From Mobula hypostoma (taxonomy: Eukaryota): a stretch of 64,000 nucleotides of DNA. Within the stretch, counting starts at the first letter, position 1, and every line of letters begins with the position of its first letter. This document shows positions 1 through 64,000 of this stretch, piece after piece. The notes under the pieces are model-generated. The model made no database searches and was not told the DNA's origin. It saw only the letters and a list, made by a program, of their open reading frames with translations. The translations under genes were made by a program, and so were the position numbers. The DNA lies in assembly GCF_963921235.1 (NCBI RefSeq), contig NC_086097.1, positions 49,044,001 through 49,108,000 on the forward strand, given 5' to 3'.

Positions 1-1310
1 ATTCCCAGATCTCTTTGTTCTATCGCACTCCTCAATGCCCTACCATTCGCTGTGTAAGACCAACCCTAGTTAGTTCTACTGAAGTGCAAGATCTTGCACT
101 TGTCTGCAATAATTCAATCTGCCATTTTTTCAGCTGGCCCAGATCCCGCTGCAAGCCATGGTAGGTTTCCTTGTTGTCATCCACAAATTTGCTGATCCAG
201 TTAACCACATTACCATCCAGATGATTGATATATAAGACAAACAACAACAGACACAACAACAGTCCCTGCGGCACTACACTAGTCACAGGCCTTCAGTCAG
301 AGAGGCAACCATAGAATCTACTACCCCTCTCTGGCTTCTCCCACAAAGCCAATGTTTAATCCAATTCATTATCTTACCTTGAATGCCGAATGACTGAACC
401 TTCTTGACTAACCTCCCTTGTGAGATCTTGTCAAATAACTTGCAAAAGCCCATGTAGACAATATCCACCATCTTGTCTTCATCCCCTTTCCGGGTAACTT
501 CCTCATAAAACTCTATAAGATCAGTTAGACGTGCCCTACCAAAGTCATGTTGACTATCCTTAATCCGGCCATGTCTGAACAAATACTTGTATATCTGGTC
601 TCTTAGAATATGTCAGCCTATAATTTCCTACTTTATGTTTAGAGCCTGACTTAAATAGTAAAACAACATTGGCTATCCTGGTACTTCACCTGTGCTAAGG
701 ATGATTTAAACATCTCTGCTAAGGCCAAGGCAATTTCTGCACCTGCATCCTACAGGGTCCGAGGAACATTTTGTCTGGCCCTGAGGATTTATCCACCCTA
801 ATTTTCCTCAGTACAGCAAACACCTCCTCCTCTGAAATCTGTACAGGGTCTAAGGAATCAATGCGCTTTGCCTCACTTCTAAAGACTCTATGTACATCTC
901 TGAGTAAATACAAATGCAAGACATTAATTTAAGATCTCCCCCGTCTCTTTTGGCTCCACACATGGATTACCACTCTGATCTTCCAGAGGACCAATTTTGT
1001 CCCTTGCAATTCTTTTGCTCCTAACATACCTGTAGAAACCCTTAGGATTCTCTATCAGCTTGTCTGCTAGAGCAACCTCATGCCTTCTTTTAGCCCTCTT
1101 GCTATCTTTCTTAAGTGTTCTGTTGTACTTCTTAAACTCCATAAGCACCTCATTTGTTCCTACCTGCCTATACCTGCTCTGCTCCTCTTTTTTTTTACTA
1201 AGGGCATCAACATCCCTTGAAAACCAAGGTTCCCTACACGTGTTAACTTTACCTTTTATTCTGACAGGCTTTGTACACTCAGAATTGGACTTTTGAAGGC
1301 CTCCCACCAC
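1..1310 (-). mobile_element. Degraded CR1 LINE fragment (RT region)
   Basis: Frameshifted ORFs with VPQG..LFVLYIN, SKFVDD and PKGFYRYVRSKR; similar to the CR1 at 9872-12321. Confidence 0.9.
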
Positions 1311-1379
1311 TTTTACTTATATACCTTTTACTTTATCTTCCTCCTTCTCTTTCTCCTTCCAGCATATTCTTCCTTCTGC

Positions 1380-1912
1380 AACACACACACACACAATGCT
1401 GGGGGTCTCAGCAGGTCAGGTAGCATCAACGCAAATGAATAAACAGCTGACTTTTTGTGCCGAGACCTTTCATCAGGACTGGAAAGGAAGGGGGAAGGCG
1501 CCAGAATAAGGAGTTGGGCTGAGAAGAAGGAATCTGATCAGAGAGGAAAATAGGCCATGGGAGAAAGGGAACAAGGAGCGTCACCGGGGGAGGTGATAAG
1601 CAGTTGAGGAGAAGAGACTAGAAGCCAGAGTGAGAAATGGAAGGTGAGGGAAGGGGGAGGGGAAAAGAGAAAAATAATTACTGGAATTTGAAATCGATGC
1701 CATCAGGTTCGAGGCTACCTAAATGGAATATGAGGTGTTGCTCCTCCACCCTGAGAATGGCTTCATCATGACAAAAGAGGAGGCCATGGATTGGCATGTC
1801 AGAATGGGAATAGGAATAGGAATTAAAACGGTTGTCCACTGGGAAATTCCGCTTTAGGCAGACGGAGCTGAGAAGCTCGAAAAAGTGATCCTCCAATTTA
1901 TGTTGGTCCTCC
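1380..1912 (-). mobile_element. Penelope-like element 3' fragment (GIY-YIG C-terminus plus terminal repeat)
   Basis: EEQHLIFHLGSLEPDG peptide; acacacaatgctgg...cagcaggtcagg terminus; decayed hammerhead motif near 1446-1482. Confidence 0.8.
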
Positions 1913-2104
1913 AATGTATGTTTGTCTTCTGTTTGCTGACATTGTACTCTGTTTGAACCAACACTGTACCTTATTTTCCCAACCTTGTCTAGGTACATTA
2001 AGACCATACCATTCTACTGTTACTCAGGATTTCACTGCTCTTCATTTACAAGATATTTCCAGTGAAGATTTCCCACTAACATTTGAAAGCACTCTGCACG
2101 CAAA

Positions 2105-2134
2105 ATGCATAAAACAAATGTGTTGCCAACAAAA
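2105..2134 (+). CDS. NRAC: Candidate first coding exon of NRAC-like gene (MHKTNVLPTK)
   Basis: ATG at 2105 with A at -3 and an in-frame upstream TGA (2084-2086). Phase-0 donor AAA|gtgagt at 2135 joins in frame to the exon at 12478. Possible acceptor tttacaag| at 2052. No protein homology is recognised in this segment. Confidence 0.45.
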
Positions 2135-2727
2135 GTGAGTCACAAACAGGTACTATTTTTGAATTTGCCAACAAGGGAGATTAAGTATGAAAGACGCAGA
2201 TGACTGTTGTTTATTTTTATGGTCCATTAAGGAAAATCCAATCAGGTCAAACCAAATACTTGATCAGCAAGACTGACCCTATTATCTTTTCTAATAATCG
2301 AAATTGCTTTACCTTTAAATTTTCTTCTGTCATTTCTTCACAAGAAAGGACTAAAAGATTTGAATTTGGTATGAATTTGGAAATTTTAGCAGAATCAGGA
2401 TATACTCTTCTCAAAGTACATATCCAAGAATGTTTTAAATGTAAAATAAGTTTCTGCTCTGAAGTTTGTAAGTTACGGAAGTCTGCCACTCTGTGGGTAA
2501 AAAAACCTCTCCCTCATCTTCTTCTCTAATCTTTCCATTAAATTATTTTAAATCTACATATGCTTCCTAGTTTTTATGTTAAGGGAAACAGATCCTTTCT
2601 ATTCCCCTTGTCTAGTTCTCTTATGGTTCTATACAACTCTCCCCTTAGTCTCCTGTGTTCTAAAAAATTACACTGGAGTGCTCTTTTCAGTTACCTGATG
2701 AGGTAACCATGGCCTCTGACCAGGAGC

Positions 2728-2788
2728 AGATGTCATCAGGTGGTGCCTAACCTTTATAGAGTGTTTCGATCCTTAACCACGACACTCT
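2728..2788 (-). ncRNA. Candidate non-circularly permuted hammerhead ribozyme in the HERO-like 3' end
   Basis: Minus strand reads AGAGUGU-C-GUGGU uaa GGAUC-GAA-ACACUCU (13 nt) ACCAC-CUGAUGA-CAUCU. Stem III 7 bp, stem I 5 bp, stem II 4 pairs after a C-C opposition. Confidence 0.7.
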
Positions 2789-5131
2789 CCAGTTGGTGGG
2801 TCAGCAGTAGTGGCCAAGTCACTGCCCATCTGCTCCTGACTTCCAGAAAGAGGCTTTCTGCTTCCTCTCTCATCCTGCGAGCTGCTTGGTTTTTGCTCTT
2901 TTCATCAAGGCCCAGCACAGACAGCCACCTCCATGCTGACCTTGCAGGGTACCCTCTATATCCTATCTCCATGGGGAATAGCCATGCCTCCATCCTTTGT
3001 CCCTGCACTCCCGGACTAAGGACTCGTATTTCAGGGCCTTCCTCTCGTGAGCCTCCTTGCATTCTTCCTCCCATGATACTGAGAGCTCCAGCGGATGATT
3101 TTCTTGTCTTTGGTGGACCACAATACGATGTCTGGTTGAAGTGTGGTTTGCACTACCTCTGGAAACTGCAGCTTCCTCCCCATGTTGACCCTCATCTCCC
3201 ATGATTTGGCAGTTTGCAGCAGACTGGATTTGGGCCTTTTTCATATGACTGATGGGGCCTTCTCCTTGATGAAAATGACTGCCTTGTTTACCTCTCTGCC
3301 AGCTGATTTCTTTTTACAGCTCTCCCACTCCAGTGTGTTAGCAAGGGACAGCAGCAAGGGACCTCGTCGCGGCACCACCTGTACAGTCCTTCTGTTAAAG
3401 TTGTTTTGCATCCTGACAGTATGTGTGCCAGTGAACCCTGCTGACCACAAAGCTTGCATTTAGGGTCTTCTTCTCAGCCCCCATGCGTCCTCTTGTGATG
3501 GTGTAGGGAGGGTGCCATACACAGACCGCAGGAGGAAAGAAATGCGGCAGGGCTCCACTCTCCAAAGCTCTGTGCTTGGGAAGATCCCATTTTGTCCAGG
3601 CACCCTATGACCCCAACTTCACTTCCTTTGATACCCACCTTCTGTCCTCATAGTTCCGTACCTCTGCGTGGACCATGTCTCGCCTATCCTATGCCTTTGG
3701 AATGGTGCCGAGCTGAGGCCTTGCCATCCCAGGCATGGGTTGCCAATTATGTCTCTCAATGCAGGGACCTCACTGCCTGGTCTATGGCCGAGTTGGTGGC
3801 CCACTTTCAACCCGATCTTGTTGGAACTCCCACTTGGTTTATTAGCTTGTTATCGTAGCTCCTCACTGTTAACACAACTCTACATTTTGCCACCTTAAAC
3901 TCCTCCACTAACAATGACAACGGGAGCTGTAGCTGGCCTGATCTTATGTAAAGCCCCACTGAACAAAAACTTTGGGGGAGTCCCCAGCCACCTCCGCAGG
4001 TGCTTGATGACTTTCCTCTCGATGCCTTCTACAGTGGTCATGGGGAACTTGTACACTGGGAAAAACTAGAGCAGCCTTGGTAGAAGATCATGTTGGTAGA
4101 GCTATGTTTTAAATTTACCAGGGAGACTGACTTTGTCGATCTTTTTCAGCCACTCTTCATTCTGCTTTACAGAGTCAGTGATGTTGGTGCTGTCCGTTAT
4201 TGCTGCATTAAAGTGCTTTCCAAGACATTCTACTGGGTTGTCCTCTATAGAAGGAATGACTTCTCCCTGTACTTGAAGACTGATCTGACTATTAATCTTG
4301 CCCTTTTTGATCACCATGTTTCTAGACTTCCTGGCCTTGAAGGCCTTCCTAGCCCCAATAGCTAGCTTGTCCAGGGTTTCCAATACCCATCTTGCTTGGA
4401 CATGGGTTAGAGTGGTTACCGTGATGTCATCCATGAACCCTGTATTGCAGGTTGGTGAATGCTGGGCTCCAACACTCGGTCTCGGGTTACACCTGCTGCT
4501 GCTGATATGAGGAGGTTCATACCCATGACAAACAAGATGGGGGAGATGGTACAGCCGGTTGGAATCCCTTTTTGGAGGTCTTGCCAGCTGGTTATAAAGT
4601 GAGCTGAAGAGAAGCATAGCTTGATTCCTACTAGGTAGCTGGTGATCATGTCTTGCGTGATTGGTGGGATAAGGTAGTGGTCCAGGCCAGCTGGATGAGG
4701 ACTTGTGGAACTGGTCCGTAGGCGTTGGCTGGGCCTAACCAGACAACTGACTGTTAGGTCTCCTTTCTTCTGTCTGGCCTCGTGGATCAATTAGCTGATT
4801 ATGGAAGTGTGTTCAAGGCACCCAGAAACACCCGCGGTGCCACCTTTCTGGGTGGATACAGTGGTTCTCCATTAAGTAAGAGGTCAGCCTTTTCACAGGC
4901 ACCGAGAAGAATATCTTGCACTCCATGCTAAGGAGGGAGATTGTCCTAACAGGGTGATTGTAGAGGAATTTTCGTCCTTGTGGACATAGCATCCTTCAGC
5001 CATTTTCCAGCTTGGTGGGATAGAGTATTACTCCAAATTTTCCTCATTATCTTTCACAACCTTGTAGTGTATAACACTTGGTTCTGGGGTGGCAGATGAC
5101 TTAGCATTCTCTCTTGATGATATCCTGGGCC

Positions 5132-6581
5132 TCATGCCACTTTTTGAAAAAGGAGGGAGAGAGAAACCGGGGAATTATAGACCGGTTAGCCTAACGTCGG
5201 TGGTGGGGAAACTGCTGGAGTCAGTTATCAAAGATGTGATAACAGCACATTTGGAAAGCGGTGAAATCATTGGACAAAGTCAACATGGATTTGTGAAAGG
5301 AAAATCATGTCTGACGAATCTCATAGAATTTTTTGAGGATGTAACTAGTAGAGTGGATAGGGGAGAACCAGTGGATGTGGTATATTTGGATTTTCAGCTT
5401 TTGACAAGGTCCCACACAGGAGATTAGTGTGCAAACTTAAAGCACACGGTATTGGGGGTAAGGTATTGGTGTGGGTGGAGAATTGGTTAGCAGACAGGAA
5501 GCAAAGAGTGGGAATAAACGGGACCTTTTCAGAATGGCAGGCGGTGACTAGTGGGGTACCGCAAGGCTCAGTGCTGGGACCTCGGTTGTTTACAATATAT
5601 ATTAATGACTTGGATGAGGGAATTAAATGCAGCATCTCCAAGTTTGCGGATGACACGAAGCTGGGCGGCAGTGTTAGCTGTGAGGAGGATGCTAAGAGGA
5701 TGCAGGGTGACTTGGATAGGTTGGGTGAGTGGGCAAGTTCATGGCAGATGCAATTTAATGTGGATAAATGTGAAGTTATCCACTTTGGTGGCAAAAATAG
5801 GAAAACAGATTATTATCTGAACGGTGGCCGATTAGGAAAAGGGGAGGTGCAACGAGACCTGGGTGTCATTATACACCAGTCATTGAAAGTGGGCATGCAG
5901 GTACAGCAGGTGGTGAAAAAGGCAAATGGTATGCTGGCATTTATAGCGAGAGGATTCGAGTACAGGAGCAGGGAGGTACTACTGCAGTTGTACAAGGCCT
6001 TGGTGAGACCACACCTGGAGTATTGTGTGCAGTTTTGGTCCCCTAATCTGAGGAAAGACATCCTTGCCATAGAGGCAGTACAAAGAAGGTTCACCAGATT
6101 GATTCCTGGGATGGCAGGACTTTCATATGAAGAAAGACTGGATGAACTAGGCTTGTACTCGTTGGAATTTAGAAGATTGAGGGGGGATCTGATTGAAACG
6201 TATAAAATCCTAAAGGGATTGGACAGGCTAGATGCAGGAAGATTGTTCCTGATGTTGGGGAAGTCCAGAACGAGGGGTCACAGTTTGAGGATAAAGGGGA
6301 AGCCTTTTAGGACTGAGATTAGGAAAAACTTCTTCACACAGAGAGTGGTGAATCTGTGGAATTCTCTGCCACAGGAAACAGTTGAGGCCGGTTCATTGGC
6401 TATTTTTAAGAGGGAATTAGATATGGCCCTTGTGGCTACGGGGATCAGGGGGTATGGAGGGAAGGCTGGTGTAGGGTTCTGAGTTGGATGATCAGCCATG
6501 ATCATAATAAATGGCGGTGCAGGCTTGAAGGGCCGAATGGCCTACTCCTGTACCTATTTTCTATGTTTCTATGTTTCTATG
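5132..6581 (+). mobile_element. 5'-truncated young CR1 LINE inserted in the HERO-like element
   Basis: RT with GVPQGSVLGP, KFADDTK and RPHLEYCVQFW; (TTTCTATG)n tail at about 6558-6581. Confidence 0.95.
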
Positions 6582-7545
6582 GGCTGTTCCACCTTCAGTT
6601 CAGTTGCTGGGATTCTTGATTGGTGGACTTTTGGATTGAACTCTAGTCCCTGATTCCTACAGGGATCGTTGTGTGATTCCCACAAAAATTCTTCCATCTC
6701 CTGCTTTGGGCTGGCTAGGGTGCCAGATTTCCACTGGCTAAGAAGAGCCGTGGTGAACCTGAATGGGTTTTTAAACAAACTGTGCTCTCCTTCTCTCTTT
6801 CTCCCTTCTTCACTTTTGCAGCTGCTCCACCCTCCTGAGCTTGTGCAGCCGTTGCTACGACTTGCTGGCTAGAACTTTGACACCTTTTTCGTCAAGTGGA
6901 CTGATTTTGAATTGTTGTTCAAGGCCTTTATCTCTCTTCTCAGGTGGCGAATTTCCCTTTCCCTCCTGTTTGGTTGCCATCATGGTTTAAGATCCCCTTT
7001 ACTCTCCTTTAGGCCGAACGGCTTTTTAGCAAAGTTGAACACAACAGCTGTGAGGGAGTAGATTTTCTTGTAGACAGGTCCTACCAATGTCACTTCCAAG
7101 ATGCAATCAGGTCGTCATCAAACTGCTTCCAAGATACATTGTCTGATGATCTAGGCCATCTGATCCTCTCTTTCCTTGATGAATGGACTAGGGTGTCAGA
7201 GGGGTCACTCAGCTGATCTCTTCTTTTCAACTGGGGCAGCTCAGATGTGGAGAGGTCTTCAACTCTGTGGGTGCTTCCTGGCTGAAGATCTCTCCGCACC
7301 TGAGCTGCTCCATGCCAAAGAAGAGTTCTCCATCGTCTCACCGGATGCTGAGTCTGTGCGCCGCACTGGAGTTGCCTTCGTTCCACAGCTGGACCTCCTT
7401 CGGTGTATCTTGAGGCCTTTGATGTTTCTGCACATTTTGCCGCAATGACACTTTACAATGAATGCCTTCCTGGTCAGTGTTGTTTGCTTGAGCCTTCTCA
7501 TGATCATATTTCCAGTCCTGGCCATTGCTGTTACATTCATCCCAT

Positions 7546-8130
7546 TCAATATATGTCCGCCAGATATTCAAGTTTGGGCAACATCCTTGCATCCTCTTTA
7601 GGTTAATCATTTCTTCCTTGTAATGTGCAGGTGTACGATATGCAACTATTTCTAACATAACCTGTCTTATGTCCTTCGCCTTTCCTCATAAGAATGCCTT
7701 CCTAACCACCTTTTTATGTGCCTTGCTGCCTTTGGCATTTTTGATGTATACTCCAGGAATACCACTCACTTATTGTCTATACCCTTATATGCTTTTACCA
7801 TTTTTTCTGCTGAATATACCAAACCATTTATATCTTACTGGAGTTGAAAGCTTGACTTCTTGGTCCTATCCCAAACTTAGGTCCAGATTGTATATTTTCA
7901 ACAAATTTCCTGTATGTGGCCCCTACATTTCCAAGTCTAAATTATTACATTTTGTAGAAAGCAATGGACCAAAAGCTTTGTGAATCTCCACTGGTAACAG
8001 TCTTCCATTCTTAAAAGCACCCATAAATCACTACCTTTGCTTTCTGCTATTGAACCTATTTTGGAGCTAATTAGCACATCTCCAGGAATTCCATTAATTT
8101 TCTCTGCTTGGTGCCCTGTCACACAGGATC
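7546..8130 (-). mobile_element. Old CR1 fragment (continuation of the CR1 at about 2440-2667 that hosts the HERO-like element)
   Basis: Decayed CR1 RT-like sequence (ggcaacatccttg..., ctccactggtaacagtc). Confidence 0.6.
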
Positions 8131-8168
8131 TTAATAAAAACCAAGCTAAAATAACAGGCTATATCAAA

Positions 8169-8400
8169 AACACAAGAAAGTCTTCAAGTGCTGGAAATCC
8201 AAAGCAACACACACAAAATGCTGGAGGAGTTCAGCAGGTCAGGCAGCATCTATGGGTAAGAGTAAACAGTTGACACTTCAGGCCAAGACCCTTCTTAAGT
8301 CGTGATGAAGGGTCTCGACCCTAAACATCAACTTTTTACTCTTTTCCATAAACACTGCACAGCCTGTTGAGCTCCTCCAGTATTTTGTGTGTTGCTTTGA
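8169..8400. mobile_element. Palindromic pair of Penelope-like termini
   Basis: caacacacacaaaatgctggagg... and ...cctccagtattttgtgtgttg in inverted orientation. Imperfect 10-bp TSD ctatatcaaa / ctgtatcaaa. Confidence 0.75.
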
Positions 8401-8671
8401 CTGTATCAAACCCTCTGCCCTTACTAACCCATCGTTATCTCAGTTAAAAATTCAACTAAGTTAGTCAACAATAACCTTCTCCTGACTAAACCCATCCTGA
8501 TTACCCTATGTTCTTCTAAACGAACATTTAACTTTCCTTTAGGGTTAATTTATTAATGATATCAAACTAACTGGCCTGTAATTGTTTGTTTTTTCCTCAC
8601 TCCATCTTTAAGTAAAAGAGATCATTAGCAGTCCTTCAAATATCTGGCACCACTGATAACTGAAAAATTAA

Positions 8672-9800
8672 TCAGAATCAGGCTTATTATCACTGATAAA
8701 TGTTATGTCTTATGGTAGCAATACAGTGCAAAAGGTATACGGTACAAGAAAATAAATAGTGCAAGTAAAGAATAGTGAGGTAGTATTCATGGGTCTATGA
8801 ACAATTCAGAAATCTGATAGTAGAGGAGAAGAAGCTATTCATAAAACTTAGAGTGTGGGTCATTACGCTCCTGTACCACCACTGCAATAGCCCTAATGTA
8901 AAGAGGGCGTGTCCCAGATGATGAAAGTTCTTAATGACAGACGCTGCCTTCCAGAAGCACCCCCTGATGAAGGCGTCCTTGATGGCAGGGCAGGTTGTGC
9001 TCACAATGGAGATGGTTGAGCCTTCAACCCTCTGCAACCCCTCTCAAACCTGCACACTGGAGTCTCTATACCAGCTCTGATGCAACCACACACAAAATGC
9101 TGGAGGAACTCAGCGGGCCAGGCAGCGTCTACAGTTGACATTTCAAGCCAGGGTAGCCTCCAACCTAATGGCATGAACATCGATTTCTCAAACCTCCAGT
9201 AATGCCCCACAACCCGTCCCCTCCTTCTCCACTTCCCATCCCCTTTTCCCTCTCTCACCTCATCCCCTTGCCTGCGTATCACCTTCCCCCCTTTTTGTAT
9301 TTTCCATGGCCTTCAGTCTCTTTCACCAATCAACTTCCCAGCTCTTTACTTTATTCCACCCCCCGCCTCCAGGTTTCACCTATCACCTGGTGGTTCTCTC
9401 TTACCTCCCCCACCTTCTAAATCTACTCCTCAGCTTTTTTTCTCCAGTCCTGCCAAACGGTTTCGGCCGGAAACGTCGACTGTACTTTTTTCCATAGAAG
9501 CTGCCTGGCCTGCTGCATTCCTCCAGTAGTTTGTGTGTGTTGCTCGGATTTCCAGCATCTGCAGATTTTCTCTTGTTTGTAATCTGATGCAACCAGTCAG
9601 AATGTTCTCCACTGCGCATCTGCAGAAATCTGCTGGAGTCTTTAGCGACATACTAAATCACCTCAAAATTCTAAATGAAGTGGAACTGATAGTGTGCTTT
9701 CCTTGAGATTGCATCAAAGCATTGGGCCCACGATAAAGCCTCTGTGATGTTGATGCCCAGGAACTTGCAGCTGCTGAAGTTCCTACCTTGATTCTTTTGA
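8672..9800 (-). mobile_element. Rex1/Babar-like LINE 3' fragment interrupted by a Penelope-like insert
   Basis: atcagaatcagg tail; KAASVIK..HHLGHALF peptide; similar to 29805-30890. Confidence 0.75.
9089..9582 (+). mobile_element. Penelope-like insertion with short inverted 5' terminus
   Basis: 13-bp TSD tctgatgcaacca (9076-9088 and 9583-9595); GSLQPNGMNIDF peptide; variant hammerhead motif at 9445-9482. Confidence 0.85.
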
Positions 9801-9871
9801 TAGAGTAGAATATATTTCATCAGGAGTTGTGGTGTTCATTCTCTGTTGATTTTGGGGAAGGAAACTCTATT

Positions 9872-12321
9872 CAGAACCATAGAACCATAGAAACTACAGC
9901 ACAGAAGCAGGCCCTTTGGCCCTTCTTGGCTATGCCGAACCATTTTCTGCCTAGTCCCACTGACCTGCACACGGACCATATCCCTCCAAACACCTCCCAT
10001 CCATGTATCTGTCCAATTTATTCTTAAATGTTAAAAAAGAACCCGCATTTACCACCTTGTCTGGCAGCTCATTCCATACTCCCACCACTCTCTGTGTGAA
10101 GAAACCCCCCCCCCAATGTTCCCTTTAAACTTTTCCCCCCTCACCCTTAACCCATGTCCTCTGGTTTTTTTCTCCCCTTGCCTCAGTGGAAAAAGCCTGC
10201 TTGCATTCACTCTATCTATACCCGTCATAATTTTATATACCTTTATCAAATCTCCCCTCATTCTTCTACGCTCCAGGGAATAAAGTCCTAACCTATTCAA
10301 CCTTTCTCTGTAACTCAGTTTCTCATGTCCCGGCAACAGCCTTGTAAACCTTCTCTGCACTCTTTCAACCTTATTTATATCCTTCCTGTAAATTGGTGAC
10401 CAAAACTGAACACAATACTCCAGATTCGGCCTCACCAATGCCTTATACAACCTCATCATAACATTCCAGCTCTTATACTCAATACTTTGATTAATAAAGG
10501 CCAATGTACCAAAAGCTCTCTTTACGACCCTATCTACCTGTGATGACACTTTTAGGGAATTGTGTATCTGTATTCCCAGATCCCTCTGTTCCACTGCACT
10601 CCTCAGTGCCTTACCATTAACCCTGTATGTTCTACGTTGGTTTGTCCTTCCAACGTGCAATACCTCACACTTGTCAGTATTAAACTCCATCTGCCATTTT
10701 TCAGCCCATTTTTCCAGCTGGTCCAAGCCCCTCTGCAGGCTCTGAAAACCTTCCTCACTGTCTACTGCACCTCCAGTCTTTGTATCATCAGCAAACTTGC
10801 TGATCCAATTTACCACATTATCATCCAGATCATTGATATAGATGACAAATAACAATGGACCCAGCACTGATCCCTGTGGCACACCACTAGTCACAGGCCT
10901 CCACTCAGAGAAGCAATTCTCTACCACCACTCTCTGGCTTCTTCCATCGAGCCAATGACTAATCCAATTTACCACCTCTCCATGTATACCTAGCGACTGA
11001 ATTTTCCTAACTAACCTCCCATGCGGGACCTTGTCAAAGGCCTTACTGAAGTCCATGTAGACAATATCCACTGCCTTCCCTTCATCCACTTTCCTGGTAT
11101 CCTCCTCGAAAAACTCCAACAGATTGGTCAAACATGACCTACCACGCACAAAGCCATGTTGACTCTCCCTAATAAGCCCCTGTCTATCCAAATGCTTGTA
11201 GATTCTGTCTCTTAGTACTCCCTCCAATAACTTACCTACTACTGATGTTAAACTCACCGGCCTATAATTTCCCGGATTACTTTTCGATCCTTTTTTAAAC
11301 AACGGAACAACATGAGCCACTCTCCAATCCTTCGGCACTTCACCCGTAGACAGCGACATTTTAAATATTTCTGCCAGGGCCCCTGCAATTTCAACACTAG
11401 TCTCCTTCAAGGTCCGAGGGAACACTCTGTCAGGTCCCAGGGATTTATCCACTTTAATTTTCCGCAAGACAGCAAGCACCTCCTCCTTTTCAATCTGTAC
11501 ATTTTCCATGGTCTCACTACTTGATTCCCTCAATTCCATAGATTTCATGCCAGCTTCCTTAGTAAACACAGACGCAAAAAACCTATTTAAGATCTCCCCC
11601 ATTTCCTTTGGTTCCTCACAAAGCCGACCACTCTGATCTTCAAGAGGACCAATTTTATCCCTTACAATCCTTTTGCTCTTAATATACTTGTAAAAGCTCT
11701 TTGGATTATCCTTCACTTTGACTGCCAAGGCAACCTCATGTCTTCTTTTTGCCCTCCTGATTTCTTTCTTAAGTATTTTCTTGCACTTCTTATACTCCTC
11801 AAGCACCTGATTTACCCCCGTTTCCTATACATTTCATACAACTCCCTCTTCTTCTTTATCAGAGTTGCAATATCCCTTGAGAACCAAGGTTCCTTATTCC
11901 TATTCAATTTGCCTTTAATCCTGACAGGAACATACAAACTCTGCACTCTCAAAATTTCCCCTTTGAAGGCTTCCCACCTACCAATCACATCTTTGCCAGA
12001 GAACAACCTGTCCCAATCCACGCTTTTTAGATCCTTTCTCATTTCTTCAAATTTGGCCTTCTTCCAGTTCAGAACCTCAACCCTAGGACCAGATCTATCC
12101 TTGTCCATGATCAAATTGAAACTAATGGTGTTATGATCACTGGAACCAAAGTGCTCCCCTACACAGACTTCTGTCACTTGCCCTAATTTGTTTCCTAACA
12201 GGAGATCCAATATTGCATCCCCTTTAGTTGGTCCCTCTATATACTGATTTAGAAAACTTTCCTGAACACATTTTACAAACTCTAAACCATCTAGACCCCT
12301 AACAGTATGGGACCCCTAACA
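9872..12321 (-). mobile_element. Young 5'-truncated CR1 LINE with nearly intact RT
   Basis: 585-aa ORF 10049-11806 plus an upstream endonuclease tail (SDHNTI) after one frameshift; (AGAACCAT)n tail at about 9873-9890. Confidence 0.95.
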
Positions 12322-12477
12322 TATATTTACAGTGAATATATGTTATAATTTGAGAATGTTCTGAAATAATCAATTTAACGTTGTCGCTTCTTAAATCAGA
12401 TCAAACACATATAGAGAAGTAGAGAACTTGTGTATCGATTTTCTGGGTTACAGTGTTGAAAATGTTGAAACCAACAG

Positions 12478-12613
12478 GTGGTAACTCTGAAATGCCCAAC
12501 ATCCATATTGAGGAAGAGATCCAAGTTGACAAGATATCAAGATTCTGTTTCTCACAGAACAAAATCTGAAAGAAGAGTTCGCTTTCAAGAATCAGAAGAG
12601 ATAATTTTTCACA
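12478..12613 (+). CDS. NRAC: NRAC/C14orf180-like coding exon (VVTLKCPTSILRKRSKLTRYQDSVSHRTKSERRVRFQESEEIIFH)
   Basis: caacag|GTG acceptor, CACA|gtatgt donor, 136 nt, phase 0 to 1. KCPTSILRKR...RRVRFQE resembles the recalled mammalian NRAC segment KCPPSILKR...RRVWFREP. The gene sits next to TMEM179, as in human. Confidence 0.8.
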
Positions 12614-13679
12614 GTATGTTTGATAATATTTTAACTATTTCATGTTATAAAAAGTGAAGTTACGGGATTATTCTACCATTGAATTGTGAATTACTGGGAG
12701 CTGTATTAAAGACATAACGTTTGAAGAGGAAAATAGCCTTATTCCTCACCAATTTTCTGAACGCCAAGTTGTTCAGACCTAATAATTCACAGCCTCATAA
12801 GATTTATTAGCCTGCTTCAAAATGGATTATTCCTTGGAAGCTTTTGTTTCCGATTCCACTTGTATCATAAGTACTTTCTATATTCCTAATATTCAAATGT
12901 ATTGATCATGCAACTTTATATTCTTTGTTAAAATAAGTATAAATGAAAACAGTATGTGAGGAACTTGCAGTAAATCTGACAGAACTTCATCCTACGCATT
13001 CACAATCTCTCATACAAATGTTTGTCAGCTTTTAGATATCCAGAACATTTATCTTTATTTCAAGTTTATTTTAATTTTGTTGTTTTAACATATAAGCAAA
13101 ATGATGGTATATATCCAATATAAAGTTTGGTTAAAGGATTAACTTACTAGTTTTGAAGAACCTATATATTACAGGCATGAGATAGTAAAGTTACTGAATA
13201 ACAAACAAGGAATATAACATTCTAGTTGACATGGTAGCCACAAGTCAACTGTGAAACGTACTGCATGAATCTCATTATCCTTTTGATTGGGTTCTCCCAA
13301 ATGATTTTACCTCTGAATATATGTCAGTAGTTTTTCTATATTCATTTTTAAACTTCTCATTTAGTCTTCAGCAAGCCTGAAGTGGTTGACATCCACAATT
13401 TCGATAATGCAAGGTGAACTTTAAGCTGTTCTCTTTTCTCTTTGCTGTTCTCTGTTTATGTTAAAGAGGATATCCTGGACTGATACTCCAGTAGTGAAGA
13501 AATTATTTTTGGTCAAAATTGATGACATTTCATTAAGACTCTACACTTTCTCCATTGAATACGAGAACATTCATCTATAAATTCAACCACTGCAGTTCTT
13601 ATGCAAACAACAAATCTTAGTGAACTCCCAGTGGACACCCTTTAAGCAGTTTTCTCACAGAAATGGCACAGCAATCCTA

Positions 13680-13855
13680 ATACAACATTTGTGAGCAGTT
13701 TTGGGCCCCTTATCTAAAATAGGATGTGCTGCTACCAGAGAGGGTGCAAAGGAAATTTACAAGAATGATCCCGGAAATGAGAGGGTTAACATATGCATTT
13801 GATGTGTCTGGGTGGAGCAGATTCGATGAGTCAAATGGCTTAACTTTGCTCCAAT
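13680..13855 (+). mobile_element. Short degraded CR1 3' fragment (resumes at about 21477-21495)
   Basis: gagcagttttgggccccttatcta...; tccaat duplicated at 13850-13855 and 21471-21476 around the nested CR1. Confidence 0.6.
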
Positions 13856-13979
13856 ATACATAAGAAATAGGACCAGGAGTAGGCCATCTGGCCCATAGAG
13901 CCTGCCCACCATTCAATAAGATCATGGCTGATCTGTCCATAAACTCAGCTCCATCTACCTGCCTTTTCCCCATAACTCT

Positions 13980-14530
13980 TGTTGTAGCGTGGATGAAATC
14001 ACTGGGGAGACAGAATCACTGGTAGATACAAAGCAGCTTCTTTATTCGACACAGCAAAGTACAGCAGGCCTCTTAACGGATGGAGACGCTTCCCGCAGAA
14101 AGGTCTGCTAGCTAAAATGTGGGCTCGATATTTATATGCTAAACACAAAGGGAATCGCTACTTAAAAAGTTACAGACAATGCTTCCTTTTGAAGTTACAT
14201 ACAAACATCACACCTTCGGATTTCATCCTTTCCTTCTGACGCCAACATGTCTGTGTTGGTATCCACAGCCTTTAGTTCAATCCACAATACATTTTTTGGC
14301 ATTTCCTGTGCTAACATAGAAGACAATTAATACTTATAATGTATAGATAACACTGTCTTCGAAACTACAGCATCAGGCACCAGAAGCATCTGGTATTTAC
14401 ACCTTTTAGGAAGCCCATTGTGGTGGACTCAATCCACAGTCCTTTGTCAAACAGTTAAAATAGCAGTCTGGTGGCCAAAGTCATTTAAGTGTAAACAAAT
14501 CATCTACCCAAAAAGAAATCCACTCTAACA
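13980..14530 (-). repeat. 3' LTR
   Basis: Direct repeat of 18047-18596, preceded on minus by the polypurine tract AAGAGGAGGGAC (14531-14542). Confidence 0.95.
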
Positions 14531-15329
14531 GTCCCTCCTCTTGGCCCTCCTGGACAAATTAAATTTGTATCAGGAAAGGCCAACCTAGGAGGATCTGCTC
14601 AAATAGGGCAGCAAAAATGCCCTGTCTCGAAATTCCCCCCCAATTTTATGTACCTCGATATCTATCCTAGCATTACCTACCAAATGTTAAGCGGAGAGGC
14701 TGTTCCAAGTCTTTAGGAATGCAGCTCCTTTCATGTGCCTGCAGGCTGACTGCATCTTAAATCACATTCCTTTGTCTTCTGCCCTTTATCCTCTGGTCGC
14801 TGAAACTCTCCTTCCAGGAGCACCCACGGGCTCTCTCATCGATGTACAGGAAGGGGTTGGGGAGGCCTTTACTTAAATGTCTGCAAGGACCTCTCCCCGG
14901 TGGCACCCCTTCTGAACTGTTCCGTTGATCACTGGCTCAACTGCTGAAAAGGGCTCAGCTCCTCATACTCGGGGTGACTGCTTTCAGATGCCGTGTGCAG
15001 TCTGAAATGCCATCGAAGTGGTAGAACTTGCCGTCTCTGCCTTAACTCAAAAATCTCTCCACGTCTATTTTCCAAATAATTTTCTATACTATGCTATAAA
15101 ATTAATCATCTACGTTCAGCAACCAGCCTTCTTTACAGAGCACCATCATCATCACACTTTAGCAGGCTATTCATGGTTTTCCAACATGTTCATAGTGTTT
15201 TCTGCCACGCTGTCAGCGTTTTCTGCCTTTGCGTTTTCATCAGCTGTGGTCAGGTCTGCCATGGTCAGCTGGTGTTCCTCTCTTAGGTTCTCTGCAATTA
15301 CATGGTTACTGGGTACACTTGGTTCCCCA

Positions 15330-16107
15330 TTCTGTCTGTAGGAGCAACAAGAGGGTGAGTTGTATGCTTTAACCTGGGTCCAGTGTTTCCACAGGCTGCC
15401 TCGCCGAGTCTGTACACAGACACACGTATCATTGGTTAAGTGTACTGTCTGTGGTCCTATCCACCTGGGGGCAAACCCTGGCCTTTCTGGCAGCACCCTC
15501 ACCATAATTTGTTCGCCGGGCTGTGCAAGAACTATCCCCTTTCCCTCTGGCTCTTTCTGATCAGCGATTCACTGTTGTTTCGCTCGGTCCTTTAATACTT
15601 TAAGTTGACAGTAGCTTTTCCCCCTGGTTTTGGGCCGGGGTCCTGTGCAGTCTATCTGGATGTTTTCCCAGGGTCCCCTCGGCCGAGGCTGATTTGCCAG
15701 CTGTAGCTTTCTGTCCTTACCAGAGTTATGCTGGGCACAAATGATACAACGGCGGCAGAATTTCTTAACATTCCCATGTGTCCAGCACCCACCTGGTCCC
15801 TTCTTTGCTCCTTTTCTCCTCCATTTTCCCTTCTCTTCTGCCTCTACCTCTTCGTATAATTTTACTAAACTGACTTCTGTCGTTTCCTCCCGCACACTTA
15901 CAACTTCAATTGCCAAACTTTATGTTCTGGAGTGGCCACAGTCTCTCTGAGTATCCCCTGGTGTTTTTGTTCCTTCGCTATACCCTGAATAGCGGTCGGT
16001 GTGTCAGTTTGTATAGGGTCCTGGTTAGGGGGTTTATACAGACCCTCCTCTATTTTAACTGGGTCTATCTCTACCTGCTCACAATCTTGCTTGTCTCCAG
16101 CCCACAT
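15330..16107 (-). pseudogene. pol remnants: RT N-terminus and deleted integrase
   Basis: QGILRET (RT start), CRRCIICAQHN, PRGPWENIQID and APRWIGP. The YxDD region, RNase H and most of the DDE core are missing. Confidence 0.75.
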
Positions 16108-16146
16108 AGCTGGGAACTGCTGACAAGGTGACCCATAGACACCATC

Positions 16147-16600
16147 TTAGCTGCAGTCTCTAATGATTGGGGCAGCTGGGCCTATGCTAGCCAGGCCGTG
16201 TATTATGTTGGTTGTGCGCGTTCGCTGCCCCTGACTCGTCCATATTACTTCTGCTTTTCCTGAATCTATGACAGCTCCTGCTTCTCTTAATATGTCTATT
16301 CCAAGGATCATGCCCTCATTATTTGGACATACCCAGAAATACACTGGAAGCTGCACTCCCCCGATTTCTAGTATTTGCTTCTCGCTTCTTCCTGCTTTTA
16401 CTGTTTTCCCTCCTATACCCCTGATATAACTGGCCTGTCCGGTTGTTGGTAAGGGTGAGTCTGTTATCGATACAGATGCCCCTGTGTCCACTAACATATT
16501 GCATTGCCGTCCCCCTGCCAATGCCGTTGTGAAGATCCGTGAGTCACCAGCGCTGGCAGTGGAGCCCGCTGCCACATCCTTTTCTGCCTTAAGAGGCGCC
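16147..16600 (-). pseudogene. Retroviral aspartic protease
   Basis: MLVDTGASVS ... ILGIDIL motifs. Confidence 0.85.
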
Positions 16601-16621
16601 ATAACTAACTCCTTGATGTGA

Positions 16622-17670
16622 TCAACAGTCAGACTGGCTGCTGATGGGGTGAGTGACTGGGTGTCTGCCGTCTCCTTCGCCTGGGTTTCCCCCCTCCCCT
16701 TTGGAACACTGTCTCCGGCTATGTCCCGATAGGCCACAGCTGTAGCATATCAACTCCTTCACTGTGTTATGCCAGGTCCAGCTGTCCTTTGCTATGTGCC
16801 CTGGCTGCTGGCAAGCAAAACAAGCCCTCCAGGACATCACAGCACCTGCACCCATTATACCCACTTTACGATTTCTCTTGCCTTTTCTTTGGTCTATCTC
16901 ACTGGCCCACGAAACTATCTCAGAGTAGTTGGACCCTACCGTTATGCCTAAATCTAAAACTTCCTGGTGGGCTGAGCTCAGGCCTTCCTTCAGCATTTTT
17001 AGGAAGACTGGGTCATCCCTCCCTGGATTATCCAATCCTGAATACTCCTCATATGCTCGGTATTTACGTTCTGCGTAATCCATGGCTGTCTAATCAGCTT
17101 TTTGAATCACTGCCATTATCGTTCCCCAGCTACTCTCGCCTCCCCCCAGGCGCTGCCTCACTTCCCCTTTAAAAGAGCGATATTTTTCTTCATTACTGGC
17201 GCTCCCGGTAGTTGTCCATGTACCATTCCGCACCCCCTGGGCCATCCTGTCCCACATATTCCTTGGGAACTTGGCTTTCACTAACACATGTATATCTTTA
17301 GGCTGCATCTGGTGAATTTCAACCATTTCCTCGAGCTTACGCCAGAATTCTGAATTCCCACAGGCGACTTTAAGTGAGGGCAACTCGGACAAAATGCTTT
17401 GTTTCTCCCCTGGGGTGAAGGGCTTATGAATAGTCGTAATCAAGGTCAAGGGCTGGCTCGGGTCGTCAGGGTTCTGAACCTGACGTTGCCTGACCTCAAT
17501 AGGTGCCATTCTGGTAGATATATCTGGGTAAAACCTCTTCCTGAGAATTCCCCACACTAATTCCCACACTACGCAAAATATCATAGACGGGTAGCAGTTA
17601 AACAGTACATAATTAAAACCACAGAGTATGTATTCCACAATCTGCCAATTTTGGGTACTTGAACTCATGA
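16622..17670 (-). pseudogene. gag (frameshifted)
   Basis: Capsid-like region followed by CFACQQPGHIAKDS and CYSCGLSGHSRRQC zinc knuckles. Confidence 0.8.
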
Positions 17671-18026
17671 TGCCTACTGTATTCCCTTGCATCACACTTG
17701 CACACGCATACACTAAAATGCAGCTCCCCGAACGAGTATACACGCCCCTACTCTGGCGTCTCGAACCGTACCGTTGGTTACCACCTTTCGCAACTGGTGG
17801 ACCCAAGTTAACCAAGTCAACATGCAAAGATTCCTCACTTACATAAACACACATGCACACGCACACACTACTTTAATATCTACCAGTCCAGCTCTCCACG
17901 TTCGTGATACCTCGTGTTCCCGTGTGTCCACCGACCGAACAGATCCAAGTGTGAGTGTTATTTTAGGAAAATACTCACCAACTTAAGACTGCTAGGAACG
18001 CTGGCCACACGACGGGTCACGAAGGT

Positions 18027-18044
18027 ATCCCACTTCTGACACCA
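18027..18044 (-). promoter_or_regulatory. Primer-binding site complementary to the tRNA-Leu(CAA) 3' end
   Basis: TGGTGTCAGAAGTGGGAT, 2 nt inside the 5' LTR; complementary to ...AUCCCACUUCUGACACCA. Confidence 0.9.
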
Positions 18045-18046
18045 AA

Positions 18047-18596
18047 TGTTGTAGCGCGGATGAAATTACCGGAGAGACAGAGTCACTGGTAAATACAAAG
18101 CAGCTTCTTTATTCGACACAGCAAAGTACAGCAGGCCTCTTAACGGATGGAGACGCTTTCCACAGAAAGGTCTGCTAGCTAAAATGTGGGCTCGATATTT
18201 ATATGCTAAACACAAAGGGAATCGCTACTTAAAAAGTTACAGACAATGCTTCCTTTTGAAGTTACATACAAACATCAAACCTTCGGATTTCATCCTTTCC
18301 TTCCGACGCCAACATGTCTGTGTTGGTATCCACAGCCTTTAGTTCAATCCACAATACATTTTTTGGCATTTTACGTGCTAACATAGAAGACAATTAATAT
18401 TTATAATGTATAGATAAGACTGTCTTCGAAACTACAGCATCAGGTGCCAGAAGCATCTGGTATTTACACCTTTTAGGAAGCCCATTGTGGTGGACTCAAT
18501 CCACAGTCCTTTGTCAAACAGTTAAAATAGAAGTCTGGTGGCCAAAGTCATTAAGTGTTAACAAATCATCTACCCAAAAAGAAATCCACTCTAACA
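18047..18596 (-). repeat. 5' LTR
   Basis: TG...CA ends; TATAAA (minus, 18198-18203) and AATAAA (minus, 18108-18113). About 20 differences from the 3' LTR by manual count. Confidence 0.95.
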
Positions 18597-18948
18597 CCCT
18601 TAATTCCCTTACTATGTAAAAACCTATCTAACTGCATCTTAAGTATATTTAGTGAAGAAGCTTCAGCTGCTTCCCTGGGCAGAGAATTCCACAGATTCAC
18701 CACTCTCTGGGAAAAACAGTTTCTCCGCATCTCCATCCTAAATCTCTCCTCTGAATCTTGAGGCAATGTCCCCTAGTTCTAGTCTCACCTACCAATGGAA
18801 ACAACTTTCCTACTTCTATCTTATCTATCCCTTTTAAAATTTTGTATGTTTCTATAAGATACCCTCTCATTCTTCTGAATTTCAGAGAGTATAGTCCCCG
18901 GCGACTCAATCGCTCCTCATAGGTTAACCCCTTCATCTCTGGAATCAA

Positions 18949-19218
18949 CACTCACAACATACTGGAGGAACTCAGCAGGGGTCAGGCAGCATCAGTGGAA
19001 AAGATTGGTCGACATTTCGGGCCGGAACCCTTCGTCAGGACGGCCCTGAGGTAGATAAGTCCCCTGGTCCTGATGGGATGCAGTCCTGTCCAGTCCTGAT
19101 GAAGGGTTCCAGCCTGAAATGTCGACCGATCTTTTTCACTGATGCTGCCCGACCTGCTGAGTTCCTCCAGCGTGTTGTGAGTGTTGCTTTGACCCTAGCA
19201 TCTGCAGATTATTTTGTG
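18949..19218. mobile_element. Palindromic Penelope-like terminus insertion with two opposed hammerhead motifs
   Basis: 13-bp TSD tctctggaatcaa (18936-18948 and 19219-19231); inverted arms; motifs at 19008-19041 (-) and 19092-19126 (+). Confidence 0.85.
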
Positions 19219-21812
19219 TCTCTGGAATCAATCTGGTGAACCTCCTCTGCACTGCCTCCAAAGCCAGTATATCCTTCCTCAAGTATGGAGACCAGAACTG
19301 CACACAGTACTCCAGGTGCGGCCTCACCAGTACCCTGTATAGTTGCGGCGTAACCTCCCTGCTCTTGAATTCAATCCTTCTAGCAATGAAGGCCAACAAT
19401 CCATTTGCCTTCTTAATAACTTGTTGTACCTGCAAGTCAACTTTTTGCGATTCATGCACAAGCACTCCCAAGTTCCTCTGCACAACAACATGCTGCAATC
19501 TTTCACCATCTAAATAATAAGCTGCTTTTCTATTACTCCTTCCAAAGTGGATGATCTCACATTTACTGAAGTTGCATTCCATCTGCCAGACCTTGGCCCA
19601 CTCACTTAACCTATCTATATCCCTCTGCATACCCTCCACATCCTCTGTACAATTTGCTTTTCCACTCAGTTTAGTGTCATCAGCAAATTTTGCTACGCTA
19701 CACTCAGTCCCCTCTTCCAAATCATCAATGTAAATGGTAAACAGCTGCGGGCCCAGCACCGACCCCTGCGGCACCCCACTCACTACTGACTGCCAACTGG
19801 AGAAACACCCATTTATACCAACTCTCTGCCTTCTATTGGTTAACCAATCCACTATTCATGCCAATACACTTCCTCTGACTCCATGCATTCGTATCATATT
19901 TATAAGCCTCTTGTGCGGCACCTTATCGAACACCTTCTGGAAATACAAGTATATGACATCCACCTGTTCCCCTCTATCCACTGCACTCATTATGTCCTCA
20001 AAGAACTCCAGAAAGCTTGTCAAACAGGACCTGCCCTTTTTGAATCCATGCTGCGTTTGTCTAATGGAACCACTCCTTTCTAAATGTTTTGCTATTTCTT
20101 TCTTAATGACAGCTTCAAGCATTTTCCCGACTACAGATGTTAAGCTAACTGGCCTATAGTTGCCTGTCTTTCGCCTACATCCTTTTTTAAAAAATGGCAT
20201 GACATTTGCTGTCTTCCAATCCGCCAGGACCTGCCCAGAGTCTAGAGAATTTCGGTAAATGATTAACAACACGTCTAGTATAACCTCCGCCAGTTCCCTC
20301 AGCACTCTGGAATGCATCCCATCAGGACCAGGGGACTTATCTACCTTCAGGCCCTCTAGTTTGCTCATCACTATCTCTTTAGTGACAGTGATTTTATCGA
20401 GGTCCTCACCTCCCATTTTGTCCATAACATCATTCTTTGGAATATTAGACGTGTCCTCCACCATGAAGACTGATACAAAATAGTCATTCAATGCTTCAGC
20501 CATTTCCTTAACACCCAATATCAATTTCCCTTTACTGTCTTCCAAGGTACCTATTTTGACTTCAGCCACCCTCTTTTTCTTTATATATTTTTGCTACCTG
20601 TTTTTATATTTTGTGCTAATTTACTTTCATACTCTATCTTTCCTTTCCTTATTTCTTGTTTAATTACTCTTTGTTGCTTTTTACAAATTTCCCAATCCTC
20701 CAGTTTCCCACTACTCTTAGCGACTTCGTACCCATGAGCTTTTAATTTGATACTATCTTTTATTTCCTTAGTTATCCAAGGCTGGTTCTCCCCACACTTA
20801 CTGTCCTTACTTTTGACTGGAATATACTTTTGTTGAGCACTGTGAAAAATCTCTTTGAAAGTATTCCACTGTTCCTCAACTGTCCTACCAAATAGCCTGT
20901 GCTCCCAATCCACATTACCAACTCTTCCCTCATCCTGTTGTAGTCTCCCTTGTTCAAGCATAATACACTAGTTTTAGATCTAACTATTTCATCCTCCATC
21001 TGTGTGCAAAATTCAATCATACTATGATCACTCTTTCCAAGACGATCTCTGACTACAAGATCGTTAATCTTACCTATCTCATTACACAGGGGTAGATCTA
21101 AGATAGCATTTTCCCTTGTAGGTTCACTAACATGCTGCTCAAGAAAGCCATCACAGTTGCATTCTATGAAGTCCTCCTCAAGACTTCCTTGACCAACCTA
21201 ATTCACCCAATCTATGTGGAAGTTAAAATCCCCCATGACAACTGCTGTTCCGTTCTTACAAGCCTCAGTTATTTCTTGGTTAATCACCTCTGCCACTGCA
21301 ATATTTTTATTAGGTGGTCTATAGACAACTCTCATCAGTGATTTTTGCCATTTACTATTCTTAATCTCTACCCAGATGGACTCAATGTTCTGCTCCATAG
21401 ATCTTATATCATCTTTCACAACCGCCCTGATCTCATCCTTAATTAAGAGCGTCACCCACCTCCTTTGCCTTCCAATGTCTTATGGTCTTGTGGTTTGACA
21501 TCATGGTTAACATCCTAGATCAATTGTTTCAGGAGACAGTTCCAGATAAGCAATACTTGATTTGGCATGTGATTTTTGATTTCACCTTTTGTTAGTTCTA
21601 AAACTTTAACCCTTATTATTAAAAACAAAAAGCTTCCTAGCACAATTATTTGCACAAAAAAAGATTTAATTCAAAATGTATTTATTTATTATTGAAGTGT
21701 GTCTGCATTATACATGAAGTAAATTGGGTAGAAAAATCTCATGAGAGCTCAATTTAAGAAGTTACTTTTGTTTTAAAAGGCCATGATATAAAGTTAGCCT
21801 GTTCTAAAATAG

Positions 21813-21833
21813 ATATAGTCCTGCCTGATTCTG
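21813..21833 (+). CDS. NRAC: Candidate 21-nt NRAC-like microexon (NIVLPDS)
   Basis: aaaatag|ATATAGTCCTGCCTGATTCTG|gtaagc. Symmetric phase 1-1 and frame-preserving between 12613 and 27044. Gives H-N-I where human NRAC has H-Y-I. Confidence 0.5.
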
Positions 21834-22529
21834 GTAAGCATCAAAAACAAGCTGCTGGAAGAGCTCACTGGATCAGGCAGTCACTGTGGAATCAAAGAAA
21901 TAGTCGAAGTTTTGGGTCGAGATCCTGCGTTAGGACTGTTGTAAAGTGTCCCTCCTCATCCTTGATACTTGCAGCTTTTGACAGGGTTGGCCATACTAAG
22001 GTTGGCCTTTCTAAGTTCCTTTTGACATCCAGACGGGTGAAGTGATCCTTGAGAGGTTTCATTCCTAGCTATCAGATTCAGAAATCTATTCTCTTGCCCA
22101 TTTTTCTTCTAATTGGTGTCTTCAACCACATCATCTGCAATACTTTAGATTTCATGTGTATGATGATGGCATCATGTCTCTCAACCTGCCACTGCCTTCG
22201 ATGCATCATATTGCTTTTCCAGCATATAGTATTTGAAAAACAAATTGTCGAGGAAGTTATTATGTGGTCAACACAGAAGACATTTTAAGGTGACTGAGCT
22301 CTTTCTTTATTGAATACAGGAGAAGCTATGTATAAATGTAATCACTGTGGTTATTGACAACATAACAAATCTTGGAGAAATCCTACTAGAACACACCCTT
22401 TGAGCAGTTTAAAGATGTGCCTCTACAATCCTTATACAACATCCAATTAAATATTGCAAACCATATTTATAGATATTGATCCTAACCAATGGTTAGACAT
22501 TGATTCAATATGTTTCCCAAACTAACCAA

Positions 22530-22870
22530 CAATCTTGCTTCTCCCCCCTGCCATCAAGCAGAAGATACATAAGCCTGAAAGCACATACAACCAAGCTCAA
22601 AGACCGTTTCTATCCTGCTGTTATAAGACTATTGAACTGTCTCCTGGTATTATAAGATGGACTCTTAACCTTGCAATCTATCTCATTATGATCTTGCACC
22701 TTACTATCTGCATTGCACTTTCTCTATAACTGTAACACTTTATTCTACTGTTTTATCGTTTTACTTTGTACTACCTCAATGTACTGTAAAAATGACCTGT
22801 ATGGATGGTATGCAAGTCTTTGAGTGTATCTCAGTGTATGTGCCAATAATAAACCAGCTTACCGATTTAC
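22530..22870 (+). mobile_element. Rex1-like LINE 3' end fragment
   Basis: ctcccccctgccatcaagcagaagatac...aagcacatacaaccaagctcaa; typical 3' end of the same group as 59140-60600. Confidence 0.55.
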
Positions 22871-23489
22871 CTTAGTGTTCTTATTAATCTCAATATGATT
22901 TCTTAAACCCATATCCTCTTCACCATCAAAGTTCCCTATTTACACTTCCAAAAATGTTTCGCTTTTGCTGGTCAAACTCTATTCTGTGCCTTTGTTGCCT
23001 CTAAACCTGACTATTCCTGAACTGTCTGCTTGGGCTCCCACATTTCACCCTCAAAAATTTGAGCTCATGCAAACCTTCAACTCTAACTATTATTTATATC
23101 AAATTCAATTCCTGCATCATCCCGTGCTCACTGGCCAACACTGGCTGCTGGTCCAGCTGTAAATGATGGAAGTTCTTCTGAAGTCCATTGAAGTCATAAT
23201 GGATAGGATTCCTGAGGCAATCTGTCAATCTCCTAGAAGTGCTCTGCAGCAAACCACAGTTATAGCTCACCAAATAAACTCAGTTTTCAGTGCAATAGAA
23301 AAGACATACCATAAAGATTAGAAGTGCTCAGAAAGCATTAGCTAAGACAATCTGTTTTAATTTTAGTTACAATCTAGGATCTGAAGTTCATTATATAACA
23401 ACCATAATATGATCATTCCAAGCCAATCTGCTTAAATGAATAAAGAAGGCTAAGATGTGTTTTTAAAATACTATTACATTATTTTATGC

Positions 23490-23840
23490 ATAACAAACAG
23501 CAAGAGGCCATTTGGTCATCTGATCCATGTTGACTCCCAGAGGAACAATCCTTTTAGTTTAATTCATGTTTTTATTTCCCTGCAGCCTTGCAACTTATTC
23601 TCTTTCACACCTGTCCATCAATTCCCCTTTGATTCTTCTTGCTCTTAGTGTACGCAGAGGTGTAATTTGCAGTAACCAATTAATTTACCAGCATGTCCTT
23701 GAGATGTGGGAAGAAACCAGATTACCCAGCAGAAACTCACACAATCATGGAAAGAATGTGTGAACTCCACGTTGACAGTATTAAACCTGGGTCCTGGGAG
23801 CTATGATGCAACAAAATTAAATGCTGCAGTGCTGATCCAC
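23490..23840 (-). mobile_element. Degraded V-SINE (HE1-like)
   Basis: tgggaagaaaccagattacccagcagaaactcac...aactccac is the reverse complement of the V-SINE core. Confidence 0.6.
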
Positions 23841-25958
23841 CCCTGTTGTAGCTGGTGTGCAATGGCTATTCTGCTTTGAAAGAAATCATATCTCCCACCC
23901 CTCAGTGTAAGCAAAAGTTATCCTGATACATGATTTCATCCAAAAAGTAGATCATAGAAAATCTTCAGTAAAAACACTGGTTGCTAATAATACATGAACC
24001 TTACTGAAACAATTCTTGAAAGGCTAATCAAGCTTATAAGTGTGAAATTAAAAAGATTATTTTTTAATTTTTTAATCAACCACTTGAAGCGGTTCTCTGC
24101 TTCAGGAATGCCACTACTCAATTGAGCTGCCACATACTGTATAAGCAGTTTCTCGGTACAGTGTTTTAGCTACTGTTGTTAGTCTGGTGCTTGTGATCTT
24201 TCCTGGTATGTCTGAAACTTGGCAAAAAAAAAGGAACTCGGAAGCATCTTCTCCTTGTCCTCTCATTACTTCAGTGCATTTAAGGTGACAGAATTGTTTG
24301 TCCATTTGCACAAAAAATCATGAGAGTTGATAGAAATAAAATTGCACTAGTATATTGACTTTGAGAATGGCAAAGCATTAGAGTATTGTTGTAAAGAGCG
24401 ACACAATGAGAAGCTCATTAGTACTGTGTTTAAATATGAAATAACCTTCCAGTATGCAATTCAAATATCTTTCAGAAATATAATATTCTGCTGACTATTG
24501 ATTTTTATTTGGCATCCAGTACTCCATGGGACAGCTTTCCTCGAAGTCAATCTATTCTGTGCTCTCAGGGGTAGTATTACTCTTTCTTTGTCATTTTACT
24601 TAGTAGCCTTGGCTTTTTCTTTCTTTTAAAGGCCCTCTGGTACTGCCACGCCAGATGTGTGAATCTGTCTTTCTTGTGCCTGGTCAATGCTGTCCTTTCT
24701 GCAATTAATTTTTATCCTTAACTGTGCTCGTGCCTCTACATACATTTTTTGAAGGAAACAACTTGCATTTATTATGGTAACCAGATGGCCGAGAGCTAAC
24801 ACCCAACACCCAAGCTATTATCTCATAGTGCCCACACTAAATTCTGTGTTATTATACATGCAAAATAAATTGCTAAGCATACATTTTTTTTGTGTTTCCA
24901 TTAAAGCAACAGCTACCTGCTGTGTGTAGTATTAACTGTGATGATTTCTGTAGGATCTGAACTTTTTTTGCAAAGCACCTTATGTTGATTTTTATTCATA
25001 CGTTCATGTATTTTTGGCAGACTGTCATTTTATGGGTTCTTGATGCATTGGATACTATAGTTGAGCATTATCAGAGTAGGCCATCGTTCTAAATAAATCT
25101 GTTGCTAGTATTAGTTATCCATAGGAAATTCTTCAGGTAACTCTGGGGTCTTGCCATCCATGACCAGTTGGATTTTTTATTAAGATCTACAGAGGTGATA
25201 ATAGATAAAAAAAACTTAAGTATCCCAGATATGTTTTCTTGACATGGGAGTAAGTGTTAAAGTTAAAAAAAAAAATGAGGCCAGTTTTCTTTCCATTTTA
25301 TGGTCTTCAGTGTATGAGGAATTGTCAAATTCTTGCCATACTCCCAACCTGGAATCTCAAATTTATTGTCACATTGCTAGGGATTAGTTGCACTTCTGAT
25401 GACATCACGTAGTAGTCATCAATTTTTCTGTAAATGAGAGCCTCCTCTCAGCCTAAAGTTTATTACTATCCTTATAATAAGCATAAAAAATTGTGAGCAG
25501 TTGTTAGGCCTCCACCTTTTAGTTGTGGGTGATAATGGCTAAATCCAAATTATGTCTTTTTCCGGCATGTATACAAGTGTGCTTCCCAGGCATTCAAACA
25601 TCAGCTTACTCTGTGTAGTACATCATACTGGCTCAAGTCAGACATTATTCCTAAACTCAACATGGTCCTTGCAGCTACTGTTGATGTTTGTTTGGTTCAC
25701 TGTGTTGTCTCTTGACTCTGTAATGAAATTTTAAACTGGTGTTTAGTGTGTACCTAATGGGTGTAACGATTCCTTGAAAGATGCAGGCTACCCACTCATT
25801 CCCTTGCGTGTTACTGGCAAAACTGTATTAACTGGTCTCACATCTGTGTGGAGGCGTGTATCTCTTCAAAGAAAATACGTTAAAAATCTTGTGCAGAGAC
25901 TCAAATATCTCTGCTATAATAACAGAAAAATAAATTAGTAACACAAATATAAAATGGT

Positions 25959-26084
25959 AAATCTCTTACTAGCTTTTCTTTCAGTGTGTCCTGACGAAGG
26001 GTCTCGGCCCAAAACGTCGACTGTACCTCTTCCTAGAGATGCTGCCTGGCCTGCTGCATTCACCAGCAACTTTGATGTGTGTTG
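25959..26084 (+). mobile_element. Short Penelope-like terminus with hammerhead motif
   Basis: 11-bp TSD tataaaatggt (25948-25958 and 26085-26095); GTC-CTGACGA-A-GGGT-CTCG-GCCC-AAAA-CGTC-GAC, with G12 mutated. Confidence 0.8.
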
Positions 26085-26089
26085 TATAA

Positions 26090-26378
26090 AATGGTGGTAT
26101 AGTTGTGTGGTGGTTAGCACAACACTTTACAGTAGCAGCAGCCCAATTCCACTTCCCATTGCTGTCTGTAAGGCAGTTTGAGTGTTCTCCCTGTGACTGA
26201 GTGGGATTCCTCTGGGTGCTCTGGTTTCCTCCCTCAGCCCAAAGAAGTACTGGTTGGTAGGTTAATTGGTCATTGTAAGTTGTCCCGTGATTAGGCAAGG
26301 GTAAAATTGGGTGTTGCTGGCGATGCAGCTCGAAGAACTGGAAGGGCCTATTCCGCACTATATCTCAATAAATAAATT
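26090..26378 (+). mobile_element. tRNA-derived V-SINE (HE1-like)
   Basis: tRNA-like head gtggtggttagcac; core ttctccctgtgac...gggtgctctggtttcctccc; aataaataaa tail. Confidence 0.8.
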
Positions 26379-27043
26379 AGTGGCTGAATATGACACTGAC
26401 TAACTAGATTGGAGATGCATTGTTAGTTATTAACTGAAGGTGTACGTTTTTTGCATAACAGAAGATATAAAGTTTCTTCAGTCTGCTCCATTGATCAAGC
26501 ATTACCAATGAAACCTATTTTCTAAAGATGATCCAAATTAAATGTCTGTAAATAAGTTAAGGCTGATTGCAATGCTGGTCTTCAGTCAATGGTGTTGATA
26601 TTTTTAATTAGAGCATCACAATAAATAGTAGTTATATATTTCTATATACTTAGTGTTATAAGTAATGTATTGAATTTCACCGAAAAAATTATTTTGCTCA
26701 GATGCAATCAGAGGAAGAAATCATCAGAGATATAAGAATGAACAATATTGATGTTTTCAGTTAGGTTTAAAGATTTGAAATAAGAAGCAGTTCCATTAAA
26801 TGGGCTGTTGTGAGTTTGTAATCACTGGTGTAAGATAAGTGTTTAAACTCTGTTTATCTGAATCAGTCATCATTCTCCATATTGCCCATTTCCAAGCAAT
26901 TGATTTGTCCTTTGTATGAAGCTTCCCATAATATGCATTCTGAACATCAATCACTTTTGTAGCTGTAACTATAACTGAATAATACTTCAATTGTACAAAA
27001 GTATTGAGTGTTTTTATAACCCCTTTGTGTTTTTTTAAACCAG

Positions 27044-27243
27044 CAACTGAAGGTAATTCCCATTTGCCAGCAGTGTTTTGGAAATTATTGGTCATCATTT
27101 TGCTGAGTCTGGTGATCATTTTGCTCCATTATAATGAAAGAGCATCAAATATGTTTGAACAACTTCATTCAAAACTCATCAGTTATTGCCTGGAAATAAA
27201 ACATACAACTTCCAGCTGGTTGAATCGGAATAGAAAACATTAG
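27044..27243 (+). CDS. NRAC: NRAC-like last coding exon with one transmembrane segment (ATEGNSHLPAVFWKLLVIILLSLVIILLHYNERASNMFEQLHSKLISYCLEIKHTTSSWLNRNRKH*)
   Basis: Strong polypyrimidine acceptor ctttgtgtttttttaaaccag|, phase 1. Hydrophobic run followed by FEQLHSKL...IKH...W, resembling the NRAC C-terminus (LEDLRARL...LRH...W). TAG at 27241-27243. Confidence 0.8.
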
Positions 27244-29334
27244 AATATCCACAAATGTCAGGAACATCAGACAAACTAACTTCAGCAGAAAAACCTTCAA
27301 CAGCAAACATGAAAACATCTGCCTTAAGCAACTTTTTAAGTGGAAGAAGATGAAGACTTAAATTGAAAGAAGAAACAGCTATGAAAGTAATGTCTGTCGA
27401 TGGGAATTTGGAAAACTTTAAAACCACTGCTTTATTTTGTTTTGTTTTCAAATATTTTATAATTCATTCAAATCACAGATTATTTCACACCAACATCTAA
27501 TGTAATTCCCATACCAGAATCAAATCCATGTGAGATATATCATGGTGTGAAGTGGACTAGTATGAAATATCTTACCGCTTTATTTCAATACGGCTGGAAA
27601 ATTATTGTTAAAATTAAATGATCTTTCCCAATCTAAGTTAGTAGTTTATAGCTACAAATCTAAAACTTATTTATTTTGTCTTTCGTTGTATTGGAAGTGT
27701 ACTGTCTGTTCCCAGTACGGAACATTGTACTTTTGAGTGCCCGAAGGATTCAGATCATCATACAGCCTGAAGGTTCAAAACCAGATTATTGCTGAATATA
27801 TCCTGAATGAATCCCGTTGTAGAAAACAAACATGCAACGTCACTACCGCAAAAGTGGGGCGGATGTGTGAACTGCAAGAAGGTTGAGATCTTCTTGACTT
27901 TTAACTTTGCTTCTGGCTATTAATATCACTAGGAATTTTCTTTTTAAACCAGCTGATAACTTTAAAAGATATTACTAGATGAAATTTATGGCTTTAGAGG
28001 GAAAGTTCAAATTAAATTTATTATCAAAGTGCATTAAGGGTACCATATATTACATCGAGATTCACTTTTCTTGCAGATAGAAAAACTGAAATGCAATAGC
28101 TTTTCAAAAAACAATGCATAAACAAAGACTAACAACCAATGTGCAAAGCAGTTATTGTCATGATAAAAACAAACACTTGAATAGAGGAAGGAACCAAAAC
28201 ACAAGTAAGCTTAGAGCAGTTTATTATTACTAATGAGCATTCAAAATATTGAACAATTGTTAAAAGGAAAATATTTTGCTCTAAATTTCTGCTGGATATT
28301 TGAGCTAAACACATAATATAATTATAGCTCTAAATTCTACATACTGATAAGGTAATTAAAGTTTCAGCCATTGCCTCTATTTGCACAGTTTGAGAGTTTG
28401 GAGATAAGATTCATTTTCATAAACAGTATTTTCAGGACTTGAGCAATCTTGCTACTAAGAGATGGGGTGCAAATGAGGAACGAAAGGTATAAAAATAAAA
28501 ACACTAGAAATAATTTAATTTGACTATGCAGAAACGCAAAGGCATTTTTAATATTTTCAATACAGTATAACTTAGAATAAAATGTGGTTCCAAATTTCTA
28601 TTTTTAAATTATTAGTTCATGTGCCATCTCAAATCAGCAGATGCATTTAATTACCTTCATTTGGATTATTACGATTACTCAATCTGACCATTATTCATTT
28701 AAAAGTATACTGTATTACAGGTTTGAAAAGAGAAGTATGCCACCATTCCTATTATTGATTCAATAATGAGCTAATATTATTAGAGTCATTATTACCAATG
28801 GACCTGCGTTATTTATTAACCGTGATTGTACTATTAAGCTTTGTTATGACTCAGAGTGAGATCTTGGAACTTCTGCCCCTGCACAAGCATCTTTAGCTTC
28901 ATTTGGGAGCAGCTATCTTAACTGTCAAATGTTATTCATTCTGTTTAGATAGCAGATATGTTCCGATGAATTATTTTGGGACATGATTAAACCAGAAGCT
29001 GGGAAACCCAGAGGTGAGAAAAACAGCCAATAGATGAAGGTTACATTTCAGACCAATGACTTTTCATCATGATTAATGAAAGCTCTTTGACTGGAAGTAT
29101 TAGCTCTCCTTTACTCTGCAAACATGCTGTCTGACCTGCTGAGTGTTTCCAGTGTTTTCTGTACTATTTTGGGTTTCCTGCATTCCAGAGTTTTACGTTC
29201 TGTTCATTAAAACACTGTACTTAAATGAATCTGGCAAAAGCTGAAACAAATTTCCTCTTTTCCTCATTATTTACTCAAATAACTTGTTAAAACAATGTAA
29301 CCATAATGATACAAGAACCCTGGTGCATCTCGGA

Positions 29335-31245
29335 GCCATAGCACACTACAGCACAGAAACTGGTTCCTCGGCTTATCTAGTCTGTGCTGAACTGTTGCTC
29401 TGCCTAGTCCGATCGACCCACACATGGACCATAGACATTCATACCCCTCCCATTCATGTACTTATGCACATTTATATTAAATGTTGAAATCAAAATCACA
29501 TCCATCACTTCCACTAGCAGCTCATGCTACACTCTCATCACCTTCTGAGTGAAGAAGTTCCCCCTCAGGTATCCTTTAAACATTACGCCTTTGAAGCTTA
29601 ACCCATGACATCTCATTCTAGTCTCATCCAACCTTGGTAGAAAAACCCTGCTTGCATTTACCCTGTCTATACCCCTCATAATTTTGTATACCTTTATCAA
29701 ATCTCTCCTCATTCTCCTACACTCCAGGGAATGAAGTTGTAACCTGTTCAATCTTTCCCTATAACTCCAGTCCTGAAGTCCTGGCAACATCTTGTCAATT
29801 TTCAGAATCAGAATCAAATCAGGTTTATTACCACCGGCATGTGTCGTGAAATTTGTCAACTTAGCAGAAGCAGTTCAATGCAATACATAATATAGAAGAA
29901 AAAAAAAATTTAAAATAAATAAATTAATTAATCAATTACGCTATATGCATATTGAATAGATTAAAAATTGTGCAAAAACAGAAATAATATATATTAACAA
30001 AGTGAGGTAGTGTTCATGGGTTCAAGGTCCATTTAGGAATCAGATGGCATAGAGGAAGAAGCTGTTCCTGAATCGCTGAGTGTGTACCTTCAGACTTCTG
30101 TACCTCCTACCTGATGGTGACATTGAGAATAAGGGCACGCCCTGGGTGCTGGGGTTCCTTAATAATGGACGCTGCATTTCTGAAACACAGCTCCTTGAAG
30201 ACGTCCTGGGTTCTTCGTAGGCTAGTACCCAAGATGGAGCCGACTAAATTTATGACCCTCTGCAGTTTCTTTCGGTCCTGTGCAGTAGCATACCAAATCT
30301 CCTCAAGCTCCTAATGAAGTATAGTCACTGTCTTGTCTTCTTTAGAACTGCATCGATATGTTGGGACCAGGTTAGATCCTCAGAGATCTTGACACCCAGG
30401 AACTTGAAACTGCTCACTCTCTCCACTTCTGATCCCTCTATGAGGATTGGTATGTGTTCCTTTGTCCTCACCTTCCTGAAGTCCACAATCAGCTCTTTCG
30501 TCTTATTGACATTGAGTGCAAGGTTGTTGCAGCAACACCACTCCACTCTTTTCCATCCGAGACTCTACCAACAATGGTTGTATCATCAGCAAATTTATAG
30601 ATGACATTTGAGCTATACCTAGCCACACAATCATGGATAAAGAGAGAGTAGAGCAGTGGGCTAAGTACACGTCTCTGAGGTACACAAGTGTTGATCATCA
30701 GCAAGGAGGAGATAATATCACCAATCTGCACAGATTGTGGTCTTCTGGTTAGGAAGTCAAGGATCCAATTGCAGAGGGAGGTACAGAGGGCCAGATTCTG
30801 TAACTTATCAATCAGGATCATGGGAATGATGGTGTTAAATGCTGAGCTATAGTCGATGAACACATCCTGACATAGGTGTTTGTATTTTTCTAGACTTTTT
30901 CAATCTTATTAATATCTTTCCTGTAGGTAGATGACCAGAACTGCATACAATTCTCCAAATGAGGTCTTACCAATGTCTCATACAACTTCACATAACATCC
31001 CAACTCCTGTACGCAACACTTTGATTTATAAAGACCAATGTCCAAAAGCTCTATTTACGATCCTATATACCTGTGATGACACTTTCAAGGAATTATGGAT
31101 CTGTATTCCCAGATCCCTCGGTTTTAGGGCACTGTGTAAGCCCTACCTTGGTTTGCCCTCCCAAAGAGAAACACCTCATGCTTGTCTGCATTAAATACCA
31201 TCTACCATTTTTCAGACTAATTTTCCAGCTAGTCCAGATTTTAAA
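29335..31245 (-). mobile_element. CR1 3' fragment interrupted by a Rex1-like LINE
   Basis: SYRERLNRL...DLIKVYKIMRG at 29527-29800; CR1 sequence resumes at about 30890. Confidence 0.85.
29805..30890 (-). mobile_element. Rex1/Babar-like LINE (RT C-terminal half)
   Basis: [23 protein letters not shown] and [19 protein letters not shown]; cagaatcagaatc tail. Confidence 0.88.
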
Positions 31246-32829
31246 GATTTTTTTTCTGTTTATGCCTTTCTTTCAATAATTGACTGTGATAGCTAGTATG
31301 TCTATGATCTTCAGTCTACAGCAAAGAAAAATGTACTTGGAGCATCTCTAGTCTTAATTTCCATGCATTTTTTTGTAACCAACTATATACTCATTATTCA
31401 GGATATCTCCCTAACAGGTCTGCATAGAAAAAATAACCATATCCACTGACCCATGCCTTAATGCTTAATTTCACTGAATGGGACAAAAGTCGTATTAGCA
31501 TCCTATTAATTCAAAGAAAGTAAAGCGTAAGATATTTAACTAAAAGCATCAGTGAAAGCTGATTACTTCCATCTAGTTAGAAATGCAGCTGACTGAAATT
31601 TCAATTTAAAATTTTTTAAAAATTGAAGTGGTTTATTAGGCACAATTATGATACTGGCTTAAAGTCACTACTGTATATGTTCGTAGTGGTTATTTCGTGT
31701 TCATTTTAAAATCATCTAACTATCCTGGAGCAAAAGATGCCTTAACTTAAAAACACAATGTGTGTCCTATTGATACAAAACCAGCATACACAACGCTTCC
31801 ATATCTCTTGATACCTGTATGTCATTTATAGTCTACCATATATTCAATCTTATCTTGGGTATCATCATAGATAAGCTGAAATTTGCAGGAATAAAAATGA
31901 GATCTGATTTTAACCTTGTTCCAATGTTTAGAAATAATTAGCTATTTTTGATTAAAATACACCTGAATCTTCCATAAGTAAGGGCATTTTGATAAAGGGA
32001 TGTGTTATCGCAAATGTAGCAAATATTATGCTTATATAACTGATGTTTGTGAATTGTTTTCTTATATTGTGTTGAGTTCCAATTTTTGTTTTTACCATGA
32101 TTAATTCAACTTGTTGTCCACATAGATCATTCAATGAAAGCATAAAGACAGATCATTAAGTTTAGCTTGACTAATTACTTTATTGGTCATATGTTGTAAA
32201 AATCTAAGCCTGAAAACAATACTAAAATGAACATCAATACAATGCTAAGTTATCACTTTTTATTTGGAGAACTAACATGGGACTAGTTCTAAATTCTAGT
32301 ATTGTGCAAGGTTCACAATTCGTTGTGGCATTTCCTGGGGGTCACTGTTTAAAAATAAAGGGCCATGACAGCAAAGAGGTTAAAAAAAATCTTTGAGAGG
32401 GCTGTGCACCTTTAGAACACTGTCTCTATCCTTTGAGGAAGTATGTCTTTAAATATTTCTAAAGCAAAAGTGGATAATTTCTCACCCCATTGTTTATCAA
32501 GACTTTATCAGAATAGGTGAGGTTAGGTGTTTGCTGCTTGTAAAGCTACTTATACATAAAAATAATGGCAAGGTAGCATAATCTAAACAGTCTTATATTT
32601 TTAGAACTGTACTTACAGTATTTTTTAGATGCTTCCTTTATGTTTTCAGTCCTAAAAAGTCATTATTGGTCAATCTGCATTGAAACAGGTAGGAACAGTT
32701 TCATCTTTGGTCCAGAACCTGTCACTGGAATGAAATAACATTTTGGCCAAAATGGGCTGCCAACAATGAGCCACTATACTCACTACTTCCCCTTGTGTTA
32801 AGTATAGATATAAACTCCTCCTTGGTCCA

Positions 32830-34045
32830 AATATATAAGCATTTTAATAGACATGGACTGCTTAAGGATAGTCAGCATGACTTTGTGCATGCTAAGTCAT
32901 ATCTAAACAATCTTATAGAGTTTTTTGAGGAAGTTGTTAGGAATGCAGATGAAGGCAAGGTGCTGGGTGTTGTCTACACGGACTTTGAGTAAGGCATTTG
33001 ATAAGGTCCCGCATGAGAGTAGTAGTAAAGGGTTGCCTCACTGACTGGAGGCCTGTGACTAGTGGTGTGCCACAGGGATTGGTGCTGGGTCCAATGTTGT
33101 TCGTCATCTATATCGATAGATTATAGGTTAAATGGATCAGCAAATTTGTAGATGACACCAAGATTGGTGGTGTAACGGGCAATGATGCATAGATTGCAGA
33201 GGGATCTGCATCAGCTGGAAAATTGCCTGAAAAATGACAGGTGTAATTTAATGCAGACAAGGGTGAGGTTTTGCACTTCAGCAGGACTAACCAGGGTAGG
33301 TCTTACACAGTGAATGGTAGGGCACTGAGGAATGTGGTAGAACAAAGGAATCTGGAAATACAGGTACATAATTTGTTGGAAGTGACATCACAGGTAGACA
33401 GGGTTGTAAAGAAAGCTTTTGGCATATTGACCTTCATAAATTAATCTGCTGAGAAGATGGGATGTTATGCTGAGGTTGTATAAGGCACAGGTGAAGCCTA
33501 ATTTGGAATATTGTTTACAGTAAGGGTCACGTACCTACAGGAAAATGTAAACAAGAATGAAAGCCTGCAGAGAAAATTTACAAGAATGTTAACAAGTCTG
33601 GAGGACCTGAATTATAAGGTTAGGACTGTATTCTTTAGAATGTAGAAGACTGAGAGGAGATTTGATAGAGGTATACAAAATTATGAGGGGTATAGATAGG
33701 GTAAATGCAAGCAGACTTTTTCCACTGAGTCTGGGTGGGACTACAACCAGTGGTCATGGGTTAAGGGTGAAAGATGAGAAGGTTAAGGGGAACTTGATGG
33801 AAAACTTCTTCGCTCAGAGAGTCATGAGAGTTGTAATGAACTGCCAGCGCAGGTGGTCCATGCGAGTTCAATTTCAATGTTTAAGAGAAGTTTGGATAGA
33901 TACATCAATGGTTTGGAGGGCTATGGTCCCTGTGCAGGTCGTTGGGTGTAGGCAGTTTAAATGGTTTCAGCATGGACTAGATAAGCTGAAGGGCCTGATT
34001 CTCTGCTGTACTTCTCTATGACTTTATGGCTCTATAACTCTATGA
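32830..34045 (+). mobile_element. Degraded CR1 LINE
   Basis: NLIEFFEEV, GVPQG and VYKIMRGIDRVN; (ACTCTATG)-like tail. Confidence 0.9.
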
Positions 34046-36601
34046 CCAATTTGGTGCCAGCACATTGCAGCGAAGTCCAGCCAATGAACTGAGTTTCCAC
34101 CCACTGCCATTTACCCATAAAGCAGCAACACAACTGAGTGCAGAGCACAAAAAAATGGGCATTTGACTTACACATGCATATACATAGACAAGAGATGACT
34201 GATCTTCATTTTAAACCAAATTAATAAAAGAAGATCGTACACGTTACTTCATGGATATGTGATGCCTCCTCCCTTCCTCCAGAATTGTCCAAACAATACC
34301 AAAAATACTTTACAGGGAGCTAGCACCTGCTAACCCAATCTGTGATGTTTGTTCTCTTTGAAAACTATCTTCAATTTTTAGATCTTCCATTGTTTTTTTC
34401 TCCTCACATTTTAAATCCTACTTTGGAGGTGGAAGCCTTTGCAATAATTTATGCTTTGGTAGTCTGAAAGTAGTTGCATTGTGAAAAATTCAAAGTTTCT
34501 AGATTATTTTTTGGGCTTTTAAATTGGAAGACCGAGTGATGACTGAAAGGCTGACAGTCAGTAGAATCCAGTCATGCCCACAGGAATAAATTTCAACAGT
34601 GCTGTATCTTTACCCATTCAGCTGTTGATGAGCGGATGGGTTGTTAAATTTCCCCTTGTCATTCCATGTCTTTTGTAACACCAAATCTCTTCACCAAAAT
34701 GGCTAGTTCTGGAGAGACAACGCTGAAAAAATGTAGTCTTGAATATATAAAGATTTGCATTGGACTATGCTGTAAAACTCTTAAATAAAACCTGAAAGAT
34801 TTTAAATAAAGTTACAGATATTCTATTTACTTTCAACAAATCAATAAAAAGAGTACTTAAATATGAAATGTGAGATGTGTCAGTGACTTCATTGTATTAA
34901 AGGACACACAGGCAAATTTCAAACAGCCATTAACTCACAGAAACAGAACAAATGCTTCTATTTTCACATAAAATCTAAACAAGCTAATCTGTTATGTACG
35001 TGCAAAGTTGATATTTTAAACTGGGCTAGGTAACTATCATCTATTTGAATTTGTAAATGCACTATTCCCAGCATGATGAATACTGTAATCATCAATGAAT
35101 TTACAGAGCAAGTATTATCTGGCAACAGAGAAATCACAAAGGATTACAAATCAGTGAAGATGAATGTGTCCAACAAACAAAGGTTAGGAATTTGGTAAAG
35201 AATCAACCCTGATAAGATAATGCATTTTATTTTAAGCAACAGTAAGATGGTCTGCCGGTCCTACATTGGACATTTCTTCCATAAAACTGCCTGTGAGACC
35301 AAAAGTGGAATTCAGGCGCAATTGTGTACTTGGACAGATGGAGGTCCATGAGCACGATTGCAACTGAGCAAATATTATTGTTGTCGGTTTGTTAAGGACA
35401 TACACTATTGTCCCAGACTCCTCATGGATGGCTTTAACTAGCAATTACAAAGTTAGAATGGCTTGTAAATTAGGTTATCTATCCATTCCATAAATTAATT
35501 TGAGCTGATCCAATATTACATGCTACTGCTAATATTGTTTCCTGAAACCCAGATTTTAAAAAAACACACCTGCCATGCACAAAAGTTAAAATCTGGCATC
35601 ACAACAGTCGACCAATCCTTTATGTGAGGGAGTGTTAATACAGGTTATTTAGTAGGTTTTAGTTTTTATTGTGTAACCGTATAACACATGATGTGTGGAG
35701 TCATACTGATAGACTTTGAGTTCCACACAAGAGTTAACTTTTAACGCCTCGAGCTGTAGAATTAGTATGTATATTTCGGGAGACTTTCATTGCAAGTTGT
35801 CCCTTCAAATATTGGAGATGATTAAACTATCCATCAAACGTAATGTGTACTCTTAAAAATGACCAGACTGCAATAAAACATGTTCAAACCACCCAGCAGT
35901 GTGGAAGGATTTATTACGGAAGAATTGTAATTCGTGGGAGCTTATGCTTCTCGGAAGGCCATATTGAGGTTTTTGGGATCTCACTTTCAGCTATTAATCA
36001 AATTCTCGCCTGCAAAGAAAAAGAAGAAACCATGGTAAGTTAACTAATCACTTGTTTTTCATTTCCGTATTTAAATTTAGGTGTTATTGTATAACAAGCT
36101 GTATGATAATTGTATGATTGTTATCTTTTCCCATAAACTGGTAATCCAAACAAGAAATTTTTAGCAGACGTATTCTCATTTAACTTAGTAGGATATAATA
36201 CTGTGTGTTACCATCTGGCCAATTATAGAAAAAAGAAGAGTTTCCCTTATTAAGTAGACTATCTTTCTTGAACTGCTCTCCTCTGCTATTTTTATTACTG
36301 TTTTCATCACCTTTGTATCATGCACTTTTCTCATTTGAAAATTGCACCCCTTAATTGAATTTTATCATGACGTAGCCACTTCAATTGCAAAGGAATGACA
36401 ATTTGGCACTCATCAGTCCTATTCCAGCTGTGTGACTTGCCGTCTCCATCGTACATCTTCAATACCTTGTCCTTCTCAACTATCTAAAATTCCCTTCTCC
36501 CAATGTAGCACTTTCTTCCACATGTATGAATGACGTACAATTGAATGATAGTGCTGTAACAAAGCTGCTCAAGGGAGAGGATAGCCTTAAGGTGAGAACT
36601 A

Positions 36602-37167
36602 CATTCAGTGGCCACTTTATTAGATACATCTGCACACCTGCTTGTAATGCAAGTATATAATCAGCCAATCATGTGGCAGCATCTGAACGCATAAAAGCAT
36701 GCTGACATGGTCAAGGGGTTCTGTTGTTGTTCAGACCAAACATCAGAACAGGGCAGGGAAGAAATGTGATCTAAGTGACTTTGACCATGGAATGATTGTT
36801 GGTGCCAGATGGGGTGGTTTGCATATCTGAGAAATTCCTGATCTCCTGGGGGTTTCACACACAACAATCTCTAGAGTTTACATGGAATGGTGCAAAAACA
36901 ATAAAACAAACAGTGGGGGGATTTTTTGGGGGCAAAATTGCCTTCTCAATGAGAGAGGTTGAAGGAGAATGGCCAGACTGGTTTAAACTGATAGGAAGAC
37001 AACAGTAACTCAAATAACTGATACAACAATGGTGTACAAAAGAGCATCTCTGAATGCACAACGTGTTGAGCCTTGAAGTGACTGGGCTACAGCAGAAGAA
37101 CACAAACATACACACAGTGGTCATTTTATTAGGTCAAGGAGGAACCTAATAAAGTGGCCACTGAGTG
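36602..37167 (+). mobile_element. Non-autonomous Tc1/mariner element
   Basis: TIRs cattcagtggccactttattag / ctaataaagtggccactgagtg flanked by TA (36600-36601 and 37168-37169); decayed transposase N-terminus (DLSDFDHGMIVGAR). Confidence 0.88.
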
Positions 37168-37689
37168 TAAATGACAACCTCATCCTGTCATCTTTACCAT
37201 TTTGATAACAATTCACAATTCACCAGCAACATAATGAAACTGTGGAATGTTAATTGAAGAAGTCAGTTGTTACTGTACATTCTTGGGATAATAATGTTGT
37301 ACCCACCCCACTCCACCCCAGACATTTTTGACAAATCAACCATTTCCTATACTTCATCAGTTAAAGCTCCATCTGCTTCTCATCACACTTTCAGCAATAG
37401 AAAACCATTTTTGTAGTTAATTTCAACCTTTGTCGTTTGCTTTACAGATGGTTTCCAGATAACATTAGAGATATTTAAAGTAATTGGTAGAAATAGAGGC
37501 GATAAGGAAAATATTTTCACCCAGGGAAATCAGCAGAAACCTATAGTGCTTTTATGATGTGCCTAGTTTGGGTGTGCACGTGGATATGGTGTAAGTTTTG
37601 TGTAAATGTTCCAGGGTTCTATGGAAGTTTGGATTGCTGTTCCTAGTTTACCATTTGGTATCCATGAGGATTCCCACACAATGTTGATA

Positions 37690-37870
37690 TGAAACAGTTG
37701 CTCAGTTATAAGCCACAGTCTCGCTGCATGTCTCCCATGACTCAGGTCTGATCCTGACATCCGTTGCTACGTGGAGTTTGCACACTCTTCCTGAGAATGT
37801 GTGGGCTTTCTCACATGCTCTGGATTCCTCCGCTCCTCAAAAACATGCTGGTAGGTTCATCGGCTTCTGC
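37690..37870 (+). mobile_element. Degraded V-SINE
   Basis: gtggagtttgcacactcttcc...gtgggctttc...tgctctggattcctcc core. Confidence 0.55.
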
Positions 37871-38118
37871 CAAAGAGTAAGTTGGCTAGCAGGAGAAAGG
37901 ATATTGGCTATCAGGTAAGTCAGTGAGCATGTGAGACTGTACCATTTACAGGGAATTATGGATAAATGCTATAGATGGGTTTTCTCTGAGAACTGGCACA
38001 GAATATAATTAGAATCAAAATCAGGTTTAATATCACTGACATATATCGTGAAATTTGTTGTTTTGCGGCAGCGGTACATTGTACTACATAGTAATAAAAC
38101 TATGAATTACAATAAGAT

Positions 38119-38145
<27 letters not shown>
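38119..38145. repeat. (CA)n microsatellite
   Basis: Run of ac dinucleotides. Confidence 0.9.
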
Positions 38146-38152
<7 letters not shown>

Positions 38153-38599
38153 GAATGGTTCATTGTCCATTCAGAAATTTTGTGGCAGAGCGGAAGAAGC
38201 TGATGCTGTAAAGTTGAGTGTGTGTCTTCAGGCTCTTGTACGTCCTCTTTGCTGGTAGGCATGAGAAGAGGTACAAGAGCCTGGGTGTTAGGGGTCCTTA
38301 ATGATGGATGCTGCCTTTTTCAGGCATTGCCTTTGGAGATGTCCTGGATGTGGTGGAGGCTAGTGCCCATGATGGAGCTGGCTGAGTTCACACCTTTCTC
38401 CAGCTTTTTCCAATCCTGTGCAGTGGCCTCTCCATACCAGATGGTGATGCAACCAGTAAAGACTCCATCGTACATCTGAAGAGAACTGTGAGTTTCTTTG
38501 GTGACATACCAAGTCTGCTCAAACTCCTAATGAAATATAATTGCTGTCATGCCTTCTTTGCGATTGCATCAATATGTTCCGCCAGGATAGATCCTCAGA

Positions 38600-39112
38600 G
38601 ATAGAAACATAGAAACATAGAAAATAGGTGCAGGAGTAGGCCATTCGGCCCTTCGAGCCTGCACCACCATTTATTATGATCATGGCTGATCATCCAACTC
38701 AGAACCCCGCCCCAGCCTTCCCTCCATACCCCCTGATCCCCGTAGCCACCAGGGCCAAATCTAACTCCCTCTTAAACATAGCCAATGAACTGGCCTCAAC
38801 TGTTTCCTGTGGCAGACAATTCCACAGATTCACCACTCTCTGTGTGAAGAAGTTTTTCCTAATCTCAGTCCTAAAAGGCTTCCCCTTTATCCTCAAACTG
38901 TGACCCCTCGTTCTGGACTTCCCCAACATCGGGAACAATCTTCCTGCATCTAGCCTGTCCGATCCCTTTTGGATTTTATACGTTTCAATCAGATCCCCCC
39001 TCAATCTTCTAGATTCCAACGAGTACAAGCCTAGTTCATCCAGTCTTTCTTCATATGAAAGTCCTGCCATCCCAGGAATCAATCTGGTGAACCTTCTTTG
39101 TACTCCCTCTAT
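38600..39112 (-). mobile_element. Short young CR1 3' end, same family as 5132-6581
   Basis: Near-identical to the 3' part of 5132-6581; (AGAAACAT)n tail. Confidence 0.93.
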
Positions 39113-42100
39113 GACATTCAGGAACTTAAATCTGCTCACCCCTTCCATTTCTGATCCCTTGATGAAGGCTGGTAGCTGTTTCCTTGACTTTCTCTTCCTG
39201 AAGTCCACAATAAATTCCTTGGGTTTACTTACAGTGAGGGCAAGGTTGTTGCTGTGACACTACTCAACCAGCTGATCTATCTGGCTCCTGTATGACTCGA
39301 CACCATCTGAAATTCTGCTAACAATGGTTGCGTTGTTGGCAATTTTATAGGTGGTGTTTGAGCAGTGCTTAGCCATGTTGTCATGTGTGTAGAGAGAGTA
39401 GACCAGTGGAAAAGCATACATCCTTGAGGTGTGTCAGTGTTGATTGTCAGTGAGGAGGAGATGTTATTTCTGATCCACACAAATATTGGTCTCCATTGAG
39501 GAAATCAAGGATCCTGTTGCAAAGGCCCAGGTTTTGGAGGTTTTTGAATAGAACTGAGAGTATTATTGTGTTGAATGATGAGCTGCAGTTAATAAACAGC
39601 AGACTGACATAAGTATTGCTATCGTCCAGGTGATAAAGGCCAAGTGGAGACCAAGTGAGATTGCATCCACCATAGACCTTTGGTGATGACAACAGATATA
39701 ATCCCAATGACTATCACCCGGTGGCATTCATATTGACTGTGATAAAGTGCTTTAGAAGCTGGTCATGGCTAGAATCAACTCCTGCCTAAGCAAGGACCTG
39801 GACCCACTCTATTTGCCTATTACCACAATAGGTCCTTGCTTAGGCAGTTGATTCTATCTATGACCAACCTCTCAAAGCACTTCATCACAGTAGATGTGAG
39901 TGCTACTGGGCAATAATCATTGAGGCAGCTCATTCTGCTCTTCTTGGGCACTAGTATGATTGTTGCCCTTTTGAAGCAAGTGGGACTCTGACTGCAGCAG
40001 TGAAAGTTTGAAGATGTCCTGTGCAGGTTGAATGTTCTACTGCGTCATAAAGAAATATGAGAAGAGATGATTATAACATATGAAATGCTAAATACTAATT
40101 GAGTAATATTCCATGACTACAATAAATAGTAATTAACTTCTAGTCCATGATTGTAATTATAAAATATTAATAATGATGTGAGCCTGTTTTGGATGACATT
40201 CCTTTAAAAGAGATTGTGCAGCACACCACCACTGTCAGAACAGTACTTTGCAACATTGATGTCTTTAAAAATAATATGGGTGTATGGAAGTATCTATCGC
40301 CATAGCTTATTCCTTCAGAATTTCTATATCAGGAAAATGAATTGTTTGAAACTTAGACCTTCTAACCCACAGGTAGTGTCATTATTTAGCCTGACACATC
40401 TCACAGGCTGATTTTGAGCCAGCCACTGATTCTTGTCTCGTATCCTATGGTGCAATTTCTTAAAGGATTATGAATTGTTCTCTTTTTGATTTTAAGGCAA
40501 TGATTGATCTTTTGAAAATGATGGGGAGCCCTGTTTGTTCTTAGTTGTACGGCTTTTGACTAGTTAGTGATTAATGGACCTGTCCTGTATACCTTAAAGA
40601 CAGTAGTAATTTTCTGACTGGCACCAGCTTATCTTAAAGCAAGAGGTAAAAGTGCATTCAATCTTTTTTTCTATATAACCTAAAAAGGCCTGCATTATTT
40701 TAAGCCTTATCTGAATGTTCAACCAATGCATCACCCTGGTTTTATTAGGATTTTACATTGAATGGAGAAATTAAAGGATGTGGATATATAGTCCTTGTAA
40801 ACACTGCTCTATATAAATTCTTCCATTTAATGACCAGAATAGCTAAATATAACTCTGATCTGCTGGTTAATATATGTGCACCATTTATGAAAGGTTTTTA
40901 TGAGACTGCAATAAAATAATTTCATGTTAGATTATGTACTTGTTATTTTTATCCTTAAGCTTTTGGAGCAATTTTGTAACTCAGAAACACTTATAAAAAA
41001 ACTGAGTGTGAAGTCCAGTATGTTTCTGGCCAATCTTTACTGGATTTCTATTTCTACAGAGAAAATCAAATGCATTATTGTGGTACCTAGCTGCCTTTAT
41101 ATAGTGTCTTAAATATAAAGTAACATCTCATGTCTATACAAATTTAGTCATTCAAAGGTTCAAGGTGCAGAAGGGGTGATGGGCACATGGCAAATAGGAT
41201 AGGTTTTGAAGAATGTACTAAAATTAAAAGGAAAAATTAAAGAAATTAAAAGAAAAGTTATATCTCTAATACTATGTCCTTACTTATTTGTCAGTTTTTA
41301 AAAAAAAATTCAACCAGTTAGAAGTCATTTAAATACATTCACTAAAATTGTTCATTACAGATTTGTGATATAGGTGGGCCAAACTTTCTTTAGGATTCCG
41401 TCCTAAATCTGCGGCATTTTATCTGATGTGCACTATATCTGTATTCTTATTATTGACTCTGTCTTAATCTCAAATTTTCTCAGATTATTAAGTCTTTGTT
41501 TTTGTTCTCACAACAGTGGATACTACTGGCATGGATATGAACAAAAAGTGGTATATAATTCATAATCTCTCACATATAATACAGTGACATCTTTCTAGTT
41601 GTTGAACATAAGTGTTAAACTAAACCTCTCACTGCATGGCAGAGGAGAAATATAGCTTGCATTGATGCATCAAAGCATCTCATTACATTGCAGTTGAGAG
41701 TGGTAATCAATTACACTGCCATTATGAGTGCCATCTGGATGTTGATCTGTAGTTGCATGTCTTGCCCCGAAGCTGACAAAGGCTTGAGATTGAATTGTTG
41801 TTATGACACTATCTTGCCGAAGGCCAGGTGACTGACACTTCAGCAGTTCACACAATACTTCAAATCATTATCTCCAAAGTTTGTAGGATTAATATTTGTA
41901 CAATTCAAAAATTCCTACTTGTGGATAATATGAGCTATAAATAATAGCCTCCCAGAATCAAGTTTATGACTGAGGGTATTTTTATGCAATATTTCAAATG
42001 TTAACAACCAATTCTCCAATTACAATGCAGAAGAAATGTGCCTGACGCAATTCAAATGCAAAAAGCATATTAAGCTTCTGCTTGCTTCTCATTAAAGGAT

Positions 42101-43447
42101 AAAGCATTCTCTTCATTCTACTCAACTATGTCAACCAGATTGGTTGTCTTTCACAATTGACTGACAATTTTCAAAGATCAACACTAATTAATCACTTATC
42201 TTGGATACTACAATTTGGCCTGGAACAATATATCCTAGGTTCTAACAAAGACTATCATTAAGTTCCAGATCACATGTCTGAAGGGAAATTAAGTAGATTT
42301 ATTTTTCCAGAAAATGGTTGAGTGGTATAATATACTGACACTTTGAGGAACCACATCAGGCAAACATAGATTACAGGTTTGCCCTTGTGGTTCCCATATG
42401 GCAGATGTGTCATTTCTTCCATCCTGTGAAGGTACAAGAAACATAAATGGTGTATGGTCACCCATATCCTGACTGATGCAGTTAGAGAGTAGTTTTTAAG
42501 GTGCAGCAGAAATAATTGTTTGTGTTTATTTTCACAAGGGGAGACCGAAACAACAGCACAGGTGTAAGCAAGTGCATGGATTAATTTAATAATTTTACAC
42601 ATTTTCTGAGCATTGTACACTGTAATCATGGTAAGGAATTAACATTAGTAACAAAAGATTTTTATGAGCAACATATGGCACAATAAAGTCTGTCACTTTA
42701 TACTACTAACCCTCAAATTGCTGTTTTTCATTTTATTAGCTATAGAGAAGCTGTTGACTTAGGTACAAATTCAGTAGTGCGAGATAGCAGCTGTTCCGTA
42801 AGAAACAACCATAATCATTTTCTAAACACTGCAGATGAGCTTTTCAAGTGCAAAGACAATGTATTCTGCTGCTAGAAAGAATATTCAGGTGTATCAATTT
42901 GGCTTTAAGCAACTGTGGCATGTTGAGCTTCCTTGAGGAGAATGGACACAATTTATCAATTTGTTCATTTGTTTTCAGAACACTTTATAGCGTTTGCAAT
43001 GTTATGAAATGTACCGAATGAGCTGAAAGATTTTCCACATGGTTTTAATTTTTTTATGTTCATTCTGAAGATTCAGTGTATGCTATATACAGTAGCTTGA
43101 TACTGTAAAGCAGGATAAATTATTCTGATTAATATCTAGTGTTTTGGTGTACAAATATTAACAATGAGTTACCAATATAGCATCTGTTACATTTCATGTT
43201 GTGACATTTTAGTAAATCGTCATCTTTTAGAGACAAAGGTTTATCAGGCACTGAAAGAAGCATCTACTGAAAGACACATTTGTGATTAGGTTACCTACTA
43301 TTTAGTTGGAAGATAAGGCTAGAGAGTGAGTATCCTGCTTTACAGTAATTTTTCAGCACTTTTACCTTTACAAAAAGACATGCAGCATTATTGTGTTTGA
43401 ACATGTTGGCCAAATCTCACATTCTATGGCATGTACAGTAGCTGGAT

Positions 43448-43702
<255 letters not shown>

Positions 43703-44275
43703 TCAATAGAATAAGCAGGTTGCTTCTTTACACCATTAATAACAACTTATGATTACATGATTTCTATATATTGTATGGGCCATGGTTATAAATCTCATGG
43801 CCCATACAATATATGATGTTCTATAAAACAGTAGGTTTAAGTTCACATTGTGGCCAATAAATAATCTTAATGAAATCAAGATAATAATTAAGCAAGTTAT
43901 ACTTATGCAATATTCAAAAAAATTCACAAATGATCATTTCATGTAAAAACTACAACTTCTGAAACAGGCTTTTAATATAAATCTGCTAGACAACAATTTC
44001 CATCAGCATACAAGTGATCCGCCTGCTCTCCTCGTACAGCTTGTGAGTCAGTAATTATAAAACATTAAATTTTCTTAACAAAGAAAGACTGTCCAATCTT
44101 TGAAACCTTATAAATTCTCCACATAAGAGAATTTCAGTGACTGAGGATATTCACAGCTGAGAATTGGTGTTTTGAACACTAAGGTAATCATGGAATGTAA
44201 GCACCAGGTAAGAAAACAGAGGAGGTACAAGATCAAGCCGGATCATTTTAGTTTTGGTGGAATGGGTTGACAGAT

Positions 44276-47200
44276 TGTTCTGGTCTCTAGAGGCACAGTT
44301 TATCTTGTATGAATATCACTTCCTAGAAGTAAACTGTTTTTTGTACAACTTCCTGCACGCCTGAGTTTTGATTTGATTTGAAGCACACAGTGGGAAAACA
44401 TTCATCTCCATCCACAGTTTGTTTGAACTTGAAATAACAATATCTGTGAGCCTTAAGTATTTGGTAATATTGGTAAACAATTAGAAGGTATATTTTGAAG
44501 GAAGTATTACATTTATTGTTATTAAGATATCATTGCGCCACGAGTTTTCTCTTGCTTACATGGCATAGTTATGGAGTATTTTGTATGTGTATTACCTTCT
44601 TAGCACCAATTACGAGAATAATCAGCAGTATTAGCATATTCAGATGCTTCATAATGCTGTAATAACTTTAATATTTACTTTACTTAACCTTCTGCAGTTT
44701 GACAAGTGAAAACCCTGAAGAAAGCTTCCACCTCGGCTGATTTTTGGAACGGTGTTTACCTTGCTGCACAGCTGTGTAGAGACAGACTGCGAGGACAGTA
44801 GAGTCAGATAACTAATCTTTAAAGGCAGCACCCAGACACTGGAGACACGTCCAAACGCTGCGGACAATAATGCCCACTTTAAACCTGAGCGAGGCTAATT
44901 GCAAAGATCTGGAAGTGAAGTCAGAATGTGCATCTACCTTGTCTTTGTGACACTGGAACAAATGCTTGACTAGCATACTAGCATTGCTGCAGCACGAACC
45001 CACGCCAGATCTGGAGCGGCAAGAATGAGAGCAGATTATGCTAAGCGCAAAGTTGAGATATAAATGGAGAAAGCTGATATAGACAGGGAGAAAGCAGATG
45101 TAGACATGGGGAGAGCACATGTAGAGGCTACATTCAGTGCACTCAAGGAAGAGCTGAGGCTGCCTCAGCAGCGGCAAAGGAGTATGAAGCAGCAGCTGAC
45201 TTACGACAGTGGTGAGTCTATAACCAGAATCAGTAATGCTTTGCTGTCACAAAAGTCAATACAGCTTACTGAAGAATATGTCCAAATCCATTTTCACTAT
45301 AAAAATGACAGTGCTGCAGCTCTGTAAGAGAAGGGGTCCACACCACTTTCATGTAGTCCAGGTATTGACAGTAAAGGTCTACAGCAGCAAACAACCACAA
45401 TAACCCCTCTGATGTCCCACCACAGCAAAGACCTCATTCAAGAGTTGCTACAGATGCCAATCCTATTTGCATAAACATGGACAGACTGAACTTCCATCCA
45501 CACCAGGACAAACATTTGGCAAACCAGTCTCCTCAATGCTGTCATTCAGGTACTGCAGTTGATATGGTTTGGTATCTGGTTCATCGAGGCTAAGTCAAGG
45601 CTGGACTAAAAGTGCTCGACAACTAGTCTGCCAGTTATCTGTTCCAGAAGTTAAGCTTTCACAAAGCCGTGGAAGGACTAAGTCTCAAATCTAATGAAGA
45701 GATAGTCCTTCTCTGTAAGTGGTTTGGTGGTGAGTTACTGCTTCACGCAAGAAGAGTTAAGAGCAGTGCACATTAATAATCCAACTAATAGTTTATAAAT
45801 TCTATGCCAGAGGCTGGACAAATGCTAAGCCTCTCCGGAGGCCATCAAAGAATCATTCTTCAGCAGACTTGATAACTTACCAAAGCTCTCACACAAAGAA
45901 CCGTGGAAGCTTCTGGAACTGCAGCCACAAAAAAAACGAGGGTTACCTACTAGGGCTGTGTTTCTAGGACACAGCAAGAGGAATAAACCCTATAGTGGAG
46001 AAACTACTGAGCACTATCCAAGTACAGTGACTAAGTGAAGGGTTCAAGTATAAAACGAAGCATTATGCCCCCTATCCACCATTTTCATGCTTTGTGGAAT
46101 TTGTCTGCTGCTATGCAGAAGTGGGAAGTGACTCCAGTTTTATGCCCTCAACTTCTAGTAACATGTCATTCAAAGAGAGGTCTCCAGCAAAAGCACTGGA
46201 ACCCAGAACCCCTATCATGGTTAACAAACTGAAGTAGGGCAGCAGAGCATGCTGGGAAGCCAGCTGAGCATCCATCAGATATCGCTACTTCCTCATGCAT
46301 GGAAGTATGCGGGAAAGTCTTCCAAGGAAAATCCTGCTCAAAAACATGTCTGGTCAACATCTACCTGAAAGGACATCCTGAGCAAAATAATAAAGGCATA
46401 TGTGATATCAGATGATCAGAGTAATGTGTCTTTGACATATTCAGTACTCAAAGTTCTGTCTCCCTGTATACTCTAAAGACATGTTCAAACATCTAAAGAC
46501 ATCAGAAGCTGCTGGAAGAAGAATCAGTGGATTTGTTACAGGTTCAGTAAGAGCGAAGGTCTGCTTACTCTTGCCAACCCTCATTGAGTGTGACCATGTT
46601 CCCAACAACAGGGACGAAATTCCAACTCATGAAGCTGCATGCAGCCATTCACATCTTAAGGCTACACCCAACAAGATCGAACCTACTTGACTCTTGTGCT
46701 GAGATTCTCCTATTGCTTGGCAGAGACACCATCCATGCGCACACGGTACATGAACAGCACAATGTTCAGCACAGTGTACCTTATGCCCAATAACTGGACT
46801 TGGGTTTGGTCACAGTGGGTGAAGTCCGCCTCGATGGTGCTCGTCAGCCAACTGTTGGCACATTTAAGACTAACGAACTGGAGAGTGGGTGCCCAAATGA
46901 TTTCAGATCCTGTGAGAATAGAATCTGTATGAAGGAGAAGATTGTAGGTAAGCAAACCACAGACGAGTCAAAAGTTGGGCAGCTCTTCTTCCTTTCTGCT
47001 CTCCATTACAATTCCTACTAAACAGAGAGCAGGCCCTTAGGTGACTCATGTCCCTTAGTCACATATTGAGAAGCAAACCAGAACTGAAAGATCAGCTCAT
47101 TACATGGAGTTCATGGAGAAACTCTTCAGGACTAATCATACTGAACTAGTGCCTCAACCAGATCCCAGCAAAGAAAGCTGATATTTGCCCAACTTTGGTA

Positions 47201-49543
47201 ACCCCAGAAATCTGCACAAATACAAATTGTCTGTGATTCAAGTGCGCAGTTCAAAGGCGTAGAAATGTGCACAAATACAAATTGTTTGTGGTTCAAGTGC
47301 GCAGTTCAAAGGCGTATCACTAAGCAATGTGCTCTTGTGGGGTCCAGGCCTCAATAACAGTCTCTCAGAGTCCTCGTGCATTTCAGAACTGAGTCTGTCA
47401 CAGTGATGGCAGGCATCGAACAAATGTACCACAGCTTCCTAGTGAGAAAGGACCATCGAGACCATCTCAGATTCATGTGATTTCATGACCACCAAATGGA
47501 CAATGAGATTCTGGAGTACCGCATGGGAGTTCATGTATTTGGTAACTGTCGCTCACCAGCTGTGGCAATCTATGGCCTTTAAGAGGACAGCTATCCAGGA
47601 AGAGAAGGAATACAGGACTGAAGCACATAAGTACATGGAAAGACATTTCTATGTTGTGGATGTTCTTAAATCATTTTCTAGTGCACAAGAAGCAGTCTAT
47701 GTGCTGAAAGCAGCGCAAGACATGTTGTCAGCCTAATCCCAGACTGCATATGATGGCATCCAACAGTGCTGAGATCATGCAACATTTTCCATCTGAAGAT
47801 CTAGCCAAAGGTCTACCGATCTTGATAATGGACAGAACCTCCCTCCTATGCAGTGCAGTCTGGACCTTAGATGGACCTCATTATCAACACCCTTACTTTC
47901 TAGATCACTAATACCAAAAGACCCTTCACGTGTCGTGGTTCTGCTATTGATTACCAACAGCCTATTTGACCCTCTTAGATTGGCTGCTCCAGTCAGTACC
48001 CAGGGGCACTTCATGTTAACAAGGTTCACTCCGGACTCCTATTGGTGAGATGTCACACTCCCTAAGGAGAAACGTGAGCAGTGCCAGAAGTGATGTTCCT
48101 CCCTTCAGGATCTTATAACCTTGAAAATTCCAAAAACTTAAACAAGTCCACTGTCTACAGCCCAAGAGAAAGTGGCCTGCACCTTCTGTGACGCATCAGG
48201 TAAAGCTACTGCTACTGTTGCACATCTAAAGGTCACAGGCATTGCTGGATATAGTGAAGTTGGATTCATCCTGGGCAAGGCAAAGCTTGCTCCCAAACTA
48301 GATCTCAACATACCAAGGCTTCAACACAGTGCTGGTGTTCTAGCAGTTGAGATAACAGAGATGATACCGAAGAGCAACACACACAGAAATATCATGTTCT
48401 TTACCAACAGCAAAGTTGTGTCTGGTTATATATTTAATAAAACAAGTGCAGAAGCATAATAGGATAAAATGTATCAGGGAATTAACTCAAGAACCAATGG
48501 AACTACGTTCCTACAGATCTCACTCTGGCTGATTATGCCAGAAGAAGGCGCTAAGCTCACCCTCTCCTCACTGCTCCCTGGCCCAGCACTTCTTGCTGAT
48601 CTTCACCAGTATCATCATCAAGGCTGGTATATTCAAAATGAGAATGCTTAAAGACTGTGCAGTAAGATTGTTTTCAAGACCAGCCTTTTACCAAAGGCTT
48701 AGTGAAGTGATCACTTAACTTTTAGTCTCAGTATTTAAGTTTGACATCCTATGGATGCCAGCTGGACAGTGTTCTGGCTTCCAGAGGCATAGTTTGTTTT
48801 GTATAAACATCACTTCCCATAGGTAAGTTGTTTTTTTTTAAATCATTCCCTTGCAGATAAGTTTTGTTTCAATTTGAAGCACATGGTGAGAAGACATTTA
48901 TGTCTGTCCATTCTTTATTTGTCCTTCAAACAGCAGTATCTGTGAGTCATATGTTTTTGGTAATATTTATAGATGTTTAATAGATATACTTTAAAGGAAG
49001 TATTACATTTATCGTTTACTATTATCAAGATTTTATTTATTTATTTATTGAGATACAGCACAGAATAGGCCCTTCTGGCCCTTGGAGCCACAATGCCCAG
49101 CAATCTCCCGATTTAATCCAACCCTAATCACAGGACAATTTACAATGACCAATTTACCTAATAACTGGCAGATCTTTGTACTGTGGGAGGAAACCAGAGC
49201 ACCCAGAGGAAAGCCACATGGTCATGGGGAGAACATACAAACTCCTTACAGGCAGCGGTGGGAATTGCACCTACGTCACTGATACTGTTTACACAGAATA
49301 ATTATAGAGTACTGCATAAATGTATTACCATGGTTAACACTGATGGTGCAAATAATTGAAAGTATTAGTATATTCTGTCTTAATTCTGTATTGAATTTAA
49401 TATGTACTTAACTTAACTTTCTGTCCTTTCACAAGTAAGATCTCATTAAAAAACCCTGAAGAAAGTTTCTGCCTCGGGTAATTTTTGAGAAGGTGTTGAA
49501 CTCCCTGCATATCTATGTACAGATACACTGCAAGGGCAGTAGA
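44276..49543 (+). mobile_element. Ancient BEL/Pao LTR retrotransposon in the last TMEM179 intron
   Basis: Diverged LTRs at 44276-44802 and 48770-49543 (the latter split by a SINE); 5-bp TSD cagat/aagat. Peptides DDQSN, LPTLIECDHVPNNRDEIPT, IEQMYHSFLV, VHVFGN, RHFYVVD and FCDAS...GKAKLAP...IPRL. No integrase recognised. Confidence 0.88.
49031..49290 (-). mobile_element. V-SINE inserted in the BEL 3' LTR
   Basis: (tttat)n tail; gggaggaaaccagagcacccagaggaaagccac core, reverse complement of the 26090-26378 family. Confidence 0.8.
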
Positions 49544-49679
49544 AAGATTAATTGACTTAACCTTACTCCCACTTCTACACATTTTTTCAAAAATATAGAG
49601 GCATTTCTAACTTTGTGCAATAACGTGGTCTGTCAGTATGTGTGTGAGTGGAAAGGAGGAAAGGGGCTTGTTTAATTAG

Positions 49680-50256
49680 CCATATAAACACCGTGGCTAC
49701 CAGAATAGGTCAAGACTAGGAATCCTGCAGCGTGTAACTCACCTCCTGATTCCCCAAAGCCTGTCCACCATCTACAAGGTTCAGGTCAGGAGTGTAATGG
49801 AATATTCACCACTCGCCTGGATGAGTGCAGTTCCAACAACACTCAAGAAGCTCGACACCATCCAGAACAAGGCAGCCCACTTGACTGGTACCCCTTCTAC
49901 AAGCACCCAATCCCTCCACCATCGACGAATAGTTGCAGCAGTATGTACCATCTATAAGATGCACTGCAACAATGCACCAAAGTTCCTAAGGCAGCACCTT
50001 CCAAATCCACAACCACTACCATCTAGAAGGACGAAAACAGCAGATACCTGGGACCACCACCACTTGGATATTCCCCTCCAAGTCACTCACCATCCTGACT
50101 TGGAAACATATCGGTGTTCCTTCATTGTTGTTAGGTGAAAATCATGGAATTCCCTCCCTAACAGCACTGTGGGTATACCTACACCTCAGGGACAGCAGCG
50201 GTTCAAGAAGGCAGCTCATCATCACCTTCTCAAGGGCAACTAGGGATGGGCAATAA
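49680..50256 (+). mobile_element. CR1/L2-group LINE 3' fragment
   Basis: MEYSPLAWMSA...LDTIQNKAA...SLHHRR...IYKMH; ends at gggatgggcaataa. Confidence 0.75.
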
Positions 50257-50794
50257 GTGTTTTTGTTGTTGTTTGTGTTGTTCTGCTGAACACTATGGGC
50301 ATGGTATGTTGGTGTAATGATGGGATAGCAGAGCACACTCGATGGGCTGAATGGCCCAATTCTGCTCCTATAACTTATGGTGCCGGAATGTGTGGCAGCA
50401 ATTGCAGGTGGCCCCATATCCTTATGTTGTGCTGGACATCAAAGTAAATGATGTATTTCACTGTATGTTTCGATGTACATGTCATAAATAAATTAATCTG
50501 AATCTGATTATTCTCTGGAAATTAAAGCTGGTGTACAACAGACAACTGACATTGCCTGCAGTATCACCCAAAGTTAAAAATACTATAATGCAATGTAAAT
50601 TTAATTTTAATTATTCATTTACCAGGAAATTCCACAAACTGGTCATATTCGTTGATATTTTATTGGATGTCTGATGGAAATTTAGTTTGCATGGAAAAAT
50701 AGGATTCCTGCTGCACTTTCAGAAGAATAACTCATAAAAAAAGACTCTGAAGAATTTCCTGACTATAAGTTGCCCAACAACATAAGTTTACATT

Positions 50795-51261
50795 TTGCCA
50801 CAATGAGGCCACTCTCAGGGTGGAGGAGCAACATTTCATATTCCGTCAAGGTAATCTCTAACCTGATGGCACGAACATCAATTTCTCCTTCCCATAATTC
50901 TTTTCCCTCCTCCTTCCCTCTTCTATTTCTCCACTGGCCTCTTACCTCTTTTCCTCACTTGCCGATCACCTTCCCCTGGTGCCTCTCCTTCTTCCCTTTC
51001 TCCCATGGTCCATTCTCCTCTCCTATCAGATTCCTTCTTCTCCAGCCACTTTCCCATCCACTTCGCCTCATCTATCACCTCCTTTCCCTCCTCCCATCTT
51101 TTTATTCTAGCATTTTCCCTCTTTCTTCCCAGTCCTAAAAGGGGTTCGGCCAGAAACATCAACTGTTTATTCATTTCCATTGATGCTGCCTGACCTGCTG
51201 AGTTCTTCCAGCATTTCATGTGTTGCTCTGGATTTCCAGCATCCGCAGAATCTCTTGTGTT
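50795..51261 (+). mobile_element. Penelope-like 3' fragment
   Basis: 12-bp TSD taagtttacatt (50783-50794 and 51262-51273); EEQH..F peptide; decayed hammerhead at about 51130-51165. Confidence 0.82.
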
Positions 51262-52154
51262 TAAGTTTACATTAACTGTTTACAAAATAAATTGTAATTG
51301 TGCAAATTTTTTAAAGTTATTAAAACTGTAGGTTTTTAAATAAAGATTTTTCTTTCCCAACACGTTATCAAACTAGTTGCTAGCCCCAAACTGTCAGAAA
51401 CAATTCACAACTTCCACAATATATTTTTAATCTCGCCTTCTTAATTATTTGCATCTCATCATTGTAACTATAGAAATGTGAAAGGACATAGAAGGAATTA
51501 CTTTCATGGACAAAACCAGTGTTTTTGAACTTTACATGTGATTTATTAAGATATAAAGAATGACCTTGACTCTGTTCAGGTGTCATGTATATCTTTGTGA
51601 AAGGAAAGTTGAGCCTTAACCATCTGTTTGATTTTACTGCTTTACCCACTTTGTGCATAAAACCGAAATGACAGTTGTTTTATAGTAAAAGCTCATTGTT
51701 ATTAACCACCTGGCTGTTCATATAAACAGTGACTTATTTTATATCAGACATCAATTAAGGAACTGACATCTTTGCACCCAAGGCTTTTTGTCTACCCAGC
51801 TGCCTATCACATTAGCTTTCTTTAAATTCCAAACTGATTTCCCATTCATCAACAAAGTATAAAGGAGCATTAATTGGATTTTTTTTGCCTTAATTAAAAA
51901 GTGAGAGGTTAAATGCTAGAATTATGAAATTTATTCATGCAAAGACCAACCAATTCTTCTATGAAAAAGATGACATTCTTCACAAATAATGTTGTATTAT
52001 GTTAGTCACAATAAGATGAAAAAGGTTACATGTTATACCACCATTTAATGAAAGCAGTACAAAAAAACCTTTTGACGTTTCATATCTTTCAGTAATTTCA
52101 AGTAATAGTGTCAGGGCAAGCTTCCCACTTCCAGACTTTTATTCAAAATCTATT

Positions 52155-52372
52155 ATTACTATTAGCCATTAGTGAGACTCGGTTGCAGAAGGGGCCGGAC
52201 TGGCAGCTCAGTGTTCCAGGATTCCATTGTTTTCGATGTGATAGAGCAGGAGGGATTAAGGGAGGAGCGGTGGCATTACTAGTCGGAGAAAATGACACAA
52301 CAGTGCTCAGACAGAGACCAGAGAGCCCGTCTAGTGAGGCTTTACGTGTAGAACTGAGGAATAAGAAAGGTA
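52155..52372 (+). mobile_element. CR1 APE endonuclease fragment
   Basis: AISET...VPGFHCFRCDR...GGAVALLV. Confidence 0.75.
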
Positions 52373-53234
52373 AGCAACACACACAAAATGCCGGTGGAAC
52401 GCAGCAGGCCAGGCAGCATCTATAGGAAGAAGCACAGTCGATGTTTCAGGCCTTACTGAAGTCCATGTAGACAATATCCACTGCCTTCCCTTCATCCACT
52501 TTCCTGGTAACCTCCTCGAAAAACTCCAATAGATTGGTCAAACATGACCTACCACGCACAAAGCCATGTTGACTCTCCCTAATAAGTCCCTGTCTATCCT
52601 AATGCTTGTAGATTCTGTCTCTTAGTACTCCCTCCAATAACTTACCTACTACCGACGTTAAACTTACTGGCCTATAATTTCCCAGATTACTTTTCGATCC
52701 TTTTTTAAACAACGGAACAACATGAGCCACTCTCCAATCCTCCGGCACCTCACCTGTAAACTGCGACATTTTAAATATTTCTGCCAGGGCCCCCGCAATT
52801 TCAACACTAGTCTCCTTCAAGGTCCGAGGGAACACCCTGTCAGGTCCCGGGGATTTATCCACTTTAATTTTCCTCAAGACAGCAAGGACCTCCTCCTTTT
52901 TGATCTGTACAATTTCCATGATCTCACTACTTGTTTCCCTTAATTCCATAGACTTCATGCCAGTTTTCCTTAGTAAATACAGACGCAAAAAACCTATTTA
53001 AGATCTCCCCCATTTCCTTTGGTTCCGCACATAGCCGACCACTCTGATCTTCAAGAGGACCAATTTTATCCCTTACAATCCTTTTGCTCTTAATATACCT
53101 GTAAAAGCTCTTTGGATTATCCTTCACTTTGACTGCCAAGGCAACCTCATGTCTTCTTTTAGCCCTCCTGATTTCTTTAAGTATTTTCTTGCACTTCTTA
53201 TACTCCTCAAGCACCTTATTTACTCCCTGCTTCC

Positions 53235-54304
53235 GCTGTGTACATACATCTATTTGATGCTTCTCGACACATCTTCAGTGATGTTGCTGGAATCATCGGG
53301 TGTTTCGGGTCTTTCAATATCATACAACCTCCGCCAGGTGACCCAGCCGGGGCTGATCAGACCCAGCTTGTGTCCAGATGGCTAGCTACTTATGACTCCA
53401 TGGCTCCCCTCTTTTGAGCCACAGCCATCTTGAGGCCCTCTCTGCTGCATCGGTGGTACTGCGGATGGCTCTCCTCTTCCTCTCTCCCTCGATGCCCAAA
53501 ATGCTGAAGGCTCTAACTAAAGAACGGGCTACGAATCCCCTACAACCAACCTCCACTGGGAGACACCTCGCTCTCCATCCGCCTGCTGACAGTTGCTGAC
53601 CAGTCCTGCGTACTTGGAGAGCTTCCTTTCAAAGGCCTCCTCCAAGCTATCTTCCCATGGGACTGTCAGCTCCAGCAGCACCACTTGCTTAGTCGACTCA
53701 GACACTAGGACAATGTCTGGTCGCGGGGTGGTGGCTGCGATATGGTTGGGGAACTTCAGCTGCCCTTCGAGGTCCACCAACAGCTGCCAGTCCCTTGCAG
53801 AGGTCAGAATGCCTGCAGATATTCTTTTGGCAGGTATTGGCTGCTCCCCAGCTCTGACAAAGGCAATGGTCTGCTTGGAGGGTCGGGACCACTTCGCCCA
53901 CTCAACTCCTGTGCTGACGGCTTCAGCGATGGTCTTCAGGACCTGATCATGCCTCCACCTGTTACCGTCCCTCACCAAGTGCCCTTGCACAGCCGCTGAG
54001 GATGTGCTCCAGGGTTCCTCTCTTGGAGCACAGTGGGCACGCAGATGACTCTGCCTTGCCCCATGTGTGCAGGTTTGATGGGCTTGGAAGCACATCGTAC
54101 ACTGCCTGGATGAGAAATTGGATGCGGTGCGGTTCGGCTTTCCAAAGATCAGCCCAGGTCACTTTCCTCTCAACTGCATTCTCCCATCTTGTCCAAGCTC
54201 CCTGTTGGTTCATTCCCACTGCCCTGCAGGCTCTCATCTCCTCCACTACTGCCCTCACCTCCTCCTGAACTAGACGACGCCTTTCCTTCCCTCTGGTGTC
54301 CATT
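53235..54304 (-). mobile_element. 5'-truncated HERO-like retrotransposon (CCHC plus restriction-like endonuclease plus 3' UTR)
   Basis: CPLCSKRGTLEHILSGC, RHDQVL and RPDIVLVS...LLELTVPWE...KLSKY; TAG at 53388-53386; ttcc at both junctions. Confidence 0.9.
53266..53329 (-). ncRNA. Candidate non-circularly permuted hammerhead ribozyme in the HERO-like 3' UTR
   Basis: Minus strand reads GGUUGU-A-UGAUAUUG aaa GACCC-GAA-ACACCC (11 nt) CAACAUCA-CUGAAGA-UGUGUC. Stem III 5/6, stem I 7/8, stem II imperfect. Confidence 0.65.
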
Positions 54305-56677
54305 TTTCCTATACATGTCATACAACTCCCTCTTCTTCTTTATCAGAGTTGCAGTATCCCTTGAGAACCAAGGTTCCTTATTCCTATTCTCTTTGCCTTT
54401 AATCCTGACAGGAACATACAAATTCTGCACTCTCAAAATTTCTCCTTTGAAGGCTTCCCACCTACTGATCACATCTTTGCCAGAGAACAACCTGTCCCAA
54501 TCCATGCTTTTTAGATCCTTTCTCATTTCTTCAAATTTGGCCTTCTTCCAGTTCAGAACCTCAACCCTAGGACCAGATCTATCCTTGTCCATGATCAAGT
54601 TGAAACTAATGGTGTTATGATCACTGGAACCAAAGTGCTCCCCTACACAGACTTCTGTCACTTGTCCTAACTCGTTTCCTAACAGGAGATCCAATATTGC
54701 ATCCCCTCTAGTTGGTCCCTCTATATATTGATTTAGAAAACTTTCTTGAACACATTTTACAAACTCTAAATTATCTAGACCCCTAACAGTATGGGAGTCC
54801 CAATCAATGAGAGAAACTAACTTAGATTAAAGTTACAGAGAGGGTAGGAAGGGAAGTAGCACAAGGATAGGTGTTGCCTCACCTGTGCTTGCATAATAAA
54901 ATATTATTTGAAGGTGAATGGCTGGTTACAGATGGAATGGTAGTCTTGAGACGCATGGAACAGTCTCTTTGAAATGCTGAAAGGAAAGGGAAACGAAGAT
55001 ATGTCTGATTGTCGAGTTTCATTGCAGGTAGCGGAAACTGCAGAGTGATGCATTGTATGTAAAGGCTGATGGGCTGGTAGAAAGAAATACTATACTTCCC
55101 GTGCCCAACAGGGATGAGAGCAAATGTAAGGAAAAGATAGTTTTATCACAAAAAAAAATAGATTAAACCAAGAAATTTGGTAACCTACTTGCTCCTTGGA
55201 GCACTTGAAGTTTCCTGAGGAACTTCAGTATGAACTTTAGCAAATGCCGATAAGTTCTCCATCACAACTACCTTCATGTGAAAACCGATGACAAGGACCT
55301 TAGAAATTTACAGGCAAACTGCAGACAGGTCCCATCAACTTATACAACAGGAACCAATTTGTTATCTGATTCAGGATCCAAGTTAGAGCTAATTATATTT
55401 TAGTGAAAGTTACAATTAAGAGTCAAGAAAGCTGTGTAACATAATTAGCAGTGGTAACCAGTAGGATACTTATAGTTAATGGTACTTCATCATGGTTTGT
55501 AACATTTCTTACAGTCTTACATGTCTCAGAGACATTCCATTGTAGGTCATTTATTAGAGGTTTAAAACTTTGACAACTCCTTCTGATAACAGGCTATCTT
55601 TTAGGATAGCATAAAGATGCCAGACTCTTCTCTCAATATGGTGGCAATCTCTGTAGTTATTGGATCTTGTCCAAGAACTAGAATGCCTAGAATTAGATCT
55701 TCAGTTTAGCTGAAATGAATCTGTAATTTGTTCAGTTGTTATTTGGAGATATGAACTTTCTCCATCATTTATGTTTGAAACCTACACCAGAAATTCTATT
55801 CAGGTTCCAGCAAAACCTTCTCACATATTTTTCAAATAATAGATGCACATACTATAACTTTGCTGAATTGTTTCTGTTAGCTATGGAGTTTGATAATGCT
55901 TAGCTGGAGAACAGGCCACCTGCAAAAAGCTGTTACAAATGAAGTTAGCAGAACAGAGGAGTTATGAGATGTGGATTATATAGATGGTATATAGCAGGTA
56001 CATGAAAACAGATGGTAGACATTAAATTGTTGCTAAAAAATATCTCACTCTCCTTGAGGAATACTTTAGATGTTGATATTGGTTCTTGATCCTAGGTTTA
56101 ACTAAGTGAGAATGCCAATTCAGAGTAAGGTCACTCAACTAACATCTGTGCTGTGCTGTCACTGATCACAGCTGGAAAGCCAGTATCCCATAAGTCCTCT
56201 GCTTTGTGACATATGTTAACTCTCAGTCCAGGAATAACTCTATTTTAAAATAGCCTTCCTTCTTTTCAGATTCCTCTTCTCTCTGTAACCACAGGAGATA
56301 ATCTTCCTTTGTACCTGTCAGACTATGTTTGGGTAGAACCTCTTTAGATTGGGTAAAATAGCCAAGACTCAAGAGAGCAGCAGAACTCAGAACTCAAGTT
56401 TATTGAAACTAACTGACATTACATCTAATGTATAAAACACTGCAAATATTATAAGGACATGATTAGAAAAAGCAAAGGAATTAAATTATATAAGACTACA
56501 AGATATCTCTGATAAATGGCCTACAATAGAATGTCTCCTAGCAACAAACTTGGAGTTCAAGAGCTAACTTTAGGAGCTTACAACTAATTACATTTTGAAA
56601 TGGGCAGTTATCAAGCTACACACATCAAGGTTGCTGGTGAATGCAGCAGGCCAGGCAGCATCTCTAGGAAGAGGTAC

Positions 56678-56713
56678 AGTCAACGTTTCGGGCTGAGACC
56701 CTTCGTCAGGACT
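56678..56713 (-). ncRNA. Minimal type I hammerhead ribozyme (Penelope-associated)
   Basis: AGUC-CUGACGA-A-GGGU-CUCA-GCCC-GAAA-CGUU-GACU: full core, stem I AGUC/GACU, palindromic ACGU in place of stem III. Confidence 0.75.
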
Positions 56714-57420
56714 AACTGAAGGAAGAGCTAGTAAGAGATTTGAAAATGGGAGGGGGAGGGGGAAATCCAAAATGATAGAAGACAGGAGGCGGGGGGGATG
56801 GAGCCAAGAGCTGGACAGTTGATTGGCAAAGGGGACATGAGAGGATCATGGGACAGGAGGCCCAGGGAGAAGGAAAAGGGGGAGGAGGGGGAAAGCCCCA
56901 GAGGATGGGCAAGGGGTATAGTCAGAGGGACAGAGAGAGAAAAAGGAGAAAGAGAGAAAGAATGTGTGTATATAAATAAATAATGGATGGGGTACGAGGA
57001 GGAGGTGGGGCATTAGTGGAAGTTTGAGAAGTCAATGTTCGTGCCATCAGGTTGGAGGCTACACACTCAGAATATAAGGTGTTGTTCCTCCAACCTGAGT
57101 GTGGCTTCATCTTTACAGTAGAGGAGGCCGTGGATATACATATCAGAATGGGAATGGGATGTGGAATTAAAATGTGTGGTCACTGGGAGATCCTGCTTTC
57201 TCTGGCGGACAGAGCGTAGGTGTTCAGCAAAACGATCTCCCAGTCTGCATCAGGTCGCGCCAACATATAGAAGGCCACATTAGGAGCACCGTACGCAGTA
57301 TATCACCCCAGCCAACTACCCCCCTCCCCCTCCCACTTTCAAATCTCTTACTAGCTCTTCCTTCAGTATCTCCCCCTCCTCCTCCCACTTTCAAATCTCT
57401 TACTAGCTCTTCCTTCAGTT

Positions 57421-57455
57421 AGTCCTGACGAACGGTCTCGGCCCGAAACGTCGAC
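57421..57455 (+). ncRNA. Minimal type I hammerhead ribozyme (Penelope-associated)
   Basis: AGUC-CUGACGA-A-CGGU-CUCG-GCCC-GAAA-CGUC-GAC; one stem II mismatch. Confidence 0.65.
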
Positions 57456-57734
57456 AGTACCTCTTCCTAGAGATGCTGCCTGGCCTGCTGCGTTCACCAG
57501 CAACTTTGATGTGTGCTGCTTGAATTTCCAGCGTCTGCCGAATTCCTCATGTTTGAGTTATCAAGCTAATTGATCTTTACTGAAATATTTATGTCAGCAT
57601 AATTTACCTTAAAATGCCAAAGAAAGAAATTAGATTACAAATTGTCTGATGCTGGCTGTGTCACTTACACTGGATCTAATTTGGTAATTATGCCTCTCAC
57701 TGTGTCTAAAAATGAAACATTTCCAAAGATTTAC

Positions 57735-57813
57735 CTGGATAATTGAAAATTGCTTGTAGAAAGAAGAATTATCCAAATGTAGTTCCAGATCAATATCCTG
57801 CAATTCCTCACAA
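57735..57813 (-). CDS. TMEM179: TMEM179 exon 3 (SCEELQDIDLELHLDNSSFYKQFSIIQ)
   Basis: tctacag| acceptor and CAG|gtaaat donor, 79 nt, phases compatible with both neighbouring exons. CEELQDIDLEL motif. Confidence 0.95.
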
Positions 57814-57965
57814 CTGTAGACAAAAACACTGTGGTCATTTACAAAGTTCAACCAGTCATGCAAGTAGTTACTAGTTTGAAAGACAGTTTTGGTACTAAAT
57901 ATCTTCACTATTTCTTGTATTTTGTATGCAAGTACCTCTAGTAATTAAATGGTGGCTGGTTTTCA

Positions 57966-58172
<207 letters not shown>

Positions 58173-59139
58173 TCAGTAAGCCACACAGTTGATGAGTTGT
58201 CTAGTAAGTGTTGTTATCAATGGTTCCTCACAATGTTGCACCAGAGTTGGATCTAAAATAATGGTAGGCTACTGATATAGAGTAACCTCCATTCTGCAAT
58301 AAAATACCAATCTTAAAGCAGTGCTTTTGATTTTGTGTACATGGATATAGGAAAGGTAGTAGAGAAGATACTGCAGATTGGAAAAGTAAACATTTGTGGG
58401 ATCAGAAGGAAACAAAAGGCTGGATTTAAAATCAATGTCAGAAAATTAAGGACAGAAGTTGATGGGGGTTTTTGTGACTGCAAGACATTTGCAGTGGAGT
58501 TCTTGGCCCCTTACTCCACATGCCATACACCAATCAGTTAGACATAATTTAGGAGCCACAGTTGAGAAGTTTGAAGCTGACAGAAAACTTGGCTGAGTAA
58601 CTGAGAGTGAAGTAGGAAGTACAGACAGTGCTGCAGGAAGGTATCAATGGTCACAACAGCAAGAATGTGACAAAAGGAATTCATTCCAGAGAAGTGTCAT
58701 TTGGGAAAGGGAAACAAGACGAGGGATAAGTGCTGCGGTACTGAGAATCACTGGGGAGACACAGACAGCACATCTGTTAACATTTGAATGTAAGAGGGCA
58801 GATAAATGCAGGTCCACCCCAGCTTACGTACAGCTTGTGAACAAATGGTTTGGAGCCCAGCGATATGTCTGGCTCCTCCAGGGCTGTAGGCATCATCTGC
58901 AGTCTGGGGATTCATATCATGGCTGCATTTCCGATTTGCAAACTGTTTAGGTAGTGCAACAGAACACTAGCATTACTAGCATAACCTGGGGTCCACCTCC
59001 AATGTGTTTAATGAGACCAATGGATAATTACCTTTATTGGGCAAGGCTTAGAATGTGCAAAAAGGGATCAGGCTAAAATTTATCCATCTTATACAGCTCT
59101 TCAGGGTCAATAGTCACTTGCCTCCACTAAGGTTATCCA

Positions 59140-60600
59140 AAGTTCAAAATAAATTTATTATCAAAGTACATATATGTCACCATATACAACCCTGAGATTC
59201 ATTTTCATGCAGACGTACTCAATATATCCATAGAATAATAACCATTACAGAATCAATCAAAGACCACACCAACTTTGGTATTCAACCAGTGTAGAAAAAG
59301 CAAAAATCTGTGCAAATACAAAAAGAAAGAAATAATAATAATAAAAAAAGGAATAACTATCAAGAACATGAGATGAAGAGTCCTTGAAAGTGAGCCCATT
59401 GGTTGTGGGAACATTTCAAGTGAAGCTGAGTGGCGTTATCCCCTTTGGTTCAAGAGCCAAATGGGTGAGGGGTAACAACTGTTCCTGAACCTGGTGGTTT
59501 GAGTTCTGAGGCTCCTGTACCTTCTTCCTGATGGCAGCAGTGAGAAGAGAGCATGTCCTGATTGCTGGGGGCATCCCTGGTGATGGATGCTGCTTTCCTA
59601 CGACAGCATTTCACGCAGTTGTGCTCAATGGTGGGGAGGTGTTTATCTTTGATGGACTGAGCCGTATCCACTCCTTTTTGTAGGATTTTCCATTTTGACG
59701 CCAGGGTTTGGTGTTTTCACACCAGACTGTGATGCAGCCAGTCGATATACTCTCCACTACACAACTATAGAGCTTTGTCGAAGTGTTAGATGCCATGCCA
59801 CACCTTCACAAACTCCTAAGGAAGTAGAGGCATTGCCTTGCTTTCTTTGTAACTGCACTTACTTGTTGGGCCCAGGACAGTCCTCCAAATTAATAATATT
59901 TTGAGGTTTGCTGACCTTCCCCACCTCCGATCCTCCGATGAGGACTGGCTCAAGGACCAGAGGTTTCCTGCTCCTGAAGCAATAATCAGCTCCCTGGACT
60001 TGCTGACATTGAGTAAGTAGTTGTTGCTATGGCACCACTCAGCTAGATTTTCAATCTCCCTCTATATGCTGATTCGTCGCCACCTTTAATTTGGCTTACG
60101 ACAGTGCTTCATCAGCAAACGTGACTACGGCATTAGAGCTGTGCTGAGCCGTGCAGTAAAGAGAGTAGAACAGGCGGCTAAGACACAGCCTTGTGGTGCA
60201 CCTGTGCTGGTGGAGATTTTGGAGATGTTGTTGCCAATCCAAAATGATTAGGGTCTACAAGAGAGGAAATCAAGGATCCAGTTGCACAAGGAGGTACTGA
60301 GGCTAAGGTCTAGGAACTTATTGACTAGTTTTGAGGGGCTAATGGTATTAAATGCTGAGCTGCAGTTGACAAAGAACATCTTGATGTATGCATCTTTGCT
60401 GTCCAGATGTGCCAGGGTTAAGTGAAGAGCCAATCACATGGCATCTGCTATGGACCTTTACTCCAGTAGGCAAATTGGAGTGGATCTAAATCACTTTCTC
60501 AGGCTGGAGTTGACAAAACCTCCCAAATTACTTCATCACTGTGGACTTGGGTGCTACTAGACGAGGGCCATTGATGCAGGTCTGTATGTTCTTCTTGGGG
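59140..60600 (-). mobile_element. Rex1/Babar-like LINE, degraded
   Basis: [34 protein letters not shown] and VVESISTGCITVW. Confidence 0.85.
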
Positions 60601-61060
60601 ACCTGCTTGAATTCTAGATTGACAATTGAGTCCTATGTGGATTGCTCCACAGTTGGATTAGGTGGTTCTCGGCAGTTCAGAGGGTGGGCTGTTTGTAGCT
60701 TGCATCCAAGTGTAGCTGTCCTTCTGGGGTGCTTATTTCAAGTCAGAGTTAAATCACTGTGTTACTGTGCTGTCACTGCATTACAAGTTGGATGTGCCAG
60801 CACCAGTTAAGTGCATAAGAGATTTACAGATGTTGCCACACCTGGAGAAGTTTAAGAGTGGCTGCATTTGTACAAAACATTGGTGAGGCCACTTGGAACA
60901 GCATGTGCAGCTTTAGTTACTCTGTTATTAGGAAAGATATCACTGAATTGACTTGACTTTATTTCTTACATCCTTCACATACATGAGGAGTAAAAATCTT
61001 TATGTCTCCATCTGAATCTGCAATGTGCAATTTATAATAATTTGCACTAAATAATAGGTA

Positions 61061-61641
61061 TGTAAGGGTTTCTTCTTTTATGTTACTGCTAAGGGGAATA
61101 AAATGGCTTCTCTGTACTGTTAACTGCTGAGACAGTGGTTCTCTATAGCAGTTAGTGATAACGGGATTTGTATTCATTTGCTAACCAATTGGGATAGATG
61201 TTATTCTTTATGTCTGTGTGAAAGCTGTTAGTTTGCGCCGGCTTTGGGGAGAAAGCGTGAAGAGGATGAAGAGAGAAGAGGTAGCTTGAGGAAACGGTTG
61301 CCGGACCGGCTGGGCCTGGGCTCAGGGTGGGAGCCCAGGGGTCGACGACGAGTGGAAGAGGATCAGCGAAAGGGAATCCGTGAGCTCCAACGTGGTGCAC
61401 TGGACATTTTTATCAGATTATTGGCGCCTTTTATTTGGTTTCCTTTTCTTTTGTTTCTCTACTAACTCCATACTTAAATATAAAATCTTAATCGTTTAAC
61501 CACACCTTGTGGACTGAATGTTATTTCAGGGTACTGATGTTACACAGGGGGCACAACACGCAACATCCACCCAAACCAAAGGTTTGGCCGGGCGGGGGTT
61601 ATCACCCTGAGATCATGCCACCTGGCAAAGCGAGTGTTACA
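61061..61641. mobile_element. Solo LTR
   Basis: TGTAA...TTACA inverted termini, 581 bp; flanks ggta/cgta (4-bp TSD with one mismatch); CpG-rich relative to its surroundings; no internal coding sequence. Confidence 0.7.
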
Positions 61642-61840
61642 CGTACAACAGAACAGTCAATATAGCTTAGAAATACAATTGTGTCAGTGTGAATTAATCA
61701 GTCTGATGGATCATTAAGCTGGAAAGAGTGCAAAGAAGATTTATGAGAATGTTGCTAGGACTAAAGGGCCTGAGTTGGCCAGCTAGGACTTTATATTTTG
61801 AAGACTACAAGACTGAGGTGTGACTTTATAGAGAGGTATA

Positions 61841-62912
61841 CAGTGCCGTGAAAAAGTACTCAGCTCCCACAACTATTTTCACATTTTACTGTGTCATTTT
61901 CTAAATATAATATATATTGAAGTAGGATTTTTGAACTAATCTACAACACATCGTGCATCATGACAAAGCAAAAGAAAAATTCCAAAATCTGTCAACAATT
62001 TATTAAAAATTAAAACCAAAATTGTAATGCTGAAAAAGTATTGATCCCCTTTGTAATTACGACACTAACTTTCCTCATGTGTAGTACTGTATACTACCTT
62101 ACCAATTCACTCAATTTGTTGATGTAGAAAATTGGAGGATCATCTGTTTTCAATTAATTCATAAGGATAAATACCCCATCCTTTTGTAAGGTCCGACAGA
62201 ATGGTAGATTTTCAACAGACCATCCAAAGTGAAGACAAAAAGGCATTTGAGACAAGTCAGGGAAATGATAATAAAGAAGCACAAATCTGGGGAAAGGTGC
62301 AAGACTACCTTAAAGGCACTGAACATACCTTGGAGCTCAGTGCAGTTCATTGTGGAAAAGGTAGAGGAAAGGCACTATATGTACCTTAGAGTTCAGAGCA
62401 GTACACTGTTAAAAAGTGGAAAAAATATGAAACCACAAACACACAGCCTAAGTCAGGCCGCCCCTTTAAACTTAGTAGCCGGAGAGGAATGGCACTTGTT
62501 AGAGAGACTACTGAGACACCAACAATCACTCTAAGTGAGCTGCTGAACTCAGTGGCTGCAACAGGAGATGAAGTTCATGGCTCCACAATCTCTAAGGCCT
62601 TGCACAAAAGGAGTATTTGTTGAAGATTGGCAAAGAAGTCCTGGCTACAAAAAATATAGCCTTGCCTGTAAAAATTTGCATAGCATCACTTAGAAAACAA
62701 TGTAAAGATGTGGAAGAATGTTTTGTGGTCAGATGAGACTAAAGTGGAACTTTTTGGCCTCAACACTCAGCTGTATGTGGGGCATAAATCTAACATTGTA
62801 CATCAGCCAAATAACACCAGCCCTACTGTAAAGTATGGTGGAGGTAGCATCATGCTATGGGGATGTTTTTCAGTAGCAGGAACTGGATATTTGATCAGAA
62901 TTGATGGGAAGT
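61841..62912 (+). mobile_element. 3'-truncated Tc1 transposon with decayed transposase
   Basis: TA|cagtgccgtgaaaaagta left end; inner repeat aaaagtattgatcccc at about 62034; [16 protein letters not shown] and [15 protein letters not shown]. Confidence 0.9.
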
Positions 62913-62914
62913 AG

Positions 62915-63430
62915 CACTCTCTGTAATTTAACAACAGAAAGGGAGCAATCACCCTATTGAGCAATCACCCTATTGAGCTGTCAAAAGACCCAACAATCTA
63001 GACTCACCCATAGCAAAAGAGGCACTGAGGAACAGATTAGTTTGCAGATTTTGGAAAGATGCAAAAATAACATGGTTGTTGTCATGGGCGACTTCAACTT
63101 CCCCAGTAATGACTGGAACCTCTGTAATGCAAAAGCTTTAGACAGGGCAGAATTTGTAAGGTATGCCCAGAAGGATGATTGTGCTAGCTTTCTTTTCTTT
63201 TTTGGCTTCATGGCCAACCAGAGAAGAAGAATTTCAGAATTGTATACTTTGATAATGATGTATGAACTTTAAAAATGTAATGAAGAATTAAATGAAATGT
63301 AAAGGTTGCTTAGGGATCACTTTCATGGGGTTTGTCGTGTTGAGGCTGGGAAAGGATGGCAGGGTAAAGGAACCATGGTTGACAAGAGAAGTGGAACATC
63401 TAACTAAGAGGAAGAAGGAAAAGGAACACT
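62915..63430 (+). mobile_element. CR1 endonuclease-region fragments
   Basis: VVVMGDFNFPSNDW and KEPWLTREVE. Confidence 0.7.
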
Positions 63431-64000
63431 ATAGCACAGTGCAAACCCCGACTCACAATCTTGTGCTGAATTTTTAACCCATACCAAGATCAATATAACC
63501 TTTCCTTCCTACATAGCTCTCCATTTTTCTTTCAACTATGTGCCTATCAAAGAGACTCTTCAATGTCCATAATGTATCTGCCTCTACCACAACTCTGGCA
63601 GCACGTTCCACGACCTACCATTCTGTGTAAAAAACGGCCTCTGACTTACCCCCTTTAGAGTCATAGAACACTAGAGTACAGAAACAGGCACTTCGGCCCA
63701 TCTAGTCCATGCTGATCTATTAACCTGCCTAGTCCCATCGACCTGCAATTGGACCATACCCCTCCCATCCATGTACATATCCAAACTTCTCTTAGATATT
63801 GAAATTGAACCCACATTCACCACTTCCACTGGCTGCTCATTCCAGTCTCTCAAAACCTTCTGAATGAAGAAGTTCCACCACATGTTCCCTTTAAACATTT
63901 CACCTTTCACCCTTAACTCATGACCCTTAGTTCTAGTCTCACCCAACCTTAGTGGAAAAAGCCACTTACATTTACCCTGTCCTTACCCCTCATAGTTTTA
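63420..64000 (-). mobile_element. Two CR1 3'-end fragments
   Basis: GETRTKGHELRVKGEMFKG...NFFIQKV; tail at about 63655-63675. Confidence 0.8.

What the first reader, a model, noticed from the sequence alone, without database searches (positions are those of the whole stretch)
2728..2804. Scrambled (non-circularly permuted) hammerhead ribozyme in the 3' end of a HERO-like retrotransposon
Seen: on minus, AGAGUGU-C-GUGGU [uaa] GGAUC-GAA-ACACUCU [auaaagguuaggc] ACCAC-CUGAUGA-CAUCU. All conserved hammerhead core nucleotides are present (CUGAUGA, GAAA, GUC cleavage triplet). Stem III is 7 perfect bp, stem I is 5 perfect bp, and stem II has 4 pairs after a C-C opposition. Established: type I/II/III hammerheads are circular permutations of the order CUGANGA, GAAA, NUH. 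Here the order is NUH, GAAA, CUGANGA, which no circular permutation gives, so the fold must be pseudoknotted. The 3-nt linker joins the distal ends of stems I and II, which are neighbours in the hammerhead 3D fold. A fourth helix can form between upstream CUGACC (2799-2804) and linker GGUUAG (2747-2752). Inference: a self-cleaving RNA cutting between 2781 and 2780. R2-group ribozymes are classically 5' HDV-like, so a 3' hammerhead is unexpected. I recall natural non-circular hammerhead permutations being reported, so novelty must be checked against that literature.
Basis: partly seen in the sequence, partly recalled or inferred. Interest (0 to 1): 0.92.

Follow-up and report, generated by a model that had tools for sequence, protein, structure and literature searches.

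The report
Rearranged hammerhead RNA in LINE tail
The 3' end of a family of jumping genes carries a conserved folded RNA with the complete catalytic core of the self-cutting hammerhead ribozyme, wired in an order not described before; cutting itself has not been tested.

Summary
It lies in the 150-nt 3' UTR of a decayed, 5'-truncated non-LTR retrotransposon on the minus strand: stop codon 2821-2819, 3' end 2669.

Relatives settle the fold. They are three further lineages in this genome and five metagenome lineages, down to 48% protein identity. In all 12 rows tabulated, CUGANGA, GAA, the A15.1-U16.1 pair and a non-G at position 17 are kept.

The strand before GAAA pairs instead with an upstream strand (window 2802-2798), closed by a G-C pair. 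A joining helix like that of published type-CSG/SGC hammerheads also covaries. A long helix plus a hairpin sit between A9 and 10.1.

It is therefore a hammerhead-type fold of the non-circularly permuted class (Eckert et al. 2023), with the CUGANGA block split.

Cleavage is untested. Of 199 sampled copies, 0 begin at the predicted site and 187 extend upstream of it. The RNA that was copied into DNA was therefore intact there.

The parts
2827..2838 (-). P0, 5' strand (CAGGAGCAGAUG). It overlaps the last codons of the ORF.
   Evidence: It forms a 12-bp helix with 2732-2721 in the MFE fold. The helix covaries: 9 of 11 pairs show changes on both sides (helix 1).
2819..2821 (-). Stop codon (TGA) of the retrotransposon ORF
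   Evidence: The relative P0001 ends ...GADGQ. tblastn and the reading frame place the stop here.
2804..2825 (-). Hairpin Pa (GCAGUG / loop / UACUGC), between P0 and the 5' strand of stem II
   Evidence: 97.2% of cells are paired, and 2 pairs changed on both sides (helix 2). Other lineages have CUGGG/CCCAG or CUGGGG/CCCCGG.
2798..2802 (-). Stem II, 5' strand (GACCC). It stands where strand 10.x would be, but it is not joined to A9.
   Evidence: It pairs with the strand before GAAA in every lineage. Variants are GGCCC/GGGCC, GGCGC/GCGCC, GGGUU/GAUCC and GGGUC/GACCC. All 5 pairs form in 9 of the 12 rows and in 8 of the 12 rows (also, helix 3).
2791..2796 (-). Joining helix J, 5' strand (CCAACU)
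   Evidence: Complementary to 2752-2747 in the family majority. Other lineages have CCAUCA:UGAUGG, CCUCU:GGAGG, CCGGG:CCCGG and CCUGGA:UCCAGG. It has the same connectivity as the stem I/II joining helix of type-CSG.
2782..2788 (-). Stem III, 3' strand (16.7-16.1, AGAGUGU)
   Evidence: 7 perfect pairs here. U-A changes to C-G at 15.5/16.5 in 4 rows (helix 4).
2781..2781 (-). Position 17 (C). The predicted cleavage is 3' of it, between 2781 and 2780.
   Evidence: Placed by analogy with hammerheads. Position 17 is A, C or U and never G in the 12 rows. Cleavage was not tested.
2776..2780 (-). Stem I, 5' strand (GUGGU)
   Evidence: It pairs with 2744-2740. Other lineages have GUGGA/UUCAC, UGAUGA/UCAUCA and UGAUGU/ACAUCA.
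2773..2775 (-). 3-nt linker (UAA) from stem I to stem II
   Evidence: The linker is 2-5 nt in other lineages. Type-SGC variants have U.A here and type-CSG has UUAA.
2768..2772 (-). Stem II, 3' strand (11.x; GGAUC here, GGGUC in the family majority)
   Evidence: The A at 2770 is private to a minority of copies and breaks one pair with 2800.
2765..2767 (-). G12 A13 A14
   Evidence: Invariant columns in alignment A1. Present in all 12 rows.
2758..2764 (-). Stem III, 5' strand (15.1-15.7, ACACUCU)
2747..2752 (-). Joining helix J, 3' strand (GGUUAG here, GGUUGG in the majority)
2740..2744 (-). Stem I, 3' strand (ACCAC)
2733..2739 (-). CUGAUGA (C3-A9)
   Evidence: CUGA.GA is present in all 12 rows. 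Position 7 is C, U or A.
2721..2732 (-). P0, 3' strand (CAUCUGCUCCUG).
2689..2708 (-). Terminal hairpin of the 3' UTR (GGUUACC / UCAUCA / GGUAACU)
   Evidence: Present in the MFE fold. Hairpins at the same place with other sequences are seen in the other lineages.
2669..4790 (-). The decayed retrotransposon copy, as far as it was mapped. The 3' end is at 2669. The endonuclease and C-terminal coding remains are at about 2856-4434. A weak RVT_1 match lies at 4419-4790. The copy probably continues to about 7600.
   Evidence: All 29 other loci share a sharp boundary at 2669-2671. tblastn with P0001 matches in three frames. RVT_1 E = 0.0056. A zinc-finger-like ORF at 7262-7567 resembles that of L121.

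Best explanation
The motif is the core of a conserved RNA domain of about 118 nt (2838-2721 in the window). The domain spans the end of the ORF and the 3' UTR of a clade of non-LTR retrotransposons that carry a restriction-like endonuclease. It folds as a hammerhead.

Stem II is made by the strand before GAAA and an upstream strand, and is closed by a G-C pair in the place of G10.1-C11.1. A joining helix ties the far ends of stems I and II, as in the published type-CSG and type-SGC hammerheads.

The chain is wired in a new way. It runs 10.x, 16.x, N17, 1.x, 11.x, GAA, 15.x, 2.x, CUGANGA. Between A9 and 10.1 sit a long closing helix (P0) and a hairpin (Pa), which form a four-way junction with stem II and the core.

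Most likely the intact masters of these families self-cleave 3' of position 17; in the window that is between 2781 and 2780. The window's own copy is an old, decayed copy with one stem II pair and one joining-helix pair broken.

Shown: the sequence, its conservation, and covariation of six helices. Inferred: the hammerhead tertiary fold, catalysis, and any role. Candidate roles are processing of read-through or tandem co-transcripts, or a cleavage/ligation step.
For: 1. Core. CUGA.GA, GAA, the A15.1-U16.1 pair and a non-G at position 17 are present in all 12 rows. These rows cover family A, lineages B, C1, C2 and D of this genome, and the metagenome relatives L123, L124, L126, L140 and L127. 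The only core places that vary are those free in hammerheads: N7 (C/U/A) and N17 (A/C/U).

2. Helices. On alignment A1, the model of P0, Pa, stem II, stem III and stem I has 90.2% of cells paired, against 33-50% when the partners are slid. It has 17 pairs with changes on both sides, against 4-8 when slid. None of 500 shuffles reaches it.
- Stem I appears as GUGGU/ACCAC, GUGGA/UUCAC, UGAUGA/UCAUCA and UGAUGU/ACAUCA.
- Stem II appears as GACCC/GGGUC, GGCCC/GGGCC, GGCGC/GCGCC, GGGUU/GAUCC and GGGUC/GACCC.
- The closing pair of stem II is G-C in 10 of 12 rows.

3. The joining helix covaries. The layout [16.x N17 1.x, short linker, 11.x GAAA 15.x] matches the type-SGC and type-CSG alignments of Eckert et al..

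4. In the little-diverged lineage D, a mean of 2.22 of 94 copies differ per position, and the core is intact in 73 of 94 copies. The nested helices appear in the MFE or centroid fold.

5. A chance origin is unlikely: 0 hits of the observed strength in 400 random windows.

6. Single extra nucleotides between A9 and 10.1 are known in natural hammerheads (PMC4209133 passages; HRIMA-1 alignment). That point of the chain therefore tolerates an insertion.
Against: - No cleavage assay exists, and no RNA ends could be read. No run is on record as RNA, and only contigs could be laid.
- Fossil copies give no sign of cut templates. In family A, 0 of 99 copies start at the site and 89 extend upstream of it. 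In lineage D, 0 of 100 start there and 98 extend upstream of it. There is no indel or substitution hotspot at the site.
- Contigs in runs guessed to be RNA bridge the site.
- Strand 10.x is not joined to A9. No hammerhead with helices inserted there has been shown to be active, so the fold may not be catalytic.
- Lineage D has a C-U mismatch at 15.4/16.4 in 81 of 94 copies.
- No Rfam hammerhead model matches at E up to 10. This is expected for a permuted order, but it gives no support.
- Only about nine lineages were compared. Several are single dead copies, and the rows are related.
- Structured, pseudoknotted 3' UTRs are what R2-type reverse transcriptases bind (PMC12222951, passages). Conservation of structure alone therefore does not show catalysis.
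Confidence: 0.6

Rival explanations
1. The domain is the structured 3' UTR element that the element's own reverse transcriptase recognises to start target-primed reverse transcription, as in R2. It does not cut itself. The hammerhead-like junction is either a relic of a ribozyme or a structural module (U-turn plus tandem G-A pairs) kept for folding and protein binding.
For: - It lies in the last 170 nt of the element, where R2 proteins bind a pseudoknotted RNA (PMC12222951 passages).
- 187 of 199 sampled copies extend upstream of the predicted site, and none starts at it.
- Contigs from runs guessed to be RNA bridge the site.
- The break between A9 and 10.1 is unprecedented for an active hammerhead.
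Against: - Every nucleotide that is invariant in hammerheads is kept across lineages in which all helices changed sequence. That includes residues with catalytic rather than structural roles (G5, G8, G12; their roles are recalled, not from a call).
- The two free positions do vary.
- A separate terminal hairpin and a conserved 3' end lie downstream and could serve as the binding site.
Confidence: 0.32
2. The fold is exactly the first reader's: a type-SGC hammerhead whose stem II is CAUCU (2732-2728) paired with GGAUC (2772-2768), plus a fourth helix CUGACC:GGUUAG.
For: - In the window copy this stem II has 4 pairs.
- The order of the core motifs and the 3-nt linker fit type SGC.
- It could be an alternative conformer in family A.
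Against: - 10.1/11.1 is unpaired in 11 of 12 rows.
- Only 1-2 of 5 pairs form in L127, C1 and C2.
- 70% of cells are paired, against 66% in shuffles (40 of 500 shuffles reach it).
- CAUCU is part of the 12-bp helix P0.
- The strand before GAAA covaries with the upstream strand instead.
Confidence: 0.03
3. The match is a chance look-alike in a decayed repeat, with no conserved structure behind it.
For: - A scan of very many windows will meet rare chance matches (my estimate is about 3e-4 per window).
- Only 12 of 99 family copies keep the motif frame.
- There is no Rfam hit.
Against: - The same core and helices recur, with compensatory changes, in lineages down to 48% protein identity and in a family with 2,169 matches to its 3'-end 30-mer.
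Confidence: 0.02

Closest known systems
Type-CSG and type-SGC hammerhead ribozymes (non-circular permutations; Eckert, Friedrich, Weinberg & Weinberg 2023, PMC10085705; sections 13-15 and supplementary alignments read)
   Same: - Same core.
- The S block is followed by the G block through a 2-5-nt linker from stem I to stem II.
- Stems I and II are 5-6 bp.
- A helix joins the other sides of stems I and II, and the core stems are pseudoknotted.
- The strand order 10.x, joining-helix strand, 16.x, N17, 1.x, linker, 11.x, GAAA, 15.x is that of type CSG.
- The order of the core motifs (S, G, C) is that of type SGC.
   Different: - The C block is split. CUGANGA with strand 2.x lies at the 3' side, and strand 10.x at the 5' side.
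- A 7-12-bp helix and a hairpin lie between A9 and 10.1. The authors assumed that blocks cannot be interrupted.
- Their examples come from metatranscriptomes with hairpin ribozymes, from soil DNA, and from one bacterium, not from eukaryotic retrotransposons.
- Theirs were shown to cleave; this one has not been tested.
Hammerheads of Penelope-like retroelements and retrozymes (Cervera & de la Pena 2014, PMC4209133; passages read)
   Same: A hammerhead core is carried by a eukaryotic retroelement and is present in thousands of genomic copies. [quoted passage not shown]
   Different: Those are type I motifs in flanking repeats of elements with a GIY-YIG endonuclease, and are often thought to act as dimers. 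This one is a permuted, monomeric, pseudoknotted domain in the 3' UTR of an element with a restriction-like endonuclease.
HDV-like ribozymes of R2 and other non-LTR retrotransposons (PMC3774820, abstract seen in a search listing)
   Same: A self-cleaving RNA belonging to a non-LTR element of the R2 kind, with the cut at the 5' edge of the ribozyme.
   Different: It is a different ribozyme class. It lies at the 5' end of the element, and its demonstrated role is freeing the element RNA from the rRNA co-transcript.
Pseudoknotted 3' UTR element bound by R2 protein (PMC12222951; passages read)
   Same: A conserved, pseudoknotted RNA in the last part of the 3' UTR of an element with a restriction-like endonuclease.
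   Different: No hammerhead core is reported there. That element is the 3' 67 nt with base triples. Binding was not tested here.

Membership tests
Hammerhead ribozyme (core definition) | C3-A9 = CUGANGA, next to stem I | tested here: met
   Present in all 12 rows, directly 3' of strand 2.x. In the window it is at 2739-2733.
Hammerhead ribozyme (core definition) | G12 A13 A14 between stems II and III, an A15.1-U16.1 pair, and a non-G at position 17 | tested here: met
   GAA and A-U are present in all 12 rows. Position 17 is A, C or U. These are invariant columns in A1.
Hammerhead ribozyme (core definition) | Three helices I, II and III around the core, supported by covariation | tested here: met
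   (helices 3, 4, 5). Stem II uses the upstream strand.
Hammerhead ribozyme (core definition) | Stem II closed by G10.1-C11.1, with strand 10.x continuous with A9 (at most 1-2 extra nt) | tested here: not met
   A G-C pair closes stem II in 10 of 12 rows. However, its G strand lies about 60-110 nt 5' of A9 in the chain, and P0 and Pa lie between them. The strand that does follow A9 does not pair with 11.x.
Hammerhead ribozyme (core definition) | Site-specific self-cleavage 3' of position 17 | not testable with these tools
   No raw RNA reads were available. Fossil copies show no ends at the site.
Hammerhead ribozyme (Rfam models) | A match to an Rfam hammerhead covariance model | tested here: not met
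   No hammerhead match at E up to 10 in the window region or in four other lineages. The models cannot represent this strand order.
Type-SGC hammerhead (Eckert et al. 2023) | Blocks in the order S, G, C, with stem II formed by the strand directly 3' of CUGANGA | tested here: not met
   The motif order S, G, C is met. The stem II pairing is not.
Type-CSG hammerhead (Eckert et al. 2023) | Blocks in the order C, S, G, with an uninterrupted C block | tested here: not met
   Strand 10.x, the S block, the G block and the joining helix are placed as in CSG. CUGANGA with strand 2.x, however, follows the G block.
HERO clade of non-LTR retrotransposons | Placement in the HERO clade by reverse-transcriptase phylogeny | not tested
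   No named reference sequences were at hand. What was seen: a weak RVT_1 match; a CCHC motif and a PD...E endonuclease-like motif in the relative P0001 (motif names recalled); and dispersed, 5'-truncated copies.

The most novel reading that the evidence does not exclude
This is a new hammerhead topology, with the CUGANGA block split from its stem II strand by a four-way junction, and it is catalytically active in a high-copy, little-diverged retrotransposon clade. Cleavage is followed by re-ligation or circularisation of the RNA. That would explain two observations at once: inserted copies run straight through the site, and copies are often found head to tail.
Probability: 0.12. Interest if true: 0.95.

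Novelty: new variant of a known kind. Interest (0 to 1): 0.85.

Why it matters
If the domain cuts, three things follow.
- It would extend the known ways of wiring a hammerhead beyond the six block orders thought possible. It would show that the core tolerates whole helices between A9 and G10.1.
- It would be the first hammerhead tied to the 3' UTR of a non-LTR retrotransposon of the R2 kind. The ribozymes known so far in those elements are 5' HDV-like ones.
- Descriptor searches that keep the three blocks intact would miss it. Similar split forms may therefore be hidden in other genomes.

If it does not cut, it is a clear case of a hammerhead fold kept for another use, probably recognition by the reverse transcriptase.

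Either result can be reached with one short transcript.

Tried and rejected
- **Rfam.** Scans at E up to 10 of the window 1-12000, of 2640-2900, and of four other lineages gave no hammerhead match.
- **Covariance model.** Further lineages were found by DNA and protein searches instead.
- **RNA evidence.** No RNA holder is listed for the stretch. Only contigs could be laid, and they cannot show RNA ends. One 219-nt contig's match ends exactly at 2780 (depth 2.5), which I do not count as evidence.
- **Copies starting at the cut site.** There are none in 99 + 100 copies. Two family A copies start at +4, which is within what chance coincidence of truncation points gives.
- **Upstream partial copies in head-to-tail pairs.** Their lengths are not capped at the site.
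- **The 8-bp complement CCUGAUGA/UCAUCAGG (2741-2734 with 2701-2694).** It is present in family A only, not in the other lineages.
- **A canonical hammerhead on the plus strand around 2697-2704.** No GAAA or stems fit (by eye).
- **More distant relatives (33-35% identity; L131, L134, L139).** No such motif was found.
- **Earlier notes of this scan.** Nothing related turned up.
- **Literature.** Four searches of the held library found no report of a hammerhead in such elements or of helices inserted between A9 and 10.1. Two further searches gave the background papers: one search found Eckert et al., and one search found the papers on G10.1-C11.1. Subscription journals are not covered.
- **Clade assignment to HERO.** Not tested.
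Full report
**What is at the coordinates.** A descriptor I wrote for this order of motifs finds this one place in the window. In 400 random 64-kb sequences of the same dinucleotide make-up it found 9 hits at loose settings, 3 at medium settings, and none of the observed strength. Rfam gives no hammerhead match at E up to 10.

**What the motif sits in.**
- The stretch belongs to a repeat with 1,438 first-look candidates in the 3.47-Gb genome.
- All 29 other loci fetched share a sharp boundary at window 2669-2671 and reach variable distances upstream. This is the pattern of a 5'-truncated non-LTR retrotransposon lying on the minus strand.
- A relative from a protein collection (P0001) has a CCHC motif and a PD...E endonuclease-like motif, and ends in ...GADGQ. 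It aligns to the window in three frames up to about 2856. The stop codon is TGA at 2821-2819.
- The motif is thus in the middle of a 150-nt 3' UTR.
- A weak RVT_1 match lies at 4419-4790.
- The clade name HERO was not tested.
- The family is old. Copies are about 80% alike, and only 12 of 99 sampled copies keep the motif frame.
- The family majority reads GUA at the site, GGGUC before GAAA, and CUGACGA, with a CpG that decays to UG or CA.

**What is known.** Eckert et al. 2023 (PMC10085705; sections 13-15 and supplementary alignments read) divide the hammerhead into three blocks: C (CUGANGA), G (GAAA) and S (the cleavage site). They describe natural non-circular orders: type SGC (583 sequences, which cleave), type CSG (which cleaves), and a single type-GCS sequence.

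**Relatives decide the fold.**
- A scan of metagenome contigs with P0001 gave 18 loci. Six of them hold the homologous 3' UTR (L123, L124 and its near-duplicate L125, L126, L140, L127), representing five lineages at 86-48% protein identity.
- Searching this genome with L127's coding DNA and protein gave lineages B, C1 and C2. It also gave a little-diverged, very abundant lineage D: 10,903 first-look candidates, and 2,169 matches to a 30-mer of its 3' end.
- In all 12 rows tabulated, CUGA.GA, GAA, the A15.1-U16.1 pair and a non-G at position 17 are present. The only core positions that vary are the two that are free in hammerheads.
- Stem III changes U-A to C-G.
- Stem I changes completely (GUGGU/ACCAC, GUGGA/UUCAC, UGAUGA/UCAUCA, UGAUGU/ACAUCA).

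It has 1-2 of 5 pairs in L127, C1 and C2. Positions 10.1/11.1 are unpaired in 11 of 12 rows, and the pairing is no better than shuffles.

**The helices that do hold.**
- The strand before GAAA covaries with an upstream strand, 2802-2798 in the window. The variants are GACCC/GGGUC, GGCCC/GGGCC, GGCGC/GCGCC, GGGUU/GAUCC and GGGUC/GACCC. A G-C pair next to G12 closes it in 10 of 12 rows.
- The bases after A9 form a long helix, P0, with a strand further upstream. It is 12 bp in the window (2838-2827 with 2732-2721) and has entirely different sequences in L127, C and D.
- A hairpin, Pa, lies between P0 and the stem II strand.
- The linker after the stem II strand pairs with the linker before stem I's 3' strand (CCAACU:GGUUGG, CCAUCA:UGAUGG, CCUCU:GGAGG, CCGGG:CCCGG, CCUGGA:UCCAGG). 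This is the joining helix of type CSG.
- On alignment A1 the five-helix model has 90.2% of cells paired, against 33-50% when slid. It has 17 pairs with changes on both sides, against 4-8 when slid. None of 500 shuffles reaches it. The two lineage C rows are out of register there for stems I and II, so these figures are underestimates.

**Reading.** The domain has all four helices and the connectivity of the permuted (CSG/SGC) class of hammerheads. The chain, however, is closed between 15.x and the joining helix, and opened between A9 and 10.1. There P0 and Pa form a four-way junction; in lineage D it has no linker nucleotides. This order is not among the six that assume unbroken blocks. Natural hammerheads do carry single extra nucleotides at that very point. 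That makes an insertion there plausible, but a catalytic fold is inferred, not shown.

**Does it cut in life?**
- I sampled copies by their last 30 bases only, so the sample is blind to where each copy begins.
- In family A, 0 of 99 copies start at the site, 89 extend upstream of it, and 10 start downstream of it.
- In lineage D, 0 of 100 copies start there and 98 extend upstream of it. There is no indel or substitution hotspot at the site.
- Contigs from runs guessed to be RNA bridge the site.
- The RNA molecules that were copied into DNA were therefore uncut there, or had been rejoined.
- This argues against efficient, irreversible cleavage of the template. It fits the rival reading that the fold serves recognition by the reverse transcriptase, as pseudoknotted 3' UTR elements do in R2.
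- It does not exclude cutting of other molecules, for example read-through or head-to-tail co-transcripts. In family A, 8 of 99 copies are followed directly by the 5' end of another copy.

**The window copy.** It keeps the core, stem I and stem III. A G-to-A change at 2770 breaks one pair of stem II, and a G-to-A change at 2748 breaks one pair of the joining helix.

**Verdict.**
- Four searches of the held library found no report of such a motif in these elements, or of this wiring.
- I rate it a new variant of a known kind, of high interest, with catalysis as the open question.

Noticed in passing
L121 (two 3' ends 5.4 kb apart), L122, L028; L046, L049, L052, L067, L068, L089, L113, L017; L127: Copies often lie head to tail. 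The 3' end of one copy, often a short 5'-truncated piece, is followed directly by the 5' end of another (...GCAAGCGACAT then CUGGUUCACCAGUGAC...). This is seen in 8 of 99 sampled family A copies and in the metagenome relative L127. It fits template jumping by R2-type reverse transcriptases (recalled), or copying of a circular template.
   Followed up: partly
window 5068-6479 (+): An unrelated LINE fragment on the other strand (RVT_1 E = 2e-19) is inserted inside the decayed element. The element seems to resume with a zinc-finger-like ORF at 7262-7567 (-), which resembles the N-terminal ORF of L121.
   Followed up: partly
window 10052-11824 (-): A 591-aa open frame with a strong reverse-transcriptase match (RVT_1 E = 1.2e-35). 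It belongs to another LINE copy.
   Followed up: no
own genome, lineage D (e.g. L151-L158, L159-L258): A very abundant, little-diverged relative of the window's element. There are 10,903 first-look candidates, and 2,169 matches to its 3'-end 30-mer. About 2.4% of copies differ per position, and most matched coding stretches have no stops. It carries the same RNA domain with the core intact in 73 of 94 copies.
   Followed up: partly
window 2846/2847 (-): The window copy lacks about 30-40 bases that most family copies have just upstream of the domain. The other copies' letters are seen as 'letters between' and as a split match.
   Followed up: no
L003/L037, stem III: One family A copy has AGAGAGU/ACUCUCU instead of AGAGUGU/ACACUCU. 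This is a double change that keeps the 15.3-16.3 pair, and may mark a subfamily.
   Followed up: no

What the first reader, a model, noticed from the sequence alone, without database searches (positions are those of the whole stretch)
53266..53347. A second, divergent HERO-like family carries the same permuted hammerhead with different stem sequences
Seen: GGUUGU-A-UGAUAUUG [aaa] GACCC-GAA-ACACCC [gaugauuccag] CAACAUCA-CUGAAGA-UGUGUC, starting about 55 nt after the ORF stop. Strand order, the 3-nt linker, the linker length (11 versus 13 nt) and the pyrimidine-C opposition next to the core match the copy at 2728-2788. Stem I is entirely different (UGAUAUUG/CAACAUCA versus GUGGU/ACCAC), and core changes fall only at the tolerant positions N7 (A versus U) and H17 (A versus C). 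The extra helix is also kept (GCUGGGUCA at 53339-53347 with UGAUUCCAGC, one bulge). Inference: two families with covarying stems make chance unlikely and point to a clade-wide structured 3' module.
Basis: partly seen in the sequence, partly recalled or inferred. Interest (0 to 1): 0.88.

Follow-up and report, generated by a model that had tools for sequence, protein, structure and literature searches.

The report
Rewired hammerhead ribozyme in retrotransposon tail
The flagged stretch is a decayed copy of a roughly 120-base, six-helix RNA fold with a complete hammerhead-ribozyme core, found right after the protein-coding region of almost every HERO-like jumping gene examined, and its strand wiring matches no hammerhead layout found in print.

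Summary
The window copy (minus strand, 53263-53377) lies in the 3' UTR of a 5'-truncated HERO-like non-LTR retrotransposon (53236-54305).

A covariance model finds the same domain after the ORF in 54 of 55 suitable related loci (37-87% protein identity). All 63 hits are on the ORF strand.

The hammerhead core, the site-GAAA-CUGANGA order, stems I and III and the cut site 53323|53322 hold. This order is the published "type-SGC" hammerhead (Eckert et al. 2023, PMC10085705).

The true stem II partner lies upstream (GGGUC, 53340-53344; 89% paired). The strand after CUGANGA instead closes the domain with a strand beside the stop codon (helix V). A hairpin (P0) and a helix IV complete six covarying helices: 90.9% paired against 59% shuffled and about 40% slid.

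So the CUGANGA block is split, which fits none of the six described permutations.

Cleavage is inferred, not shown. Contig data gave no verdict. A test for copies starting at the cut site was inconclusive.

Head-to-tail arrays are common (9 of 36).

The parts
53236..54305 (-). 5'-truncated copy of the young HERO-like family ('fam2'), inserted in a CR1/L2-like LINE
   Evidence: 1072 nt at 96.7% identity to a full-length genomic copy, L141. The 3' end ...GUAUGUACACAG is shared by the 30 copies aligned, whose flanks diverge after it. The flanking ORF pieces look like CR1/L2 by eye.
53386..53388 (-). Stop codon (TAG) of the element's ORF
   Evidence: The same frame is open for 504 aa in L020 and L005.
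53369..53377 (-). Helix V, 5' strand (CUGGACACA)
   Evidence: Pairs with 53263-53271. Helix V is 87.6% and 94.4% paired in its two segments across 61 distinct homologues, and all 11 pairs show changes on both sides. RNAalifold predicts it independently.
53346..53367 (-). Hairpin P0, with the apical palindrome UGAUCA. This copy has lost one G of the stem.
   Evidence: 90.3% paired, 7 of 7 pairs covary.
53340..53344 (-). Stem II, 5' strand (GGGUC)
   Evidence: Pairs with GACCC at 53307-53311. 89.2% paired, 5 of 5 pairs covary, and this helix was not part of the covariance model's structure. The other window family has the flipped pair GACCC/GGAUC.
53333..53338 (-). Helix IV, 5' strand (CCUGGC here; CCUGGA in most copies)
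   Evidence: Pairs with 53286-53291. 95.2% paired. It corresponds to the helix that joins stems I and II in published type-SGC hammerheads.
53324..53329 (-). Stem III, 5' strand (GGUUGU, positions 16.6-16.1)
   Evidence: Pairs with 53298-53303. 95.1% paired. U16.1 is present in 58 of the 59 rows that have a letter there.
53322..53323 (-). A17 (53323) and the predicted scissile bond between 53323 and 53322
   Evidence: Position by analogy with the hammerhead. H17 is C in 27, U in 20, A in 12 and G in 0 of 59 homologues. Cleavage was not observed.
53316..53322 (-). Stem I, 5' strand (UGAUAUU; UGAUGUU in 19 of 30 copies)
   Evidence: Pairs with 53279-53285. 86.7% paired, 6 of 7 pairs covary, and this helix was not in the covariance model's structure.
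53312..53315 (-). Linker L1 (GAAA) between stem I and stem II
   Evidence: Mostly 2-5 nt and A-rich across homologues. Type-SGC hammerheads have about 3 nt here.
53307..53311 (-). Stem II, 3' strand (GACCC)
Evidence: See the stem II 5' strand.
53303..53306 (-). Core G12 A13 A14 A15.1
   Evidence: G12 in 55 of 60, A13 in 60 of 60, A14 in 60 of 60, A15.1 in 59 of 60.
53298..53303 (-). Stem III, 3' strand (ACACCC)
   Evidence: The U.C mismatch at 16.4/15.4 is family-wide.
53292..53297 (-). Loop L2 (GAUGAU). With GGA at 53330-53332 it looks like a kink-turn internal loop.
   Evidence: L2 reads NNNGAN in 51 of 61 rows, the opposite link ends in GA in 43 of 61, and both hold in 41 of 61. The kink-turn consensus is recalled, not tested.
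53286..53291 (-). Helix IV, 3' strand (UCCAGC here; UCCAGG in most copies)
53279..53285 (-). Stem I, 3' strand (AACAUCA)
53272..53278 (-). Core C3 U4 G5 A6 N7 G8 A9 (CUGAAGA)
   Evidence: C3 in 57 of 61, U4 in 61, G5 in 60, A6 in 61, G8 in 60, A9 in 60. N7 is free: U 44, A 8, C 6, G 3.
53263..53271 (-). Helix V, 3' strand (UGUGUCGAG here; UGUGUCCAG in 27 of the 30 copies).
53236..53262 (-). 3' tail, with a small hairpin and the element's 3' terminus
2720..2840 (-). The same domain in the older family ('fam1'): Va 2827-2836, P0 2804-2825, II 2798-2802/2768-2772, IV 2792-2796/2747-2751, III 2782-2787/2759-2764, C17 2781, I 2776-2780/2740-2744, CUGAUGA 2733-2739, Vb 2723-2732
   Evidence: Covariance-model hit of 99.5 bits. 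Coordinates. At least 1422 candidate copies in the genome.

Best explanation
The stretch is a mutated, dead copy of the 3'-UTR RNA domain of HERO-like (restriction-like-endonuclease) non-LTR retrotransposons.

What the domain is (shown by covariation). It is a closed, pseudoknotted fold of about 110-125 nt built around a complete hammerhead core. Its order, 5' to 3', is: helix V strand a, hairpin P0, stem II 5' strand, helix IV strand, stem III 5' strand, U-H (cut site), stem I 5' strand, a short linker, stem II 3' strand, GAAA, stem III 3' strand, a GA-rich loop, helix IV strand, stem I 3' strand, CUGANGA, helix V strand b.

How it relates to known forms. This is the published type-SGC hammerhead with one further change. 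The stem II strand is no longer joined to A9. Helix V and hairpin P0 sit at that point, which should make a four-way junction of core, II, P0 and V. The RNA enters and leaves the domain through helix V, next to the stop codon.

What I infer, not shown.
- In active copies the domain self-cleaves after H17 (53323|53322 in this copy).
- The two products stay held together by helices V, II, IV and III, about 26 bp in all.
- Because elements often lie head to tail, the domain of an upstream copy would trim co-transcripts about 90 nt ahead of the next copy's 5' end. It may also let unit-length RNAs re-ligate.
- The same fold makes up nearly the whole 3' UTR, so it probably also serves as the handle that the element's reverse transcriptase recognises.
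For: Distribution.
- The covariance model gives 63 hits at E<=0.01 in 380,577 nt searched on both strands. All lie on the ORF strand.
- 54 of 55 loci that reach the ORF end and have at least 200 nt downstream carry a hit. The hit starts -4 to +359 nt after the protein match, and protein identity spans 37-87%. The 55th locus (L128) has a descriptor hit.
- A further 65 hits were found in 62 loci of the window's own genome.

Structure.
- 42 pairs in 6 helices are 90.9% paired. Shuffled columns give 59.2% (0 of 500 shuffles reach the observed value) and slid partners give 36-41%.
- The covariation score is 0.719, against 0.189 shuffled and about 0.10 slid. 39 of 42 pairs show changes on both sides (the same picture on a plain MAFFT alignment).
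- RNAalifold finds V, P0, IV and III on its own.
- A single sequence folds at -51 kcal/mol, z = -3.76.
- Stems I and II were not in the model's structure and are still 86.7% and 89.2% paired.

Core.
- 11 core positions are each kept in 55-61 of about 60 rows.
- Variation is free only at N7 (all four bases) and H17 (C, U or A; never G in 59 rows). These are the two tolerant hammerhead positions.
- 52 of 63 hits have an intact core. All 13 hits that have at least 900 nt of sequence upstream and an upstream open frame of 400 aa or more are intact. The 8 broken-core hits with that much upstream sequence have frames of 194 aa or less. Five of the breaks are G12 to A at a CpG.

Published relatives. 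[quoted passage not shown]

Context.
- 9 of 36 domains with at least 900 nt downstream are followed 380-800 nt later by the N-terminus of another HERO-like ORF.
- A truncated copy directly abuts a full-length copy in the window's genome.
- Helix V starts -15 to +27 nt from the stop codon in 9 loci.
Against: - No cleavage was observed.
- The four public runs laid on the stretch are assembled contigs. Several contigs bridge the predicted cut, including one from an RNA library, and no ends could be read.
- The backbone break between A9 and position 10.1 is unknown in any characterised hammerhead. Eckert et al. assumed that block cannot be interrupted, so the fold could be inactive.
- Every genomic copy carries the roughly 90 nt that lie 3' of the cut. 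The RNA that is reverse-transcribed is therefore uncut or re-joined. Cleavage is not needed to make the 3' end and would harm a linear template.
- About 26 bp hold the two products together, which fits poorly with a simple release function.
- The sequences that built the model were picked with the core as a filter. Core invariance is therefore partly by construction, although the model search tolerated the 9 variants with a substituted core that it found.
- Copies starting exactly at the cut are not clearly enriched.
- No Rfam family matches.
Confidence: 0.6

Rival explanations
1. The domain descends from a hammerhead but no longer cuts. It is a rigid pseudoknotted 3'-UTR handle that the element's reverse transcriptase binds to start target-primed reverse transcription, as R2 proteins bind their structured 3' UTRs. 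The core nucleotides are kept because the protein or the tertiary fold needs them.
For: - The domain is almost the whole 3' UTR. It starts 0-27 nt after the stop codon, and only 23-62 nt of tail follow it.
- All copies keep the part that lies 3' of the would-be cut.
- The A9-to-10.1 backbone is interrupted, which no tested hammerhead has.
- R2 of a bird binds a pseudoknotted 3' UTR RNA (PMC12222951, abstract only, from the listing).
Against: - The conservation pattern is exactly that of a catalytic hammerhead: free N7, and H17 never G in 59 rows. A protein handle has no known reason to forbid G at position 17 or to keep C3, G5, G8 and G12 across elements that share as little as 37% protein identity.
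- The nearest published relatives with the same unusual strand order do cleave.
Confidence: 0.3
2. One reading: a contiguous three-strand type-SGC hammerhead, in which the strand right after CUGANGA (UGUGUC) forms stem II with GACCC and an extra helix pairs GCUGGGUCA with the linker.
For: - In the fam2-like subgroup, GUGUC can pair with GACCC after a bulged U, with one U.C mismatch. The bulged U resembles the published HRIMA-1 type-SGC form.
- Register +1 shows a weak residual signal: 54.5% paired against 45.5% shuffled, with 1 of 500 shuffles as high.
Against: - Register 0 gives 42.8% paired, no better than shuffled.
- Register +1 lies within the range of the slid controls, 26-60%.
- The same tail strand pairs with the strand next to the stop codon in helix V, whose two segments are 87.6% and 94.4% paired and covary at all 11 pairs. 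GACCC pairs with the upstream GGGUC at 89.2%.
- In many families the tail has no complementarity to the stem II strand at all ('alt' column of 0 or 1).
Confidence: 0.04
3. Chance resemblance, or only a simple terminal hairpin (ACAUC...GAUGU), in an otherwise unstructured 3' UTR.
For: CUGANGA and GAAA are short motifs. The hairpin can be drawn in fam2-type sequences.
Against: - The hairpin is paired in 45.1% of cells, against 40.5% shuffled and 24-45% slid.
- There were no descriptor or covariance-model hits on the opposite strand of about 380 kb.
- Six helices covary.
Confidence: 0.01

Closest known systems
Type-SGC hammerhead ribozymes (HRIMA-1 motif and variants; Eckert, Friedrich, Weinberg and Weinberg 2023, PMC10085705)
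   Same: - The order cut-site block, then GAAA block, then CUGANGA.
- A roughly 3-nt linker from the far end of stem I to the far end of stem II.
- A helix that joins the linker before stem I's 3' strand to the strand just after stem II's 5' strand (helix IV here).
- Something inserted between A9 and stem II (one U in the published form).
- All hammerhead core nucleotides.
Read in sections 13, 15 and 18 and supplementary alignment part 18.
   Different: - In the published form the stem II 5' strand follows CUGAUGA-U directly. Here it lies about 80 nt upstream, and the strand after CUGANGA forms a new closing helix V, with hairpin P0 between V and II. In effect this is a circular permutation of type-SGC, opened at A9/10.1.
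- The published examples are environmental (IMG/M) sequences found next to hairpin ribozymes. Eukaryotic genomes and retrotransposons are not mentioned apart from one reference.
- Here the host is an autonomous animal retrotransposon.
- The published forms were shown to cleave. These were not tested.
Classic hammerheads of retroelements: minimal type I hammerheads of Penelope-like elements and retrozymes (Cervera and De la Pena 2014, 2016, 2020: PMC4209133, PMC4918200, PMC7229834; listings and abstracts only)
   Same: A hammerhead core carried by a retroelement, near a unit boundary of tandem or repeated copies. For retrozymes, a link to unit-length RNA processing and circular RNAs.
   Different: - Those are type I or type III three-way junctions without pseudoknotted cores, and Rfam models find them. 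None matched here.
- Those elements are Penelope-like or non-autonomous, not REL-endonuclease LINEs.
HDV-like and twister-variant ribozymes of non-LTR retrotransposons (R2, L1Tc, Schistosoma elements; PMC3774820, PMC3185411, PMC8501958; abstracts only)
   Same: A self-cleaving RNA in an autonomous or LINE-dependent non-LTR element, cutting near its own 5' edge so that the ribozyme stays on the downstream RNA. It is used to free the element from a co-transcript.
   Different: A different ribozyme class. Those sit at the element's 5' end. This one sits in the 3' UTR and could act as a 5' processor only for the next copy in an array.
Structured 3' UTRs of R2-type elements bound by the element's protein (PMC12222951, abstract only)
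   Same: A pseudoknotted 3' UTR RNA in a REL-endonuclease retrotransposon, placed where target-primed reverse transcription must start.
   Different: No ribozyme core is reported there. Protein binding was not tested here.

Membership tests
Hammerhead ribozyme | Core C3 U4 G5 A6 N7 G8 A9 | tested here: met
   CUGAAGA at 53272-53278. Across 61 distinct homologues: C3 57, U4 61, G5 60, A6 61, G8 60, A9 60; N7 takes any base.
Hammerhead ribozyme | G12 A13 A14 followed by the A15.1-U16.1 pair | tested here: met
   GAAA at 53303-53306 and U at 53324. G12 in 55 of 60, A13 and A14 in 60 of 60, A15.1 in 59 of 60, U16.1 in 58 of 59.
Hammerhead ribozyme | Cleavage-site nucleotide H17 is never G | tested here: met
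   C 27, U 20, A 12, G 0 of 59. The seed sequences were chosen with this rule, but the model search did not enforce it.
Hammerhead ribozyme | Three covarying helices I, II and III abut the core in the right places | tested here: met
   I 86.7%, II 89.2%, III 95.1% paired, and 16 of the 18 pairs show changes on both sides.
Hammerhead ribozyme | Stem II strand continuous with A9 (at most 1-2 inserted nucleotides in known alignments, per PMC10085705 section 13) | tested here: not met
   The strand after A9 forms helix V. The stem II 5' strand is upstream of the cut-site block.
Hammerhead ribozyme | Site-specific self-cleavage after H17 | not testable with these tools
   Only contig-level public data were available. 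The test on 5'-truncated copies was inconclusive.
Hammerhead ribozyme | Match to the curated Rfam hammerhead models | tested here: not met
   No hit at the gathering score in the window or in 10 related loci, and none at E<=10 around both sites. This is expected for a pseudoknotted permutation.
Type-SGC hammerhead (Eckert et al. 2023) | Block order S (site), G (GAAA), C (CUGANGA) | tested here: met
Type-SGC hammerhead (Eckert et al. 2023) | Block C uninterrupted: stem I 3' strand, CUGANGA and stem II 5' strand in one run | tested here: not met
   The stem II 5' strand precedes block S.
Type-SGC hammerhead (Eckert et al. 2023) | Short linker from stem I to stem II, and a helix tying the other sides of stems I and II together | tested here: met
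   Linker mostly 2-5 nt. Helix IV is 95.2% paired.
HERO group of REL-endonuclease non-LTR retrotransposons | RT followed by a Cys-His motif and a PD..D/E REL-endonuclease motif, with no zinc-finger motif upstream of the RT (PMC2790886, passages read) | tested here: inconclusive
   - C-X2-C-X7-H-X4-C (the paper gives X8) and RPD...ELTVPWE...K were read by eye in the 504-aa C-terminal frame.
- Pfam gives only a weak zf-RVT match. Homologues carry PF00078.
- The frame is 60% identical to a Takifugu 'reverse transcriptase' and 66% to a Tetraodon 'polyprotein'. That these records are HEROFr and HEROTn/Zebulon is recalled, not checked.
- The N-terminal part and a phylogeny were not examined.
Kink-turn | Three-nucleotide bulge followed by tandem sheared G.A pairs between two helices (consensus recalled) | tested here: inconclusive
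   Between III and IV: NNNGAN on one strand in 51 of 61, a link ending in GA on the other in 43 of 61, both in 41 of 61. There is no structural test.

The most novel reading that the evidence does not exclude
This is a seventh natural hammerhead layout, in which the CUGANGA block itself is split by a four-way junction. It works as a reversible cut-and-rejoin device. Co-transcripts of head-to-tail HERO arrays are cut at successive domains. The two ends of each unit-length RNA carry complementary halves of the domain (helices V, II, IV and III) and re-anneal, and the ribozyme or a cellular ligase seals them into a circular, protein-coding LINE RNA. Reverse transcription of that circle, together with RNA pairing through the palindromic P0 loops, would produce the tandem arrays.
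Probability: 0.15. Interest if true: 0.95.

Novelty: new variant of a known kind. Interest (0 to 1): 0.85.

Why it matters
- It would add a hammerhead topology that the only published survey of non-circular permutations excluded by assumption. That would show the catalytic core tolerates a break, or a helical junction, between A9 and stem II.
- It would place a hammerhead-type ribozyme in the 3' UTR of an autonomous LINE-like clade found in fishes, lancelets and bivalves. Until now, ribozymes of such elements have been 5' HDV-like or twister forms.
- It gives about 60 natural sequences with six covarying helices. That is enough for immediate cleavage assays, for structure work on how non-circular permutations fold (a question Eckert et al. 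left open), and for tests of how REL-endonuclease retrotransposons define and recognise their RNA ends.
- The closed domain of about 120 nt may also be useful as an engineering part.

Tried and rejected
- **Rfam.** No match at the gathering score (window; 10 related loci), and none at E<=10 around either site.
Tested in two registers and rejected.
- **Terminal hairpin rival.** Rejected.
- **Public reads.** All 22 runs offered are kept as assembled contigs and most are only guessed to be RNA. I laid X1, X2, X19 and X11. Contigs bridge the predicted cut, the table of molecule ends is empty, and there are no joints. This gives no verdict on cleavage or circles.
- **Copies that begin exactly at the cut (pattern searches of the window's genome).**
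  - Older family: 8 hits at the cut site, 2 of them true truncations (L150, L154). At +10 there were 3 hits and 0 true. At -10 there were 8 hits and 0 true.
  - Young family: 6 hits at the cut site, 1 true (L146). At +10 there were 2 hits and 1 true (L169).
  - In total, 3 true truncations at the cut against 1-2 at the four control positions. This is inconclusive.
- **P0 loop pairing with the 3' tail** (UUGGCCA/UGGCCAA in the older family). Not conserved in relatives, judged by eye, and dropped.
- **Descriptor scans.** The relaxed scan gave one likely false hit (L138, AT-rich), which the model did not confirm.
- **Literature.** These searches found nothing about a hammerhead in HERO-type elements: 'hammerhead'+'HERO'+'non-LTR', 'type-SGC' (only the 2023 paper), 'Zebulon'+'non-LTR'+'Tetraodon', 'HERO clade'/'non-LTR retrotransposon'/'ribozyme', 'non-circular permutation'+'hammerhead' (8 papers, 6 listed), and 'hammerhead'/'LINE'/'restriction-like endonuclease'/'self-cleaving'. 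Subscription journals are not covered by these searches.
- **Earlier notes of this scan.** None by words or by sequence for this motif.
Full report
**What is at the coordinates.**
- The stretch lies 7-9 nt downstream of the stop codon (TAG, 53386-53388) of an ORF that carries a Cys-His motif and a PD...E...K restriction-like endonuclease motif.
- The copy is 5'-truncated. 53236-54305 aligns at 96.7% to a full-length genomic copy.
- It sits inside a CR1/L2-like LINE, judged from the flanking ORF pieces read by eye.
- The family ('fam2') is young. 39 further matches were scored out of 265 candidates, at 95-97% identity.
- All 30 copies aligned end at ...GUAUGUACACAG and diverge after it.
- A second, older family ('fam1', window 2720-2840 on the minus strand) has at least 1422 candidates at 87-91% identity.
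- The C-terminal 504 aa of fam2 is open in two copies. It is 80-87% identical to predicted proteins of several teleosts, 66% to a Tetraodon 'polyprotein' and 60% to a Takifugu 'reverse transcriptase'.
- I call the element HERO-like on that basis and on the motif layout given in PMC2790886 (passages). That those two records are the HERO or Zebulon type elements is recalled, not checked.

**The strand order is already published.**
- The order cut site, then GAAA, then CUGANGA cannot be reached by circular permutation of a classic hammerhead.
- Eckert, Friedrich, Weinberg and Weinberg (2023, PMC10085705) described exactly this order as the 'type-SGC' hammerhead.
- They reported a linker of about three nucleotides between stems I and II, a helix tying the other sides of stems I and II together, and cleavage in vitro at the expected site (sections 13, 15 and 18).
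- Their supplementary alignment also shows a single U between CUGAUGA and stem II.
- Apart from one RefSeq bacterial record for a different permutation, all their accessions are IMG/M environmental records. Retrotransposons appear only in a reference.
- 'Type-SGC' occurs in no other paper of the library.

**The module is clade-wide.**
- I fetched 80 metagenome contigs that encode relatives of the ORF, at 37-87% identity.
- A descriptor for core plus stems found only the two reported sites in both strands of the window.
- In the 80 contigs it found 23 sites with the strict rules and 47 sites in 45 contigs with rules asking only for the core and stems I and III.
- Every hit was on the ORF strand. 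None was on the other strand, over 316,577 nt.
- One relaxed hit (L138) is probably false.

- Reading the 3' UTRs that the strict descriptor missed showed the error. The strand before GAAA pairs with a strand upstream of the cut-site block, not with the strand after CUGANGA.
  - fam2: GGGUC/GACCC. fam1: GACCC/GGGUC in most copies aligned, GACCC/GGAUC in the window copy.
  - Other families: GACUC/GAGUC, GCUCC/GGAGC, GUCAAG/UUUGAC, GGCGC/GCGCC.
- The strand directly after CUGANGA pairs over 8-15 bp with a strand next to the stop codon (helix V).
  - fam2: CUGGACACA/UGUGUCCAG. fam1: GGAGCAGAUG/CAUCUGCUCC.
  - Others: CCAUCGACG/CGUCGAUGG, CCACUAAUG/CAUUAGUGG.
- A hairpin of 23-26 nt (P0) lies between helix V and stem II.
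- The spacer after stem II pairs with the linker before stem I's 3' strand (helix IV): CCUGGA/UCCAGG, CCAAC/GUUGG, CCACUU/AAGUGG.

**Covariation on a plain MAFFT alignment of 29 domains.**
- The 42 pairs are 89.1% paired. Shuffled columns give 61.1% and slid partners 37-41%.
- 38 pairs show changes on both sides.
- RNAalifold predicts V, P0, IV and III without being told.

**Covariance model.**
- I built the model from the nested helices only.
- It gave 63 hits at E<=0.01 in the window plus the 80 contigs, all on the ORF strand.
- It gave 65 hits in 62 loci of the window's own genome.
- On the 63-row alignment the full structure is 90.9% paired, against 59.2% shuffled and 36-41% slid. The covariation score is 0.719 against 0.189.
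- Stems I (86.7%) and II (89.2%) were not in the model's structure.
- 54 of the 55 contigs that reach the ORF end and have at least 200 nt beyond it carry a hit that starts -4 to +359 nt after the protein match. The last one has a descriptor hit.
- One natural domain folds at -51 kcal/mol, z = -3.76.

**What the fold means.**
- The linker, the core and stems I and III are as in type-SGC.
- The difference is that the stem II 5' strand is not attached to A9. Between A9 and position 10.1 lie helix V, through which the RNA enters and leaves the domain, and hairpin P0.
- Formally this is type-SGC circularly permuted and opened at A9/10.1. In block terms the order is C''-S-G-C'.
- Eckert et al. assumed the blocks cannot be interrupted, so none of their six types covers it.
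- I infer a four-way junction of core, II, P0 and V, in which stem II can still stack on the A9.G12 pair.
- The internal loop between III and IV has NNNGAN opposite a link ending in GA in 41 of 61 rows. This fits a kink-turn (consensus recalled). A kink there would let helix IV fold back to the far ends of stems I and II.
- Neither inference was tested structurally.

**Is it a ribozyme?**
- Across 61 distinct rows, each of the 11 core positions is kept in 55-61 rows.
- N7 takes all four bases, and H17 is C, U or A but never G. That is the hammerhead's own tolerance pattern.
- 52 of 63 hits have an intact core.
- The nine hits with substitutions are mostly decayed copies: five are G12 to A at a CpG, and two related loci have C3 to U. 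One more hit has an internal deletion, and one is cut by the contig end.
- All 13 hits that have at least 900 nt of sequence upstream and an upstream open frame of 400 aa or more have intact cores. The 8 broken-core hits with that much upstream sequence have frames of 194 aa or less.
- Caveat: the seed sequences were picked with the core as a filter, so invariance is partly built in.

**Evidence against cleavage, or missing.**
- No cleavage was seen. All public runs on offer are contigs, and contigs bridge the site.
- Every genomic copy keeps the part that lies 3' of the cut.
- The counts of copies beginning exactly at the cut are inconclusive: 3 true truncations at the cut against 1-2 at four control positions.
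- Cleavage therefore remains an inference, which I put at about 0.6. The main rival is an inert hammerhead-derived protein handle, at about 0.3.

**Likely role.**
- Helix V begins -15 to +27 nt from the stop codon in nine loci with long ORFs. A terminating ribosome would therefore open the domain (inference).
- After a cut, helices V, II, IV and III, about 26 bp in all, would still hold the two RNAs together. This favours re-ligation or a nicked complex over release (inference from hammerhead biochemistry, recalled).
- Head-to-tail arrays are frequent.
  - 9 of 36 domains with at least 900 nt downstream are followed 380-800 nt later by another element's N-terminus.
  - L062 and L064 begin inside an upstream copy's domain.
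  - L086 holds two elements in tandem that are only 71% identical.
  - In the window's genome an 822-nt truncated copy abuts a full-length one.
- The most economical reading is that the domain of the upstream copy trims co-transcripts ahead of the next copy, as 5' HDV-like ribozymes do for R2. The same fold would also serve as the 3' handle for reverse transcription.
- A circular-RNA cycle is the boldest reading the data allow.

**The window copy itself is a fossil.** It has mismatches in helix V (G53375.G53265), in helix IV (C53333 and C53286) and in stem I (A53318.C53283), and a one-base deletion in P0.

**Novelty.** The library searches listed under Tried and rejected found no report of a hammerhead in HERO-type or other REL-endonuclease LINEs, and none of a hammerhead with a detached stem II strand. 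I therefore class it as a new variant of a known kind, resting on strong comparative evidence and awaiting a bench test.

Noticed in passing
window 53353-53359 (minus strand); P0 apex in A3 rows: The tip of hairpin P0 carries a 6-nt palindrome in 34 of 46 distinct sequences (UGAUCA 24, UGGCCA 8, GACGUC 2), against 18.6% of shuffled tips. The change from AU to GC in the middle keeps the self-complementarity. That pattern is what a loop-loop (kissing) RNA dimerisation site would show.
   Followed up: partly
L020:1-1512 (the window's genome); proteins P0002-P0011: The young family's C-terminal 504 aa is 80-87% identical to predicted proteins of distant teleosts such as flatfish, conger, pipefish, catfish and anchovy. 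Earlier notes of this scan call the host genome a ray. If that is right, this identity suggests recent horizontal transfer among fishes.
   Followed up: no
L086:1018-3532 and 4748-7254; L062; L064; L103; L132; L134; L142: Head-to-tail pairs of HERO-like elements are common. One pair (L086) is only 71% identical, so the arrays are not simple duplications. Template jumping of the reverse transcriptase, or insertion next to existing copies, could explain this.
   Followed up: partly
L142 (reverse complement 4039-4220); L067, L069, L072 and L086 downstream of the tail: The element's 5' region holds repeats of a motif like CAGUGACAACCAGGAAAGACUGG. It starts right after the upstream copy's 3' end in arrays, across families with about 50% protein identity.
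   Followed up: no
L143, L144, L145, L148 (the window's genome): At least one further, decayed HERO-like family in the same genome carries the same domain, with its own helix sequences.
   Followed up: no
L146 (G000:C9:93980436 region): A fragment of the young family, about 100 nt long, begins exactly at the predicted cut site and has an internal duplication in its tail. It is a single case and proves nothing on its own.
   Followed up: partly
window 52927-53235 and 54306-54826 (minus strand): The host of the insertion is a CR1/L2-like LINE whose ORF is split by the HERO-like copy.
   Followed up: no
window 5361-6482 (plus strand): A 373-aa open frame with reverse-transcriptase-like motifs of a CR1/L2-type LINE interrupts the region upstream of the older HERO-like copy.
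   Followed up: no
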